A stretch of DNA of 64,000 nucleotides, from positions 1,165,043 to 1,229,042 of the forward strand of contig NZ_JMCB01000003.1 in NCBI RefSeq assembly GCF_000737315.1, in the 5' to 3' direction. This DNA comes from Hyalangium minutum. GTDB taxonomy: Bacteria > Myxococcota > Myxococcia > Myxococcales > Myxococcaceae. Below are positions 1-64,000 of the stretch, piece by piece. The first letter of the stretch is position 1. Each line of letters opens with the position of its first letter. The position numbers and the translations under genes were made by a program. Under the pieces are notes generated by a model. It was not told the DNA's origin and ran no database searches. It saw only the letters and a list, made by a program, of their open reading frames with translations.

Positions 1-299
1 TTCTCGAAGCGCAGGGCCTCGCCCGTCAGGGCCACCTTCCCATAGAGAAGGAACCAGGACTCATCCAAGTGGGGGACCATCTCGCGGGCCGTCTTGCCCA
101 CGGCGTTCCTCAGCCCCGTGTGCTCCTCGAACGCGGCGTTCGTCTCCAGGAAGCGGTAGTCAACGGGCCGGTTCGACCGGTCAAAGAGCAGCTGCAAGAG
201 GCAGAAGCCATCATCAATGGACTCGAAGAGCGCGCGGTAGCGCTCTTCCGTGACCCGCCGCTCCTGCTTCTGCTCGACAGGCTCTGGTGGATCGCTCAC
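1..299 (-). CDS. PAS-domain sensor protein (N-terminal part only; runs off window start)
   Basis: Manual translation from GTG at 299 (overlaps TGA of the response regulator as GTGA): MSDPPEPVEQKQERRVTEERYRALFESIDDGFCLLQLLFDRSNRPVDYRFLETNAAFEEHTGLRNAVGKTAREMVPHLDESW..., a typical PAS fold; absent from the ORF track. Confidence 0.8.
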   Translation of the reverse strand, partial: MSDPPEPVEQKQERRVTEERYRALFESIDDGFCLLQLLFDRSNRPVDYRFLETNAAFEEHTGLRNAVGKTAREMVPHLDESWFLLYGKVALTGEALRFE

Positions 300-742
300 G
301 GAGTCTTCTCCTCCGGCAGCAGCACCAGGGCCAACCAGTAGGCCATCATCTTCTCCGCCGTGTGCTGCAGCGCGTCGGCGTCCCGAGGCTTGGGCACGAA
401 CGAGCTCGCCCCTTCCTGGTACATGGACTGGACGTTGCGCGGATCCGTCGCTCCCGAGAACGCAATCACGGGGATGGACTTCAGCCGCTCCTCGCGCTTG
501 ATGGCCTCGAGCACCTCATCCCCGCTCATGTCCGGCAGGTGGTAGTCGAGCAGGATGAACGCAGGCCGCGGCGCCTCCGCCTTCTCCGAGTGCTTGCCGC
601 GCAAATGCAGGTAGTCCAGCGCGCAGGCCCCCGTGGTGCACCGCTTGATCTCCAGCGGCAGCCTCAGCATCTTCACCACCCGGTGGAGCGCCTCGGCATC
701 CGCGTTGTTGTCCTCGACCAGCAAAATGGGCAGCACGTCCAT
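296..742 (-). CDS. Single-domain response regulator, Rcp1-like phytochrome partner
   Basis: ILLVEDN, ILLDYHLP (phospho-Asp) and FVPKP receiver motifs; ATG at 742 overlaps the phytochrome stop (TGATG). Confidence 0.9.
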   Translation of the reverse strand: MDVLPILLVEDNNADAEALHRVVKMLRLPLEIKRCTTGACALDYLHLRGKHSEKAEAPRPAFILLDYHLPDMSGDEVLEAIKREERLKSIPVIAFSGATDPRNVQSMYQEGASSFVPKPRDADALQHTAEKMMAYWLALVLLPEEKTP

Positions 743-3000
743 CACACACCTCCAGCACTCGGGCCCAGGGTGAAAAAGAAAGTGGTTCCCTCGCCCGGCG
801 TGGACTCCAGCCACACCTGCCCGCCGTGGCGCTCGATCACCTGCTGCACGATGGCCAGGCCCACGCCCGAGCCTCCGCCATATGCCTCTTCCGCGTGCAA
901 CCGGCGGAACATCTCGAAGACGGCCTTGTGGTGCTTGGCTGGGATGCCAATGCCGTTGTCTCTCACGTACAGCGCGAAGCCCGCCTCGGCCTTGCCCGAA
1001 GGCACCACCGAGTCCGTGAAGCCGATCTCCACCCAGCGCTCAGGCTTGTCGTTGTACTTGGCCGCGTTGGAGATCAGGTTCGCCAGCACCTCGCGGATGC
1101 GAAGCAAGTCGCAGCGCACCGTGGGCAGCCGCCGGGGAATCCGCACCTCGGTCTTCGTCTCCTCCAGGCGGCCCCGCAGGGTCGTGACGACGTCCTCCAC
1201 CAGCTCCTGCAGATCCGTCTCCTTCACCGACAACTGGATGCGGCCCATCCGCGAGTAGTGGAACAGGCCCTCGAGCAGCTCCACCATCCGCACGCCCAGC
1301 TTTTGGATGAAGGACAGGCGCTCGCGCGTCTCGGGATCCAGGCGGTCCCCGGCGTCCTCGATGATGAAGCGGGTGTAGAGCTGGATGCCACGCAGCGGCT
1401 CCTTCAGATCGTGGCTCGCGATGTACGTGAAGGCGTCCAGCTCCTCGTTGCTGCGCGCGAGCTCCGCGTTGAGCCGGGCCAGCTCCGACGCCTTGCGCAG
1501 CACGACGCCCACCATGGCGCCGCGGAACTCCTGCGCGGCCACCACCTCCTCCGATTTCCACCGGAGGGCCGTGTGGTGCACCGTCTCCTGCCACGCCGCG
1601 AAGGACTTGCGTGGACTCAGCCGCACCCCCTCCTCCACCGGCTTGTGCGGGTTCCCCGCCCACGTGATGCTCTGGAGCACCTCGGGACGGAACCAGAGCA
1701 CCCACTGCGTGGCCGGCGTGGACAGCGGCACGGCGAGCAGGCCGCTCGCCACCTCCGCGAAGGCGGCCGCGGGCGGGTAGGTGCCCGGCAGCGAGTCCGT
1801 CTGGAACAGGCTCTCCCCCGCCACCTGGCCCAGCCAGTTCACCAGCTCCTGCGTCTGCGCCTCCGAAGGCGTGCGCCCCACCGAGGCCCGTCCCTGCTCC
1901 AACCAGACCGTGGCACCGCTCGCGGACACGACGTCCAGCAGGCTCGGGGTGCCGGAGCTCAGCCCCTCCAGGAAGCGCTCCTCCCGGCTCATGCGCTGAA
2001 CGAGCTGGGCCTGGATGGCGCCATGGCGCGCCTGGGCCTCCGCGTGCGCGCGCTGGGCTCGGGCGGAGACCTCTCCCGAGAGCAGCTGCCCGATGAACTC
2101 GCACGCGGCGCGCTCCTCATAGGAGAGCCACCGGGCCGCCAGGTGGTGACAGGCGATCAGCCCCCACAGGCGCTCGCCCTGCATGATGGAGATGGACATG
2201 GAGGCGTTCACCTCCATGTTGCGCAGGTACTCCAGGTGGACCGGCGACACGCTGCGCAGGGTGGCGAAGGACAGATCGAGCGGCTTGTCCGGCACCGCCC
2301 CCCGTGCGGCGACGAGCGGCACCGCGGGCGCCCGGACGTTGGGGATGAGGCGCAGCCAGTTCTGCTCGTACAGCCGGCGCGCCTGGGCAGGAATATCCGA
2401 GGCCGGGAAGTGCAGCCCGAGGAAGCTGTCGACGCCCTCGCGCACGGCCTCGCCGATGACTTCCCCGTGCCAGTCCGCGTCGAAGCGGTAGACCATCACC
2501 CGATCGAAGCCCGTGACGCACCGGATCTCCTCGGCCGCGGCCCCGCAGAGCTGCTCCAAGGTGGCGGCGTTCAAGAAGCGCGTCATGGACATCCGCACCT
2601 GAGCGAAGAGATCCAGCGCCCCCACGCCCCCCTCCGCGTCTCGCGCCTCCACCTCGAGGATGACGACCGCCTCCTGGCGGTGCAGGAGCGCATTGACCGG
2701 CCGCGCCTGGGCGCCCTCTCCCAGCGTCAGCCGCACGGGGTTGGCGGTGCGCAGCTCGACTTGGCCCAGCGCGGCCTGGACACGGGCCCAGGCCTCTCCC
2801 GGCAGCACAGCGGACAGCGGCCTCCCCAGCACCTGCACCGCCTCCTGGCCAAACCACTCGGCCGTGTTGGCGCTGGCCTGAACCACCGTGAAGTCCGGTC
2901 CTCGCAACGCCAGCAGCGCCCCGTGGGCCTGGATGGTGCCTGGAAGATGGATGGGCTCCCGATCACACGCGCTGAGATCGACGGAGGCAGAGACGTTCAT
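742..3000 (-). CDS. bphP: Bacteriophytochrome histidine kinase (PAS-GAF-PHY-HisKA-HATPase)
   Basis: DLSACDREPIH (N-terminal biliverdin-binding Cys), HFPASDIP, PVHLEYL, WGLIACHH, PRKSF tongue, ASHDLKEPLR H-box, N/G1/G2 boxes; ATG at 3000 overlaps the upstream TGA. Confidence 0.95.
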   Translation of the reverse strand: MNVSASVDLSACDREPIHLPGTIQAHGALLALRGPDFTVVQASANTAEWFGQEAVQVLGRPLSAVLPGEAWARVQAALGQVELRTANPVRLTLGEGAQARPVNALLHRQEAVVILEVEARDAEGGVGALDLFAQVRMSMTRFLNAATLEQLCGAAAEEIRCVTGFDRVMVYRFDADWHGEVIGEAVREGVDSFLGLHFPASDIPAQARRLYEQNWLRLIPNVRAPAVPLVAARGAVPDKPLDLSFATLRSVSPVHLEYLRNMEVNASMSISIMQGERLWGLIACHHLAARWLSYEERAACEFIGQLLSGEVSARAQRAHAEAQARHGAIQAQLVQRMSREERFLEGLSSGTPSLLDVVSASGATVWLEQGRASVGRTPSEAQTQELVNWLGQVAGESLFQTDSLPGTYPPAAAFAEVASGLLAVPLSTPATQWVLWFRPEVLQSITWAGNPHKPVEEGVRLSPRKSFAAWQETVHHTALRWKSEEVVAAQEFRGAMVGVVLRKASELARLNAELARSNEELDAFTYIASHDLKEPLRGIQLYTRFIIEDAGDRLDPETRERLSFIQKLGVRMVELLEGLFHYSRMGRIQLSVKETDLQELVEDVVTTLRGRLEETKTEVRIPRRLPTVRCDLLRIREVLANLISNAAKYNDKPERWVEIGFTDSVVPSGKAEAGFALYVRDNGIGIPAKHHKAVFEMFRRLHAEEAYGGGSGVGLAIVQQVIERHGGQVWLESTPGEGTTFFFTLGPSAGGV

Positions 3001-4484
3001 GGAGACCCCTCGGCAGCAGCCAGGCTCGCGCAAGGCGGAGCGTGCCGCGGCAAGCGCACCTCGAACCGGGTGCCCTCTTCCTCGGTGGAGGACACCTCGA
3101 TGTGGCCGCCGTGGGCACGAACAATCTCGTGCACGATGTAGAGGCCCAGACCCAGGCCTTGCGAGAGCCCGCGATCCCGGTGCCCCTCACCCCGGCGAAA
3201 TGGATCAAAGAGATGGGGCAGTAAGTCCCCGGGGATGGGAGGACCGTCGTTGTGAACCGTGAGGAACACTCCGTCCGGCGTGCCCCGGAGCCATACCTCG
3301 ACGGGACCACCGGGCGTCCCGTACTTGAGCGCATTGCCCATCAGGTTCTGCACCACCTGGGTGAGCCGGCCGGGATCCCACGCCCCGTAGCCATCCCCGT
3401 CCATGCGCACCCGGACGCGCCCGCCTCCGTGGTGAACCAGTTCCACCTCTTCGCTCACCTCTCGCACGAGCGCAAAGAGATCGAAGTGCTGGCACTGCAC
3501 CGGAATGCCCCCACCGAGCCGGCTGCGGGTCAGATCGAGCAGGTCTCGGATGAGGCGCTCCATCCGCTCGGCCGCCACCGTGATGCGCGTGGCTCCTCGG
3601 CTCACCGCCTCGGGCTGCTGAGTCCGGTGCAGCACCCGGGCCTGCAGGAGAATCGCCTGCAGCGGCCCTCGCAGATCGTGCCCCACCACCCCCAAGAGGC
3701 GCTCTCGGAACTCCTCCGTCCGCCGCCGCTCCGTGGCGTCCCGCACCACCAGCGCGTAGCCCCGCAGGCCCCCCTCCTCATGGTGCAGGGCGCTCATCGT
3801 CATGTCCGCCCAGAAACGGCTGCCGTCCTTGCGCTGACACCAGCGCTCGCCGGTGAAGTGCCCCTTCTGAGCCGCCTCGGCCAGCTCTCCCCGGGGATGC
3901 TCCTCCTCCTCGGGGGCGAGCAGCAGGCGGAAAGGCTGCCCCAGCGCCTCGGGCTCGCTGTAGCCCGTGACGGCCTGCGCCCCCGCATTCCACGAGGAGA
4001 TGCGCCTCTCCGCGTCCACGAAGAAGATGGCATGACCCTTCACGCCCTCGATGACGAGCCGGAGCGTCTCCCGTGACTCCAGCAGGGCGCGGCGCTGGCG
4101 CCCTCGCTCCAGGGCGAAGCGGACGGTGCGCGGCAGTTGCTCGTACGCATCGAGCGTCTTGGGCAGGTACTCCTCGAGCCCCTCGGGCACCGCCTCCAGG
4201 ACCGTCTCCTCGCGGGTGGTTCCCGTCAGCATGATGACGGGGATGCCCGGGAGCCGCAGGTGAATCCTGCGCAGCAGCTCGAGGCCATCCGCCCAGGGCA
4301 GGTTGTAGTCCAAGAGGGCCAGATCGAACCCGCCCTCATCGAGCGCCCGCTCCCACTCCTCCGCCGTCGCCACCTCGAGGATCACCACGCCCTGGAAAGC
4401 ACGCCGCAGGGTGCGCGCCGCCATGAGTCGGTCCGCCGCGCTGTCGTCGACCACGAGGACACGCAAGGGAGTCGGAGCGCTCAA
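2997..4484 (-). CDS. Hybrid sensor kinase (REC-PAS-HisKA-HATPase)
   Basis: RVLVVDD and LLDYNLP receiver, PAS (ISSWNAGAQAVTGYS), VVGHDLRGPL H-box; probable TTG start at 4484 with GGAGG RBS, overlapping the upstream TGA (ORF-track start at 4886 is over-extended). Confidence 0.9.
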   Translation of the reverse strand: MSAPTPLRVLVVDDSAADRLMAARTLRRAFQGVVILEVATAEEWERALDEGGFDLALLDYNLPWADGLELLRRIHLRLPGIPVIMLTGTTREETVLEAVPEGLEEYLPKTLDAYEQLPRTVRFALERGRQRRALLESRETLRLVIEGVKGHAIFFVDAERRISSWNAGAQAVTGYSEPEALGQPFRLLLAPEEEEHPRGELAEAAQKGHFTGERWCQRKDGSRFWADMTMSALHHEEGGLRGYALVVRDATERRRTEEFRERLLGVVGHDLRGPLQAILLQARVLHRTQQPEAVSRGATRITVAAERMERLIRDLLDLTRSRLGGGIPVQCQHFDLFALVREVSEEVELVHHGGGRVRVRMDGDGYGAWDPGRLTQVVQNLMGNALKYGTPGGPVEVWLRGTPDGVFLTVHNDGPPIPGDLLPHLFDPFRRGEGHRDRGLSQGLGLGLYIVHEIVRAHGGHIEVSSTEEEGTRFEVRLPRHAPPCASLAAAEGSP

Positions 4485-6073
4485 CGCGAACCTCCCTCGG
4501 GAGAGCCCGCCGGCGCCTCGCGCGGCAGTTCGACGATGAAGGTGGCCCCATGCTCTGGCTGGCTCTCCACCGAGATGCGGCCGCCCAGAGCCTCCACCAC
4601 CTGACGGGTGATGAAGAGGCCCAGGCCCATGCCGCCGTAGTGCCGTTCGGACACGCCCCGCTCGAACTTCTCGAAGACGCGCGGGAGGAACGTCGGTTCG
4701 ATGCCAATCCCCTTGTCCCGCACCACCAGCCGCGCCCCCTCCTGAGTCTCCTCCACCCGCAGAGAGACCGTCCGGCCCGCACCGAACTTGAGTGCGTTGG
4801 ACAGGAGGTTCGTCACCACCTGCTCCAGCCGCAGCACATCCCACCGGCCCACGACGCGCGCTGGGGCGTCGATCTCCATCGGGCAACCCGCCGCGAGCGC
4901 CTGCGCCTCGAAGCCCAAGGCCACATCCCTCACCACCGCCGCCAGGTTGACGTCCCGCTCATGCCGCAGCGGCAGGCGGCCGCTGGAGATGCGGGTGGTA
5001 TCCAGCAGGCTGTCCACGAGGGCCGCGAGGCGCCGCAGCTGGCCGTCCGCCGCATCCAGGTGCCGCTTCAACCGCTCCGCCGTCTCCGGTGTCAGTGCCC
5101 CCTTCAGCTCCTTGCGAATGAGCTGCTGGCGCAAGGCCAGCGGCGTGAGCGGCGTCTTGAGCTCGTGCGCGGCCACCGAGAGGAACTCCTCGCGCAGGCG
5201 GACCGCCTCGCGCAGCTCCGCCTCGGTGCGCTTGAGCGCGGACATGTCGATGCTGGCGCCCACCCACTCGCGCACCCTCCCGTCCGGCTCGAAGAGCGGC
5301 ATCCCCCGGACGCTGAAGGGCACGTACACCCCATCCTTGCGCCGCAGCCGGTACTCCGCGCGGTACGCCGTGCGCTGGGCAATGGCCTGCTCCCAGATCG
5401 CCAGGCTGCGCTCCCGATCCTCGGGGTGAATGGCGTCCATCCACCCAAAGCCATGGTGCTCGGCCTCGCTCTGGCCGGTGAACTCGCGCCACGCGGGCGA
5501 GTCCTCGGTGGCCCGGCCCTGGGCATCCTTCGTCCACACCAGCGTGGCCGTGGCCTCCACCAGCGAGCGGTAACGATCCGCCTGCCGCCGCTCCGCCTCC
5601 AACGCCTCGCGCGCCCGCAGCTCCAGCGCCTGCTTCTCGCGCCGCAGGCTGTCCAGCTCGCGGTGCATGAGCACGAGCGTGCTCACCTTGGCGCGCAGGG
5701 CCTCCGGCTCCAGGGGCTTGTGCAGGTAGTCCACCGCGCCACTCGCGTACGCGCGGACGACGGGCGCCTCCTCCCGAGTTGCGCCCGTGAGGAAGATGAT
5801 GGGAATGCGCCGCTCCGGCTCGCGCTCCTGGATGAGGTGCGCCGTCTCGAAGCCATCCAGCCCTGGCAGCCGCACATCCATGAGGATGACGGCAAACTCC
5901 GTCTCCTTCAGGTGAGAGAGCGCCTCCTCGCCCGAGGAGACCTTCGTCAGGCGCTGTCCCAGCGGCACCAGCGCCCGCTCCAGCGCCAGCATGTCCGCCA
6001 CCTGATCTTCCACCAGGAGGAGGTCGACGGGCCGTACAGCGTCCGGCGCAGCTTGGATGGACAATTGGCTCAT
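4481..6073 (-). CDS. Hybrid sensor kinase (REC-coiled coil-PAS-HisKA-HATPase)
   Basis: LLLVED/ILMDV receiver, PAS (GFGWMDAIHPEDR), AAHELKTPL H-box, GMGLGL G2 box. Confidence 0.92.
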   Translation of the reverse strand: MSQLSIQAAPDAVRPVDLLLVEDQVADMLALERALVPLGQRLTKVSSGEEALSHLKETEFAVILMDVRLPGLDGFETAHLIQEREPERRIPIIFLTGATREEAPVVRAYASGAVDYLHKPLEPEALRAKVSTLVLMHRELDSLRREKQALELRAREALEAERRQADRYRSLVEATATLVWTKDAQGRATEDSPAWREFTGQSEAEHHGFGWMDAIHPEDRERSLAIWEQAIAQRTAYRAEYRLRRKDGVYVPFSVRGMPLFEPDGRVREWVGASIDMSALKRTEAELREAVRLREEFLSVAAHELKTPLTPLALRQQLIRKELKGALTPETAERLKRHLDAADGQLRRLAALVDSLLDTTRISSGRLPLRHERDVNLAAVVRDVALGFEAQALAAGCPMEIDAPARVVGRWDVLRLEQVVTNLLSNALKFGAGRTVSLRVEETQEGARLVVRDKGIGIEPTFLPRVFEKFERGVSERHYGGMGLGLFITRQVVEALGGRISVESQPEHGATFIVELPREAPAGSPEGGSR

Positions 6074-6340
6074 GGGCTACCCTTCTCCTCGGGCATCCGC
6101 ACGGACTCCGACACAACGGACACCTTGGGCATGGCCACTTCCTAGAACGCCTCCGGGTCCAGGGACTTTGTTCGTTTTCATGAGCTATCGAGGAGACAAC
6201 GGTTCGCACGGCTGCCCGGTGTGGAGCACAGGCCACAGAGAGGGGGGGGAAGATGTGCCCTGAACTCGCCTGGAGCAATGCCTGAGGCGCTGGGCACGAG
6301 CCGGGTCTGGTAGGGTACCTACCTGGGAGGTCACCCGTTC

Positions 6341-7198
6341 TTGCTCTTACCTATTACCTTGGCCCTGGTGCCCTTCCTGCTCGGGGCACCCCTGGCGCAA
6401 GCCCCAGCGGCCCCGGCCCGTGAAGCGCGTCGGCGCTCTGTCTCCTGGGCCGGCCAGCCCCTGGAGGTCCGCATTGCCACAGGGGTCCGCACGGTCCTGG
6501 TCTTCGCCGCTCCTGTCCAAGGAAAGGCCGTGGAGGTGGACCGGACGCGGATCCAGGTGGTGGATACAGGCGAGCGGTCAATCATCCTCGAACCCTTGAG
6601 CGAACCCCGCCCGGGTGAACGCTGGACGTTGCGCGTCCCCTGGGCGGAGGGCAGGACACCCGAGGCGGCCGAGTTCGCGCTGGTGGCGCACCCTTCCGAA
6701 GTGGACACGGAGCTCGACATTGCCCGGCTCCAGGTCCCAGCCCCCGCCTGTCCGGCGCAGGCCGAGTGCGCGCCGTGCTCCGCCCCGAGTGCAGCGGACG
6801 CCATCGCTTCCGGCCTCATCGACAAGGACGGCGTGCAAACCCTGGCTTTTAGACCCTTCAAGGAAGCTGCGTCCGGCTTCGAGTCGACTGCGGGGGTGTC
6901 CTATCGCGCGAGCACCTGGGTGCTGGTGGATGTGGAGATCATCCGCCCCCCTCGGCACCTGGCATGGAGCCCTGTCGGCGCGACCCTGACGAGCAAGACC
7001 GGAGAGGTGCGAGTGCGCGCCATCAAAATAGAGCCAAACAAAACCTCACCAGAACGCGTCCGGCTGTTCGCGGAGGCGGAGGTGCCACCGCCCAGCGCGG
7101 GGCTCAAATTCACTTTGCACCTGAACGGTCCGGCGGGAGCACCTTCTTTCTCGATTCCGAGCGTGCAACTGCCACCCGCCAAGGAGGTCCAGCCATGA
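6341..7198 (+). CDS. DUF2381-family secreted protein (myxobacterial paralogous family usually next to Ser/Thr kinases)
   Basis: Signal peptide, LEVRIATGVRTVLVF, ALVAHPSEVDTELDI motifs; GGAGG RBS; stop overlaps the kinase start (ATGA). Confidence 0.72.
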   Translation: MLLPITLALVPFLLGAPLAQAPAAPAREARRRSVSWAGQPLEVRIATGVRTVLVFAAPVQGKAVEVDRTRIQVVDTGERSIILEPLSEPRPGERWTLRVPWAEGRTPEAAEFALVAHPSEVDTELDIARLQVPAPACPAQAECAPCSAPSAADAIASGLIDKDGVQTLAFRPFKEAASGFESTAGVSYRASTWVLVDVEIIRPPRHLAWSPVGATLTSKTGEVRVRAIKIEPNKTSPERVRLFAEAEVPPPSAGLKFTLHLNGPAGAPSFSIPSVQLPPAKEVQP

Positions 7199-9054
7199 TC
7201 GGAGCGATGGAACTTCAGCCCGGCACACGTGTAGACGGTTGGCAGATCATCCGAGCCCTGCGCACGGGCGGCTTTGGTGCCGTCCACCATGCCGAGCAAC
7301 ACGGGAAAGCCTGTGCGCTCAAGGTCGCGCTCCACCGGGAGCAGAGCGGCGACACGGGCAAGACCCACGCGCGCGCTCTGCGCGAGGTGGCGCTGCTGCT
7401 GACGCTGGATCATCCCCACATCATCAAGCCTCGCGGCTACGGGTACCTGCCGGATGGCCGCGCGTTCTGCGTGCTGGAGTATGTGGACGGCTGGACGCTG
7501 GGAGACTGGCTGGAGCGCACGCACCCCACGTTTCGCGAGCTTGCGAGCGTGTTCGCCCAGTTGGCCGGAGCCGTAGAGTACATGCACGCGCGGGGTGTGC
7601 TTCACCGGGACTTGAAGCTGTCCAACGTGATGATCCGCAGAACCGGCGAGCCGGTGCTCATCGACCTGGGCTGCGCGACCTCCCCGAATGCCGACGAGCT
7701 GACGGCCACTCCCTTGCCTCCGGGAACCGAGCGCTACCGCTCGCCCGAGGCGCACGCGTTCCTCTCCAAGCAGGGCCGCAAGCCTGGAGCGCGCTATCCG
7801 TTCAAAGTGGCGGATGAGCTCTTCGCCGTGGGCGTCATGCTCTACGAGCTGCTCACGGAGCCGCTCCCGACGAAGGCGAAAGCCCACGCCGGTCTCGCGG
7901 ATCCCGTGGGCCTTCCCGCGTCGCGAACGGTGAACCCGCGTGTCCCCCCGGCCTTGAGTGCGCTCGTGGAGGACTTGCTGGCGCGCAACCCGGCGCTCAG
8001 ACCCGAGAGCTTCGAGGCGCTCCAGCGCAGGTTGGCGGAGCTGGCCCACCATCCCGGTCCGGAATACGCGGCGGAGGTGCACTTGCCCTCTGCGCAGCGC
8101 CAGCCCTCACCCGTTGACGCCGTGCAGGCGGTGGGGCTCGCGGCTTCGGAGAGACAGGGCTGGCGCAAAGTGCTGGCCCTGGCTGACCAGCAGGCAGCCC
8201 GCCTCCGCTCCTGGCTCCAGCCGCATGGGCTCTCCGGCTTGGAGGCTGCCTCTCGCCCGCATGGGCGCAAGCCTCTGGCGCTCGTGGGAGCCGTCGTGAT
8301 GGCTGTAGTGGCAGCCACATGGCTCACCCAGGGCGAGCGCCCTCCACCCGCACCCGCGCGGAGAGAGGCCACCGCTCCCACCATCCCGGCTGCTCCGGCG
8401 CTTCCTCCTGAGGATACCCTGCCTGTGTCTGCTCCCGCTCTCACAGCCGCACCGAAGGAAGGATCCACCGTGAAGCCCCAGCCGTCCGATGATCTCCCGT
8501 CCTCCCGTACCGCACGCGCCCCGAAGTCAGCCCCCGCCCCGGGCTCCCCCGGCTTCGCGGCCTGGTGCAAGACCCTCCCTTTGGCAATGGCTCTCTCGCA
8601 CGGGTGCGCCTCGGTTCCCTTCAAGGCCGAGCTCCTCGAGTGTCCCCCCGGGTCAATTCAAGCCATGAAGAAGCTGGGCTGGGATTTGGGGCGCGATAGG
8701 TTCATTGTCAGACTCGACGAGAGAGGCCCGGACCGTGGCGCGTTCACGTTCACGCTGGGCGCCCCGATCATCGGCGTCGTGCCGGACAGCGCGCCCGGCC
8801 AGGTGAAGGCACCACCTGGCACCCTGTTTTACGGGCGGGCCTACATCAACGACGAGGGGAGGGAGGACTCCCCCCTCGGAATCCTCCGCATCGTCTACGA
8901 CCACGTCGAGTTCCCGGGCCAGAGAAAGTACCCGGTGTGTGCTGTCTCGGGCCTCAACCCGATAGAGGCATTGAAGGACGGCACAGCGACCGCGTTCGCC
9001 AACTCGACAGTCATGCCCCTCGAAAGATGGAACCCGCAGGCAATGCGACAATAG
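7195..9054 (+). CDS. Hanks-type Ser/Thr protein kinase with TM segment and C-terminal extracytoplasmic domain
   Basis: TGGFGAV loop, ALK, HRDLKLSN, IDLG, GTERY; TM ALVGAVVMAVVAATW; AGGAGG RBS before ATG 7195. Confidence 0.9.
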   Translation: MIGAMELQPGTRVDGWQIIRALRTGGFGAVHHAEQHGKACALKVALHREQSGDTGKTHARALREVALLLTLDHPHIIKPRGYGYLPDGRAFCVLEYVDGWTLGDWLERTHPTFRELASVFAQLAGAVEYMHARGVLHRDLKLSNVMIRRTGEPVLIDLGCATSPNADELTATPLPPGTERYRSPEAHAFLSKQGRKPGARYPFKVADELFAVGVMLYELLTEPLPTKAKAHAGLADPVGLPASRTVNPRVPPALSALVEDLLARNPALRPESFEALQRRLAELAHHPGPEYAAEVHLPSAQRQPSPVDAVQAVGLAASERQGWRKVLALADQQAARLRSWLQPHGLSGLEAASRPHGRKPLALVGAVVMAVVAATWLTQGERPPPAPARREATAPTIPAAPALPPEDTLPVSAPALTAAPKEGSTVKPQPSDDLPSSRTARAPKSAPAPGSPGFAAWCKTLPLAMALSHGCASVPFKAELLECPPGSIQAMKKLGWDLGRDRFIVRLDERGPDRGAFTFTLGAPIIGVVPDSAPGQVKAPPGTLFYGRAYINDEGREDSPLGILRIVYDHVEFPGQRKYPVCAVSGLNPIEALKDGTATAFANSTVMPLERWNPQAMRQ

Positions 9055-9064
9055 GAGCGTCCCC

Positions 9065-10252
9065 ATGGCCACTGCCACAGGTCCCCAGAGGCCCGAGGGC
9101 CTCATCCTCTTCTCCCTGGGCGACTTCTCGTATGCGTTCCTCCGAGTCCTGGAGACGACCCACCACGGCGAGACCGTCCTGACCGTGCAGCAGCGCTCCC
9201 GGCTGGGCCCCGAGGGAACCTACCTCGCGCGAAGTCTGCCGCTGGTCTCGCCCAAGTACGACGCGGAAACCCAGGCCCGGATCCGCGCTCGGCTCGAGGA
9301 GGAAGCACGGCTCGCCGCCTACCTGGATCATCCCAACATCGCCCGCGTGCTCGGGCGGACCGTGTCCCAGGGCGTGCTCTACATCCTGTCGGAGCGGGTG
9401 ACGGGCGCACGGCTCGACACCTGCGTGACCGCCGCAGTCCTGCGGGGAGTCTCTCTGTCCGCGGGCTTTGCGCTCCACGTGGGCGCCGAGGTGGCGAGTG
9501 CGCTGCACCACGCGCACACGCGCACGGACGAGCAAGGCCGCCCGCTCGGCATCATTCACCGGGACGTGAACCCGGCTCGCATCTACCTGCGGCCCGACGG
9601 GACGATCCAGCTCACGGACTTCGCGCTCGCCCGGTCGCTGCTGCCGGGCCGGGTGGCCACCTCGCTGCCGCGTCCGCAGGGAGATGCCTACTTCGGCGCC
9701 CCCGAGGCCCTTCTGGACGAGCCGATGGATGCGCGCTCGGATCTTTTCGCGCTCGGGCTGGTGATGCTGGAGCTTGTCACCTCGAAGGGGCTCTACAGCA
9801 CGCCCACGCTGCGCGCGTCCGACTTGGAGGCGGCGCTCACGCCCGAGGCACGCGCGAAGGTGGTGGCCGCTCACCACATCGCCACGGTGGCGGACCTGCC
9901 CGAGCAAGTCGACGACTTCATCCTGCGGGCCGCCACGTACAGCGCGCAGGACGTCGAGGAGCTCACGGAGGAGGTGTTCCCGCCGCTGCGCTCCATCCTC
10001 CGCACGCTGCTCCAGCGGCGCCCGGAGGATCGCTACCCGTCGGCGGCGGCCTTGGAGGACGCTCTGCGCCAAGGGCTGGCGGCGTGGGGAGCACCGTATG
10101 GGGCCGCCGAAGCCCTCGCGGAGGTGCGGCGCATGTCGTCAGCCTCGCGGGTGAACCAGGACGTCGGCGTTCCCACTTTCCAGGACTCCGGGGCGCCCGC
10201 GTCGGACAGCTCCAGTTCGGCCCAGTGGCGCGCGGAGGGTTGCTCGGAATAG
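9065..10252 (+). CDS. Ser/Thr kinase-like protein, probable pseudokinase
   Basis: IIHRDVNP, TDFALA, APE and SDLFALG present; no Gly-rich loop and no VAIK lysine (TYLARSL). Confidence 0.85.
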   Translation: MATATGPQRPEGLILFSLGDFSYAFLRVLETTHHGETVLTVQQRSRLGPEGTYLARSLPLVSPKYDAETQARIRARLEEEARLAAYLDHPNIARVLGRTVSQGVLYILSERVTGARLDTCVTAAVLRGVSLSAGFALHVGAEVASALHHAHTRTDEQGRPLGIIHRDVNPARIYLRPDGTIQLTDFALARSLLPGRVATSLPRPQGDAYFGAPEALLDEPMDARSDLFALGLVMLELVTSKGLYSTPTLRASDLEAALTPEARAKVVAAHHIATVADLPEQVDDFILRAATYSAQDVEELTEEVFPPLRSILRTLLQRRPEDRYPSAAALEDALRQGLAAWGAPYGAAEALAEVRRMSSASRVNQDVGVPTFQDSGAPASDSSSSAQWRAEGCSE

Positions 10253-10348
10253 CCGAAGCACCGCCAGGCTGCTCATGGGGCGAGCAGGCGGCCAGCGGGG
10301 GCGGCACATGGCGCACAGCCGGGCGAGCCGATTCCTACCTTTGATGGA

Positions 10349-11185
10349 ATGAACCACATCGAGGAGCGAAACCCCAACCACCCGGGCGAGATGGGGACGG
10401 ATGCCCGCTTGGCCGAGGACAAGCGTGAGCCAGCGGAGCTGAAGGCCCGCGCCCAGGCCATTCGCCTTCTCCAAGAGGCGGGTGTGGAGGCGCTGGTGGG
10501 CGGCGCGTACGCAAGCTCCCAGTACACCGGCATCTGGCGCGACACGAAGGACTTGGACCTCTTCGTGCGCGAGCGCGACGGGGAAGCCGCCCTGCGCGCC
10601 TTCGAGGCCAAGGGCTGGAGCACCAAGTCGCGCGTGCATGGCTGGCTGCACAAGGCCTACCTGGGCAATTACCTGGTGGACCTCATCTACGCGTCTGGCA
10701 ACGGGATCACCTGCGTGGACGATGCCTGGTTTACCCACGCCCGCGAGGCGGAGGTGCTGGGCGTGCGCTGCCGCATCCCTCCCCCCGAGGAGATTGTCTG
10801 GAGCAAGGCCTTTGTCCTGGAGCGGGAGCGCTACGATGGCGCCGAGCTCAACCACCTCTTCCTCACGGCGGGCCGCAGCTTCGACTGGGGCCGGCTGCTG
10901 GCCCGCTTCGATGGGCACTGGGAGGTGCTCCTCGGACACCTCATGTTCTTCCGCTACGCCTACCCCTCCGACCGTGACGTGGTGCCCGATTGGCTCATGC
11001 GCGAGTTGCTGTCGCGCACCACGGATTCGCTGCACGAGGGACCGTGGGAGGAGCGCGTGTGCCGCGGCCCCCTGTTGTCCAACTGCAACTACGAAGTGGA
11101 TGTCTCGGAGTGGGGCTACCGCAGCGGACTCAAGGATGGCAGCCGGGGCGACGGTTCCCCTACGGGCACCTCCAGCCAGCACTAG
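10349..11185 (+). CDS. Nucleotidyltransferase family protein
   Basis: LVGGAYA...TKDLDLFV (GG/DxD pol-beta-like motif). Confidence 0.8.
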   Translation: MNHIEERNPNHPGEMGTDARLAEDKREPAELKARAQAIRLLQEAGVEALVGGAYASSQYTGIWRDTKDLDLFVRERDGEAALRAFEAKGWSTKSRVHGWLHKAYLGNYLVDLIYASGNGITCVDDAWFTHAREAEVLGVRCRIPPPEEIVWSKAFVLERERYDGAELNHLFLTAGRSFDWGRLLARFDGHWEVLLGHLMFFRYAYPSDRDVVPDWLMRELLSRTTDSLHEGPWEERVCRGPLLSNCNYEVDVSEWGYRSGLKDGSRGDGSPTGTSSQH

Positions 11186-11229
11186 GATCACCGGGTGCCG
11201 CCGGGGGTTTCTCCAGGGCGTCGGGTCGT

Positions 11230-11410
11230 CAGGGCTCACGGGTGAGCCCTGGCCGCCTGTAGGTTCTCCCCCTACTCACCGCTGTTCGGCGGAGCTAACT
11301 GGTTAGCTCCGGACTCGCGCCGCGCCTCACCGGTGAGCGGTGGCTGTATGGCGGAGCTAACTGGTTAGCTCCGGGCTCGCGTTCTGACCACCCTGGCCCC
11401 CACGGGTGAG
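11230..11410. repeat. Palindrome array: two copies of a 39-bp repeat containing CGGAGCTAAC-TG-GTTAGCTCCG, plus CTCAC-NN-GTGAG palindromes
   Basis: Direct read: repeat copies 11281-11319 and 11343-11381 (62-bp period, 3 mismatches); CAGGGCTCAC-GG-GTGAGCCCTG 11230-11251; CTCAC-CG-GTGAG 11326-11337; CCCAC-GG-GTGAG 11399-11410. Confidence 0.9.
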
Positions 11411-11499
11411 GTAGGTGGGCGGCGCAGGACGTGAGGCGTCATCGCCTCTGTCTGGAGCAGTGCCCTAGCGTGCAAGCCTCTCGCAGCTGGGGGGTGCCC

Positions 11500-13599
11500 A
11501 TGAGTGCAGCGCTGGGGCCGGCATGGCAACGGCTGAGGCAGAGCCATGGGCCGCTGCTCTTGAGCATGGTGCTGCTGTGGAGCGGCTGCGTGCCGGTGCA
11601 CGGCTCGGCGCCCGCGCTGCTGTTCAACCCCAGCATCACCGCCTTCGATAGCCAGGTCAGGCCTCGCGGCCGCAGACAGCGGCGCTTGGCGCAGCCTCCA
11701 GCACCTCGCTCGGAGGACTGCCCCACCGCGCCTGAAGGCTGGCCGGAGCAGGCTGGCAGCGACGAGGAGGTGCTAGGGCCGCTGCTGGCCTGCGGCTCCG
11801 CGGTGGGCTTCCTCCAGTTGCAGCGCCAGGTGGACATGGCCCAGGTCCTTGAGCGCTTGGGCGACTGGAGCGCAGTGCGACTGGGAGCGCTGGGGCCGCT
11901 GCGAGACAGCCGCGCCGCCGAGGTGCTCACCCGCAAGAGAGCTTCCTTCCTGCTCAAGGCCACCGAGGAGTACGGCGCCTATGCGCAGGTGTTCGCCCTC
12001 TTCATTCTCCACTCCTCCTGTGACGACGAGCTGCAAGCGCTGCTCACGCTGTTGGCCTCACACAAGCAACTGTCCCAGACGCTGGGCACCCTGCCCGCGG
12101 TGCGCCAGGAGCTGGAGCGTCGGGGGCTGCCGCTGTCCTCCTTCCCCGAGCGCGCGGAGCGGACGGGGGATGTGCTCCGTGGGCTGGGACGCGCGGGCAG
12201 GGACGCGCTCAACACCTCCCCAGTGAGTGACGGGGCGCGCTTCGCGAACATGAGCGCTCAGGCTCGGCAGATGCCTGCGCCTTACCAGCAGGCCCTGCAC
12301 CAGTTGGGACAGGCGATGACACTGGAGCACTTTGCCCCGGACAACGTAGCGCTGGGCAGCTTTGACCAGCTGACGTTCGGGGTGCCGCTGGGCTTCTATC
12401 ACCTGGGCCAGGGCACGGTGCACGGGCTGCAGTCGCTGCAAGAGGGGCAGTACGAGCAGGCCACCCGCGAGCTGGTACCTGCGGCGCTGCTGGTGGCGCT
12501 CTACGCGGGCGGCAAGGGCGGCCGCTACTTGGCCTCTGGGGAAGGGAGCGCCCTGCGCCCAAGACTGCCAGAGCTGCGTCTGGAGACGCTGCGGCACGTG
12601 GCGTGGCAACTGTCCGAGCGGCTGGGGCTGGAGGGGCTGGCGGAGGTGGCCCGCTACGTGCGCGCCAGCCGTGAGGCTGCAGTGTTCGTCACCGCCGGAG
12701 GCGAGCCCGCAGCGGTGGCCTTGTACGAGGCCCGGGGCAACCTGGCCCGGGCACAGGCCACTCTGGCCAAGGCCCTGCCTGAGAGCACCGGCGCCGCTGA
12801 GCCCAGGCCCCCTTCAGGCGCAACATTGGGAGGACTGGCCTCGCTGGTGGACGAGGCCGCAGGCCACACGCGCGAGGTGGTGGAGGCCAAGCTGCTCCAG
12901 GTTGAGCTGGAGACTCAGGGCCCCCGCCTGCCAGCAGACCCCGCGCTGCTGCGCAAGCTCCAGGCCACGCTCGACACCCCGCCCCCCGGGGTGCCCGAAG
13001 GCTCCCCCTTGTGGAGCGATTACCTCGCCTACCGGCGCGCTCGCCTCGCCCTGGTGGAAGAGGGCACTCCTGCCAAGGGCCCTCTGCGCTGGGAGCCCTA
13101 TGAGCGCTTGCGCGGCGCCTTTGCACGAGGGCTGGCCTTCGAGCGCTTCATGATCTCCGTGCTGCGAGAGGACGCGGCCCTGCCGCCCACCCAGCGTCGC
13201 TGGCTGAGCGCCTTCACCCAGCCTCGCATCGAGGTCCACGTGGGCCTGTCCAAGCCTGATGTGCCTGGGGTGCGCTTCGCGGATGTGCTCGTCATCGAGC
13301 AGCGCCCACCCTCAGGCCAGCCACCCCGTGTGGAGACCTTCAGCTTCAAGAGCCGCTTCCTCAAGCCGCTCGCGGGCGAAGCATTGGAGGCACCCATGTT
13401 GATGGATGCACGCGCCGCACAGGAGTATTACGGCGGCAGGGTGAACATCCGGCGCTCCTCCCTCAAGGGCAGCGTCCAGGTGCAACGCGTCCGCCTCGTT
13501 TACGAGGGCGGCAGCCGCATGCCCAATCAGTACCTCCTGAATCGTGCCATTGAGAACGTCCAGGAGCATGTGAAGGGAGTGGAGGTGAGCATTCAATGA
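11500..13599 (+). CDS. Putative lipoprotein polymorphic toxin with C-terminal restriction-endonuclease-fold (PD-(D/E)xK-like) domain, SitA-like architecture
   Basis: Hydrophobic stretch and lipobox LLWSG-C; helical middle region; C-terminal GLAFE...RFADVLVIE...ETFSFKSR; coupled downstream gene. Confidence 0.65.
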   Translation: MSAALGPAWQRLRQSHGPLLLSMVLLWSGCVPVHGSAPALLFNPSITAFDSQVRPRGRRQRRLAQPPAPRSEDCPTAPEGWPEQAGSDEEVLGPLLACGSAVGFLQLQRQVDMAQVLERLGDWSAVRLGALGPLRDSRAAEVLTRKRASFLLKATEEYGAYAQVFALFILHSSCDDELQALLTLLASHKQLSQTLGTLPAVRQELERRGLPLSSFPERAERTGDVLRGLGRAGRDALNTSPVSDGARFANMSAQARQMPAPYQQALHQLGQAMTLEHFAPDNVALGSFDQLTFGVPLGFYHLGQGTVHGLQSLQEGQYEQATRELVPAALLVALYAGGKGGRYLASGEGSALRPRLPELRLETLRHVAWQLSERLGLEGLAEVARYVRASREAAVFVTAGGEPAAVALYEARGNLARAQATLAKALPESTGAAEPRPPSGATLGGLASLVDEAAGHTREVVEAKLLQVELETQGPRLPADPALLRKLQATLDTPPPGVPEGSPLWSDYLAYRRARLALVEEGTPAKGPLRWEPYERLRGAFARGLAFERFMISVLREDAALPPTQRRWLSAFTQPRIEVHVGLSKPDVPGVRFADVLVIEQRPPSGQPPRVETFSFKSRFLKPLAGEALEAPMLMDARAAQEYYGGRVNIRRSSLKGSVQVQRVRLVYEGGSRMPNQYLLNRAIENVQEHVKGVEVSIQ

Positions 13600-14936
13600 A
13601 GCTGTTGACCGGGACAGACTTGAACCGGGAGGACGCCCTCTGCCTGGAGTTCAGAGGGACATATGACGCGAAGGTGAGACTGGAGCACGCGTTGGAGCCC
13701 TTCCTCCAGGTGCTGGAGCAGTATGCGGGGGAGTGGATGCCGAGCCTTGTCAAAGGCAAGCGGCGGCGCACCTACTCCCGCGCCGCCTTCTGGAAGGCAC
13801 TCCAAGATAAGGCAGATGACAATGTCTCGACCCTCTACTTGGAGCGCCCCACCGAGCCCGCGGTGTCACTGGAGCTCACTCTCTTTCGCGCGGAGGCACC
13901 CGGAAAGCTGAGAGTCATTCTCCTGGCTCAACCCTTCTCCTTCTTCGCGCAGGAAGAGCGCTGCCGCGAACTGGTGGAGTTGGTACGCGCCTGGGCCTGC
14001 CACTACCCCACCTCCCATGCCTTCGCAGGCAGCTACGCCGACAGTCTGTTGGCGGACTCGCCCTGCTTTGGCCGGGACATGCAGACCACCGTGGCGAATG
14101 GGTTCGACCAGCTCTACGAGGTGTTCTGGCTCAACGTCTTCGGACCCAAGCTGGTGAACCTGTTGGGCCGCGAGCGCCTGCTGTCCACCCCCGCCCACCG
14201 CGTGGAGGAGCTTCCCAACGGCTGTGTGCTGCTCGTCACCTGGCCCATCGCTGCCCACTTCTCACACCCCGAGGCGCGCCAGGCTCAGGCCCGCGCCTTC
14301 GTCCACCTGCGCCCGGAGCTCACCCTGGACACCGTGCTGCGCTCCCTCCACCAGCGCAACACCGCCCTCGTCCCCGTGGAGCCCCGCTTCCACCCGGACG
14401 TGGCTCCCCTCCTCTTTCGCCTCTTGGACAACACCTTCATCAGCGAGCGCCAGCGAAAGATCGCCGAGTTCAACGCCCACCCGTTCCCGGAGCCGGAAGA
14501 GTGGTTGCCCGCCGATGCAGCCCTGCCCTCGGACGTACCGGACACGCACAAGGCCCTGGAGCACCTCTCGCTCCTGGCCGAGTCCCTGGTGGCCATTCTC
14601 CACTCCGAGGTGCCCTCCGTCCTCCAGCAGACCCCCGAATCCCTCACCGACGCCGACCTCGACTTCTGGACCTGGAGCTTCCCGGAGCGATTCGAACGGG
14701 ACCAGATTGACGGCCGGCTGGTGCCTGCCATCGGCGCCTACCTGGGCGAGGTGATGGTGAAACACCTCGGCGGCCAGTGGATTGCCCGCAAGAAGCTGGA
14801 AGAGTCCCAGGTGCGCGTCGGCTCGCGCGTGTGGCTGCCCTTTCTGCGCGCCCACAAGTCCATGCGCTCGTGCCAGTCCCTGCTGGACTTCTCCCTCACC
14901 CAGTTCTACCGCGCTGCCGAGCGCCACCGCGGCTGA
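13596..14936 (+). CDS. Probable cognate immunity protein
   Basis: ATGA overlap with toxin stop, no signal peptide, C-terminal AIGAYLGEV...GGQW motif typical of immunity-like domains. Confidence 0.55.
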   Translation: MKLLTGTDLNREDALCLEFRGTYDAKVRLEHALEPFLQVLEQYAGEWMPSLVKGKRRRTYSRAAFWKALQDKADDNVSTLYLERPTEPAVSLELTLFRAEAPGKLRVILLAQPFSFFAQEERCRELVELVRAWACHYPTSHAFAGSYADSLLADSPCFGRDMQTTVANGFDQLYEVFWLNVFGPKLVNLLGRERLLSTPAHRVEELPNGCVLLVTWPIAAHFSHPEARQAQARAFVHLRPELTLDTVLRSLHQRNTALVPVEPRFHPDVAPLLFRLLDNTFISERQRKIAEFNAHPFPEPEEWLPADAALPSDVPDTHKALEHLSLLAESLVAILHSEVPSVLQQTPESLTDADLDFWTWSFPERFERDQIDGRLVPAIGAYLGEVMVKHLGGQWIARKKLEESQVRVGSRVWLPFLRAHKSMRSCQSLLDFSLTQFYRAAERHRG

Positions 14937-15176
14937 GCTTCCGGGCCTCGCTCTCCGGCAAGCCGCGGAAGCAAGCCGGATCCCCCCCTTTTTCGCTCAC
15001 AGTCCCACATGGGAAGTGCCCACCTGGGCTCACACGAGGCGGGCAGTAGGAAAAGCCGTGCCCGGGGACATTCCTGCGGACCCTCAACCGAAGAAATTAC
15101 GGCTCCCTCCCCTCCCTTCAGGGCAGCCGACCTGTGCAAAGGGTTGATTTTCCTGGAACTTGAGGCTTCGGGCGCG

Positions 15177-15193
15177 TTGGCCAGCGCTTTGCT
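15177..15193 (+). promoter_or_regulatory. Sigma54 (-24/-12) promoter
   Basis: TTGGCCAGCGCTTTGCT: GG-N10-GC spacing with TTGCT; RBS GGAGG at 15213-15217 and ATG at 15227 follow. Confidence 0.6.
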
Positions 15194-15226
15194 TTAGCTC
15201 CGGGCGTGACGCGGAGGGCACCAGAG

Positions 15227-15742
15227 ATGACGGAGCGGGCGAAGCGGGCTGCGGGAGTGGCGAGGGTCTTTACGCAGCAGCCGGAGCGGCTCGCGGCGGC
15301 GTGGCGGCGGGTGCGGTGCATGGGGGGCTCGCAGGCCCATCCGCCCCAGAGCCTGCTGGATGGGCTGGTGGAGCCCTTCATCCGCGAGGTGGGAATGAAC
15401 CTGGCGGGGGCGAACAGCAGCGCCTGGACGCGGACGCGCGCGGTGCTGCGCCTGTCTCCGGAACGGGGCGCGCGGGCCCTCTATGAGGAGTTCGCCCTGC
15501 TGCGCCGCTGCATGGTGGACGCGGTGGAGGTGCTGGGCGGCGGGGATTCGGAGCGCGCGGTGGTCAACCGCAGCGTGGACGAGGCGGTGGACTCGGCGGT
15601 GGCGCTGCTGCACCGCCTGAGGGATGTGGCGGCCGAGGGGCCTCGGGTGCCCTTCGGGGGTTTGGTGGTGGAGTGGTACGAGCGCTCCTCGGAGGTGCGG
15701 GCCCAGCCCGGCGCCGAGCCCGCTCGAGCCGCGCTCCACTGA
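15227..15742 (+). CDS. Conserved-looking all-helical hypothetical protein (weak resemblance to RsbRD_N-type domains)
   Basis: Good RBS and codon bias; LYEEFALLRR helix motif; alternative GTG start at 15206. Confidence 0.72.
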   Translation: MTERAKRAAGVARVFTQQPERLAAAWRRVRCMGGSQAHPPQSLLDGLVEPFIREVGMNLAGANSSAWTRTRAVLRLSPERGARALYEEFALLRRCMVDAVEVLGGGDSERAVVNRSVDEAVDSAVALLHRLRDVAAEGPRVPFGGLVVEWYERSSEVRAQPGAEPARAALH

Positions 15743-15748
15743 GGATGT

Positions 15749-16042
15749 GCCGATCCGTCCGGCTTGACGCTTCCGCGAGGGAGTGTCCGAGGGCCGGCGG
15801 AGGATGGGGGCGTGCCGCGCAGGCGGGGGTCTGTGTGGCGCGAAACGGGGGGCGTGCTCCCGGCATGGGGGCTGGTTGAGCACGCCAGAAGGCCGCTGGG
15901 ACGCGTGGATGGGGGTCTGCGCGCCTCGCCGGTCGGACGGATCGGCCGTGTTGTCGCAGGACTGCTGGGGGTGGTGCTTCGGGGAGGGGGACGCGGGGGG
16001 GAGTGCCTTCGGGGGTGGGCACTCTCTCCCGCGTATTTTTTT
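15749..16042 (+). ncRNA. Candidate structured RNA / long structured 3'UTR with G-run-loop hairpins
   Basis: 16-bp closing stem, GCGA tetraloop hairpin and 4-5 hairpins with GGGG(G) loops; G-U pairs favour the + strand; ends in terminator; no known family recognised. Confidence 0.4.
15991..16042 (+). terminator. Rho-independent terminator
   Basis: 18-bp stem 15991-16008/16017-16034 (3 G-U) followed by A and 7 T (16036-16042). Confidence 0.8.
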
Positions 16043-16054
16043 GGAGCGCGCGCC

Positions 16055-18757
16055 TCAGTGGGCGTCCGCCCACGTCTTCCCCGCGCCCACGTCCACCTTG
16101 AGCGGCACCTTGAGCGTGGCCACCTGGGACATGCACCGGCGCGCCAGCTCCTTCACCTGCTCCACCTCGGCATCCGGAGCCTCGAAGAGCAATTCGTCGT
16201 GCACCTGGAGGAGCATCTCCGTGCGCAGGCCTTCCTTCTGGAGCGCCGCGTCCACGGCGAGCATGGCCTTCTTGATGAGATCGGCCGCGGTGCCCTGGAT
16301 GGGCATGTTGATGGCGGCGCGCTCGGCGGCCTGGGCCACCTGCCGATTGCGCGAGTGGAGATCCGCCATGAGCCGCCGCCGGCCGAACATCGTCTCCACG
16401 TAGCCCGTCTTCCGGGCCTGCATGACGGTGTCCTCGAGGTAGCGGCGGATGCCGGCGTAGCGGGTGAAGTAGCGCTCGATGATGTCGCGCGCCTCCTCCA
16501 CGGAGATGGACAGGCGGGTGGACAGGCCGTGCGGGGACAGGCCGTAGGCGATGCCGAAGTTCACCGTCTTGGCCACGCGGCGCTGGTCGCGATCCACCTT
16601 GTCCGGCGTGGTGCCGAAGATCTCCGCGGCGGTGCGGCTGTGGATGTCCTCGTCATGCAGGAAGGCCTCGATGAGGACGGGGTCCTCGGCGATGTGGGCC
16701 AGCAGCCGGAGCTCCACCTGGCTGTAGTCGGCGGAGACGAGCTGGTGGCCCGGCTCGGCGACGAAGGCGCGGCGGATCTCCCGGCCCAGGTCCGTGCGGA
16801 CGGGGATGTTCTGGAGGTTGGGATCCGTGGAGGACAGGCGCCCCGTGGCGGTAGCCGCCTGATGGTAGGTGGTGTGGATGCGGCCGTCCTTGGCCACGAG
16901 CCCCGGCAGCGTGTCCAGGTAGGTGCTCTTGAGCTTGGAGACGGAGCGGTACTCGAGGATGGCGGCGGGCAGCGGGTGCTGCTCGGAGAGCTTCTCCAGC
17001 ACCTCTTGATCGGTGGAGGGGCCCGTCTTGCCCTTCTTGAGCACGGGCAGCTGGAGCTTGTCGTAGAGGATCGTGGCCAGCTGCGGATTGGAGCCGATGT
17101 TGAACTCCTGGCCCGCGAGCTGGTGGATGTTCTTCTCCTTGGCCACGCACTCGGCGTCCACCTTGGCGGAGATCGTCTGGAGCACGGAAGTGTCCAGCTT
17201 CACGCCCCGGCGCTCCATATTCGCCAGGATGGGCAGCAGCGGCAGCTCCAGCTCGCTCGCCAGCTTCGCGCTCCCCACCTCCTCCAGCTCCTTCCAGAGC
17301 ATGGGAGCCAGGCGCCGGGCCGCATCCGCGCGCTCCGCGTAGGCCTGGGCGAGCTCCTCGGGGTTGTGGTCGGCCAGCGCCCGGGCCTTCTTGCCTCCGG
17401 CGGGCAGCGCGGGCAGCTCCGTGTTCAGCCGCTCGCGGGCCAGATCCGCCAGGGCGTGCTCACGGCGGGACGGGTTGAGCAGGTAGCTCAGCAGCTCCAC
17501 GTCATCATGGGCGCCCTTGAGGGTGAGCCCACCGTTGGCGAGCACCAGGGTGAGCGCCTTGAGGTCATGCCCGCCCTTCTTCACCGCCTCGTCCGAGAGC
17601 AGCCCGCCCAGGATCGAGCCAAAGGCCGCCACCGGCACCTGCTTCGCACCGAGCACCTGGTGGCGCAGCGGCACATAGGCGATGCGGCCATCGGGCAGCG
17701 CGAGCCCCAGGCCCACCAGCGGCGCGGTGAAGGGGGCGCCCTCGTAGGCAGGCACCAGGAACACCGAGCCGGCGGAGCGCGCGGCCTCGGCGAATGACTT
17801 CAGCTCCTCCTCGGTGGTGACAATGGTGGCGGGAGCGGCAGCGGCGGCGGGCGCGGGAGCCTCCGCGGGCTTGGGAGCGGTGGTGTCCGCGGGCAGCTCA
17901 TTCACCAGCCGGTAGAACTCCAGCTCCGTGAAGAGCTGCTTGGCGCGGGCGGTGTCGAAGGGGCGCCGGGCGAGCTGGGCGATGGTGGTGTTCAGCTCCA
18001 GGTCGGTCTTGAAGGTGACGAGCTGCCGGGCCATCAGCAGGGAGTCCTTGTGGGCGGCGATGGCCTCGCGGATCTTCGGCTTCTTCACCTCGTCCAGCCG
18101 GGCCAGCAGCGTGTCCACGTCGCCGAACTGCTGGATGAGCTCCGTGGCCGTCTTCGGACCAATGCCGGGCACCTTGGGGACGTTGTCCACCGCATCGCCC
18201 ACGAGCGCCAGGTAGTCGCGCATCTGCCGAGGCTCGATGCCCAGGCGCTCCTTCACGTCGGCGGGGCCGGTGTGCACGTCCTTCATCGGATCGAAGAGGC
18301 GCACGTCCTCGTCGACGATCTGGATGAAGTCCTTGTCGCCGGTGACGACCTGGACGCAGAAGCCCTCGGCCTTGGCGTGCTTCGCCAGGGTGCCGATGAC
18401 GTCATCCGCCTCCCACCCGGGCACCTCGAGCACGGGCAGGCTGAGCACCTCCACCACCTTGCGGATGAGATCGAACTGGGGGACCAGATCCTCGGGAGGC
18501 CCCTCGCGGTTCGCCTTGTAGTTGGGATCGATCTTCTGACGCTCGGTGCGGCTCTCCTTGTCGAAGGCGAGCGCCACGTGCGTGGGCTGCAGATCCTTGA
18601 GCGCCTTGAGCACCATGCGCGTGAAACCGAGCACGGCATTGGTGGGCACCCCCTTGCTCGTGGTGAGCGGGGGGATGGCGTGGTAGGCGCGGAAGATGAA
18701 GCTGGAGGCGTCGATCAGCGTGAGGACGGGCGCGGAGCGCGTGGGGCTCGGGACCAT
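16055..18757 (-). CDS. polA: DNA polymerase I
   Basis: 5'-3' exonuclease (LIDASSFIFRAYHA, EADD), polymerase motifs SADYSQVELR, AKTVNFGIAYG, LLQVHDEL. Confidence 0.98.
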   Translation of the reverse strand: MVPSPTRSAPVLTLIDASSFIFRAYHAIPPLTTSKGVPTNAVLGFTRMVLKALKDLQPTHVALAFDKESRTERQKIDPNYKANREGPPEDLVPQFDLIRKVVEVLSLPVLEVPGWEADDVIGTLAKHAKAEGFCVQVVTGDKDFIQIVDEDVRLFDPMKDVHTGPADVKERLGIEPRQMRDYLALVGDAVDNVPKVPGIGPKTATELIQQFGDVDTLLARLDEVKKPKIREAIAAHKDSLLMARQLVTFKTDLELNTTIAQLARRPFDTARAKQLFTELEFYRLVNELPADTTAPKPAEAPAPAAAAAPATIVTTEEELKSFAEAARSAGSVFLVPAYEGAPFTAPLVGLGLALPDGRIAYVPLRHQVLGAKQVPVAAFGSILGGLLSDEAVKKGGHDLKALTLVLANGGLTLKGAHDDVELLSYLLNPSRREHALADLARERLNTELPALPAGGKKARALADHNPEELAQAYAERADAARRLAPMLWKELEEVGSAKLASELELPLLPILANMERRGVKLDTSVLQTISAKVDAECVAKEKNIHQLAGQEFNIGSNPQLATILYDKLQLPVLKKGKTGPSTDQEVLEKLSEQHPLPAAILEYRSVSKLKSTYLDTLPGLVAKDGRIHTTYHQAATATGRLSSTDPNLQNIPVRTDLGREIRRAFVAEPGHQLVSADYSQVELRLLAHIAEDPVLIEAFLHDEDIHSRTAAEIFGTTPDKVDRDQRRVAKTVNFGIAYGLSPHGLSTRLSISVEEARDIIERYFTRYAGIRRYLEDTVMQARKTGYVETMFGRRRLMADLHSRNRQVAQAAERAAINMPIQGTAADLIKKAMLAVDAALQKEGLRTEMLLQVHDELLFEAPDAEVEQVKELARRCMSQVATLKVPLKVDVGAGKTWADAH

Positions 18758-18828
18758 GTCCCGGCCTTAGCGCGGCTCCCCTGCCCTGTCCACGCTTGTC
18801 ACAGGCGGCACAGCGAGAGCCTGCCGCC

Positions 18829-21069
18829 CTACTTACACTGCAGCTCCTCTTTCTTCTTGGCCATCTTCTCCTCGAGCCCGTCGCCCGGCACGGCCCAGTT
18901 GGCGACCTCGGCCAGCTCCGCGCAGCTGCCCGCGCCGCCAAACAGCTGCGTCCCCCGGGTGGAGCAGACGTTGGAGAGCACGCGGATCAGGTCCGTGTTG
19001 CCCTTGTAGAACCGGAAGCCGATCTTCCACAGCTTGCAGGCGCGCAGCGGATCCTCGCGCTTGATCCAGTCGCGGCCGCGCTCGTAGGCCTTCTCCGCGA
19101 TGTCGTTCTGGATGTTCTTCCGGTAGAACGAGGGCACCGTCTCCCACATGTCCATCATCAGGCGCTTGTCGATCTCCAGCGCCTCATCGAAGGGCTCGGC
19201 GGCCCTCTCCAACTCGCCGGCGGTGAGCAGCGTCTGGCCCGTCTTGAAGAGCTGATCCACGGTGCCCACGTCCTTGATGAGCAGGTCCGTCTGCCCGTGC
19301 AGCGCGGCCTGCTCGTAGTTGGAGCGCACCTTCTGGAGCTTGGAGAGCGACTCGTTGCCGCGGCCGGCCCAGTAGTCGAACAGGGCGGAGTTCATATAGG
19401 CGTTGGAGTACTTCTCCTTGAACATCCGCTTCACCCTGGCAGCAGGGCTGTCCGTGTCCTCGCGCTCGCTGTCGTAGCCGGCCGCGCACTTCCAGGTCTC
19501 GGCGTTCGGATCCAGCTTCAGACGGGCCTGGAGGAAGCGGACGAACATCTTGTCCTTCGGGCGCCACTGGCGCTTGCCGACGCGGCCCTCCAGGGACAGC
19601 GTGTAGCCAATGGGTGGCTCGAGGTCCTCGCGCGTCTGCTTCTGGCACCAGAAGCCCATGTACCGGTCGCACCGGGGCACCGCCGCCTGCCACTGGTTGT
19701 CATCCAAGTAGCGCTTGCAGTCGTCCAGGGCCTTCTTCTTCACCTGCACCAGGGCCTCGTCCACCTTGATCTTCGCGCGGCGGAAGTACTGGCTCTCCTT
19801 GGGGATCTTCTGGAACTGATCGAGCGCCTCCTCTTCCTTGAGGCGCGTCAGCAGCTTGGTGCCCGCCTCGAAGTAGGCGTGGGCCTCTTTCTCGACCTTG
19901 ATCTTCTTGATGAGGGTGTTGACCTCGGTGTTGATGGGATCGAGGACGCGGGCCTCCTCGCACTTGGCCTCGGCCTTCTCCCACTGGGGCTCGCTGCCCA
20001 TGTCCGTGGATGCGAACGAGCGGCACTGGCTCAGCAGCTCCTGGACCTTCTCCTTGAAGTTCTCCCCGACCACCTCCGGACCATCCCCGGTGGGGAAGTC
20101 AGGCGGCGGCGGGGGCGGCGTGGTCAGCTGCTTGACGACGCCCGCGGCCAGCAGCAGCGACACGGCGGCACCGGCCACGATGAACAGCTTCTTCTTCTTG
20201 TTCGCGGCGGGCGGTGCGTCGCTCGGGTCCACCTTGCCCTTGCCCTTGCCCTTGACGGCGGGGCCCGCCCCGCTGCGATCCCGGCGCACAGGCACATTGG
20301 AGGGCTCGTCACCGGACTCGTACACCACCTCCACCATGCCGAACTGGATGATGTCGCCGGGGTTGATCTCCACCGGCTCCTGGCCCAGCCGCTCGCCGTT
20401 GAGGAGCGTGCCGTTGGCGCTGCCCAGATCGCGCAGGAACACCGCCCCACGGGGGTTGCGCTCCAGCTCCGCGTGCTTGCGGCTGATGGAGTCATCCTCG
20501 AGCATGACGGCGGCCGGCGGCGCGCGGCCCACCACCAGCTTGCCCTTGAGGGGATAGGTCTTGTTCGCCCAGGGCCCCGTCAGGCCCCGGAGCACCGGCT
20601 GGGGTGCCGCCCCGGCGGGAGCGGGGTTCGGCGCCGAGCGCTCGCCCTTGGCCAGCCGCTCACCGGGCGGACGGGCCGGCTTGAGGGTGGGCAGCGCGCG
20701 GGTGGACCTCGGGCCGCCCTCCTCGGGGGCGGGCTCCGCCGGAGCCGGCTTCGAGGCCCGGCGCGCACTGGTGGCCGGACGGCCGCCGCCCTTGAGCTTC
20801 AGCTCATAGTCCCCGAGCACCACCTGGGCCTGGGGCGTGAGCACCACCGCTTCGCCAATGCGCTCTCCGTCGACATAGGTGCCATTGGCGCTGCTGAGAT
20901 CCTCCAGCATCACCTTGCCACCCTCGACGAAGATGCGGGCGTGCTGGCGCGACACGCCGCCCTCGGTGAGGACGAGCTCATTGATGTCCTGGCGGCCAAT
21001 CTTCAGCTCGCCGGACAGCTCATGCTCGGTCTCACTGCCATCTGGATGCTTGACGACCAGTGTGGGCAT
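18829..21069 (-). CDS. kilD: Double-FHA, TM, TPR-like protein of the Kil/Tad cluster
   Basis: Two FHA motifs (IGR..VSRQHA..DLSSANGT; VGR..ISRKHA..DLGSANGT), Lys-rich stretch then TM, helical Cys-containing C-terminus; symbol from synteny with M. xanthus Kil cluster 1. Confidence 0.75.
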   Translation of the reverse strand: MPTLVVKHPDGSETEHELSGELKIGRQDINELVLTEGGVSRQHARIFVEGGKVMLEDLSSANGTYVDGERIGEAVVLTPQAQVVLGDYELKLKGGGRPATSARRASKPAPAEPAPEEGGPRSTRALPTLKPARPPGERLAKGERSAPNPAPAGAAPQPVLRGLTGPWANKTYPLKGKLVVGRAPPAAVMLEDDSISRKHAELERNPRGAVFLRDLGSANGTLLNGERLGQEPVEINPGDIIQFGMVEVVYESGDEPSNVPVRRDRSGAGPAVKGKGKGKVDPSDAPPAANKKKKLFIVAGAAVSLLLAAGVVKQLTTPPPPPPDFPTGDGPEVVGENFKEKVQELLSQCRSFASTDMGSEPQWEKAEAKCEEARVLDPINTEVNTLIKKIKVEKEAHAYFEAGTKLLTRLKEEEALDQFQKIPKESQYFRRAKIKVDEALVQVKKKALDDCKRYLDDNQWQAAVPRCDRYMGFWCQKQTREDLEPPIGYTLSLEGRVGKRQWRPKDKMFVRFLQARLKLDPNAETWKCAAGYDSEREDTDSPAARVKRMFKEKYSNAYMNSALFDYWAGRGNESLSKLQKVRSNYEQAALHGQTDLLIKDVGTVDQLFKTGQTLLTAGELERAAEPFDEALEIDKRLMMDMWETVPSFYRKNIQNDIAEKAYERGRDWIKREDPLRACKLWKIGFRFYKGNTDLIRVLSNVCSTRGTQLFGGAGSCAELAEVANWAVPGDGLEEKMAKKKEELQCK

Positions 21070-21075
21070 GACGGA

Positions 21076-22893
21076 TCAGTCCTCGCGGAAGATGCTCATG
21101 TTCACCGGGATGCCCTTGCGCTGAAGGTCATCGTAGAACTTGGGCACGAAGCCGGACGCCACGAAGCGACCGCGGATCTTGTTGTCATCCGTGAAGCCGT
21201 CCTGCTTGTAATAGAAGATGTCCTGGAGGGTGACGATGTCGACCTCCATGCCGGACACCTCGGTGATGAAGCAGATCTTCCGCGTGCCGTCCGAGAAGCG
21301 CGTCTGCTGCACGATGATGTGAACGGCGCTGGCGATCTGCTCGCGGATGGCCTTCACCGGCAGCTCCATGCCGGACATGAGCACCATCGTCTCCAGGCGG
21401 GCGATGGCGTCGCGCGGCGTGTTGGCGTGCAACGTGGTGAGCGAGCCGTCATGGCCGGTGTTCATGGCCTGGAGCATGTCCAGCGTCTCGCCGGAGCGGC
21501 ACTCGCCCACGACGATGCGATCCGGACGCATGCGGAGGCAGTTCTTCACCAGGTCTCGGATGGTGATGGCGCCCTTGCCTTCCAGGTTGGGCGGACGGCT
21601 CTCCAGCTGCACCCAGTGCTCCTGGGGCAGCTGCAGCTCGGCGGCGTCCTCCACGGTGACGATGCGCTCACCTTCGGGGATGAACGAGCTGATGATGTTG
21701 AGCGTCGTCGTCTTCCCGGAGCCCGTGCCGCCGGAGATGACGATGTTCTTCCGGGCGCGCACGCACATCTCCAGGAACTCGGCCATCTGCGCGGTGACGG
21801 TCTTGTACTTGATGAGATCCTGGATCTTGAGGGCGTCCTTCTTGAACTTGCGGATGGTGATGCAGGGGCCCTTGAGCGCCAGCGGCGGGATGATGGCGTT
21901 CACGCGGCTGCCGTCCTTCAGGCGCGCGTCCACCAGCGGGCTGGACTCGTCGATGCGGCGGCCGATGGGCGCCACGATGCGCTCGATGACGCCGAGCACC
22001 GCCTGGTTGGAGGAGAACGTCTTCTCCGACAGGGTCAGCTTGCCACGCTGCTCGATGTAGATCTGGCTGGCGTGGTTCACCATGATCTCGCTGATCTCCT
22101 CGGACGCGAGGAACGCCTCCAGCGGCCCAAGCCCCAGCGCCTCATTGATGACGTCGGTGAGCAGCTCCTCCCGGTCCACGTCCTCGGGGAGCTCACCGTC
22201 CGCGTCCATCTGATCGATGATGTCGCGGATGGCCTTCTCGGTGCGGCGCCACAGCTCCTCGTCGCCGAGCCGGTCCATGTCCATGCGGCGCAGATCGAGG
22301 TACTCGATCAGCCGGTCATGGATTTCCTTCTGGAGGCGGGTGTAGCGCTCCAGGCGCGGATCCACCTTGCGCTTGTTCTTCTGGAGCGCGGCGGCCAGTG
22401 AGGCCGGCATGTTCTTCTTGGGCTCGGGCGCGGCGGCAGGCGCGGCGGAGGAGGCGCGCACGGGCATGGGCGCCGGAGGCTCCTCCTCGTACGGCTCCTC
22501 GTCCTCGTAGCCCTGCTCGTCCTCGTAGCCCTGCTCGTCCTCGTAGCCCTCTTCGGGCGGAGGATCCTCTCCGGCGGCCGGGGCGGCGCCGGTGCTCAGC
22601 TCATCCAGCGGCTCGACGTTGATGATGTAATCGCCGATGTAGACCTTGTCCGTGGGCTTGAGGACCTGCGGCGCAGCGATCTTCTTGCCGTTCACGAACG
22701 TGCCGTTCGTGGACTTCATGTCCAGGACGATGAACTTCCCGTCCTTGGAGACGATCTTGGAGTGGTACTTGGAGACGTTGCCCTTGGCCAGAACGATGTC
22801 GTTCCCGGCCAGGCGGCCAATGGTGATCTCGTTCTTCTCGAACTCGATCTGCTCGGTGCCGCCGCCCTTCTCGGCAAGAGTGACTAGAAACAT
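21076..22893 (-). CDS. kilF: CpaF/TadA pilus ATPase with N-terminal FHA domain
   Basis: FHA (IGR..VSKYH..STNGT), Walker A GGTGSGKTT, LRMRPDRIVVGE, MNTGHDG; start ATG at 22893. Confidence 0.9.
   Translation of the reverse strand: MFLVTLAEKGGGTEQIEFEKNEITIGRLAGNDIVLAKGNVSKYHSKIVSKDGKFIVLDMKSTNGTFVNGKKIAAPQVLKPTDKVYIGDYIINVEPLDELSTGAAPAAGEDPPPEEGYEDEQGYEDEQGYEDEEPYEEEPPAPMPVRASSAAPAAAPEPKKNMPASLAAALQKNKRKVDPRLERYTRLQKEIHDRLIEYLDLRRMDMDRLGDEELWRRTEKAIRDIIDQMDADGELPEDVDREELLTDVINEALGLGPLEAFLASEEISEIMVNHASQIYIEQRGKLTLSEKTFSSNQAVLGVIERIVAPIGRRIDESSPLVDARLKDGSRVNAIIPPLALKGPCITIRKFKKDALKIQDLIKYKTVTAQMAEFLEMCVRARKNIVISGGTGSGKTTTLNIISSFIPEGERIVTVEDAAELQLPQEHWVQLESRPPNLEGKGAITIRDLVKNCLRMRPDRIVVGECRSGETLDMLQAMNTGHDGSLTTLHANTPRDAIARLETMVLMSGMELPVKAIREQIASAVHIIVQQTRFSDGTRKICFITEVSGMEVDIVTLQDIFYYKQDGFTDDNKIRGRFVASGFVPKFYDDLQRKGIPVNMSIFRED
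22498..22550. repeat. 18-bp tandem repeat x3 (GYEDEQ linker) inside the ATPase gene
   Basis: CTCGTCCTCGTAGCCCTG at 22498, 22516, 22534. Confidence 0.9.
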
Positions 22894-23032
22894 GGGGGCG
22901 GATGGTAGCAAGCGCCCTCTCCGGCTCAAAGAGGGTGGCGCGCCTTTCGCAAGGGCATGAAATGCCGAGGCCGGCGCCCATCTCCCGAGGGAGACGAGGC
23001 CGGCCCCAAGCCAGGCAAGCAACCAGACAGGT

Positions 23033-24484
23033 TCAGTCGAAGATGTTGAAGTTGACCTCGCTGCGGGCCTGCTTGTAGCGCGTCTTCACGTCCTCGATGA
23101 TCGTGCGGATCTTGTCCGAGTCCGGGTTGACGATGCGCGGGGTGACGAAGATGACCAGCTCGCGCTTGGTGGAGTCGAACGCGCGGCTCTTGAAGAGCTC
23201 GCCCACGATGGGGATGTGACCGAGGCCGGGCAGCTTGGACACGGCCTTCTGCTCGTCGTGGCTGAACACGCCAGACAGGACGATCGTCTCGCCGTGGCGC
23301 ACGGTGACGTTCGTCTTCACCTTGCGGGTGCGGAAGCCGGGCACGGACGCGGAGCCACCGAAGGACACCGCCACGGAGGTGTCGATTTCCGAGGCCTCGG
23401 CCTCGATCTCCGTCTGGATGTTGCCGTTGCGGTCCGCGGTGGGGCGCAGGTTGAGGATGACGCCGTAGGGCTTGAACTCGACGGAGAACTGGTTGTTGGT
23501 GATGAGGGGAATCGGAACCTGGCCGCCGGCGAGGAACTCGGCCTTCTCACCGCTGGCGCACACCAGCTTGGGCTGGGCCAGCAGGCGCCCGTAGCCGTCG
23601 TTGGCCTGGAACCCGAAGGACATCTCCGAGCCCGCGGCGAACGTCAGGCTGGAGGTGCCCGAGCCGAACGTGCCGGGGAACAGCTCCTGGGTGATGCTGG
23701 CGCCGCCCGTCACGTTGCCGGTGATGTCCGTGGGGTAGCGGATGCCGTACCGGTCGCGGCTGTTGCGGCGGATTTCCACGAACTGCACCTCGGAGAGGAT
23801 CATCCGCTTGATGCCCACCACGAGCAGGTTCTCCACCTTCTCGCCGATGGCCTTGGTGATCAGCTCCGCCTTCTGCAGGTCCTGCTGGCTCTCCACGGAG
23901 CCCTCCAGGAAGATGGTGGAGCCCACCACGTTGGCCTGCACGTTGCGCAGGCCCGCCTTCTGGAAGGCCGCGTTCAGGTTCTGCGCCACCAGCTTCTTGG
24001 CGTTGGGCGCGATCTTCACGAAGCTCTTCACGTTCGGGTACAGCGACACCACCTGGTCGATGCGATCCGCGTCCTGCGTGGTGTACGCCTGGCCGTCCAG
24101 GTAGATGCGGTCACCCACCATGCGGACGGACACACCTTCGATCTCACCGAGCAGCTTCTTGATCTCGGCGATGATCTCGTTGGGGTCCTGCCGGCGCACG
24201 GCGATGAGGTAGCTGACGCGCTGGCCCGACGTCTTCCAGATGAGGAGCGTCGTCTTACCCTCGGACTGGCCGACGATGAGGACCTGGTTGTTCCCGATGG
24301 TCTTCACCTCGGCGATGTTCGGATCGCCCAGGGCGATACGGGTGATGCCCGGGATGGTGACCACCTTCTGCGTACCCACGCCCAGGGCGATGGTGCTGCC
24401 CTCCTGGGCCTGGGAGGTACCAGCCAGCAGCAGCGTCAGGAAGACGCCCAGCCCAGCGGCGTGGTGCGTGAAGCGTGTAAACAT
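23033..24484 (-). CDS. kilC: RcpA/CpaC-type secretin with pilus-assembly N-domain and BON-like region
   Basis: Signal peptide, RIALGDPNIAEV, LLAQPKLVCASGEKAEFLAGG, LPGLGHIPIVGELF, ELVIFVTP; start ATG 24484. Confidence 0.88.
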   Translation of the reverse strand: MFTRFTHHAAGLGVFLTLLLAGTSQAQEGSTIALGVGTQKVVTIPGITRIALGDPNIAEVKTIGNNQVLIVGQSEGKTTLLIWKTSGQRVSYLIAVRRQDPNEIIAEIKKLLGEIEGVSVRMVGDRIYLDGQAYTTQDADRIDQVVSLYPNVKSFVKIAPNAKKLVAQNLNAAFQKAGLRNVQANVVGSTIFLEGSVESQQDLQKAELITKAIGEKVENLLVVGIKRMILSEVQFVEIRRNSRDRYGIRYPTDITGNVTGGASITQELFPGTFGSGTSSLTFAAGSEMSFGFQANDGYGRLLAQPKLVCASGEKAEFLAGGQVPIPLITNNQFSVEFKPYGVILNLRPTADRNGNIQTEIEAEASEIDTSVAVSFGGSASVPGFRTRKVKTNVTVRHGETIVLSGVFSHDEQKAVSKLPGLGHIPIVGELFKSRAFDSTKRELVIFVTPRIVNPDSDKIRTIIEDVKTRYKQARSEVNFNIFD

Positions 24485-24516
24485 CGTGCGAGTCCCCTCT
24501 GCGCGTCGAATCCGAG

Positions 24517-25053
24517 CTAGCTCGAGTTTGTCTGCTGCCACCACATGGCCCAGAAAGTCCCCAGGGCGATGGCCACCCCGTAGGGAATGTGCCGCGGTGC
24601 TGCCGGTGCGGCCTCCGCGCTCAGCAGCCGGGCCCGGACGGCCCAGCGCCGCAGCACGGCGGACAGCGTGTCCCAAACCTCGCCCTTCCAGATGATCGTC
24701 ACCACCGCCTGGAAGGCGCCCGCCAGGGAGATGAACGCCGCGGCCGCCATCACCGCGGGAAAGCCCATCACCGCTCCCACCCCGCCCATCAACTTCACGT
24801 CGCCCCACCCCATCCGGCCGCGCAGCGCCCCGGGCACCAGGATCACCGCCAGCCCTACCCCCGATACCAAGCCGCTGATCAGCCCCGTATTCAGATCGCC
24901 CACGCCGTCGGTCCACAGGCGGACCCCCAGCGCGATCACCACCAGTGGATAGGTGACGACGTCGAGGATCCTTCGGCGCAGGACATCCGTCACCACCGAG
25001 ATCACCAGGGCTACTCCGAGGACTGTCCACAACGCGCTCTGAACAGGGGTCAT
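24517..25053 (-). CDS. kilA: A24-family prepilin peptidase (CpaA/TadV)
   Basis: TDVLRRRI, MGWGDVKL, IPYGVAI; multiple TM helices. Confidence 0.9.
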   Translation of the reverse strand: MTPVQSALWTVLGVALVISVVTDVLRRRILDVVTYPLVVIALGVRLWTDGVGDLNTGLISGLVSGVGLAVILVPGALRGRMGWGDVKLMGGVGAVMGFPAVMAAAAFISLAGAFQAVVTIIWKGEVWDTLSAVLRRWAVRARLLSAEAAPAAPRHIPYGVAIALGTFWAMWWQQTNSS

Positions 25054-25058
25054 CCGTC

Positions 25059-25083
25059 AGCCTGGCCGTTCTGCGGCCAGGCT
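25059..25083. promoter_or_regulatory. Perfect 10-bp inverted repeat 5 nt upstream of the prepilin peptidase start
   Basis: AGCCTGGCCG-TTCTG-CGGCCAGGCT. Confidence 0.5.
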
Positions 25084-25135
25084 CCCGGACTAAATCAGGG
25101 AGCCCCGCATTCAGTCAATTGTTGAACACCCCGGA

Positions 25136-25159
25136 GGCCCTGCCAAAAGTGGCAGGGCC
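25136..25159 (-). terminator. Stem-loop just downstream of the RHH-FHA gene
   Basis: GGCCCTGCCA-AAAG-TGGCAGGGCC; weak U-tail. Confidence 0.45.
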
Positions 25160-25168
25160 CGGAGTGAC

Positions 25169-26059
25169 TCAGCGCACCACGAGACGAATCTTCTCGCTGC
25201 AGATGAAGTACTCGTCCCCGTCCTCGATCTTGCGGCGCTTGATGCGCTGCTTGTTGAACCAGGTGCCGTTGGACGAGCCCAGGTCCTCGATGAAGTAGTC
25301 GCCGCCCTCGCGGACGATGACGGCGTGCTCGCGGGACACCTTGCCGGAGTTGATCACGAAGTCGCAGTGCTTGCCGCGGCCGATGACGAAGCGCTCGTTG
25401 ACGATCTTCTGCTGATCGCCGCCCTCGGTGATGAGGAAGAGCGCCGAGCCCTCCTCCTCGTCCTGAGGCTCCTCGTCCATGGGCTCCTCGTCCTGAGGCT
25501 CCTCGTCCTCGCCCATGTTCTGCAGGCCAGAGTCCTCGGGAGGATCGGGCGGGGCCTCGTCCTCGAGCGAGTCGTCGTCCACGGGCTGGGGCGGCTCGTT
25601 CTTGCCCTTGATGAGGCGCTCGAGCTCGGCGGCGGTCTCCAGCACGCGCTCTGCCACTTCGCGGCGCACCGGATCATTGTCCAGGGCGTTGGCCGAGGGC
25701 CGCTCATCCACGCGTGGCGGCGGCTGGCGCATGGGCGGCTCGTCGCGCACGGGCGCGGGCTTCACCGGCGGGGGCGCGGCGGAGAGCACCGGGGGCGCGG
25801 ACTTGCCGCCCACGGAGGGGCCATTGCCAGAGGGCCGCGAGGGCACCTGGGGCACCACGTTCAACGGGGCCGGGGCCTCGGCGCGGGCGGCCTTGCCCCC
25901 CACCTCGATGAAGCCGTTGAGCCGCGCGAACATGAAGAGCGCCTGGTTGATCAGCGCATCGCGGTCCGAGCCCATCTGCTGGGCCATCTCTTCAAACGTC
26001 TCCCACAGGTGGTCAGCGATGCCGACCTTGCGAGCGGGGCGGGAGTTCTGGTCAATCAT
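25169..26059 (-). CDS. FHA-domain protein with N-terminal ribbon-helix-helix-like segment and acidic linker
   Basis: C-terminal FHA (IGRG..VSREHA..DLGSSNGT); N-terminal RKVGIADHLWETFEEMAQQMGSDRDALINQAL. Confidence 0.85.
   Translation of the reverse strand: MIDQNSRPARKVGIADHLWETFEEMAQQMGSDRDALINQALFMFARLNGFIEVGGKAARAEAPAPLNVVPQVPSRPSGNGPSVGGKSAPPVLSAAPPPVKPAPVRDEPPMRQPPPRVDERPSANALDNDPVRREVAERVLETAAELERLIKGKNEPPQPVDDDSLEDEAPPDPPEDSGLQNMGEDEEPQDEEPMDEEPQDEEEGSALFLITEGGDQQKIVNERFVIGRGKHCDFVINSGKVSREHAVIVREGGDYFIEDLGSSNGTWFNKQRIKRRKIEDGDEYFICSEKIRLVVR
25454..25513. repeat. 15-bp tandem repeat x4 (DEEPQ/DEEPM)
   Basis: CTCCTCGTCCTGAGG-like units at 25454, 25469, 25484, 25499. Confidence 0.85.
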
Positions 26060-26122
26060 CGGTGTCGACTCGGAAAGTCTGAGAGGTGGGACACGATAGC
26101 AAAGGCCTTCCGTCCCGCCCAG

Positions 26123-28267
26123 TTACTCAAAAGGTACCAAACCCGTCGTGTTCGCGGCGTTGTCGGTGATGGTCTCCAGGGACACCTGGAGGATGCCATC
26201 CGCCGAAGGATAGGCAATATATGCGAGATCTGTCCCTCCCACCCGGGAGTACACCACGGCGCCAGGGAGACGGTAGGTTGCCAACCCTGCGGTCGTGCTG
26301 GTGACATCCGGGGTGAAGATGTAGGGAAGGTAGTGGGAAGAGGCGTTGATGATGTACTGGTCGCCGCGCGCAACCCCACGGGTCGTCTTGATGACGATGT
26401 CCTTCGGAGCGGGATCCAGCACCGAGACCGGGTGGGAATAGTAGGTCCCTGCCATCTCGAACGTGTCGCCCTCCCCCATCCGGCCCAGGTAGCCCTTGCT
26501 ATCGCTGGTGATCACGAAGGGGCGCGTGCCCTTGGCGCGGACCACCAGGCTCGACATCTCCTGGCATTCGGCCGGGAGCGCTGCGGGGTTGATCGTCTCC
26601 ACGGAGAGGATCGTCTTTCCGTCCGCGGACGCCACTTTGCCGAGCACCTTGAAGTCGATCTCCCGGGTCGTGGAGTCGACGGTGAGCTTGCAGGTCCCCG
26701 CGGTGTTGCGCAGCACGACGACGTCCCCGAGTTCGACTTGCGAGGTGTCCGCGCTCAGCTCGAGACAGGTCCCCTGAGGGATGCCCGAGGGACAAGGGAC
26801 CTCACTCCGGGCCACGGACGACAACCCCGGCAGGCCCAGCTCGTACAAGAGGCGGTAGGTATCGGTCCGCGTCACACCCTCCTGCACCGAAATCGTGAGC
26901 TCGGGAACATCCGTGGTCAGGGTGGTCCCCGCGCTGTTGACCAGGGTGTAGGTGACGCCGGCGCCGAGCGGATCGAGATCGAACTGCCGCATCCGCACCG
27001 CGTCGAAGAGGGTGATCGCCCCGTTCGAGGCCGGGACGATGCCCACCAGTGGGCGCCGCACGATGGGGACGGTCCGCGTGGGCTCGTTCTTGAGCTGGCA
27101 CGGCATGTTCACGTCCACGCCCTCGGCGAGCGTCAGCCCCGTGGGCAGCGCCGTCCCCACGGAGATGGGGAGCATGGGCAGACCGGACGGATCCAAGGCA
27201 TGGGCGCCCGTGACCGAATCCACCGCGAGCACACCCGAGCACGACTGCTGGTCGCCACAGGCGCCCTCATCGAGGATCCCGAACACGTACTGCCCCGTGA
27301 CGAGCGGATCCGGCGGGACGGGAGTCCCGCTGGTATCCCGCTTCTCCGGGTCAAAGGAGCACTCGAACCAGTCCGTCGGCGAGGTCTCCGCCAAGGTGTG
27401 GGTGGCCAGCGCGCGCACGGGAGCGCCGAACGCGTACGTCACCCCGCGGGAGACCTGGGTATTGTTCACTTCCACACGGAACGTCTCGCCACCCGAGCCC
27501 GTGGTGCTGTGCGTGGCGATGACCAGGGACTCCTGGCCCGGCTGATCCAGGGCCGGAGGCAGCACGAGGAGCGCCGTCACCGTGCTGCCGGCCAGCGCCA
27601 GATCCAGCGCCACAGGCGCATCTGGGTGGGCCATGTCCAACCGGTAGAGCTTCGCGTTCAGGCCGGACTGCTCGGCGTAATAAAGGACGCTCGAGGAGCG
27701 AGCGGGGTCGATCACATCCCCACCGTCCGGAACCTCGTAGCCGGTGACATTGCCGTTCGAGTCGACGGTCTGCCGCTGGATGCGAGTATGCACGGGCCCT
27801 CGGGCCGCGAACGCGGTGATCAGCCCCTTTCCCACCAGGCGCTGGCGCTCCTTGAAGAGCGATGGGTCGTCCGCGGTGATGACGGAGATCTGCCGGGAGC
27901 CGAAGCTCCGGGCATAGACCAGCGGCGCCCCCGCGTCCTGGACGACCCGGCGGGCGAACACCGTGCCGTCATTGTGCTGGAGAGACTCCACCGCGTAGAC
28001 CATGTCGCGCGTCAGGTTGGACGGCCGGTCCAGCACGGGGATGGAGAGCGCCTCGAGCGGGTTGGGCGCCCGGACGAAGTCGCGGGGACTGCCCTCGAGG
28101 TCCAGCACCCGCAGCTCGTTGCGGTCCGAGGACGTGACGAAGAGGTAGCGCCCCGCGAGGGCCACGTCATACGTGCCCGCCAGCCCGGCGCTCGTCCGCG
28201 TCGTCAGCGATTCGGAGCAACTGAGAAGCCCCGCGCCCAGCGCGAGGCACAAGAAGAAGCGCTTCAA
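26123..28267 (-). CDS. Lipoprotein, probable beta-propeller
   Basis: Lipobox LLS-C; beta-strand-rich (YLFVTSSDRNELRVLDL). Confidence 0.8.
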   Translation of the reverse strand: MKRFFLCLALGAGLLSCSESLTTRTSAGLAGTYDVALAGRYLFVTSSDRNELRVLDLEGSPRDFVRAPNPLEALSIPVLDRPSNLTRDMVYAVESLQHNDGTVFARRVVQDAGAPLVYARSFGSRQISVITADDPSLFKERQRLVGKGLITAFAARGPVHTRIQRQTVDSNGNVTGYEVPDGGDVIDPARSSSVLYYAEQSGLNAKLYRLDMAHPDAPVALDLALAGSTVTALLVLPPALDQPGQESLVIATHSTTGSGGETFRVEVNNTQVSRGVTYAFGAPVRALATHTLAETSPTDWFECSFDPEKRDTSGTPVPPDPLVTGQYVFGILDEGACGDQQSCSGVLAVDSVTGAHALDPSGLPMLPISVGTALPTGLTLAEGVDVNMPCQLKNEPTRTVPIVRRPLVGIVPASNGAITLFDAVRMRQFDLDPLGAGVTYTLVNSAGTTLTTDVPELTISVQEGVTRTDTYRLLYELGLPGLSSVARSEVPCPSGIPQGTCLELSADTSQVELGDVVVLRNTAGTCKLTVDSTTREIDFKVLGKVASADGKTILSVETINPAALPAECQEMSSLVVRAKGTRPFVITSDSKGYLGRMGEGDTFEMAGTYYSHPVSVLDPAPKDIVIKTTRGVARGDQYIINASSHYLPYIFTPDVTSTTAGLATYRLPGAVVYSRVGGTDLAYIAYPSADGILQVSLETITDNAANTTGLVPFE

Positions 28268-29730
28268 GGCTGGATCTCCTCACAGGTAGAGGTCCCCTGC
28301 TTCTCGTCGCGCCCCTGGCGCTTGCCCAGGTAGGCCACGAGCGCCGCGCCCTCCGGGGCGGCGAGATCGGGGATGTCGATGACGGCCACGCGCCCGTCGC
28401 CGAAGTTGGTGACGAAGAGGCGCGCCTGATCGACCGCCGTCTCCGAGGCTCGCGCGGGGTGGTGCACGGCGATGCCGTAGGGCTGGCTGCCCACGTTTTC
28501 CACCTGGGCGACGATCTGGCCCAGCCGGGTGTCGTAGAGCACCACCGCGCCCTGGATGCGGGTGTTCGCGGTGCAGGTGATGGCGATCACGTCGTCGTTG
28601 GCCTCGGGCGCGCCGCGGTGGATGAGGGTCGCGTAGCTGGCACCGCCGGGCAGCAGCACCGCGTTGACGACGGAGATCCGGGGGCTCGCCGTCTTCGCGC
28701 CGGCCACGTCCAGCACGAGCAGCACGTCCGGCCCGCGCGCCACGAGGTAGATGCGCTCCTTGTCCTGGACCGGGTCATACCCGCCCACCAGCACGTCGCG
28801 GGCCTCCAGGATGGTGTAGATGCCGCCCAGGTTGGCCTCCAGGATGCGCGAGGTGTCGCTGCGATCGACCAGCCGCAGCAGGAAGCCCGCGAACTGCGCC
28901 ACGTCTGCCTCCACGAACGCCCGGCCGGTGACGTAGGTGTACTTCTGCCCGATCGCGGTGGCGTGCGCGCCGCCGATGGAGAGGGAGCCTCCCGCGTCCA
29001 GCGGGATGAAGTTCTCCTTGGAGATGCTCGGAGAGGCTCCGCCCACCTGCTCCCCGGTGAGATGCACCAGATACGTCTGGAAGTTCGTGGCGCTGCGGGC
29101 GGGCGAGTCGGCGGCCTCCACGTGTGTCACCCAGACGTCCGGCTCATTGCCGACATTGCCCACGGTCACGCCGAGGGGGGCCGGGGCGCGCGGCAGATCA
29201 TTCACCGACCCCGCGATGTTCTGGGTCAGCGACAGGGCGCCGGCGATGCAGCTGTTCCCGAGCCCGTTCACGCACGACAGCTTCGTCCCGTTGACGTCGA
29301 TGGCGTGTAGGTAGTTCCCCTCGGCGCGCGTGGGCACGAAGAGCCGGGGGGTGCGGTTGGGATTGGACTCCGTGGCCACGGGCGGGTTCCACACCGCCAT
29401 CTGCCCCGCGAAGCTCTCGATCTCGACGATGTTCTCTTCGGTCACCTTGAGATCGGTGATCTGCGCCGGGGCTGCGCCCACGGGCTGGCCAATGGGGGGC
29501 AGCCCCAGGTTGTCCAGGTTGAGCGCCGTCACCGCTCCGGTGTCGAAGCATTTGTCGAAATTGGCGCTGGCCACGTACAGCGAGCCCAAGGGGCGCGCCG
29601 GATCGTCCGCCACTGGTAGGTGGACGATACCGCTGGGGTAGACGAAACGATCACGGGGGGGATGCTGCGGCTCAGTTTCCGCGGCACACCCCGCCCAGAC
29701 CAGTGCGGAGATAAGGATGAGGGGGCGCAT
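28264..29730 (-). CDS. Lipoprotein, YncE-like beta-propeller
   Basis: Lipobox WAG-C; LYVASANFD, QPYGIAV, LFVTNFGDGRVAVID; stop overlaps next start. Confidence 0.8.
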   Translation of the reverse strand: MRPLILISALVWAGCAAETEPQHPPRDRFVYPSGIVHLPVADDPARPLGSLYVASANFDKCFDTGAVTALNLDNLGLPPIGQPVGAAPAQITDLKVTEENIVEIESFAGQMAVWNPPVATESNPNRTPRLFVPTRAEGNYLHAIDVNGTKLSCVNGLGNSCIAGALSLTQNIAGSVNDLPRAPAPLGVTVGNVGNEPDVWVTHVEAADSPARSATNFQTYLVHLTGEQVGGASPSISKENFIPLDAGGSLSIGGAHATAIGQKYTYVTGRAFVEADVAQFAGFLLRLVDRSDTSRILEANLGGIYTILEARDVLVGGYDPVQDKERIYLVARGPDVLLVLDVAGAKTASPRISVVNAVLLPGGASYATLIHRGAPEANDDVIAITCTANTRIQGAVVLYDTRLGQIVAQVENVGSQPYGIAVHHPARASETAVDQARLFVTNFGDGRVAVIDIPDLAAPEGAALVAYLGKRQGRDEKQGTSTCEEIQP

Positions 29731-29820
29731 CAGAGGGGGGCGGAGTGTAGGAACCACCCCTGCCCCGGGCAACTACAAAGGGACACGCCTATTCCCCAGG
29801 TGTCAGGCCGCTCGCCCGGC

Positions 29821-31929
29821 TCAGGCGGCGGCGGCCTCGGCCTGAATCTTGGAAAAGTCGGCTACCTCGTTGAACAACGCGCCGATCTCCGTGAGGAAAC
29901 GGACGCGGTTCTCCCGCAAATCCTTGTCCTCGGCCATCACCGTCACCTTGTCGAAGAAGGTGTCCACCGCGGGCTTCAGGCCGGTGATTTCCTTGAGGGC
30001 GCCGGAGAAATCGTCCGACTTGAGGAACTCGGCCACCTTGCCGCGGGCCTGGGTGAAGGCGGCGTGGAGGTGCTTTTCGGGCTCGTCCCGGAAGCGGGCC
30101 GGGTCCGTCTGGCCCTTGGACACGTCCTTGCCCTGCTTCTCCACGATGTTCACCACGCGCTTGAAGGCCGCCGCCAGCGGGGTGAAGTCCGCGCGGCCCA
30201 CCAGCCCGCTCAGGGCCTCCAGCCGCTTGCGCGCCGCCACCAGGTCATCGAAGCCGACCGAGAGCACGGCCTCGACCACGTCCGTCCGGTAGGTCTCCGA
30301 CCAGAGCGCCTTGAGGCGGCCCCGGAAGAACTCCAGCACCTGCTCGCGAGGAGCCGGCTCGCCCGCCTTGCGCTTGAGATCCCGGATCTTCGGGTCGAGC
30401 AGCTTGAGGGCCTCGTCCACGGCGGCGGACAGCGGGAAGCGGTACCCGCGCCCGAGCACGATGTTGATGATGGCGAGGCACGCGCGCCGCAGGCCGAACG
30501 GGTCCGCCGCGCCGGTGGGGCCCTTGCCGATGGCGAAGATGCCGCACAGGGTGTCCAGGCGGTCCGCAAGGCCGATGAACGCACCCGGGTCCTGCGTGGG
30601 CAGCGAGTCGTTGGCGTTGCGCGGCAGATAGTGCTCGAAAATGGCCAGGGCGACGGCCTCGGGCTCACCGGCGGCGCGGGCGTACTCACGGCCCATCACG
30701 CCCTGGAGCTCGGGGAACTCGCCCACCATGCCGGTGACGAGGTCCGCCTTGGCCAGGGTGGCCGCCTGCTCGATGGTGCTCCGGTGCTCCTTCTTGCCAG
30801 CCTTCTCGGCCAGGAACACGGCGAGCGCACGGAACCGGTCCACCTTCTCCGCGTAGCTGCCGAGCTGCCCCTGCCACACCACGCGGGCGAGCTTGGGCAC
30901 GCGCTCGATGAGCGGCGTCTTCCGGTCCTCGTCGAAGAAGAAGCGGCCATCCGCGAGGCGGGAGCGCAGCACGCGCTCGTAGCCGCGCAGGGACAGCTTC
31001 TCGTCCTTCACGGGCGTGTTGGAGACGGCGATGAACTTGGGCAGCAGCTTCCCTTTGGCGTCCGTGAGGGAGAAGTAGCGCTGGTGGCTCTTCATCTCCT
31101 GCACGAGCACCTCGGGAGGCAGGTCCAGGTGGCGCTCCTCGAAGGTGCCCACCACCGGGCTGGGCAGCTCCACGAGGTTCGTCACCTGATCCACCAGGGA
31201 CTCGTCCTCCAGCAGCTGGCCACCTGAGCCCTTGGCCGCCGCACGGATCTTCTCCACGAGCTGGGCGCGGCGCTTGGCCACGTCCGGGATCACATGCGCC
31301 TTCTCCAGCGCCGCCTCGTAGTCCGCTGGGCGGGTCAGCTCGATGGGCGCCGGGGCCAGGAAGCGGTGGCCATAGGTGGTGCGGCCGCTCTTCACGTCGC
31401 CGAAGACCACGGGCAGCACGTCGCCGCCCAGCAGCGCCACCAGCCACTGCACGGGCCGGGCGAACGCCTGGTCCACATCACCCCAGCGCATGGACTTGCG
31501 GAAGTTGATGCCGTGCACGGCGGCGTGGAGCGCCTCGGGGAGGATCTCCGTGGCCGGGCGGCCCTTCTCCTGCACCTTGGCCGAGAGGTACTCGCCCTTC
31601 GGCGTCTGGGTGCGGCCCAGCTCGCCTACGGGGAGCTTCACGGACTCGGCGAACTTGGTCGCCGCCACCGTGGGCTTGCCCTCCTTGTCGAAGGCCGCCT
31701 TCGCGCTAGGGCCAAGCTTCTCCGTGGTGACGTCCTCGCCCGAGTCCGCCACATCCTTCACCCACACGGCCAGCCGCCGGGGCGTGCCGAAGGTGCGGAT
31801 CTCACCGTGCTTGAGGCGCGCGGCGGCCATGCGCTCGGTGAGGATGCGCTTCAGGTCCTCCAGCGCGGGAAGGATGAACGAAGCCGGGATCTCCTCGGAG
31901 CCCACCTCCAGCAGCAGATCACGCGCCAC
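29821..31929 (-). CDS. glyS: Glycyl-tRNA synthetase beta subunit
   Basis: [31 protein letters not shown]. Confidence 0.98.
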
Positions 31930-32911
31930 GGGCCACCTCCGCCTTCTCCGCCTTCTCCACCGGCTTGTTCAGCTTCACGTGGTTCCAGTAGTCACTCGCG
32001 GGCTTGCCCTCGAGCACCGGGGGCTGCTCGCCCACCGTCCACGGCGTCTTGAGCAGCGGGTAGCCCAGCCGCTCGCGCATCTGCAGGTAGCCCTCGGCGC
32101 ACAGGCGGGCGTTGTCGCGCACGCGCTTGATGAAGTTGGCGCGCTCCGTCACCGAGATGGCGCCGCGCGCGTCCAGCAGGTTGAACGTGTGCGAGCACTT
32201 GAGCGCGTAGTCATACGCGGGCAGCGGCAGCTGGCGCTCGATGAGCCGCTTGCACTCCTTCTCGTACGCGTCGAACAGCGCGAAGAGCATCTGCGGATCG
32301 GACTCGTGGAGTGCGTACGTGCTCATCTCCACCTCATTGGGGTGGAAGACCTCGCGGTACTTCACGCCCTTGACCCACTCCAGGTCGAAGACGTTCTCCA
32401 CGTTCTGCAGGTATGTGCAGAGGCGCTCCAGCCCGTACGTGAGCTCCGCGGCGACGGGGCGGCACTCGAAGCCGCCGCACTGCTGGAAGTAGGTGAACTG
32501 CGTCACCTCCTGCCCGTCACACCACACCTCCCAACCCAGGCCCCAGGCGCCCAGCGTCGGGGACTCCCAGTCGTCCTCCACGAAGCGCAGGTCGTGCGCG
32601 TGCGGATCGATGCCCACGGCGCGGATGGACTCCAGGTAGAGCTCCTGCACGTTCTTGGGTGCGGGCTTGAGGATCACCTGGAACTGGTGGTGCTGGAACA
32701 GGCGGTTGGGGTTCTCGCCGAAGCGGCCGTCGGCCGGGCGGCGGGAGGGCTGCACGTAGGCCACGTTCCACGGCTCAGGCCCGAGCGCGCGCAGGAAGGT
32801 GGTGGGGGCCATGGTGCCCGCGCCCACCTCGAGATCATACGGCTGGGCGATGATGCAACCTTGACGGGCCCAGTGGTTCTGGAGCGTGAGGATCAGATCC
32901 TGGAAGTACAT
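31919..32911 (-). CDS. glyQ: Glycyl-tRNA synthetase alpha subunit
   Basis: [36 protein letters not shown]. Confidence 0.98.
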
Positions 32912-32960
32912 GGTCGGCGCGGACCCTAGTGAGGGGGTCCGGGACCGTCAAGGACGACGG

Positions 32961-35174
32961 TCACTCCCCGTAGGCCGGCAAATCCGAAAGCCGGATCGTG
33001 TACTTCTTCTCCTTGGCGAGCTCGACGGGCGCGGAGAAGAGCCGACTGTTGCCTTCTGGATCCACGATCCGCAGCCGGTAGGTGCCCACCTGGAGGGGCA
33101 ACTTGAGCAGCGGCGTGGTGCCCAGGCCCGTCGCGCCGTCGTACACGGCCGCCGGAGGCACCGTCACCAGGGTGAGCAGACCGATGCCCGCCTTCCGCAT
33201 GGACGCGGGGCTGCGCGTGTCCACCACCTCGGCCGTCCCGTCAGGGTTCAGCTCCACCGTGGAGTTGGCCTCCTTCGCCAGGGCCGCCTGCAGATCCTGG
33301 GGCTTACCGGCGGGCTTGGCCGCGGCCTTCCCAGCCTCCTCCTGCGCCGAGACTGCCAAGCTCTGGCCCTTCTGCTTGGTGGACCCCGCCCCCGTCTTGG
33401 AGGTGCCCTGCAGGGCCTTGGCGACCGTACCGCCCGGCTTACCCGAGCCCTTGGGTTCCTGGGTCTTGGGCTCCTCGGGCGTGGGCTCCTCGGGCGGCGT
33501 CTCAGGCTCGGACGGCTCGGCTGCAGCGGTGGCCTGGGCCGGAGGCGGCTCCTGGGGAGCCAGCGGATTCGGAGGCCGCTGCTGCTGAGGAGGCGGCCAG
33601 GGCTTCTCCTCGGGTGGCGGCGGAGGCGGGTTGAGCTCCAGCTCCGTCTTCACCCACGCCACGGCGGAGTCGTACCCGGGCCGGAGCATGGCACGGACCG
33701 GCTCCAGGGCGAGCAATCCTCCGATGGCCCCAAAGAAGGCCAGCAGGAAGAGCCGGCTGCCCCACTTGCCCTTCTCCTCGCCCTTGTCCTTGGCAGCCGC
33801 AGGAGTATCGACGGGCGTGCTCGAGCGAGACGGCCGCACAGTCGCCACGGACGAGCTGGGGCGGCGGGGCGGGCGGACGGCCTTGATCGAAGGCTGAGAG
33901 GAGGGAGTGTTCTCGGCCTCCTCCTCGGCCTCCGGCTCGGGCGGAGGCGGCTCTGGGGCCTCCTGGCGAGCGGTGATGCGGGGCCGGGCGCCTCGGGGCG
34001 TGGAGGGCACACTGGCTTGCGCCGGGTTGCTCCCGGGCTTGCGGGGCCGAGACCCCGAGCCAGGACGTGCCGAGGCGCTCGGCGGGGGCACCGCGCGAGG
34101 CCGAGGCGTGCGCTTGATCTGGGCGGTGGGCGCGATGTCCCCGGGGTCATCCTGGAGGGCTCCGGCGGCCTCGCTGATGCGGGCATCATCGCGGCTGGCG
34201 TACTCCAGGAGCGCGCGGGTCTTCTGGCGCTTCTCCTCGAAGTACTCCGCCATGAGGGCGGCCATGCTCCCCTCATCGAAGAGCTCCGCACCCATGGCGG
34301 CATCGATGGCCTTGGCGAACTCGCGCCCGGTGGCGAAGCGCTTCGCCTTGTCCCGGTTGAGCGCCTTCATCACCACCGCATCGAGCGCCTCGGGAACGGC
34401 CGGGTTGATCGAGCGCGGCGAAGCAATCTCGCCGTTCACGATCTGCATCATCATCGCGGCGTCGCCCGGGGCGTTGAACAGCCGCTGGCCGCACAGCATC
34501 TCGTGCAGCAGCACGCCGGCGGAGAACAGATCGCTCCGGCCGTCAAGCTCATGGCCGCGCACCTGCTCGGGGGACATGTAGCCACCGGTCCCCTTCACCA
34601 TGCCCACGGCGGTGCGGCCCAGGCGGCCCTTGGCCTTGGCAATGCCGAAGTCGATCACCTTCACCCCGCCGTCATAGGTGACCATGACGTTGCGCGGGGA
34701 CATGTCGCGGTGGACGACGGCGACGGAGCGGCCCGAGGGATCGACGAAGTGGTGCGCGTAGTGCAGGGCCAGGCACACGTCGCGGATGACGCGGGCCGCG
34801 AAGCCTGGAGGCAGCGGCGCGTTGAGCTTGTCCGCGGCCTTCATCAACTGCTCGAGGTTCTGGCCCGCCAGGAACTCCATGGCGAGGTACAGCTCGGTGT
34901 CCTCTTCCCCGAGATCGAACACCTGGCCGATGTTCGCGTGCGAGAAGGCGGCGGTGATGCGCGCCTCATCCAGGAACATCTTCACGAACTCTTCCGTCTT
35001 CACGTCCGGAAGGATCTGCTTGAGCGCAACGAACTTGCGGAAGCCGCCCGGCCCCGAGGTGTAGGCCAGGAAGAGTTCCGCCATGCCTCCCACGGACAGC
35101 CGTGTGAGGATCTCATATTTGCCGATGCGTCTCCCACGGTCCGGATCGTCCGCGGGGGCTCCCTGGGTCGCCAT
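32961..35174 (-). CDS. Membrane Ser/Thr protein kinase with Pro/Ala-rich linkers and C-terminal PEGA-like beta domain
   Basis: GGMAELF, VALK, HRDMSPRN, IDFG, GTGGYMSPE; TM LFLLAFFGAIGGLL. Confidence 0.93.
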   Translation of the reverse strand: MATQGAPADDPDRGRRIGKYEILTRLSVGGMAELFLAYTSGPGGFRKFVALKQILPDVKTEEFVKMFLDEARITAAFSHANIGQVFDLGEEDTELYLAMEFLAGQNLEQLMKAADKLNAPLPPGFAARVIRDVCLALHYAHHFVDPSGRSVAVVHRDMSPRNVMVTYDGGVKVIDFGIAKAKGRLGRTAVGMVKGTGGYMSPEQVRGHELDGRSDLFSAGVLLHEMLCGQRLFNAPGDAAMMMQIVNGEIASPRSINPAVPEALDAVVMKALNRDKAKRFATGREFAKAIDAAMGAELFDEGSMAALMAEYFEEKRQKTRALLEYASRDDARISEAAGALQDDPGDIAPTAQIKRTPRPRAVPPPSASARPGSGSRPRKPGSNPAQASVPSTPRGARPRITARQEAPEPPPPEPEAEEEAENTPSSQPSIKAVRPPRRPSSSVATVRPSRSSTPVDTPAAAKDKGEEKGKWGSRLFLLAFFGAIGGLLALEPVRAMLRPGYDSAVAWVKTELELNPPPPPPEEKPWPPPQQQRPPNPLAPQEPPPAQATAAAEPSEPETPPEEPTPEEPKTQEPKGSGKPGGTVAKALQGTSKTGAGSTKQKGQSLAVSAQEEAGKAAAKPAGKPQDLQAALAKEANSTVELNPDGTAEVVDTRSPASMRKAGIGLLTLVTVPPAAVYDGATGLGTTPLLKLPLQVGTYRLRIVDPEGNSRLFSAPVELAKEKKYTIRLSDLPAYGE
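34942..35027. repeat. 86-bp identical segment shared by the two tandem kinase genes (second copy 37036-37121)
   Basis: GAGAAGGCGGCGGTGATG...GATCTGCTTGAGCGC identical in both. Confidence 0.9.
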
Positions 35175-35246
35175 TCGAGTCAGGCATGCTAGCCGCGTCT
35201 CCCCATCCCGTCACGGGGGAGGCCGCCTCCTCGCCTACCAAAGGAG

Positions 35247-37274
35247 CTACTGCTCCTCGCCGTCCGTGGACGGAGGGGAATCCTCCAGCGGCCGGATGGA
35301 GGGATCCACCTCGGCAGGGCCTTGCGAGGGCTCTGTGGGCTCTGTGGGCTCGGGGGCCACCTCCTGCACCGCCTCCTCCGCAGGCTTCGGGGCCTGCTCC
35401 TCGGGGTTGGCCGGGCTCTCGGATTTGGCCGGGGCCTCGGAGGGCTGCGGCACCGCCTTGGGAGGCCGGGGACGTGGAGGACGCGGCGCCTCACCCGCAG
35501 GGTTGGGTGAGGGTGCAGCTTTCTGGGTGGGCTCCTCGGGCGGGGCGTCTTCAGAAGGAGGGGGCGGCTCGTAGGCCTCCGAAGAGGGCTCTGCGCTTCC
35601 GGTGGGCTTTGTCGGAGCACTCGATGACGAGGAGAACAGGGATCCGATCTTGCTCTTCAGCGACTCGGGCATGAAGAGCACCGCGAGGCCCAGGATCACG
35701 ATGCCGAGCACGATCCAGAGCCCCCGGCGCGCGGGAGGCCGGAGACCGGTCCAGGCCCGGGAAACGCGGGACACACTGGACAGCTCCGAGGTCTCACTGT
35801 CGTCCTCGGTGGGCTTCGTCTCCGGGGCCGAGGCCGCTGCCTGGGACTCCGTGGGGCCCAGCGTGAACACCCCCATCTTCGCGGGGCGCCGGGGCTCACG
35901 GGCCGAGGACGGAGCATCGATCGTGGTCTTGTCAGGAGCGTCGTCCGCGCCCGCCGCCGCCAGGCCCGGCACGGGGCCGATCTGGGTGGGCGCATCCTCC
36001 GCGAAGGGCTTGGCCACCGGAATCTTGCGCGACGGAGGCTCGGTGTTCTTCTTGGGCGCGGCGGATGGGAAGGGCCGGGCCTTGGGAGGATTGACCCGCC
36101 CGCTGGGAGACGAGGCGCGCGAGGGAGGCGGCCGCACGGGCTCCGGCGGAGGCACCGGCTTCTGGACAGGCATCGACATCATCGGCGACGTGAGGTGCAT
36201 GTCGTCGAGCTCGTCCGCGGAGACCGCACCATCCAGGGTCTCCTCATCCCTCAGCGCCGCGACGACCTTGCTCACGCGCTCGTCGTCGTGGCTGGCGTAG
36301 TCCAGGAGCGAGAGCGTCTTCAGCCGCTTGTCGGCGAAGAGCGCCTGCATCAGCTCGGCCACGGACTCCTCGTCGAACATGACCGGGCCCACGGCGACTT
36401 CGAGGGCCTTGGCCATCTCGCGGCCGGTGGCGAAGCGCTTGGCGGGGTCCTTGGCGAGCGCCTTCATCACCACCGCGTCGAGCGACTCGGGTACGTCCGG
36501 GTTGTTGGCGCGAGGCGGAGCGATCTCCGCGTTGGCGATCTGCCGCATCATCGCGTCTTCGTTGGTGGTGTCGAACAGCCGCTGGCCGCACAGCATCTCG
36601 TGCAGCAGCACACCCGCGGTGAACAGGTCGCTGCGCCCATCGAGATCCTGGCCGCGGACCTGCTCGGGGGACATGTAGCCGCTGGTGCCCTTGACCATGC
36701 CCACGCGGGTGCGGGCGATGCGGCCCTTGGCCTTGGCGATGCCGAAGTCGATCACCTTCACCACGCCGTCGTAGGTGATCATCACGTTGCGCGGAGCCAT
36801 GTCGCGGTGCACCACCGCCACCTTGCGGCCCGAGGGCGCCGTGAAGTTGTGGGCGTAGTGCAGGCCCAGGCAGACGTCCCGGGCAACGCGGGCCGCGAAG
36901 CCGATGGGCAGCGGGCGCACGTAGCTGGCCGCCATCATCACCTGCTCGAGGTTCTGGCCGGGCAGGAACTCCATGGCCAGGTACAGCTCGTCGTCCTCGA
37001 GCCCCAGATCGAAGACCTGGCCGATGTTCGGGTGGGAGAAGGCGGCGGTGATGCGCGCCTCATCCAGGAACATCTTCACGAACTCTTCCGTCTTCACGTC
37101 CGGAAGGATCTGCTTGAGCGCGACGTACTTGCGGAACCCCCCCGGCCCGGAGGTGAACGCCAGGAAAAGCTCCGCCATGCCCCCCACGGAGAGTCGGGTG
37201 AGGATCTCGTACTTTCCGATTTTCCGGCCACGATCTGGATCCGTGGTCCCATTGGAGGATGCCTGTTTGGGCAT
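35247..37274 (-). CDS. Membrane Ser/Thr protein kinase, tandem paralog of the neighbour
   Basis: Same kinase motifs (HRDMAPRN, GTSGYMSPE); TM GLWIVLGIVILGLAVLF; low-complexity Pro/Glu tail. Confidence 0.93.
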   Translation of the reverse strand: MPKQASSNGTTDPDRGRKIGKYEILTRLSVGGMAELFLAFTSGPGGFRKYVALKQILPDVKTEEFVKMFLDEARITAAFSHPNIGQVFDLGLEDDELYLAMEFLPGQNLEQVMMAASYVRPLPIGFAARVARDVCLGLHYAHNFTAPSGRKVAVVHRDMAPRNVMITYDGVVKVIDFGIAKAKGRIARTRVGMVKGTSGYMSPEQVRGQDLDGRSDLFTAGVLLHEMLCGQRLFDTTNEDAMMRQIANAEIAPPRANNPDVPESLDAVVMKALAKDPAKRFATGREMAKALEVAVGPVMFDEESVAELMQALFADKRLKTLSLLDYASHDDERVSKVVAALRDEETLDGAVSADELDDMHLTSPMMSMPVQKPVPPPEPVRPPPSRASSPSGRVNPPKARPFPSAAPKKNTEPPSRKIPVAKPFAEDAPTQIGPVPGLAAAGADDAPDKTTIDAPSSAREPRRPAKMGVFTLGPTESQAAASAPETKPTEDDSETSELSSVSRVSRAWTGLRPPARRGLWIVLGIVILGLAVLFMPESLKSKIGSLFSSSSSAPTKPTGSAEPSSEAYEPPPPSEDAPPEEPTQKAAPSPNPAGEAPRPPRPRPPKAVPQPSEAPAKSESPANPEEQAPKPAEEAVQEVAPEPTEPTEPSQGPAEVDPSIRPLEDSPPSTDGEEQ

Positions 37275-37376
37275 GGACGGCCACGCATGCTAGCGGCGCC
37301 TCCGGCTCGGGTCACGTCCCCTGACCGCGATTCTCCGCCCAGGGCCCCCCGCCAGCCGCCTTCGGTGGAAACTTCT

Positions 37377-38699
37377 TCAGGGAGCCGAGGCCCCTCGCCG
37401 GTTGACAACGACGTAGGGCAGCTGGCTCTTGAGCGTGCAGGAGGTGGACCGGTAGGAGCTGTTGGCGAGGTTGAGGACGCGCCATGTAGCTCTGGCCGCC
37501 ACCACCTCCTTGGTCTCGCCGGGCTTGAGCGCCACCGCCAAGCTGTCCGCCCGGAACTCGGTGCGCTGGTGGCTCCGCTTCCCGCAGGTGGAGTCGTCGC
37601 AGCCCACGGATCCGGGCAACGAGGCCACGGTGAAAGGGCTGGTGTCCTCGCTGGCGAGGAGCATGCCCAGCTGTGCCGGATCCGCCGCCAGGAGCAGGGC
37701 CCCGCTGGTGTCACGGATCGTGACGGCCCGGTTCTCGGGGAGAGAAGAGGTGGACGCATCCACGACGCGCACCGTCAAGAACTCGCCCACGTTGAGCGCC
37801 ACGGTGGCCTCCGAGGGGACGGAGATGGAGAGGCTTGCCTTGTACTCGCCGGAGGGAGCAGCCGGGCGCGAGAGCTGGAGCGTCATGGCGCCATTGGAGT
37901 AGCGCACGGAGGTGAGCGTGCCGGAGCCGTTGAAGATCCGCCGCCCCCCTGCCCCGGTGCTGCGTGAGAAGAAGCCGGAGACGCCCTGCTCCTCGGGCTC
38001 GAGCACCCGCACCTGCCAGGCGCCTCCCACGGCCGGGAAGGTGTGCGCCGGGCACGTGGTGGTGCACACGCCCTCGAGGCACAGTGCGGGCACGGTGCAC
38101 TCCGAGTCCTGGGTGCACGAGGCCGGTGGCTGCGGGCGGATCTCCGCCTGGCCGTCGGCGATGATGAACTCCTGCTGCACGCAGACTTGAGACTCCACGG
38201 GGAAGACGCCCGGAACGGGCGCACCGCCGTTGGTAGGACCCAAGCCGGGCACGGACACCGCATAGCAGAGCTGCAGCCGCAGGGGCTCATCGAGCGGCGG
38301 CACGTCCTCCTCCATGCACGGGGTGGAGTCGGGGAGGATCCCGCAGCCGGAGGTATCGCGCGCGAAGTGGACGATGCCCTCCCACGTCCGCGCCACCGTC
38401 GTGCCCGGGAGCACCTTGAGCACCAGGGGCTGCCGCGGCGCCTCGAGGGGGCACTGACAGTCCGAGTCGCAGAAGCGATCACAGGAGTTGCACTCGCAGC
38501 CCAGCGTCTCCTCGAACGGGAGCCAGACATTGGCCTGCTGGCGCTGCAGACTCAGGCCCTGCTTGCCCAGCGTGGCGTCGACGAAGATGGCCTGGGAGGT
38601 GTCGTTGCGCAGGCGCAAGGTGACGGGCGTCGGAGTCTCCGTGCCGCACTGGCAGCCAGTGACGGCAAGGCACAACAGGAAGACGTGAATGGGTTTCAT
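37377..38699 (-). CDS. Cys-containing lipoprotein of unknown function
   Basis: MKPIHVFLLCLAVTG-C lipobox; CECNSCDRFCDSDCQC and CTQDSECTVPALCLEGVC motifs. Confidence 0.8.
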   Translation of the reverse strand: MKPIHVFLLCLAVTGCQCGTETPTPVTLRLRNDTSQAIFVDATLGKQGLSLQRQQANVWLPFEETLGCECNSCDRFCDSDCQCPLEAPRQPLVLKVLPGTTVARTWEGIVHFARDTSGCGILPDSTPCMEEDVPPLDEPLRLQLCYAVSVPGLGPTNGGAPVPGVFPVESQVCVQQEFIIADGQAEIRPQPPASCTQDSECTVPALCLEGVCTTTCPAHTFPAVGGAWQVRVLEPEEQGVSGFFSRSTGAGGRRIFNGSGTLTSVRYSNGAMTLQLSRPAAPSGEYKASLSISVPSEATVALNVGEFLTVRVVDASTSSLPENRAVTIRDTSGALLLAADPAQLGMLLASEDTSPFTVASLPGSVGCDDSTCGKRSHQRTEFRADSLAVALKPGETKEVVAARATWRVLNLANSSYRSTSCTLKSQLPYVVVNRRGASAP

Positions 38700-38880
38700 G
38701 GGATTGGACCTGCGGCGCTCATCCCAGCCGGCCCTGGCGCCATGAGCGCGGATGATGCCCGGCACTGCCGAGGCCCGCAAACGGGAGTACGACTTTTGTG
38801 TCGCACTTTGGCGAAGCGAGGTGACCGTGAGGCGGCCATGAACTTGCGAGGCCCGAGGGGCTTACGACATCCTCGGTGCC

Positions 38881-39957
38881 ATGAAGCTTCGTCTCGGCCT
38901 GCTGCTCGTAGCGCTCGGGGCCTTCGCTGGGTGTGACGATGTTGGCGGCGAGGTGGGCCGAGGGGAAGCCGTGCCCGCCGTCGCCCCGCCGCGCCTGTCC
39001 CCTGTCGAGCTGCTCCCTCCGGTCGTGGATCGCTCCGTCACCCAGCGCGTCGAGGTGAGGGATCCGCCTGCCATTCCTGCGGTGCAGGTGGACGTGCAGC
39101 GCCAGGCGGACGGCATCGTCGACATCCTCTGGGTGGTGGACGACTCCGGCTCGATGGCCAACCAGCGGCAGACGCTGACCAACAACTTCTCGCGCTTCCT
39201 GCAGGAGCTGCTGGCGCTGCAGGTGCGCTTCCACATCGGCGTCATCTCCACGAACTACAACGATCGGGGAACGCTGCGCGGCACCACGAAGGTCATCACC
39301 AACGACACGCCGAACCCGCAGCAGGTCTTCTTGCAGAACACCAGCTTCCCGAACGCCTCGCGCGTGCGCCTGGAGCAGGGCCTGCGCATGGTGGAGCTGG
39401 CGCTCACCGAGCCCAACCTCAGCGGCCCGAACAAGGACTTCCTACGGCCGAACGCCGCGCTCGCCGTCATCGCGGTCACGGACGAGGACGACAGCTCCTA
39501 CGGGGATCCGAACTACTACGCGCGCTTCCTTCGCAGCCTGAAGGGGCCGGGCAACGAGAACCTCTCGTCGCTCTCGGTCATCGGAGGCACCACGCCGGAC
39601 GGCTGCTACCCGCCGGGCGAGGAGATCTACTTCGGCGGCCGGGCGGATCCGGCCTTCCGCTACAGCACCGCGGCGACGAAGACGGGCGGCATCATCGGCT
39701 CCATCTGCGACGTGTCCTTCGAGGCGACACTGTTGAAGATCGCCGCCGCGCTCAACACCCTGCGCCGTGTCTTCCCGCTGTCGCTGAAGCCGGACCCGGC
39801 GACGATCACCGTGCGGGTCAACGGCAACCTGATCTCGAAGGACGTGGTGAACGGGTGGCAGTATCGCGCGGAGACACAGAGCATCATCTTCCTGGGCAAC
39901 TACGTGCCACCTCCGGGCGCGCTCCTGCGCTTCGAGTACGCCTTCGTGATCCCCTGA
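38881..39957 (+). CDS. von Willebrand factor A (VWA) domain lipoprotein
   Basis: Lipobox FAG-C; DILWVVDDSGSM MIDAS motif; LAVIAVTDEDD. Confidence 0.88.
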   Translation: MKLRLGLLLVALGAFAGCDDVGGEVGRGEAVPAVAPPRLSPVELLPPVVDRSVTQRVEVRDPPAIPAVQVDVQRQADGIVDILWVVDDSGSMANQRQTLTNNFSRFLQELLALQVRFHIGVISTNYNDRGTLRGTTKVITNDTPNPQQVFLQNTSFPNASRVRLEQGLRMVELALTEPNLSGPNKDFLRPNAALAVIAVTDEDDSSYGDPNYYARFLRSLKGPGNENLSSLSVIGGTTPDGCYPPGEEIYFGGRADPAFRYSTAATKTGGIIGSICDVSFEATLLKIAAALNTLRRVFPLSLKPDPATITVRVNGNLISKDVVNGWQYRAETQSIIFLGNYVPPPGALLRFEYAFVIP

Positions 39958-39965
39958 GGCCGCCC

Positions 39966-41366
39966 GTGAACCGCTCCCCTGCCCTGCTCTTGCTTGCGTT
40001 CCTGGCCATGGTGGGCCTGTCAGCCTGCGCGCGGACGGCCCTCACCCCCGAGTGCCCCGTGGGCTACATCGCCAACGGCGACACGTGCGAGTGCCTCACG
40101 GATCAGGCCTGTCCCACGGGCATGCGGTGCGAGGCCGGCGTGTGTGCCTGCCGCGACACCGCGTGCTGTCCGGAGGGCCACGAGTACTCGCCCACGAGCG
40201 AGTCCTGTGTCTGCCGGGATGACTCCTGCTGCCCCGCGGGCCACGTGTGGAACGCCCAGGAGAACCGCTGCGAGTGCGGAGATCAGGAGTGCTGCCCCTC
40301 GGGCTACACCTTCGACACCCAGGCGGGTGGGTGCCGCTGCACGGCGGACAACTGCTGCCCGCAGGGCTTCCGGTACGACGCGACGGCCGAGCGCTGCGTG
40401 TGCAACTCGGACGAGTGCTGCCCGGTGGATCACCGCTACGATCCCGAGCGCAAGGACTGTGTCTGCGCGAAGACCTCGTGCTGCCCGGTGGACCACACGT
40501 ACAGCGCCTCGGTGAAGGCGTGCGTGTGCAACGGCGACTCGTGCTGCCCCACGGGGTACCGGAAGGATCCGTCCAAGGAGCGCTGCGTGTGCATCAGCGA
40601 CGCGGCCTGTGGCACGGGCAAGTTCTGCGATGCGGTGTCGGGCGGGTGCCTGTGCCGCGACAACTCGGGGTGCAAGCCGGGCCAGTACTGCAACGGGCTG
40701 GGCTTCTGCCAGGCGCTCGGCAACTGCACGACGAACGCGGACTGCCCGGCGGGAAACTTCTGTGACATCACCACGGACCGCTGCATCCCCAGCGGGCCCT
40801 GCACGCTCGACGAGCACTGCGGCTTCGGCCAGCTGTGCGATTCGCAGACGGCGCGCTGCCGCCCCGGGTGCCGCCGGGACGCGGACTGTGCCGACAAGCA
40901 GGCGTGCGAGGGGGGCCAGTGCCGGGACTACTGCCGCCTCAACGCCAGCTGCGACGTGAACCAGTTCTGCACGCCGGCCAACGGCGTCTGCGCGGCGCAA
41001 TCCAGCCGGGTGGACTGCCGGGACTGCACGGGCTCCTCGGGTGTGTGTGGCTCGGGGGCCTCGTGCCTGACGTTCATCAGCGAGGGCCAGACGCGGAACT
41101 TCTGCGGGACGCACTGCACGAGTAACGAGGAGTGCCCCTCGGGCTTCGACTGCACCGAGGTGATCTTCTCCTGCACCACGGGCGAGGGCGGCGCTTGCCC
41201 CGCGGACAGCAGCGCACCGGGCCAGACTTTCACCTGCAAGGGCTACCAGGTGGAGAATGAGGCAGGCACCCGCTTCTACTGTGCGGACGCCGGGGGTCAG
41301 CCGCACGTCTACATCCAGGCCTGTGCCCCACTGTCTGGCTTCTGCCCCGCCACGGAATTGCCGTAA
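39966..41366 (+). CDS. Cysteine-rich repeat lipoprotein
   Basis: GTG start, lipobox LSA-C; 7 tandem 21-aa CxCxxxxCCPxGxxY repeats followed by Cys-rich modules. Confidence 0.85.
   Translation: MNRSPALLLLAFLAMVGLSACARTALTPECPVGYIANGDTCECLTDQACPTGMRCEAGVCACRDTACCPEGHEYSPTSESCVCRDDSCCPAGHVWNAQENRCECGDQECCPSGYTFDTQAGGCRCTADNCCPQGFRYDATAERCVCNSDECCPVDHRYDPERKDCVCAKTSCCPVDHTYSASVKACVCNGDSCCPTGYRKDPSKERCVCISDAACGTGKFCDAVSGGCLCRDNSGCKPGQYCNGLGFCQALGNCTTNADCPAGNFCDITTDRCIPSGPCTLDEHCGFGQLCDSQTARCRPGCRRDADCADKQACEGGQCRDYCRLNASCDVNQFCTPANGVCAAQSSRVDCRDCTGSSGVCGSGASCLTFISEGQTRNFCGTHCTSNEECPSGFDCTEVIFSCTTGEGGACPADSSAPGQTFTCKGYQVENEAGTRFYCADAGGQPHVYIQACAPLSGFCPATELP
40143..40583 (+). repeat. 7 x 63-bp diverged tandem repeat encoding CxC-x4-CCP units
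   Basis: First unit TGT at 40143; eighth (partial) unit TGC at 40584, exact 63-nt period. Confidence 0.9.
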
Positions 41367-41418
41367 CACACCTCGTCAAAACCAGTGACTGTGGGCACTT
41401 GGGAGGAGAACCCTGCCT

Positions 41419-41802
41419 ATGAGCGGATCCACCGTGAATCAGCATCCTTCCGTGATGTTCGAGATCATTGCCCGTGATCAAGAGAAGGCCAAAGCCTTCT
41501 ACACAGCCGTGTTCGGCTGGTCTTACGAGATCGGAACCGGCGGCTTCGCGTACATCCATTTTCCACGGCACTCGACGCCGCTCCTCGGAGGCATCGGCCA
41601 GGTCCAAAAGGGCGTGCCGGGCTTCGAACCGGGTCACAACTTCTACCTGCTCGTCGATTCGCTCGAAGCCACGATCCAGAAGGCTGTCGAGGCAGGCGGC
41701 ACGAAGTTCGTCGATCCGGTCAGCGTGGACGGCTATCGTTTCGCGATGATCCGGGACCCCGAAGGCAACCCGATCGGCCTCATCGAGCCCTTCACACGCT
41801 GA
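41419..41802 (+). CDS. VOC / glyoxalase-bleomycin resistance family protein
   Basis: VMFEIIARDQEKAKAFYTAVFGW...RFAMIRDPEGNPIGL. Confidence 0.9.
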   Translation: MSGSTVNQHPSVMFEIIARDQEKAKAFYTAVFGWSYEIGTGGFAYIHFPRHSTPLLGGIGQVQKGVPGFEPGHNFYLLVDSLEATIQKAVEAGGTKFVDPVSVDGYRFAMIRDPEGNPIGLIEPFTR

Positions 41803-41839
41803 CGCATCACCTGCCCCGTCTTCTCCAGGAGAATCCGCC

Positions 41840-43801
41840 ATGAGTTATCTCAACGCGCTCCGGCTGCATTTCGCGGGGCGCTTCCAAGCGAACGTCTCGA
41901 CGGTCAACAACGACCCGGGCCACTACGACAACACGATCTTCCAGCAGAGCTACCAGCAGATGGAGGGCGTGAACATGAACCCGCCCAACGGCTGGTTCAA
42001 TCCGCAGGGCGACGCCGACTGGCGCTTCCTGGGCTGCAAGATCACGTCGGCATGGATGCCTGGGCCGCAGAACCCACCGACGGTCCCCTCTGTCGCAGTG
42101 CCCACCAGTGATCCAGTCCTGGCCTGCATCATCGCCGACTCTGACCAGCGGGCACCGGCCAAGCTGGCCGATCTCGATCCCGAACAGCAGCTGGTCTCGG
42201 AAATCTGGGGACTGCAGGTGCGGATTGCCGACGCCACCGGCAATACCTTAATGCGCGGCGACTTCGAGCACGTGGCGTTCATCGACATCTGGGATCGCGC
42301 TACGGTCTCTTCTGGCGGCGACGCCGACGCCGGCGCCGTGTACCAGTCGGTGCTGAAGAACCTGCAATGGGGCGATGTCTCGAAGTCGCCGTTCCTGCTC
42401 GCGCTGCAGAAGGCGGCGAGTGACGGGCTGCTGTCGATCAAGTTCAACGTCGACGCCTTCAACCTCGACTACACCCGGCCCGGCTTCATGACCGGACGGA
42501 TTGCGGGCACGATCGGGCCGGCGAGCAAAGATGAACCGATGCACCTGGTGATCGGCCGGCAGTTCATGGCCGGTCCGAACGCGGGCGGCAACTTCTACAA
42601 GCCGCCGGGCGGCATCAACTATTGCGCCGCGCGTGTCGATGCCAACGCGAACTGCATCTATCTCGACCTCGGCAACGCGCTGCCGACGGCAGCTGGCGGC
42701 GCGATGGAGGATCTCGGCGATCTCACGCTCAGCGTCTCCTCTCCGGCCTCTGGCAGCACGACCGCGCTCGGCACCATCCCCGCGAAGGGAACGAACGGCT
42801 ACGCCATACCCGATGGCAGCTGGTATTCGAAGACCGCCGGTGTCGTCGTGCTGCCGATCAATCCGCAGTTGATGAGCCAGGTACAGACCCAGCCCCTCAC
42901 CCTGTCGGGCAATCCGAAGGTGACCATCAGCGAATGGCCGAGCGGCGCTTTCGTGCGCGCCGACACGTTCGTCTACCGCCTCAGCCCCGGCGATACCGCG
43001 TCGATCCCGGTCTATGCGATGCAGTTCGGGCAGCCCTTGCCGAAGGTTCAGATCTCCTTCGTCGCAGATTCTTCACAGTTGCAGGCGCAGGAGGGCTCTG
43101 GCTTCCCGTTCGTCATCACCAGCCCGAACGTCGCAACACCCGCGAACGCGATCCAATTCGCGGCCAGCGCCACCACCAATGAACAGGGTTGCGCCACGCT
43201 CGCGCTGACCGCCAAGGATCCCGGCACCCCGCGCAACTTCAACATCACGCCGGCCAATCCGACGGGTGACTACGGCATTGATGGCCAGGTCTATGGCGTG
43301 CGCGCGGGATTCGTCGACACCCAGACGTACGGCAGCCAGCCCGAGAACCAGTGGAACTTCATCAGCTTCCTGGTGTGGAGCGGCTTCACGCCCAAGTCCC
43401 CCGGCAACCCGACCTGGAACGACGACCTGCAGCCGATCTTCACGCAGTACGCGAACCTGTATCCCGTGATGAGCCGCTTCCTGAACCTGTCCGACTACGC
43501 GTCGGTGAAGGCCAACAGCGGCCTGCTGTCGCTGGCGTTCGGCTTGAACGTGGCGAATCCGAACTCGATGCCGGTGACGCGAGACCTGTCGCCCGCGAAG
43601 CGCCAGGCGATCCTGCAATGGCTGCAGAACGGCCTGCCGCTCGGCGAGGCGCCACCGCCCAAGGCATCGGCGCGTGTCGCACTGCCGCAACCCACCCCGC
43701 CTGCCACCGCGACGCCAACCCCCCCCAAGAAGGGCGGTAAAGCCATGGCGGCTGCGCGTCGGCTGGTGGTGCAGAAGACCCGCAAAGGAGAGCGCTCATG
43801 A
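41840..43801 (+). CDS. Protein resembling the N-terminal and central part of VioB/RebD/StaD-family enzymes
   Basis: N-terminus MSYLNALRLHFAGRFQANVSTVNND resembles VioB (PRIHFRG..VNAPTANRD, from recall); C-terminal YANLYPVM...MPVTRDLSPAKR motif. Confidence 0.65.
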   Translation: MSYLNALRLHFAGRFQANVSTVNNDPGHYDNTIFQQSYQQMEGVNMNPPNGWFNPQGDADWRFLGCKITSAWMPGPQNPPTVPSVAVPTSDPVLACIIADSDQRAPAKLADLDPEQQLVSEIWGLQVRIADATGNTLMRGDFEHVAFIDIWDRATVSSGGDADAGAVYQSVLKNLQWGDVSKSPFLLALQKAASDGLLSIKFNVDAFNLDYTRPGFMTGRIAGTIGPASKDEPMHLVIGRQFMAGPNAGGNFYKPPGGINYCAARVDANANCIYLDLGNALPTAAGGAMEDLGDLTLSVSSPASGSTTALGTIPAKGTNGYAIPDGSWYSKTAGVVVLPINPQLMSQVQTQPLTLSGNPKVTISEWPSGAFVRADTFVYRLSPGDTASIPVYAMQFGQPLPKVQISFVADSSQLQAQEGSGFPFVITSPNVATPANAIQFAASATTNEQGCATLALTAKDPGTPRNFNITPANPTGDYGIDGQVYGVRAGFVDTQTYGSQPENQWNFISFLVWSGFTPKSPGNPTWNDDLQPIFTQYANLYPVMSRFLNLSDYASVKANSGLLSLAFGLNVANPNSMPVTRDLSPAKRQAILQWLQNGLPLGEAPPPKASARVALPQPTPPATATPTPPKKGGKAMAAARRLVVQKTRKGERS

Positions 43802-44856
43802 TCCGCCTTCAACGTTCCCTCATCGAAGGGCTGAAGTCGTCCATCCCCGAGATATTGCTCCAGGCGCTGCGGCAGGCGCTGCAACAGGCGGTGATGCTGG
43901 AACACTCCACCATCCCGGTCTACCTCTACGGGCTGTATTCGCTGGACGAAAGCAAGAACGGGGCGATCGCGGAGATCCTGCAGTCGGTGGTGGTCGAGGA
44001 AATGCTGCACATGACGCTGGCGGCCAACGTGCTCAACGCACTCGGCGGCTCGCCCGCGATCGATACGCCGGACTTCATTCCGACCTATCCGGGCAACCTT
44101 CCCGGCAGCGTCGAGAGCAGCCTGGTCGTGCATCTGCGGCCGTTCTCGCAGGATCAGCTGATGACCTATCTGCAGATCGAGCAGCCGGCCAAGGCGATCG
44201 ACATCCCGTCGGATGCGCAGTCCGCGGACGACGGCATCACCATTGGTCAGTTCTACGATGCGCTCGCGGCGGCGATCACGGTGCTCGCGGTGATCGACCC
44301 CAAGGCGTTTGTCAATCCGGCGCGCAACCAGGTCGGACCGGACTTGATGTGGGGTTCGGTCATCGTCACCGACGCCGCCTCCGCGCGGAAGGCGATCGCG
44401 ACCATCGTTGAGCAGGGCGAGGGCTCGAAGGTCTCGCCCGACGAATCCACGGACGGTCCCCCCGCGCATTACTACCGCTTCATGCAGATCTACGCCGGCG
44501 CGATGCTCCAATCCGCTCCGGGCAAGACACCCCCGTGGGCCTACAGCGGTGCTCCGGTCTTGATGGACGTCGAAGGCATCTACCCAGTGCCGAACAACCC
44601 CAAGGCCGCGAACTATGCGCCCGGCTCGGCGCAGGCCCTCGCCAACGACATGTTCAACTACACGTACACCTCGCTGCTGAAGGCGCTGCATGCGCTGTTC
44701 AACGGCCAGAACACCCAGGATCAGCTGAACGTGGCGATCGGGTTGATGATGTCGCTCAAGGGGCAGGCGAAGGCGATGATGGCGGGCATTCCCAACCCGT
44801 CCGCGCCCTACACCGGACCGAGCTTCGAATACAAACCGGTGCTCCCGGCGCGCTGA
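43798..44856 (+). CDS. Ferritin-like domain protein (type found at the VioB C-terminus)
   Basis: LEHSTIPVYLY, EEMLH, IEQP, TIGQFY, EQGEG, HYYRF; ATGA overlap with upstream stop. Confidence 0.85.
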   Translation: MIRLQRSLIEGLKSSIPEILLQALRQALQQAVMLEHSTIPVYLYGLYSLDESKNGAIAEILQSVVVEEMLHMTLAANVLNALGGSPAIDTPDFIPTYPGNLPGSVESSLVVHLRPFSQDQLMTYLQIEQPAKAIDIPSDAQSADDGITIGQFYDALAAAITVLAVIDPKAFVNPARNQVGPDLMWGSVIVTDAASARKAIATIVEQGEGSKVSPDESTDGPPAHYYRFMQIYAGAMLQSAPGKTPPWAYSGAPVLMDVEGIYPVPNNPKAANYAPGSAQALANDMFNYTYTSLLKALHALFNGQNTQDQLNVAIGLMMSLKGQAKAMMAGIPNPSAPYTGPSFEYKPVLPAR

Positions 44857-44860
44857 GCGC

Positions 44861-45874
44861 TCACGCCGTTGGCGAAGAAGGCCGCAGGTCCACGGGCATG
44901 TGCTCGAGGACCTCGGCCGCGAGAGGCAGACCTGCCACGGCGCCCAGCCGCTCGACAACGCGCGAACCCACGACACAGGCGAAGGAGACCAGCTCTGTGA
45001 TCGACTGCAGGGTGGCTCCGCGCAGCGAGTGCGCGTCTGTGTACCGGCGCGTGAGCCCGTACAGCATGGCGGCCACGAAGCCGTCTCCAGCGCCAGTGGT
45101 GTCCAGGACACGGGCGGGCGGCGCGGAAACGTGGATGATCTCGCCCTTCCACGAGAAGGCGGCCCCCTTCTCCCCGAGTGTCACCACGGGCAGCGAGATG
45201 CCCAGGCCCAACAGGAAGTCGATGGCCTCGCGCACGCTGCTGGAGCCGGTGACGATGGGCATCTCCTCCTCGGAGATCTTCACCACGTGGCACAGCGGCA
45301 GCAGGTGATGCAGGACACGCTTCGCCTCGCTCGGATCCGCCCAAGCATGAAGGCGCAGGTTGGGATCACAGTGGATGATCCCCCCTGCCCCGCGCACGCG
45401 CTCCAGAGCGCGCTCCATGGCGGTGCGAGCCTCGAGCAAGTGCAGCGAGTTGGAGCCCCAGTGCAGCACCCGCGTGCGCGCGAGGAACTCCGGGTGCACG
45501 TCCTGCTCCCCGAGGAGCAACTCCGCGGACCGCGTGCGGAAGTACGTGAAGCTGCGCTCCCCCTTCGCATCGAGGGAGATGAACACGAGCCCTGTACGAG
45601 CCTCCTTCGTCTGCCGGACGTGGCTCACGTCCACACCCTCGGCCGCGAGGCGCTCGCGCAGCAGATGACCGAACTCATCCGAGCCCAGCACGGACACCAG
45701 CCCCGAGCGAGCCCCGAGCCGCGCCAACCCTACGGACACGTTGGCCAGCGACCCGCCAATGCACGGAGACCAGGAGGATACTTCGCGCACGCGACGCCCG
45801 GACTCGGCGGGGAGAAAGTCCACCAACGTCTCGCCCATGCAGACGACATCGAGCGGCGGCGCTACATCTGTCAT
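44861..45874 (-). CDS. PfkB-family carbohydrate kinase (fructokinase-like)
   Basis: GETLVDF, GGSLANV, DPNLR, DTTGAGDGF. Confidence 0.92.
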   Translation of the reverse strand: MTDVAPPLDVVCMGETLVDFLPAESGRRVREVSSWSPCIGGSLANVSVGLARLGARSGLVSVLGSDEFGHLLRERLAAEGVDVSHVRQTKEARTGLVFISLDAKGERSFTYFRTRSAELLLGEQDVHPEFLARTRVLHWGSNSLHLLEARTAMERALERVRGAGGIIHCDPNLRLHAWADPSEAKRVLHHLLPLCHVVKISEEEMPIVTGSSSVREAIDFLLGLGISLPVVTLGEKGAAFSWKGEIIHVSAPPARVLDTTGAGDGFVAAMLYGLTRRYTDAHSLRGATLQSITELVSFACVVGSRVVERLGAVAGLPLAAEVLEHMPVDLRPSSPTA

Positions 45875-45895
45875 GGGAGCCCCTCCCGGGCTGCG

Positions 45896-46630
45896 TCAGT
45901 CCAGCCCCACCTGAGCCATGAAGTCGACGCTCTTGAGGCGCCGGCCGAGGTGGTGCGCGATGAAGATGTTGAGCAGGCCGCGAGCCCGGGCACGCAGCTC
46001 CGGCGGCAGCGGCGTGCGCTGGCCTTCCTGGAGCGCGCGAAGTCCCGACAGCAGCGCAGGAGGAATCGCCACGGCATCCCGAGCCCGGCCACTGCACGGC
46101 TCGCACACCGCGCCGCCGTGGGTCTGGTCGAAGCGCGGCTGCTCGCCCGGAGGCCCGTCACAGAGCGTGCACGCGTCGAAGCGCGGCATGAGTCCCGCGT
46201 GGGCCAAGGCGGACAGCTCGAAGGCGAGAAGCGAGGTGGGGCCCGCCTCCTTGGCATCCAGCCGGCCGAGATACTCCTCCAACAGGGCGAACAGCTCCGG
46301 GTGGGGCTCGTGGTCGCGGGTCAGCTCGCGGCACAGCTCCACGGCGTACAGGGCGCGGGCGATCAGCGACAGGTCCTGCCGGGCTGAGTAGTAGCCAGCC
46401 TCGATGTCGGCGGAGTCCAGCCGCACGGTGCTGCCGCGCGTCTCCACGAGTTGCACGCGCAGGCGCATGAAGGGCTCGAGCGCTCCGGCGAAGCGCCGCT
46501 TGCTCTTGCGCGCCCCTGCGGCGAAGGCGGTGAGCTTTCCATGCTCGCGGGTGAGGAGCGTCACGAGACGGTCAGCCTCACCGTAGTCCAGGGTGGACAG
46601 CACGAGCGCTTCGTCGACGAACCGCTCCAT
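45896..46630 (-). CDS. recO: DNA repair protein RecO with C4 zinc finger
   Basis: YGEADRLVTLLTREHGK, GARKSKRRF, CTLC...CEPC. Confidence 0.95.
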   Translation of the reverse strand: MERFVDEALVLSTLDYGEADRLVTLLTREHGKLTAFAAGARKSKRRFAGALEPFMRLRVQLVETRGSTVRLDSADIEAGYYSARQDLSLIARALYAVELCRELTRDHEPHPELFALLEEYLGRLDAKEAGPTSLLAFELSALAHAGLMPRFDACTLCDGPPGEQPRFDQTHGGAVCEPCSGRARDAVAIPPALLSGLRALQEGQRTPLPPELRARARGLLNIFIAHHLGRRLKSVDFMAQVGLD

Positions 46631-46638
46631 GGCCTGAC

Positions 46639-47025
46639 TCAACCCCCGAAGGGGCGAGGAAGCTTCCCGGTCGCCACCAGGAATCCATACACGCCGAGCG
46701 CCAGGACGAGCAGCATCACCGTCAGGCCCACATAGGCGCGCCGCCGCCGCTCCTTCTCGAGCGCCGCAGGAGTGGGCGCCGGGGTGGCCTTGTCCACCTC
46801 CTCGTAACGAAGGACGGCATCCTCGGGGGCCATGCCAATCACGTGGGCATAGGCCCGGATGTAGTTGAGCACGAAGATCCGGGCCGGCAGGCGCTCCACC
46901 TGCCCCTCCTCGAGGGCGGCCACCAGGCTCGGAGGAATCTTCGTCGCCCGGGAGATGTCCTCGCGCGACATCCCTCGCAGCTCGCGCTGCTGGGAGAGGT
47001 ATTTGCCGAAGTCGACGTGGTCCAC
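46639..47025 (-). CDS. RodZ-like HTH protein with C-terminal TM anchor
   Basis: FGKYLSQQRELRGMSREDIS...LEEG...FVLNYIRAYA; TM helix; GTG start 47025. Confidence 0.82.
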   Translation of the reverse strand: MDHVDFGKYLSQQRELRGMSREDISRATKIPPSLVAALEEGQVERLPARIFVLNYIRAYAHVIGMAPEDAVLRYEEVDKATPAPTPAALEKERRRRAYVGLTVMLLVLALGVYGFLVATGKLPRPFGG

Positions 47026-47041
47026 GGGCGTCCCTGGCGGC

Positions 47042-47803
47042 CTACAGGTTCTCCCGCAGGCGCTGGCACTCGTCCTTGAGCTGCTTCTGCGACGGTTGGT
47101 CGGCCTTGGCCTCGCAGGTCTGCAGGCGCTCACGAGCGGCATCCCCCTGGCCCAGCTTCGCCAGACACACGCCCTCGCGCATGTGGGCATCCGCCACGTC
47201 CGGGCACTGCTCGCGGTAGTGGGCGAACTGCTTGCACGCCTCCTCGGTGCTTCCCGTCTGCTCGTAGATGAGGCCCAGGTTCTTGAAGCCCAGGCAGAAG
47301 TTCGGGTTGAGCGTCACGGCGGCCTTGATGTTCTCCAGCCCCTTCTCGGTGTCGCCCTTCTTGTAATAGGCCCACCCCATGTTGCCCTGCGCGATGAAGG
47401 GCGTGGGATAGAGCATGTCGTTGAGCACCTGCTCGTAGAGCTTGATGGCCTGATCGTACTGGCCCTGGTCCAGGTACACGTTGGCCAGGTTGGAGCGGGC
47501 CTCGGAGAACGTCGGCCGGATCTCCAGCGCCTTCTGGTAGTGCTCGATGGCCTCCGCGTGCCGCCGGAACGACAGGTGCAGCAGGATGCCCAGGGCGTTC
47601 TGGGCCTCGGCGTTGTCCGGATCAATCTCCACCGCGCGCTGGAACTCGCTCAGCGCCTCCTGGATGTTGCCGGCCTGCTGCGCCTGCACGCCCAGGTTGT
47701 AGCGGATTTCGGCGGTCTGCCGCTCCTTCTCGGTGGGGATATGCCTGCAACCGGAGAGCAGAAGCGCGAGCGCCAGGGACGAGACGAGGGAGACACGAAC
47801 CAT
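47042..47803 (-). CDS. tgl: Tgl TPR lipoprotein (PilQ secretin pilotin; social motility stimulation)
   Basis: Lipobox LSG-C, TPR repeats, LNDMLYPTPFIAQGN, NPNFCLG; 253 aa from ATG 47803. Confidence 0.9.
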   Translation of the reverse strand: MVRVSLVSSLALALLLSGCRHIPTEKERQTAEIRYNLGVQAQQAGNIQEALSEFQRAVEIDPDNAEAQNALGILLHLSFRRHAEAIEHYQKALEIRPTFSEARSNLANVYLDQGQYDQAIKLYEQVLNDMLYPTPFIAQGNMGWAYYKKGDTEKGLENIKAAVTLNPNFCLGFKNLGLIYEQTGSTEEACKQFAHYREQCPDVADAHMREGVCLAKLGQGDAARERLQTCEAKADQPSQKQLKDECQRLRENL

Positions 47804-47826
47804 GGAGAGAACTCGGGGCGAAGGAA

Positions 47827-48291
47827 TCAGAACGCGGCGAGGAACCGGCCCAGCGTAGCAGCGGCGTTTTTCTTCTCCTCGACCTTCTTCGCGACAGCCG
47901 GCACCTGCTTCGGGTCCCGGAAGAACACGGGCAGCGTCTTCAGCAGCTCCTCCTGCGTCGCCTGCGCCATGGAGCGCCAGTTCGAGTTGTCCATCATGAA
48001 GCCCATGGACTCCACGAAGGCCAGCGCCTCGGCCTCCTCGCCCAGGTACTCCTCGAAGCTGGTGTTGCGCTTGCCGGAGACGTACACCGCGCACTCGGCG
48101 GCCTCGGACAGATACAGGTAGATGAAGGTCGCGAAGCCCGTAGAGCCACGCAGCCCCAGGATGAACGCCTGCGCCGGACCCGCCGGCTTGCCTGGGATGA
48201 ACAGGTGCGGCGAGTTCAGCGACGTATGGAGCGCGATCACCTGCTCGCGGCTCGCGGGAAGCCCGCGATATCTCTCGTCGATATTGAACAA
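47827..48291 (-). CDS. Conserved myxobacterial hypothetical protein upstream of tgl
   Basis: Clean ORF with typical codon bias, syntenic with tgl. Confidence 0.75.
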   Translation of the reverse strand: MFNIDERYRGLPASREQVIALHTSLNSPHLFIPGKPAGPAQAFILGLRGSTGFATFIYLYLSEAAECAVYVSGKRNTSFEEYLGEEAEALAFVESMGFMMDNSNWRSMAQATQEELLKTLPVFFRDPKQVPAVAKKVEEKKNAAATLGRFLAAF

Positions 48292-48314
48292 GGAACCAGC
48301 CGCCTCCTCGGGCG

Positions 48315-49058
48315 CTATCGGGTGGTGAGGGTGAACTCCTCGGAATCGTCCTTCGTATCCGCGGCGGTGCGCTGGAACTTGATGATCGGGTTGTCAATCA
48401 TCACGTTGTCCCCGCCCACGTTGCCCTCTCCAATGATGACCTTGAAGTAGTGCCGAGGCGAATAACTCTTCCGCTCTCCGGACACCACTTTGTGGGGACT
48501 GAGCAGAACGATGTTCTTCCCCGGCTGAAGATGGCGGGTGACCTCCGTGATGATCTGCTCCTCGTTATTCCGGAGTTTCCGGACCCACTTCGAGTTGATG
48601 TAGAGGTCGATATCGTACTCCGACATACCCGGGACCGCCTGTTCGGTGACGAGCCAGTAGCGCCGGGTGAGCCTCGGAGGGCCCTCGGAGGCCTCAGCGG
48701 GAGGCGGAGTTGCTGGGGCCGCCGGAGCGGTGGAAGGTGTGGGAGCCGGAGCGGTGGAAGGTGTGGGAGCCGGAGCCGCCGGAGGCTGGCCTGCGGGAGC
48801 CGGGGGCGGTGTCACAGCCGCGGGGGCAGGAGGCGGAGCCGCGGGAGCAGGAACTGTCTCCATACGGACCGCGTAGCCGACGGCGGTGATGTGGATATCG
48901 CCCTTCTCGTCGATGCGGACGGTGGCCTTCTCGAACTTCTGGTTGGTGACCCCATCGATACGGACGCCGTTGAGATACACGGAGGCAGCCAGCGCCGAGG
49001 CGGGCGCCATCACGACCGCGAACGTGAGGACAGCGGCGGACAAAATCGAGCGGTACAT
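48315..49058 (-). CDS. Secreted hypothetical protein with Pro/Ala/Thr linker (24-bp repeat 48721-48768)
   Basis: Signal peptide (ALA-ASV); two beta-rich domains joined by APAPTPST repeats. Confidence 0.78.
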   Translation of the reverse strand: MYRSILSAAVLTFAVVMAPASALAASVYLNGVRIDGVTNQKFEKATVRIDEKGDIHITAVGYAVRMETVPAPAAPPPAPAAVTPPPAPAGQPPAAPAPTPSTAPAPTPSTAPAAPATPPPAEASEGPPRLTRRYWLVTEQAVPGMSEYDIDLYINSKWVRKLRNNEEQIITEVTRHLQPGKNIVLLSPHKVVSGERKSYSPRHYFKVIIGEGNVGGDNVMIDNPIIKFQRTAADTKDDSEEFTLTTR

Positions 49059-49188
49059 GCGCTTTTCTCCTGGAAATCCTCAAAGGTCCCAGGAACTTGC
49101 AAGCCCATACCGCACCCTGCGGGACCGGACAAGGAGCGCGTACACGTAATGTGAACGCTCCTGACGGTCCGACATTCACCACGAGGGC

Positions 49189-49923
49189 TCAGGGGGTGGG
49201 AGTTTCCTTGCCATCTTCCCTTTGCGCCAGGGCCCAGTCCCCGCCAAGCCCCTGCCCTTCGCGGAAGCGGCGGAAGTCACGCCTCACCAAGCGGGGGTAG
49301 CGGCGGAAAGCCTCCAGCTCCCCTTCTTTCAAGGCCTTGCGGATGCGAGTAGGGCCCGCGTTGTAGGCCATGAGCGCCAGATCCAAGTCTCCGCCGAAGC
49401 GCTCCTGGAGGTTGCGCAGGTAGCGAATGCCGAGACGCACGCACAGTGCGGGATCCGCCGCCACTTCCTCCCGGGAGAGCCGCAGGCCCTCCTTGCCGGC
49501 CAGGAAGTGGAGCGTGCTGGGCTTGATCTGCATCAGCCCGCGAGCCCCCTTCATGGAGATGGCTTCCTCCTCGAAGTCCGACTCCACGTCGATGAGGGCC
49601 AGGATCAACAACGGATCATACCCCGTGCGCTGGGCCTCCTCGGCGATGGCCTGGCCGAGCTGCCGGCGCAGCGTCAGTCCCAGGTCCGGGGCCCGCTTGG
49701 CCAGCACGGCGTCGATCAGGGCGGCATCATGGGAGGCCGGCTCGGCCACGACAGCCACTGGCACCACGGGTGCCGGTGCAGGCTCGCCCAGGACGGGGAT
49801 GATGCGAGCGGAGACGACGAGCGCCAGCCCCGCGAGCAACGGCAGCTTCGCGCAGCCAGAACTCAGGGAGTGAAGCCGGGCCAGCCACTGACCGCCCGAG
49901 CCCGCCGTGGGCGGGGCCATCAC
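49189..49923 (-). CDS. Lytic transglycosylase (SLT domain)
   Basis: LALIDVESDF, GARGLMQI, LALMAYNAGP. Confidence 0.92.
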   Translation of the reverse strand: MMAPPTAGSGGQWLARLHSLSSGCAKLPLLAGLALVVSARIIPVLGEPAPAPVVPVAVVAEPASHDAALIDAVLAKRAPDLGLTLRRQLGQAIAEEAQRTGYDPLLILALIDVESDFEEEAISMKGARGLMQIKPSTLHFLAGKEGLRLSREEVAADPALCVRLGIRYLRNLQERFGGDLDLALMAYNAGPTRIRKALKEGELEAFRRYPRLVRRDFRRFREGQGLGGDWALAQREDGKETPTP

Positions 49924-50267
49924 TTCTCGCGCCCCAGGGCGTCGATGCGCTCGGCCAACTTGCTCAGCCGCGCATCGAACTCCTGCAGATCCTCGCGCCG
50001 GGGTACCTTCAGCCGCGCGAGCGCGCCCTTCACGGCGACTTCTACCGAGTGCTCCAGGTCCTTGCGGTGGCCCACGAGCTTCTCAGTGAACTCGCGGGCG
50101 TGGCGCTTCACCTCTTCCTGGCTCCAGCCGGCCGTGGTGGCCACGCGCTGGAGGGTCCGGTTCACTTCCTCCTCAGCCGTGGAGACGGCGAGCAAGGCCT
50201 GGCTCCAGATGCGCTCAAAGGTTTCGGCAACGGGGTGCTTCTCTCGGGGGGCCTCTGGCTTATCCAT
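49920..50267 (-). CDS. Phasin-family (PhaF/PhaI-like) protein
   Basis: Amphipathic helices, LKVPRREDLQEFDARLSKL. Confidence 0.7.
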   Translation of the reverse strand: MDKPEAPREKHPVAETFERIWSQALLAVSTAEEEVNRTLQRVATTAGWSQEEVKRHAREFTEKLVGHRKDLEHSVEVAVKGALARLKVPRREDLQEFDARLSKLAERIDALGREK

Positions 50268-50410
50268 TCGGTCGCTCCGGGAGTGCCCCCAGGCCGGAAA
50301 GACCTGGGACCACGGAAAGATGGCCAGGACGTAATCACAGGCCGGTTACGAAGGGAACGGCCGTTTACAGCCCACCCCTCCCTTCGTTCACTGACAAATG
50401 AAGCAGTGTG

Positions 50411-50836
50411 TCAGGGAGCAGACACTCGGTTCGTGCCCCGCGACGTCACCTTCTTCACCGAGGGTGGCAGGATCTGATCGAGCTTCTTGGACAGGCGGGA
50501 CAGCTCGCGGTTGAGCTCCTTGACCTGAGCCTGGCTGGCCACGCCCACGGCCTCGACCGCCTTCGTCTGGAAACCATCCAGGCGCTTGCGCAGCTCGGAG
50601 CTGACCTGCGTGGCCTTGCGGCCCAGCTCCTTCACCTTCGGGTTCTCCAGGAGTGCGTCCGAGTTGATCTGCCCGAGCAGCTTCTCCACCTCGCGCGCCG
50701 GGCCGCGGCTGCGAGCCTTGAGAGTGCGGAGCACCTTGCCCGCCTCGCTCTCAAGTCCCTCGAAGCGCTTCTGCGCGCCCTCGATCTGCTGCTTCACGAA
50801 CGACTCCAGGTTCCGCCCCATACCGTTGGTCGCCAT
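50411..50836 (-). CDS. Phasin-like coiled-coil protein
   Basis: VASQAQVKELNRELSRLSKKL amphipathic motif. Confidence 0.6.
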   Translation of the reverse strand: MATNGMGRNLESFVKQQIEGAQKRFEGLESEAGKVLRTLKARSRGPAREVEKLLGQINSDALLENPKVKELGRKATQVSSELRKRLDGFQTKAVEAVGVASQAQVKELNRELSRLSKKLDQILPPSVKKVTSRGTNRVSAP

Positions 50837-50875
50837 GTCCTTCTCCTTGTGGGTACTACCGTTGACTGGCGAATC

Positions 50876-50904
50876 AACTTAACGCAACGCATCATCCGGG
50901 TCAA
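50876..50904 (-). promoter_or_regulatory. Sigma70-type promoter for the phasin-like gene
   Basis: TTGACC-17 nt-TAAGTT on the minus strand. Confidence 0.5.
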
Positions 50905-50933
50905 GACAGGCCGACTGATCTGATCGTTGGGCG

Positions 50934-50973
50934 AAAAAGCAACCGCCGCCCAGGCAGGAAGCCGGGGCGGCGG
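50934..50973 (-). terminator. Rho-independent terminator of rpoBC
   Basis: CCGCCGCCC/GGGCGGCGG stem followed by TTGCTTTTT on the minus strand. Confidence 0.75.
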
Positions 50974-51006
50974 CGGGTACTTCAGGCGCTCAGGCCGGGA
51001 GAGCCG

Positions 51007-55224
<4,218 letters not shown>

Positions 55225-55351
55225 GTTGCCTCCGAAATCTCTCTCTTGGAGCACCTAGGCGCTCCACCGTTGCGGGCTCGTGCCGCCACTCGGCTGGCAG
55301 CCCGCTCCTCAGGGGAGCGGGCGTCCAGCGGGGCGGCCCTCCGACTCCGAA

Positions 55352-59578
<4,227 letters not shown>

Positions 59579-59664
59579 TCGTTCTCCGGGGACGGGCACT
59601 GCTCGGACGGGCAAACTTCAGTAACGCTCGGAAGCGTCGGGAAATTTGGAATCTTCAAATGGGC

Positions 59665-59696
59665 AAAGCCGGTACCCCCTCCAAGGGAGCACCGGC
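59665..59696 (-). terminator. Hairpin/attenuator between rplL and rpoB
   Basis: GCCGGT...ACCGGC stem followed by TTT on the minus strand; position matches the known rplL-rpoB attenuator site. Confidence 0.55.
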
Positions 59697-59758
59697 CTGC
59701 TCATCCGATCAGGTAGGCGCCGAGGAAACTTCCCAAACCCAGCGCCTCCCGAGGGGAA

Positions 59759-60139
59759 CTACTTGACCTCGACGGTCGCGCCAGCGGCGGTGAGCTGCTC
59801 CTTGATCTTCTTGGCGTCGTCCTTGTTGACGCCCTCCTTGACCGTCTTGGGAGCGCCCTCGACCAGGTCCTTGGCCTCCTTCAGGCCCAGGCCGGTGATC
59901 GCGCGGATCTCCTTGATGACGTTGATCTTGTTGGCGCCCGCGTTGGCCAGGACGACGGTGAACTCCGTCTTCTCCTCGACCGGAGCGGCGGCGGCGGCAC
60001 CGGCGGCCGGGCCAGCGGCGACGGCGACGGCGGCGGCGGAGACGCCCCACTTCTTCTCGAGCTCCTTCACCAGGTTCGCCGCCTCCATGACGGTGAGCTG
60101 GGAGAGCTGGTCAATCAGCGCGTTGATGTCTGCAGCCAT
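59759..60139 (-). CDS. rplL: 50S ribosomal protein L7/L12
   Basis: [30 protein letters not shown]. Confidence 0.99.
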
Positions 60140-60233
60140 TGTGGATTCTTCCTTCTCAGTTCATCTAACCGGCGGACGCTCCTAAGGAGAGAAAAGGCCG
60201 GTGGGTTGGTAGTGGTACGGCTTCTCGAAACGG

Positions 60234-60758
60234 TTACTTGGACTCGCCCGCCTTGTCGGCGTTGGCCTGGAGCACCCGCGCCAACTGCTGACCGGGGGCT
60301 GCCAGCGTCCGGACCAGCTTGCCCGCCGGCTGGGTCAGCATCCCCAGCAGCTGAGCACGCAGTTCCGGCAGACCCGGCATCTTCGCCAGAGCCTTCACGC
60401 CCTCGACGTCGATCTTGCGACCCTGAACCACCGCGCTCCGGATCTTGATCGTCTCCAAGTCCTTGATGAACTCGGTGAGGATCTTCGCCGGGGCCGCCAC
60501 GTCCTCGTAGCTGATGGCCAGCGCCACCGGGCCCTTGAAGTCGTCGGAGATAACCTCCACCGACGTCCCCTTGGCCGCCCGCTTGGCAAGCGTGTTCTTG
60601 ATGACCTTGTACTCGACCTTGCTCTCACGGAACTTCTTGCGGAGCTTCGTCACGGTCTCCACGTCCAGCTTGGAGAACTCGGCGACGATGGCGGTCTGAG
60701 CCTTCTGAAACTTCTCAGAGAGCTCCTTGATCAGTTCTTCCTTCTCGCTCTTCTGCAC
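60234..60758 (-). CDS. rplJ: 50S ribosomal protein L10
   Basis: YKVIKNTLAKRA, ALAKMPGLPELRAQLL. Confidence 0.98.
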   Translation of the reverse strand: MQKSEKEELIKELSEKFQKAQTAIVAEFSKLDVETVTKLRKKFRESKVEYKVIKNTLAKRAAKGTSVEVISDDFKGPVALAISYEDVAAPAKILTEFIKDLETIKIRSAVVQGRKIDVEGVKALAKMPGLPELRAQLLGMLTQPAGKLVRTLAAPGQQLARVLQANADKAGESK

Positions 60759-60863
60759 CTTGACTCACCTCCTCACTGTGCCCACCTATCGGGGGGCCTT
60801 GATGCCTGGGCCAAAGCGGCAGAGCGAGAGGAGCCTTCGAGAGGCACCACACCGCACCTCCAA

Positions 60864-60980
60864 GTCTCGGCAGGGCTGGCCTTGCGGCCGTTTGAACCGG
60901 GAGAGACCACTGCACCTTCCGACCGGTTGGCCGGTTGCCAACGGAGGGTGCACCGTCTCACCGGTCCCTGCTGTCTGGGA
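60864..60980 (-). promoter_or_regulatory. L10 (rplJ) leader autoregulatory RNA element
   Basis: Minus strand AGACAGCAGGG...TTCAAA...GGCC-GCAA-GGCC...CCCTGCCGAGAC upstream of rplJ. Confidence 0.7.
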
Positions 60981-61023
60981 CCAGGGTTGGACACCCCGTC
61001 TAATGACGTGGCGCCCGAATTGC

Positions 61024-61051
61024 AAAAGCCGGGGGCCTATACCCCCGGCTT
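61024..61051 (-). terminator. Terminator-like hairpin after rplA
   Basis: AAGCCGGGGG-N6-CCCCCGGCTT, followed by TT on the minus strand (TTTT tail). Confidence 0.65.
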
Positions 61052-61142
61052 CAGCAAAGATCCAGTCTTTTCTAAACGAAAATTGTACGGCTGCCGACAG
61101 ACGGACCTAGCTGGTCCGCCCGCCGGGCCGATTGCTCACCGG

Positions 61143-61856
61143 TTAGCGGTGCCGGGCGAGGATCTCGTTGGTGTCGATCTTGATGCCAGGCCCCATGGTG
61201 GTGGAGACGGCAATGCCCTTCAGATAGACGCCCTTGGCGGTGGCCGGCTTGAGCTTCATGACCAGGTCCACCAGGGTGTTGAAGTTGGCCTCGAGCTTGT
61301 CGGCCGGGAACGAAGACTTGCCCATCTTCACATGGACAATGCCCGCCTTCTCGGCGCGGAACTCCACCTTACCGCCCTTGGCGTCGGCGACGGCCTTCTT
61401 CACGTCCATCGTCACCGTGCCCACCTTCGGGTTGGGCATGAGGCCGCGGGGACCCAGCACCTTACCGAGCCGGCCGACCACGCCCATCATGTCCGGGGTC
61501 GCGATGACGGTATCGAAGTCGAGGAAGCCTCCCTCGATGCGCTTGGCGAGATCATCAGCGCCAACGACGTCCGCGCCGGAGGCCTCGGCCTCGGAAGCCT
61601 TCTCGCCCTTGGCGAACACGGCCACGCGCACGGTGGCGCCGGTGCCATGCGGGAGCACCACAGCGCCACGAACCATCTGGTCCGCGTGCTTGGGGTCCAC
61701 GCCCAGGTTGATGGCGACGTCCACCGTCTGGTCGAACTTGGTGGCGCGCGCGTCGACGGTCTTCTTCAGGAGCTGGAAGCCCTCGGCGATGGTGTAGCGC
61801 TTGTTGCGGTCCACGAGGGCGGAGGCCGCGGCGAACTTCTTGGCAATCTTCGGCAT
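61143..61856 (-). CDS. rplA: 50S ribosomal protein L1
   Basis: [31 protein letters not shown]. Confidence 0.99.
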
Positions 61857-61886
61857 GACAGAAATCCTTTTAGAAGAGGGCGTCGG

Positions 61887-62333
61887 TTAGCCGACGACGT
61901 CGATACCCATGGAGCGCGCGGTGCCGGCGATGGTGTTCATGCACGCCTCGAGCGAGGCCGCGGTGGTGTCCTGGATCTTCTTCTTGGCGATCTCCTCGAG
62001 CTGCTTCCGGGTGATCTGGCCCACCTTCTCCTTGCCCGGCTTCTTGGCGCCCGAGCCCTTCTTCTTCTCGGTGTGCAGGCCAGCAGCCTTCTTGATGAGG
62101 ATCGCGGCCGGAGGCGTCTTCAGGATGAAGGTGAAGGAGCGGTCCTGATACACGGTGATGATCACCGGGATGATCAGGCCCTCCTTGGCCTCCGCCTGGG
62201 TCTTGGCGTTGAACTGCTTGCAGAACTCCATGATGTTCACGCCCTGCTGACCGAGCGCGGGGCCGATCGGCGGAGCGGGGTTCGCCTTACCGGCGGGAAT
62301 CTGCAGCTTGACCTGTCCTGTGACCTTCTTCAT
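61887..62333 (-). CDS. rplK: 50S ribosomal protein L11
   Basis: [28 protein letters not shown]. Confidence 0.99.
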
Positions 62334-62428
62334 GAGCTGGCAACAGCCTTTCAAGTGGGTGGTTCGAGCGGGCCTTTGACGAGGGCCCTCCCACCCAGAG
62401 TTCCGCGGCTACACACCGCGGAAGGGGG

Positions 62429-62971
62429 TTAGCCGGTGGTCTTCTCCACCTGCATGAAATCGAGTTCCACGGGGGTGGCACGGCCGAAGATGCTCACGAG
62501 CACCTTCACGCGGCCCTTCTCCGGGTTGACCTCTTCCACCGTGCCGTTGAAGTTGGCGAACGGCCCGTCGATGACGCGCACGGTGTCCCCATCCTCGAAC
62601 TGCACCTTGGGCTTCGGCTTGAGGGTGCCCTCGGAGATCTGCGAGGTCAGCCGGGCCACCTCGGCGTCCGAGATGGGCGTCGGCTGCTGGTTCTGCGCGG
62701 CGCCCGGGAACCCGGTGATCTTGGGGGTGTTCTTCACCAGGTGCCAAGTGCGGTCATTGAGCTCCATCTGGACGAAGATGTAGCCCGGGAAGAACTTGCG
62801 CTTGGAGGTCTTCTTCTCGCCCTTCACCATCTCGACGACCTGCTCCATCGGGATGAGGATCTCCCCGAACTGGTCCTGCAGGCCCTCGAGGCGGATCTTC
62901 TCTTCCAGGCTCTTCTTCGCCTGGTTCTCGAAGTTCGAGTAGGTGTGGACGACGTACCATTTCATCGCCAT
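62429..62971 (-). CDS. nusG: Transcription termination/antitermination factor NusG
   Basis: [27 protein letters not shown]. Confidence 0.99.
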
Positions 62972-63414
62972 TACAGCTTCCCCCACACAGCCGGCAGCCA
63001 ATCCACCATCAACTTGTAGGCGATGGTGTCGATGAAGAAGAGGATGATGGCTGCCACCACCGAGGCGACGATCACAGCCACGGTCGAAGCGCGGGTCTCC
63101 GACCAAGAGGGCCAGGTCACCTTCATGAGCTCACTGGCGATGTCGATCGACACCGCGTGGGCCTTCGGTTGGAACCAGACCAAGAGCGCCAAGCCCAGGG
63201 CCAGCAGGTAGCCGACCAGGGTAGAGACCTGCCAGTCGACGCCCTCGACGAGGATCGGGTCTCCCCAGCCAAAGCGGGCCCAGATCAGGCCCAGGACGTG
63301 CTCGAAAAAGAGCGCGGTGACGATGCCGGCCAGGAGCAGAAAGATGACCACCAGCCGCTTCGGGTCCATCGCCGAGCGGTTTGCCTGCTGGCTGGCTTCA
63401 GATGCCGTCGCCAT
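62971..63414 (-). CDS. secE: Preprotein translocase subunit SecE
   Basis: ELMKVTWP, three TM helices, position before nusG. Confidence 0.95.
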
Positions 63415-63492
63415 GATGCCTCACGGGGTGCTGCGGAAAAGGCAGGGACCCCCGGTACCTTCAGGCATCGGGGGCCCCGCTCTCGGATGAAT

Positions 63493-63568
63493 TGGCAGGC
63501 CAGGAGGGATTCGAACCCCCAACACGCGGTTTTGGAGACCGCTGCTCTACCGTTGGAGCTACTGGCCT
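63493..63568 (-). tRNA. trnW: tRNA-Trp (CCA)
   Basis: 76 nt cloverleaf, anticodon loop CTCCAAA, GTTCGAA T-loop, encoded 3' CCA. Confidence 0.98.
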
Positions 63569-63581
63569 AAAATCTCAGCGA

Positions 63582-63746
63582 CTAGACCTTACCTTCTTTG
63601 TGGTCCGTGTGCTTGCGGCAGCGAGGGCAGAACTTGCTCAGCTCCAGCTTGTCCTGGCTCTTCCGCTTGTTCTTCGTGGTCGTGTAGTTGCGCTCTTTGC
63701 AGGTGGTGCACTCGAGCGAAATGATGCTGCGGTTACCCTTCGGCAT
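63582..63746 (-). CDS. rpmG: 50S ribosomal protein L33 (Zn-ribbon C+ form)
   Basis: Manual translation [54 protein letters not shown]. Confidence 0.97.
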
Positions 63747-63839
63747 GACCTGAACTCTTTATACGGCAAGAGGGGAAGGTCGCCCAATCGACCCTCCCCC
63801 CGGCACCGAAGTGCCTGTGTGGAACCTGAGACTGGCTGC

Positions 63840-64000
63840 TTACTCGATGACCTCGGCCACAACGCCGGAGCCCACCGTACGGCCACCCTCGCGAACCGCG
63901 AAGCGCAGCTGCGCCTCCATGGCCACAGGGGTGATGAGCTCCACCTCGATGGCGATGTTGTCGCCCGGCATCACCATCTCCACGTTCTCCGGCAGCTTCA
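63840..64000 (-). CDS. tuf: Elongation factor Tu (C-terminal fragment; gene runs off window end)
   Basis: EMVMPGDN...[17 protein letters not shown] then stop. Confidence 0.97.

Follow-up and report, generated by a model that had tools for sequence, protein, structure and literature searches.

A conserved multi-junction RNA with exposed G-tracts, located 3′ of a small gene with a predicted sigma-54-type promoter in Myxococcus and its relatives

The DNA directly downstream of a 171-aa gene in the window (the whole 64-kb stretch of DNA analysed here) encodes what is almost certainly a structured RNA under selection. Its core of ~200 nt, from the 5′ strand to the 3′ strand of the closing stem P1, occupies positions 15749–15946 of the + strand. 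The RNA represents a new, conserved family that is not in Rfam 15 and is confined to a lineage of the Myxococcaceae sensu lato (Myxococcus and relatives). Five near-invariant G-tracts are single-stranded in this structure; the loops of hairpins P3, P4 and P5 hold one each, and the other two lie in junctions. The complete proposal, i.e., the structured RNA together with the mechanism outlined below, is considered to have about an even chance of being correct.

The 16-bp closing stem P1 was found exactly as described in the initial annotation: the inverted repeat search returned two arms of 13 nt with 100% complementarity (15749–15761/15934–15946), which are lengthened by G-U, C-G and U-G pairs to the full 5′ and 3′ strands at 15749–15764 and 15931–15946. 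The hairpins P2–P5 of that annotation were also present in the minimum free energy (MFE) fold, namely P2 at 15766–15787 (15766–15774/15779–15787, 9 bp), P3 at 15811–15842 (15811–15824/15829–15842, loop GGGG), P4 with an internal bulge at 15851–15886 (15851–15864/15871–15886, loop AUGGGG) and P5, GGAUGGGGGUCC, at 15902–15923 (15902–15910/15915–15923, loop GGGG). The earlier helix list was nevertheless incomplete, having missed P1b (5′ strand 15788–15792, partner 15924–15928) and P6 (5′ strand CCGGCGG at 15794–15800, partner 15893–15899), the latter of which encloses P3 and P4. The core is thus a nested fold closed by P1, with P2 as the first branch and with P1b leading to P5 and to the P6 domain that bears P3 and P4; the conserved junction nucleotides are CUUGA, GUCCGAG and GGUGAGC. 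Two details of the earlier description apply to a narrower range. The GCGA loop of P2 is of the GNRA type in the window and its clade only, since outside this clade the loop has 4–11 nt of variable sequence, and the weaker hairpin formerly called P6 (15961–15975) falls in the non-conserved tail and so is not a general feature.

The helices are supported by covariation among the homologous loci, an analysis that the initial annotation had proposed. In a structure-blind MAFFT alignment, 84.7% of the cells pair, against 37–44% with the partners slid, and double (compensatory) changes occur at 30 pairs, a number reached by none of 500 shuffles; on the covariance model (CM) alignment, 89.4% of the cells pair and double changes occur at 36 pairs. 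The support differs between helices. P1 is paired in 100% of cells (45–46 sequences) with compensatory changes at four pairs, P2 in 93% with double changes at five of nine pairs, and P5 in 98.4% with double changes at four of seven; P3 has double changes at 11 of 12 pairs of the CM alignment, and P1b, 98.6% paired, switches from A-U to G-C at one pair in 6–7 sequences. The basal helix of P4 is 81–83% paired with three covarying pairs, its distal part is 67% paired, and its 3′ strand is conserved as GGU-GAGC. In P6, the inner four base pairs form in 91% of cells of the CM alignment versus 66% of those of the MAFFT alignment, and the outer pairs are weak (~50% paired). RNAalifold recovered P1, P2, P1b and P5 from the raw MAFFT alignment, and P1–P5, the P3 hairpin included, were recovered in 17/17 homologues when each was folded alone. 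The core holds no conserved reading frame, with indels of 1, 2, 4 and 5 nt throughout the homologues; the ORFs that overlap the core region are of the spurious kind usual in GC-rich DNA. Where the protein encoded by the neighbouring 171-aa gene has an identity of 0.60, the identity of the RNA core is 0.71, compared with 0.725 for codon positions 1 + 2 and 0.57 for position 3.

The + strand was identified as the selected one, as had been suggested initially, by covariation, by strand-specific folding and by the G-U pairs. The MFE of 15743–16054 is −194.5 kcal/mol on the + strand (z −8.51; 0/100 shuffles as low) and −122.5 kcal/mol on the opposite strand (z −3.84), a gap of 72 kcal/mol, and the same asymmetry between the strands is present in all 31 homologous intergenic regions compared. 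Selection on the + strand is also indicated by the U-G and G-U pairs, which are invariant among the homologues and would turn into A-C mismatches if the opposite strand were the RNA. These observations bear on the very improbable reading that the element serves the − strand as a C-rich, G-poor extension of the transcript of polA, the gene on the far side of the RNA, functioning as a Rho-loading (rut) site or in antisense regulation of polA. The − strand RNA, with ~47% C and 26% G, does have a typical rut composition, and the terminator hairpin is followed by no U-run in that direction, so that transcripts of polA may extend into it. However, the element keeps to the small gene and not to polA in Archangium and at loci L004 and L034, and CM matches on the − strand are weak and partial; given the linkage and the G-U pattern, this reading can already be regarded as largely refuted.

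The G-richness of the + strand is concentrated and one-sided. The initial annotation had estimated about nine G runs of at least this length of five, and nine were counted in the ~300 nt of the region, all of them between 15806 and 16015, versus 69 in all 64 kb; the same ~300 nt have no C run of at least five. The homologous regions (n = 31) contain ~45% G and ~26% C, with 6–12 runs of at least four G each; C runs of at least four are absent from 28 of them and occur once in each of the other three. Within the core, the first tract (GGAUGGGGGC, 15806–15810) lies in the unpaired junction from P6 to P3, with the invariant core G60–G62 and the consensus aGgGgG, and the third (AAACGGGGGG, 15847–15852) lies in the unpaired junction from P3 to P4, where G102–G104 are invariant or nearly so. 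The remaining three occupy hairpin loops: tract 2 (15825–15829) that of P3, with invariant G residues, tract 4 (15867–15871) that of P4, with an invariant GGGG, and tract 5 (15911–15915) that of P5, with the invariant core G165–G169. The conserved loop and junction motif is (A/U)NGGGG(G)(U/C), in which GGA is merely incidental. C-rich tracts at 15050–15120, upstream of the promoter, were considered as pairing partners of the G-loops and rejected, as they are conserved only in the clade of the window. The window has a second G-rich stretch, at ~35268, which has nothing to do with the RNA: it lies antisense to a low-complexity coding region.

G4Hunter maxima were located at 15805–15871 and 15959–16022, and G4-aware MFE folding of the window sequence placed one local two-tier G-quadruplex in the P6-to-P3 junction with a gain of ~8 kcal/mol. 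A G-quadruplex may form but is not predicted as the main fold: P1–P5 persist under G4-aware folding, and covariation backs the helices. The local quadruplex, along with the complex conserved architecture and the invariant junction nucleotides, also speaks in favour of a sensing or catalytic RNA that would control the 3′ end or the stability of the transcript by binding a ligand or ion (e.g., as a K+-dependent hairpin/G-quadruplex switch) or by self-cleavage. This is considered quite unlikely; the covarying hairpins are those that persist in the G4-aware folds, Myxococcus and Corallococcus have a shorter version (GGGAGGGAG) of the quadruplex-forming junction, and no ribozyme or riboswitch family was matched. 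A classical riboswitch or 5′ leader was rejected, as the next gene downstream is never on the same strand.

The covariance model of the core (R1), with which the window itself scores 154.5 bits, detected 46 full-length genome homologues (104–170 bits), with exactly one + strand copy per locus, and further copies at nine contig-truncated loci, at four metagenome loci and in Stigmatella. The full-length loci total 51, in addition to the nine truncated ones, and in all of them the copy lies on the same strand directly 3′ of the 171-aa gene. At least nine genera are represented (Myxococcus, Corallococcus, Pyxidicoccus, Citreicoccus, Archangium, Cystobacter, Vitiosangium, Hyalangium and Stigmatella). 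A DNA-pattern search of metagenomes, which was independent of the gene, gave 68 matches, 64 by chance and four real, and the 171-aa gene was found upstream of the RNA in these real matches, too.

The initial annotation had named many near-identical copies as a sign of a MITE bounded by the P1 inverted repeat; instead, BLAST found no second copy in the 64 kb, each locus has a single, strictly syntenic copy without a flanking direct repeat, and searches of plasmids, phages and viral contigs gave no match. P1, with its 16 bp, could indeed be read as a terminal inverted repeat, diverged relatives have what resembles an empty site at the orthologous position, and many draft assemblies break within the element; the contig breaks, however, fall inside it, at model positions 38–81, and not at its ends. 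An ancient MITE origin followed by exaptation is conceivable, though it would be history and not present function. A MITE or other repeat is thus barely credible, as is chance folding of GC-rich DNA, against which the covariation stands above all shuffles.

The gene next to the RNA (15227–15742, + strand) has the ribosome-binding site GGAGGG 8 nt upstream and ends with the stop codon 15740–15742; P1 begins at 15749. Its 171-aa product has no Pfam or NCBIfam match, and an HMM search of 1.84 billion proteins yielded only 84 representative clusters of the family. The AF2 model (pLDDT 83.5) is mainly helical, and Foldseek comparison of this model with the PDB gave nothing significant, the best match (E 0.36) being to globin-like helical proteins. 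A sequence TGGCCAGCGCTTTGCT at 15178–15193 (GG-N10-GC) is predicted to be a sigma-54-type promoter of the gene by its consensus match: 8–9 of 11 positions agree with TGGCAC-N5-TTGCW (−24 GG/−12 GC), and TGGC(A/C)-N7-TTGCT precedes the ORF start by 49–58 nt in nearly all 62 loci, also where the RNA is lacking. An IHF-like site (CAAAGGGTTGATT, pattern YAANNNNYTGAW) at 15137–15149, between the promoter and a conserved upstream block, is a putative site of IHF binding, judged by the consensus; the pattern occurs in 42 of 61 loci, at a fixed position ~90 nt ahead of the ATG, versus in 1.1% of random 100-nt windows. The upstream block itself (GAAGAAATTACGGC, 15090–15103) is possibly the enhancer-binding-protein site (UAS) of the sigma-54 promoter, and comparison of the upstream sequences by eye revealed AGAAATTACGG, TAGGATTTACG or AAAATCTACAG at a similar distance in 20 loci. 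No sigma-70-like promoter was found within 15000–16600. The C-terminal 20 residues of the protein, where an internal promoter would fall, are variable.

The layout of gene, RNA and terminator on the same strand is shared by all homologous loci and fits the position of a 3′UTR-derived sRNA. With the gene directly 5′ and a conserved, predicted sigma-54-type promoter ahead of it, the 3′UTR setting under sigma-54 control that had been proposed from the window alone is well matched by the homologues; the RNA is most likely the 3′UTR of the 171-aa gene, with which it is probably co-transcribed. The strict same-strand adjacency at the 51 full-length and nine truncated loci and a protein family as narrow as the RNA would also be expected of a dedicated partnership, in which the RNA is an autoregulatory 3′UTR binding site for the upstream-encoded protein or part of a ribonucleoprotein with it. 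This partnership is judged improbable. The gene occurs without the RNA in more diverged relatives (L050, L054, L055, L057, L058 and L061), so the RNA is dispensable for the basic function of the gene, and the protein, with about as many acidic as basic residues in its translation, has no recognisable RNA-binding domain and only the non-significant fold matches given above.

On the 3′ side, P1 is directly followed by a U-rich linker (CGUGUUGUCG, 15947–15956), which was found in all tails inspected and is UGUUUU-like in most homologues; it may be a 3′ end or a processing site. The G-rich tail beyond it (15957–15990) is variable, cannot be aligned from one genus to another and is lacking in the Archangium/Cystobacter group. 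The terminator scan then bore out the terminator hairpin and U7 of the initial annotation as an intrinsic terminator at 15991–16042, with a hairpin at 15991–16034 of 18 pairs (12 G-C), a loop of 8 (UCGGGGGU) and T7. Hairpins with the loop ACGGGGGU or UCGGGGGU and a U-run were found in Hyalangium, Myxococcus, Corallococcus and Pyxidicoccus (−34 to −43 kcal/mol), and equivalent hairpins among the homologues range from −30 to −43 kcal/mol. The terminator hairpin of Archangium/Cystobacter is made from the last codons of polA and its loop has no G-run; thus, the five core tracts alone are universal. In Corallococcus, a terminator-like hairpin with a U-run is located between the 171-aa gene and P1, and there could be separate or attenuated transcription there.

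The convergent neighbour, polA (DNA polymerase I; 16055–18757, − strand; Pfam DNA_pol_A, E 2.3e-160), lies outside the element. The next gene after the RNA is always on the opposite strand, being polA or, in Archangium, two minus-strand ORFs, so the convergent arrangement described earlier stands; the linkage to polA does not, as the RNA remains beside the 171-aa gene across an insertion that leaves ~2 kb before polA in Archangium. The constant place immediately 3′ of the same gene, ahead of a convergent gene, the extremely stable fold followed by a strong terminator, and the Archangium/Cystobacter terminator, which suggests a shared bidirectional stop, would all suit an element that acts only in cis, guarding the mRNA of the small gene from 3′ exonucleases and perhaps insulating the convergent gene pair from read-through. 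Even so, a purely cis-acting element is thought unlikely. For stabilisation or insulation, stems would be enough, and unpaired G-tracts and junction nucleotides that are invariant across nine genera would not be required. The identity of the core is as high as that of codon positions 1 + 2, and in the diverged relatives that have no RNA just 6–31 nt separate the 171-aa gene and polA. A terminator alone would suffice.

The absence of the RNA from known families, stated in the initial annotation, was confirmed with Rfam 15, in which the whole 64-kb window gave a tRNA (63496–63568) as its sole match at gathering thresholds, and a permissive scan of 15500–16300 returned just mir-207, mir-3151 and Chlorobi-1 (E 2.9–9). 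Chlorobi-1 (RF01696), a 67-nt motif from another phylum, shares a hairpin with a AAUGGGGG terminal loop, and P4 (15842–15897), when aligned with it, has an identical AUGGGGG loop; nevertheless, 11.9 bits against a gathering threshold of 50 (E 4.4) is chance level, and one loop only is concerned. A retron ncRNA, considered on account of a long inverted repeat in a Myxococcus relative, was provisionally rejected, as polA lies downstream and no upstream ORF matches Pfam, hence no RT domain is indicated.

With CsrB/RsmZ/RsmY, the RNA shares a short G-containing motif repeated in hairpin loops and single-stranded joiners and, potentially, the logic of a multivalent decoy put forward in the initial annotation, an analogy that the near-invariant G-tracts make reasonable. 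The motif, however, is GGGG(G) here and A(N)GGA there; the fold is a nested multi-junction structure under a 16-bp stem, more elaborate than the string of short hairpins of CsrB/RsmZ; and a 3′UTR location with a predicted sigma-54-type promoter replaces the GacA-dependent promoters of those RNAs. The Csr/Rsm models of Rfam did not match the region, and we know of no link between CsrA and the window RNA. In its nested fold and conserved junction nucleotides, the RNA is closer to ligand-binding, catalytic or RNP RNAs than to CsrB/RsmZ. The enterobacterial 3′UTR-derived sRNAs (e.g., CpxQ, SdhX and the NtrC/sigma-54-dependent GlnZ) are 60–200 nt long and Hfq-dependent and carry one linear seed. 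The present RNA is like them in its same-strand position directly after the CDS, in sharing the terminator of the mRNA and in the promoter control that it would inherit, and it differs in being large and highly structured, in a lineage reported to be Hfq-less. In Staphylococcus aureus, the G-tracks of RsaI bind the C-rich RsaG/RsaE, and the actinobacterial 6C RNA has C-rich loops. Loop-exposed homopolymeric runs of G or C as an interaction surface, as proposed here, are common to these RNAs, but there is no sequence or structural homology, 6C, with its C-loops, is the mirror image, and no C-rich partner of the present RNA was found. C/U-rich seeds, whose normal targets are Shine-Dalgarno regions, can be titrated by a G-rich RNA.

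Pxr, a myxobacterial regulatory RNA of similar taxonomic range, was rejected as the identity of the RNA because of its different locus, neighbours and architecture: Pxr lies downstream of pxrR/MXAN_1078 and is a much shorter RNA with three stem-loops (PMC10217877, PMC5684412), whereas the present RNA has ~200 nt and seven helices and stands beside a hypothetical gene and polA. The expression of Pxr depends on a sigma-54 response regulator (PMC10217877).

The following mechanism is proposed. The sigma-54 promoter would transcribe the 171-aa gene together with the RNA as its 3′UTR; the transcript would end at the intrinsic terminator, with possible trimming at the U-rich tract after P1, and the P1 clamp would leave a stable RNA of 200–290 nt. 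Acting in trans, this RNA would serve as a multivalent decoy or scaffold in which a rigid fold displays GGGG(G) sites for a G-run-reading partner, which might be an RNA-binding protein or the C/U-rich (anti-Shine-Dalgarno-like) seeds of other RNAs. A trans-acting G-tract decoy or scaffold is our best guess, because the five loop and junction G-tracts are near-invariant, and it is offered tentatively. Decoys of this kind directed at myxobacterial sRNAs are conceivable, given the reported lack of Hfq in M. xanthus and the contacts that its sRNAs Pxr and MXnc1 make with Shine-Dalgarno regions (10.1101/2025.09.11.675593). The most specific version, which is speculative and rather unlikely, is a lineage-specific poly-G display RNA: in response to an enhancer-binding-protein signal, a rigid RNA would be induced via sigma-54 whose at least five GGGG(G) sites mimic Shine-Dalgarno-like targets and, as a sponge, titrate C/U-rich RNAs (Pxr, MXnc1) or a G-tract-binding protein.

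It is rare to find an RNA of ~200 nt that combines a multi-junction fold with strong covariation, and new biochemistry often follows from such finds. The RNA described here is large, is tied to a predicted sigma-54 promoter and exposes five invariant G-runs, and this G-tract surface makes the search for a partner by pull-down and loop mutants straightforward. The seed alignment of ~50 sequences and the working covariance model make the family ready for Rfam. Despite the complex multicellular behaviour of the myxobacteria, Pxr is their sole functionally characterised sRNA in the literature surveyed; a second conserved RNA would be a concrete new entry point to myxobacterial post-transcriptional regulation, and a poly-G sponge, if true, would rewire the post-transcriptional control of myxobacterial development or predation.

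The structured RNA (15749-15946, + strand, with a tail and terminator reaching 16042) lies within the 312 intergenic nt (15743-16054) that separate polA (16055-18757, - strand; Pfam DNA_pol_A, E 2.3e-160) from a + strand ORF with its end at 15742; polA is convergent with this RNA, as the initial annotation had read. The ORF is a small gene of 171 aa that actually begins at the ATG at 15227, just downstream of GGAGGG. All of the elements listed in that annotation were recovered by inverted-repeat search, minimum-energy folding and a terminator scan: P1 proved to be a perfect inverted repeat of 13 nt extending to 16 bp, exactly as described, P2-P5 appear in the minimum-energy fold of the gap region, and the intrinsic terminator consists of 18 bp followed by T7. 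The same fold holds two + strand helices missed there, P1b (15788-15792/15924-15928) and P6 (15794-15800/15893-15899), and the topology is therefore nested, P1 leading to a junction of P2 and P1b, P1b to a junction of P5 and P6, and P6 enclosing P3 and P4. The folding energy was -194.5 kcal/mol for the + strand (z -8.5, 0/100 shuffles) against -122.5 for the - strand. The "about nine" runs of at least five G claimed earlier were counted as 9 within these 300 nt, out of 69 in the window, and runs of at least five C there numbered 0. The second most G-rich 300-nt + strand stretch of the window (~35268) was rejected as a related RNA, being antisense of a 675-aa ORF (35247-37274, -) whose composition looks, by eye, of low complexity. 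Three long + strand ORFs flank the locus (722 and 446 aa with a 4-nt overlap, 11431-14936; 1201 aa, 18796-22401), and none has a Pfam or NCBIfam match.

A protein homologue search found the 171-aa protein in Myxococcaceae-like bacteria only, and a profile from 25 homologues retrieved 62 genome loci (L numbers below). Among loci with sequence available, the region 3' of the small gene spans 240-372 nt in 30; such regions contain 43-49% G, 24-29% C and 6-12 runs of at least four G each, runs of at least four C being absent from 28 of 31 and single in the other three, and the + strand was more stable in every region compared. A covariance model built on 45 core sequences found exactly one + strand copy per locus, with 46 full-length matches (104-170 bits) and 9 more cut off at contig ends; the rest of the 64-kb window gave no other match below E 0.7. 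Stigmatella erecta carries the RNA as well (153 bits). A metagenome DNA-pattern scan, independent of the protein, yielded four true homologues, all four with the gene upstream and polA convergent. The RNA is absent from six more diverged loci retaining the small gene (45-57% identity), in two of which the gene lies only 6 and 31 nt from polA. In the Archangium gephyra group and in L004 and L034, 1-2.8 kb separates the RNA from polA, and the RNA still adjoins the small gene. The insert of L039 (3813-5848, -), like the ~2-kb inserts of five other Archangium gephyra-like loci, carries a pair of minus-strand ORFs, 207 and 486 aa long, that overlap. The longer one has a KAHH motif near its C-terminus, which recalls AHH-type nuclease toxins encoded beside an immunity gene. 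Upstream of the small gene, Stigmatella and most other genera have a different gene from that of the window's clade; it encodes a Peptidase_MA_2 protein ending KPTLH* and follows DivIVA and YggU-like genes, so the upstream side was rearranged in the window's clade with the gene-RNA-polA order kept.

The initial annotation had also considered a MITE bounded by the P1 repeat, which many copies would have indicated. Single copy number in the window and at every locus scanned, the fixed syntenic site and the lack of anything resembling the RNA in plasmid, phage and viral collections rule this out, leaving it the least probable reading of all. The RNA is single-copy, conserved and tied to the small gene, which shows it to be an innovation of its lineage with a constant genomic position.

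Covariation was assessed by projecting the window's own fold onto a structure-blind MAFFT alignment. In this alignment, 84.7% of cells were standard pairs, against 37-44% with partners slid by 1-3 columns, and the compensatory changes on which the earlier proposal depended were present as double changes at 30 pairs, a number reached by 0/500 shuffles. Pairing was 98-100% in P1, P1b and P5 and 93% in P2, with 2-5 covarying pairs in each. Realignment to the model, which biases the alignment towards it, gave 89.4% paired cells and 36 pairs with double changes, including 11/12 pairs of P3. P1-P5 were recovered in all 17 homologues folded individually, and RNAalifold on the raw alignment recovered P1, P2, P1b and P5; P6 is the weakest helix (inner 4 bp 66-91% paired, outer pairs ~50%). 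Between loci with ~60% identical proteins, the RNA core is 71% identical, compared with 72.5% for codon positions 1+2 and 57% for third positions. The fold is thus strongly constrained. Several U-G pairs never vary, such as the one that ends P1, present in 46/46 sequences, and the functional strand is therefore the + strand, as had been argued from the G-U pairs of the window. A minus-strand rut site for polA as the selected feature is contradicted by these pairs and by the linkage of the RNA to the small gene, and is very improbable.

Five unpaired G-tracts are invariant or nearly so, located in the P6-to-P3 junction, the P3 loop, the P3-to-P4 junction, the P4 loop and the P5 loop (GGAUGGGGGUCC), and the junction strings CUUGA, GUCCGAG and GGUGAGC are likewise conserved. 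The G-quadruplexes suggested earlier may form; G4-aware folding placed a two-tier one in a single junction, with every hairpin retained. A U-rich tract 3' of P1 occurs in all lineages, the remaining tail being variable. GGGGG occurs in the loop of the terminator in Hyalangium, Myxococcus, Corallococcus and Pyxidicoccus but is missing from it in several Archangium/Cystobacter loci. In seven loci of the latter group, the terminator hairpin (~10-45 nt after P1) consists of the last codons of polA (..WADAH*) and an inverted copy, with the polA stop codon (TCA on this strand) in the loop; it appears to be a bidirectional terminator common to both convergent units.

Many Illumina drafts of Corallococcus, Pyxidicoccus and Myxococcus stop inside the RNA (ten loci, and five more besides), some at model positions 38-81, just 5' of the first G-tracts, and others in the G-rich tail, ~265 nt downstream of the gene. 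Because these breaks are internal to the element, their likely cause is a loss of coverage over structured DNA of extreme G content and not a repeat, so that draft genomes probably under-represent the RNA. In the long-read genome of Cystobacter fuscus NCWS (L053:3001-3690), the small-gene frame continues through an intact RNA (start 3533, stop 3690; 104.9 bits) with the protein match limited to residues 1-130, probably owing to a frameshift or assembly error in the small gene.

A sigma-54-type promoter (15178-15193, +; TGGCCAGCGCTTTGCT) lies 49 nt before the ATG, and TGGC(A/C)-N7-TTGCT occupies the same position in nearly all loci, accompanied by an IHF-like site at a fixed -90 in 42/61 loci (against 1.1% of random windows) and an additional conserved block at about -135. 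A promoter scan detected no sigma-70-like promoter near the RNA, and the last 20 codons of the gene, the only place for an internal promoter, are variable. On these grounds, co-transcription with the small gene as its 3'UTR is the simplest reading and a probable one. What supports the sigma-54 control put forward initially is this conserved promoter upstream of the gene, from which the RNA would be transcribed. In five Corallococcus loci, P1 is set off from the stop codon by 35-45 additional nt (alignment A2 columns 1-45), which include a GC hairpin (GGCGCGCAGGAGGCGCC) with GGGGTTTTG after it. This arrangement resembles a terminator and might either dampen read-through into the RNA or indicate that the RNA is transcribed as a unit of its own.

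The new fold, then, displays five G-tracts in the 3'UTR position of a gene with a sigma-54-type promoter. We tentatively propose a stable RNA, kept so by the P1 clamp, that would act in trans, its GGGG sites together forming a multivalent surface for a protein or for the C/U-rich seeds of RNAs. A G-rich decoy is plausible because Myxococcus xanthus reportedly has no Hfq and its sRNAs are reported to contact Shine-Dalgarno regions (10.1101/2025.09.11.675593). The elaborate fold and conserved junctions count against a simple sponge, and a purely cis-acting stabiliser or insulator is a less favoured, unlikely reading. A role as RNP component or autoregulatory site for the neighbouring 171-aa protein, for which Pfam, NCBIfam, HMM and structure searches gave neither a recognised domain nor a significantly similar fold, is more doubtful still, and a sensing or catalytic RNA is improbable.

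Rfam scans matched no family to the RNA, in agreement with the initial annotation; the only match in the window was a tRNA gene (63496-63568, -, 61.8 bits). Pxr, an M. xanthus sRNA, was rejected, since its locus and shape differ. Taken as a whole, the initial annotation is borne out in what it observed and partly so in how it interpreted it. The analogy with CsrB/RsmZ drawn earlier is reasonable in view of the repeated exposed G-tracts and, as with G-track sponges, extends at most to a shared mode of action; the defining GGA/CsrA features, as far as testable, are lacking, and the fold is more elaborate. The RNA does occupy the position that defines 3'UTR-derived sRNAs, and we would file it as a new family with the decoy or 3'UTR-sRNA kind. 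Its distribution is narrow, but as a new structured RNA it is well founded and offers experiments a clear point of attack.

Follow-up and report, generated by a model that had tools for sequence, protein, structure and literature searches.

A window of 64,000 nucleotides (64 kb; the whole stretch of DNA analyzed here) from Hyalangium minutum carries a cassette of what are, by sequence, three co-transcribed genes, encoding a VOC/glyoxalase-fold protein and two larger proteins, ORF-A and ORF-B. Profile comparison indicates that ORF-A and ORF-B are a colinear split homolog, though a distant one, of VioB, RebD, and StaD, the key C–C coupling enzymes of bisindole natural products. Judged against its relatives, the Hyalangium module is one unremarkable member of a family that is very large and mostly split, and no single-genome oddity; VioB, RebD, and StaD appear as a small branch of this far larger superfamily, in which the ORF-A half is everywhere annotated "hypothetical protein" and is without a Pfam or NCBIfam model. 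For the window, the outcome is a confident annotation for three formerly uninformative genes.

Organization of the cassette

All features described below lie on the forward strand. The first gene of the cassette (41419..41802) encodes a 127-aa protein matching PF00903 and PF18029, and a Shine–Dalgarno-like GGAGGAG precedes it (41402..41408). ORF-A (653 aa; 41840..43801) has the N-terminal ~600 residues of VioB/RebD/StaD as its counterpart in hhalign comparisons, and ORF-B (352 aa; 43798..44856), a PF12902 ferritin-like subunit, matches the last ~400 residues of VioB. From reading of the sequence, an AGGAG Shine–Dalgarno motif lies 8 nt upstream of the ORF-A start (41827..41831) and another, placed within the 3′ end of ORF-A, precedes ORF-B (43786..43790); the spacing to the start codon is 7-8 nt for both genes. 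The stop of ORF-A and the start of ORF-B overlap in an ATGA (43798..43801), in agreement with the translational coupling put forward in a preliminary description of this DNA, whose ORFs lie where it had placed them and whose quoted motifs are all present. The same 4-nt overlap is present in many A-B relatives and in the VioB-proximal split pair of locus L090. Scans for sigma-70 promoters and intrinsic terminators at the cassette gave no signal beyond background. The surrounding genes in the window are housekeeping genes, among which the cassette stands alone, and no transporter or receptor gene adjoins it there.

Relationship of ORF-A and ORF-B to VioB, RebD, and StaD

VioB sequences for comparison were retrieved with a word-indexed VioB probe, which yielded 84 clusters at 90% identity. 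The likeness of ORF-A to VioB was visible only at the profile–profile level, using these authentic VioB sequences; searches of Pfam and NCBIfam, and of the PDB by single sequence and by profile, returned no match for ORF-A. In hhalign, the ORF-A family aligned to VioB/RebD with a probability of 99.3% (E 2.7e-20, 521 columns), with ORF-A 1-590 matched to VioB columns 1-629, and the ORF-B family aligned with a probability of 99.3% (E 6.7e-21), with ORF-B 19-345 matched to columns 648-1003. The homology proposed earlier is thus borne out for each half and over the whole length. Identity to VioB is about 19% for ORF-A and 27% for ORF-B. Against the VioB model TIGR04492 (iminophenyl-pyruvate dimer synthase, chromopyrrolic acid synthase), which has a cut-off of 1250 bits, ORF-B scored 19.4 bits and ORF-A gave no match, while fused relatives gave weak, colinear matches of at most 30.6 bits. 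Because of this distance, the chemistry of the pair may differ greatly from that of VioB.

VioB, RebD, and StaD contain heme and join two Trp-derived (indole-3-pyruvate) imines at C-beta (PMC10851217). Each is a single polypeptide of ~1000-1100 aa, whereas ORF-A and ORF-B are encoded by two translationally coupled genes; the latter have a VOC partner and, unlike VioB/RebD/StaD, are not encoded next to an FAD-dependent Trp oxidase, VioE, or P450. We found no VioB/RebD/StaD structure in the PDB, and a 2021 review states that none had been solved. No VioB was found by tblastn in the plasmid collection.

ORF-A begins with a conserved motif, MSYLxxLRLHFxGxFQANVSTVNND... (aa 1-31; 41840..41932), recovered by homolog alignment and present here as MSYLNALRLHFAGRFQANVSTVNNDP. 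Residues M1, S2, Y3, L4, R8, L9, H10, F11, G13, F15, Q16, and S20-D25 are invariant, and S2, R8, F11, G13, and T21 are aligned to VioB/RebD and invariant there too. MPVTRDLS (aa 577-584; 43568-43591) was aligned by hhalign to VioB "YYMPSTRELSxPKA," so both features for which the 653-aa ORF had been called VioB-like are there and have counterparts in VioB/RebD. The motifs GTIG, GRxx, LGDL, and MPxTR(D/E)LSxxK are common to VioB/RebD/StaD and ORF-A. A conserved C-terminal tail, GGKAxAAARRL (aa 632-647; 43733..43780), follows a Pro-rich linker and is a low-confidence helix in the AlphaFold2 model; its residues G632, G633, K634, A637, R640, and R641 are invariant in an alignment of 30 homologs. 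The quoted motifs of both proteins are invariant or nearly so in 20-30 homologs. Across phyla, ORF-A has more than 150 invariant positions and a mean column identity of 62%, an extreme conservation that suits an enzyme better than a scaffold.

The AlphaFold2 model of ORF-A (pLDDT 78, pTM 0.81) is mainly beta-sandwich with a C-terminal helical module (aa 526-596; 43415..43627). A homologous module of ~70 aa closes the c35 propeller proteins, which are encoded next to extra ORF-B copies; c23 and c15 showed no homology to ORF-A. Foldseek matches of the model in the PDB were generic Ig/macroglobulin domains with TM <0.15 and were set aside as uninformative.

ORF-B carries a putative metal/heme half-site

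ORF-B matched PF12902 at 207.6 bits (gathering threshold 22.3; E 2.9e-61) over profile positions 1-220 of 221, and its motifs LEH (34-36), EEMLH (67-71), EQGEG (205-209), and HYYRF (224-228) are conserved, in keeping with the ferritin-like assignment made earlier. Residues E35 (43900-43902) and E67-E68-M69-L70-H71 (43996-44010) are invariant in the ORF-B family and delimit a putative metal/heme half-site (43900..44010); the matching VioB/RebD residues E612, E671, E672, M673, and H675 are invariant as well. In an alignment with bacterioferritin (references 1nf4 and 9viw), ORF-B E35, E68, M69, and H71 are in register with E23, E56, M57, and H59 of Desulfovibrio Bfr, and the ORF-B sequence thus contains the first bacterioferritin half-site, a helix A Glu plus a helix B E-M-x-H. 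In Bfr, E23 and E56 are two di-iron ligands, H59 is a His ligand, and M57, the residue matching ORF-B M69, is the Met that ligates heme.

The second motif pair of ORF-B, EQGEG plus HYYRF (44410..44481), was delimited by homolog alignment. Its family invariants are Q206, G207, E208, G209, H224, Y225, Y226, and R227, and it aligned to VioB Q804, G805, E806, G807, and H819; the PF12902 half of VioB/RebD/StaD has E, EEMxH, QGEG, and H residues as in ORF-B. For a second half-site, which in bacterioferritin consists of a helix C Glu plus an ExxH on helix D, this region offers just E208 (in QGEG) and H224 as invariant candidates, with no evident ExxH. Helices A and B of Desulfovibrio desulfuricans Bfr (1nf4) are in register with ORF-B, but ORF-B is of double length, has no clear second ExxH half-site, and shows weak global fold similarity; it also pairs with a 653-aa partner, whereas bacterioferritin forms a 24-mer cage.

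The best structural match of ORF-B was 3hl1 (TM 0.67; sequence E 1.4e-17), and similarity to true ferritins and Dps was weak (Foldseek E >0.3). The 3hl1 protein, CC_0557, is a standalone PF12902 protein that has family, fold, and the EMLH and QGEG motifs in common with ORF-B; it is an uncharacterized structural-genomics entry. Standalone PF12902 genes are mostly without an ORF-A partner, for example on 180 mainly rhizobial plasmids. The split form offers two smaller subunits that can be expressed separately, and E35, E68, M69, H71, E208, and H224 of ORF-B are candidate cofactor residues open to mutation; together, they could help explain heme/iron binding across the superfamily.

The family is large and mostly split

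The ORF-A family comprises at least 1,816 cluster representatives at 50% identity, from at least 10 phyla and nearly always split, a count obtained from a different library and by a different method than the 84 VioB clusters at 90% identity. It is larger and taxonomically broader than the characterized VioB/RebD/StaD and includes members from Ralstonia, Bradyrhizobium, Lysobacter, and Pseudomonas cichorii, among others. ORF-B lies directly downstream of ORF-A in 76 of 80 species loci. Fusion-sized relatives of ORF-A (870-1070 aa) account for 17 of the top 150 representatives (~11%), and PF12902 was located 3′ of the A region in all six that were tested. This adjacency and the existence of natural A-B fusions argue that A and B are a functional unit. 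Since the split is kept in 76/80 loci and the two genes have independent start signals with separate Shine–Dalgarno motifs, the pair is a genuine two-subunit form rather than a frameshift, as had been suggested for the window copy.

Bisindole-pathway genes and genomic contexts of the relatives

The VioA, VioC/D, and VioE proteins of M. stipitatus had no tblastn match in the 64-kb window, and neither VioA nor VioE was detected within ~8 kb of 87 A-B relatives; VioC/D gave one marginal match (E 8e-4) among these 87 loci. The VioB of M. stipitatus also had no match in the window (tblastn, E 1e-3). Authentic myxobacterial VioB is fused, 1003 aa long, and flanked by VioA, VioC, and VioE. The earlier observation that a Trp oxidase and vio/reb/sta tailoring genes are missing therefore holds for the window and for ~8 kb around the 87 relatives.

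No ebo, LodA, or Vio genes were found in the 64-kb window, and most A-B relatives have no copy of them within 8 kb. The family nevertheless recurs at other clusters. An ebo cluster adjoins A-B in 6 of the 80 species loci and on plasmids of three lineages; complete ebo clusters are contiguous with (VOC-)A-B in Ralstonia, Cupriavidus, Massilia, Pseudoduganella, Azospirillum, Mycetohabitans, and Aureibacter, and in Gloeothece the A-B module is contiguous with eboB and eboD. Most ebo clusters are without A-B, which is adjacent in only 2 of ~15 ebo-bearing plasmid lineages. In two Verrucomicrobiota loci, a LodA/LodB amino-acid oxidase lies directly upstream of A-B, an order that mirrors the VioA-VioB logic of an amino-acid oxidase followed by a coupling enzyme, although the oxidase is unrelated. 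The window copy groups with Lysobacteraceae copies, which reside in clusters of the type TonB receptor / VTT / secreted protein / A′-B′ / VOC-A-B / DJ-1. Azospirillum copies adjoin a LysR regulator, an IorAB-like Mo/2Fe-2S oxidoreductase, and an ABC importer. The label "orphan," given to the system in the preliminary description, has to be qualified, since ebo, LodA/LodB, and TonB-receptor clusters recur as neighbors of its orthologs.

The ebo/EDB system (eboA-F) functions in thallusin biosynthesis, scytonemin precursor export, and nematode repellence. It has six defined genes, none of which is A or B, and none of the ebo publications consulted names A-B. Its attachment to A-B is timely, as the ebo pathway has newly been tied to the algal morphogen thallusin. 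According to the thallusin study, the ebo/thallusin pathway includes an oxidative ring-opening without an assigned enzyme, and a conserved oxidase was not found. We considered A-B as the universal missing ring-opening enzyme and rejected this role as stated, because A-B accompanies ebo in only 2 of ~15 plasmid lineages and because of the negative result of the thallusin study for a conserved oxidase; A-B may act in this step in some lineages. For Pseudomonas, indole dimers are reported as products of the EDB cluster, and the EDB cluster of P. fluorescens NZI7 has three extra genes that lack an explanation.

The VOC partner

The first protein of the cassette scored 31.7 bits against both PF00903 (cut-off 20.6) and PF18029. 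Its nearest solved structure is Rv0577 (3oxh; E 2.5e-20), in line with the paired beta-alpha-beta-beta-beta fold of the VOC superfamily, and it is also akin to ligand-sequestering VOC proteins of the 5ump class. A homolog, 45-79% identical, is present in 40 of the 80 related loci and nearly always directly upstream of ORF-A, which agrees with the earlier view of the VOC protein as a partner; the gene is missing from the other half of A-B loci. Among 41 homologs, H9, E15, and many aromatic residues are invariant, and E115 and the canonical E123 are not conserved. The protein thus lacks the four ligands, with a C-terminal Glu, of metal-dependent glyoxalase I and extradiol dioxygenases. Because the canonical C-terminal metal ligand is not conserved, a ligand-binding role seems more likely for it than dioxygenase activity.

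VioE is a small, cofactor-less protein that is encoded beside the dimer synthase and captures its unstable product (PMC9705886). The VOC protein is likewise small, aromatic-rich, and syntenic with A-B; the folds differ (lipoprotein-carrier-like for VioE) and the families are unrelated. By analogy, the VOC protein may be the functional counterpart of VioE.

Proposed function and alternatives

We favor, with a confidence slightly above even, a two-subunit heme/iron oxidase of the VioB superfamily for which an electron-rich aromatic metabolite would serve as substrate and the VOC protein as ligand-capturing partner. VOC-A-B would be a three-gene operon, and ORF-A and ORF-B would be the two subunits of an oxidase belonging to a large, very distant sister family of the bisindole enzymes within the VioB/RebD/StaD superfamily. 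ORF-A would provide a beta-sandwich body and a C-terminal helical adaptor, and ORF-B a bacterioferritin-like helical bundle with the metal site and, probably, the heme. The complex would rely on heme, non-heme iron, or both, and on O2 or H2O2 as oxidant, and its substrate may be an aromatic, electron-rich metabolite of the enamine, imine, or polyphenol type; the contexts of relatives suggest an indole-type or hydroxyquinoline-type compound or the product of an amino-acid oxidase. The reaction could be C–C coupling or ring opening, after which the VOC protein may bind or rearrange the reactive product, as VioE does for VioB. With housekeeping genes as its neighbors, the cassette would need a substrate that is made at another locus of the genome or that reaches the cell from outside.

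A wider reading, which we regard as decidedly unlikely, would make A-B a large superfamily of heteromeric heme/non-heme-iron oxidases in which the ebo-linked members perform late, so far unassigned oxidative steps of ebo pathways. They might, in some lineages, open the saccharoquinoline ring to give thallusin-type chelators, or make the indole dimers of the nematode-repellent Pseudomonas EDB cluster. M69, as a bacterioferritin-like Met, would hold the heme at the interface of ferritin-like subunits, and the stand-alone myxobacterial cassette would carry out the same chemistry on a substrate made at another genomic locus or obtained from other organisms.

It is possible, if on the unlikely side, that the cassette is catabolic or protective: A-B would degrade or neutralize an exogenous aromatic, such as a quinoline/thallusin-type iron chelator, an antibiotic, or a signal, which other bacteria would import via the linked TonB-dependent receptor, and the VOC protein would be a binding or resistance protein. 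This would suit the grouping of the window copy with Lysobacteraceae copies in TonB-receptor clusters, the isolated position among housekeeping genes, the regulator, oxidoreductase, and importer genes beside the Azospirillum copies, and a VOC protein that resembles 5ump-class sequesterers without the conserved canonical metal Glu. However, the characterized relatives VioB, RebD, and StaD are all biosynthetic, the ebo and LodA links also indicate biosynthesis, and transporter or receptor genes are missing from the flanks of the cassette; detoxification of prey metabolites, raised in the preliminary description, found no specific support. We give little credence to an iron-storage or oxidative-stress module, with a ferritin-, bacterioferritin-, or catalase-like ORF-B, ORF-A as scaffold, and no small-molecule substrate. 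The ferritin-like fold and E/E-M-x-H half-site of ORF-B and the Ig-like beta-sandwiches of ORF-A are what it would predict, and RebD reportedly has catalase activity, but the structural match to ferritins and Dps is weak, the conservation of ORF-A suits an enzyme better, and secondary-metabolite contexts recur in the family.

Full-length homology to VioB, and genuine vio operons in some myxobacteria (Myxococcus VioB), might suggest that the cassette belongs to a classical bisindole pathway (violacein or indolocarbazole) with its Trp oxidase and tailoring genes at other genomic loci. This we consider very improbable, and membership of a vio/reb/sta pathway was rejected on model scores (19 bits for ORF-B against a 1250-bit cut-off, no match for ORF-A), on the comparison with the genuine myxobacterial vio locus, where VioB is fused and has VioA, VioC, and VioE alongside, and on tblastn, in which M. 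stipitatus VioB missed the window and VioA/VioE were near 0/87 loci; many genera of the family, moreover, are not known for bisindoles. The probability that ORF-A and ORF-B are a frameshifted fused gene or pseudogene of a VioB-like enzyme is negligible. Fused versions exist in the family, but split is the majority state, and this conserved synteny effectively rules out a frameshift; both proteins begin at a family-invariant Met with its own Shine–Dalgarno motif, and ORF-A ends in a conserved C-terminal tail.

Cassette organization and relationship to VioB

The cassette consists of three ORFs set close together on the + strand, encoding a VOC/glyoxalase-fold protein of 127 aa (41419-41802), the 653-aa ORF-A (41840-43801) and the 352-aa ORF-B (43798-44856). 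Each is preceded on the same strand by a Shine-Dalgarno-like element (GGAGGAG at 41402-41408 for the VOC gene, AGGAG at 41827-41831 for ORF-A and AGGAG at 43786-43790 for ORF-B), and the start of ORF-B overlaps the stop of ORF-A in the tetranucleotide ATGA. A PfkB sugar kinase gene lies 3' of the cassette in convergent orientation, and the wider flanks encode housekeeping functions (glycyl-tRNA synthetase, two Ser/Thr kinases, RecO, a TPR protein, a lytic transglycosylase, and RpoC). The GC content is ~65-68% throughout the window, with no marked island signature. The 64-kb window was devoid of ebo, LodA/LodB, and Vio genes, the last in agreement with the preliminary description, which had noted the lack of a Trp oxidase. 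Directly 5' of the cassette, at 38881-41366, are genes for a lipoprotein of 358 aa that bears a vWA-like DDSGSM motif and for a Cys-rich protein of 503 aa built of CxxG repeats; neither is kept beside adjacent ORF-A and ORF-B homologs (A-B) in any other genome, and across the 80 species-representative loci of our synteny set none of the window's remaining flanking genes accompanies the cassette.

ORF-B was unambiguously assigned to PF12902 ('Ferritin-like', 207.6 bits), and the VOC protein passed PF00903 and PF18029. No match to ORF-A was found in Pfam, NCBIfam, or the PDB, with either the single sequence or a 30-sequence profile. The VioB model (1003 positions) matched ORF-B weakly at positions 659-865 and gave weak but colinear matches to fused relatives of ORF-A. 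Authentic VioB-type proteins were fetched with a probe sequence, later steps using database sequences only; they comprised source-named VioB of Chromobacterium, Janthinobacterium, Massilia, Pseudoalteromonas, and Myxococcus together with actinomycete chromopyrrolic-acid synthases. In profile-profile comparisons, a 20-sequence VioB/RebD-type alignment matched the ORF-A family with a probability of 99.3% (E 2.7e-20, 521 aligned columns; VioB columns 1-629 to ORF-A 1-590) and the ORF-B family with a probability of 99.3% (E 6.7e-21; VioB columns 648-1003 to ORF-B 19-345). Because the two matches cover successive columns, ORF-A and ORF-B tile the whole of VioB in order. The anchors common to ORF-A and VioB are S2, R8, F11, G13, and T21 at the N terminus and the GTIG, GR, LGDL, and MPxTR(D/E)LSxxK motifs, while ORF-B and VioB have in common E35, E67-E68-M69-x-H71, Q206-G-E208-G, and H224 in the ferritin half. 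Identity to VioB is low (~19% for ORF-A and ~27% for ORF-B), and we therefore regard the pair as belonging to a distant sister family and not as a VioB ortholog. We consider the homology to VioB and the deduced architecture to be almost certain.

When 1.84 billion cluster representatives were searched exhaustively with the profile, 1,816 ORF-A-family proteins scored at E ≤ 1e-3, of which 717 reached E ≤ 1e-30; most are 560-670 aa long. Close homologs (60-74% identical) occur in Myxococcota, Alpha-, Beta-, and Gammaproteobacteria, Acidobacteriota, Actinomycetota, Chloroflexota, Planctomycetota, Verrucomicrobiota, and Gemmatimonadota, and distant ones on plasmids of Cyanobacteriota and Bacteroidota; every named record is annotated as 'hypothetical'. 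ORF-B lies directly 3' of ORF-A in 76 of the 80 loci, and a contig end truncates at least two of the remaining four. A branch much nearer to true VioB (P0470, 42% identical to VioB) is likewise split, with a 4-nt overlap. Among the 150 top representatives, 17 are 870-1070 aa long, and in all six long representatives tested PF12902 directly follows the ORF-A-like region; these Rosetta-stone fusions show that A and B function as a single unit. The preliminary description had taken the pair for a two-subunit VioB-like enzyme and not a frameshift, a reading upheld by the tiling of VioB and by the near-constant gene order. The window cassette is an ordinary representative of a mostly split VioB sister family that is very large and unannotated.

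One natural A-B fusion, P0356 (1068 aa), bears an extra C-terminal ricin-B lectin domain (PF14200). P0470 is encoded next to a 417-aa PF12902 protein (L090:328-3584), the region upstream being cut off by the contig end. In a plasmid collection, standalone PF12902 was present on 180 plasmids, mostly symbiotic Rhizobium/Sinorhizobium replicons, and ORF-A homologs on only eight; most such ferritin-like subunits therefore have other partners or none.

Predicted cofactor site and partner proteins

The AlphaFold2 model of ORF-A (pLDDT 78, pTM 0.81) consists, in order, of beta-sandwich domains, a helical module (aa 526-596), a disordered, low-complexity Pro-rich linker, and a conserved tail, GGKAxAAARRL (aa 632-647; 43733-43780), with G632, G633, K634, A637, R640, and R641 unchanged across 30 homologs. 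This tail may be a peptide through which ORF-B or another partner docks. Nothing in the PDB resembled the model beyond generic Ig or macroglobulin domains. The ORF-B model (pLDDT 73) had a sole match, 3hl1, a PF12902 protein without characterization (TM 0.67), and matched ferritin, Dps, and bacterioferritin weakly. At the profile level, ORF-B aligned with bacterioferritins (9viw, E 1.1e-7; 1nf4, E 8.5e-6), with E35, E68, M69, and H71 in register with E23, E56, M57, and H59 of Desulfovibrio bacterioferritin, which serve there as two ligands of the di-iron site, the Met that ligates heme, and a His ligand. The equivalent residues are also invariant in VioB/RebD. The second half-site of ORF-B is incomplete, only E208 and H224 being conserved there. 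VioB, RebD, and StaD have been described as heme enzymes that join two imines derived from Trp (PMC10851217), and together with the bacterioferritin register this provides a specific, testable model of the predicted heme/iron position.

Half of the loci (40/80) encode a VOC homolog of 45-79% identity, nearly always directly 5' of ORF-A, which supports the earlier proposal that the VOC protein is a partner of the pair. Its closest solved relative is Mycobacterium tuberculosis Rv0577 (E 2.5e-20); more distant are 5ump and related Streptomyces VOC-family ('glyoxalase/bleomycin resistance') proteins, presumably enediyne-sequestering self-resistance proteins of the TnmS type. Across 41 homologs H9, E15, and a dense aromatic set are invariant, and the canonical C-terminal Glu ligand is not conserved. 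We infer that the protein is a ligand-binding or noncanonical catalytic partner, not a classical dioxygenase, and it is possibly analogous to VioE.

Genomic context of the sister family

Links of the sister family to ebo, LodA, and TonB-receptor clusters recur in other genomes. A complete ebo cluster (eboA-F) is contiguous with VOC-A-B in Ralstonia pickettii, Cupriavidus sp. amp6, Burkholderiaceae bacterium 16, Massilia aquatica, and Pseudoduganella flava; at one such locus (L021), eboA, B, D, E, F, and C span 980-7075, and VOC, A, and B come next at 7595, 8001, and 9942, respectively. A complete cluster also flanks A-B in Azospirillum picis, plasmid clusters are contiguous with A-B in Mycetohabitans (two paralogous pairs) and Aureibacter, and eboB and eboD adjoin A-B on a Gloeothece plasmid. 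The ebo-linked ORF-A copies are spread over the tree from its deepest to its shallowest branches. As ebo clusters were reported in 3,304 of 124,295 genomes (2026 preprint), the adjacency seen in ~12% of A-B loci greatly exceeds the chance level. The reverse link fails: A-B stands beside the cluster in only 2 of ~15 ebo-bearing plasmid lineages. On megaplasmids of the fungal endosymbiont Mycetohabitans endofungorum (L081 and L087, from different strains) there are two divergent A-B pairs, with ORF-A copies 54% and 34% identical to that of the window, each directly 5' of the same ebo order (eboD, E, C, A, B, F).

In two Verrucomicrobiota loci, the genes directly 5' of A-B encode a CTQ amino-acid oxidase of the LodA/GoxA type together with its LodB flavoprotein (L063:4912-7827; L067:4824-7862), and LodA/LodB also occur near A-B in an Allosphingosinicella MAG (L009) and in Mycetohabitans. 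An earlier survey described fungal lodA genes with PF12902 genes adjacent. The arrangement follows the same 'oxidase then VioB-like' logic as VioA and VioB, although the LodA oxidase is unrelated to VioA.

The ebo genes have been tied to the biosynthesis of thallusin, in which the oxidative step from saccharoquinoline to thallusin is without an assigned enzyme (the same 2026 preprint). The EDB cluster of Pseudomonas fluorescens NZI7 comprises six ebo genes and three genes of unknown function, and its expression reportedly gives indole derivatives, including new dimers (2026 review). Set against the main rival, a catabolic or protective role of the cassette, we lean slightly toward A-B being a heteromeric heme/iron oxidase that would act on an electron-rich aromatic metabolite.

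Around distant A-B pairs on Azospirillum plasmids (L085 and L086, ~4900-8800) lie genes for a divergent LysR regulator, a Mo/2Fe-2S oxidoreductase with two subunits from the xanthine dehydrogenase family, a GMC oxidoreductase, and an ABC importer, a setting that appears catabolic.

A subset of loci, mainly in Lysobacteraceae and Ramlibacter, contains an extended cluster with a TonB-dependent receptor, a VTT/DedA membrane protein, the secreted protein c15, a second A'-B' pair, VOC-A-B, and a DJ-1/PfpI protein. In an alternative array, B' is followed first by a PQQ-like propeller and next by another propeller protein, c35 (L024:5063-6679; also in L004, L013, L026, and L062). The C-terminal ~70 residues of c35 share homology with the C-terminal helical module of ORF-A, which contains the MPVTRDLS region (BLASTP E 3e-4; hhalign probability 78%, E 1.7e-5). 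This homology suggests that the ORF-A module may dock partner proteins onto the ferritin-like subunit, and that the ~70-aa module would be a portable adaptor for such subunits.

In a neighbor-joining tree, the ORF-A of the window clusters with that of Lysobacter hankyongensis (70% identity) and with related copies from Lysobacteraceae, and not with the other Myxococcota copies, a placement consistent with horizontal acquisition.

The secreted c15 (~335 aa; e.g., L074:3560-4564), for which no Pfam or PDB match was found, recurs in 11 A-B loci, including ebo-linked ones, and may be among the non-ebo ORFs with signal peptides noted in the Pseudomonas EDB cluster. It also lies 3' of ORF-B in L038, L078, and L009.
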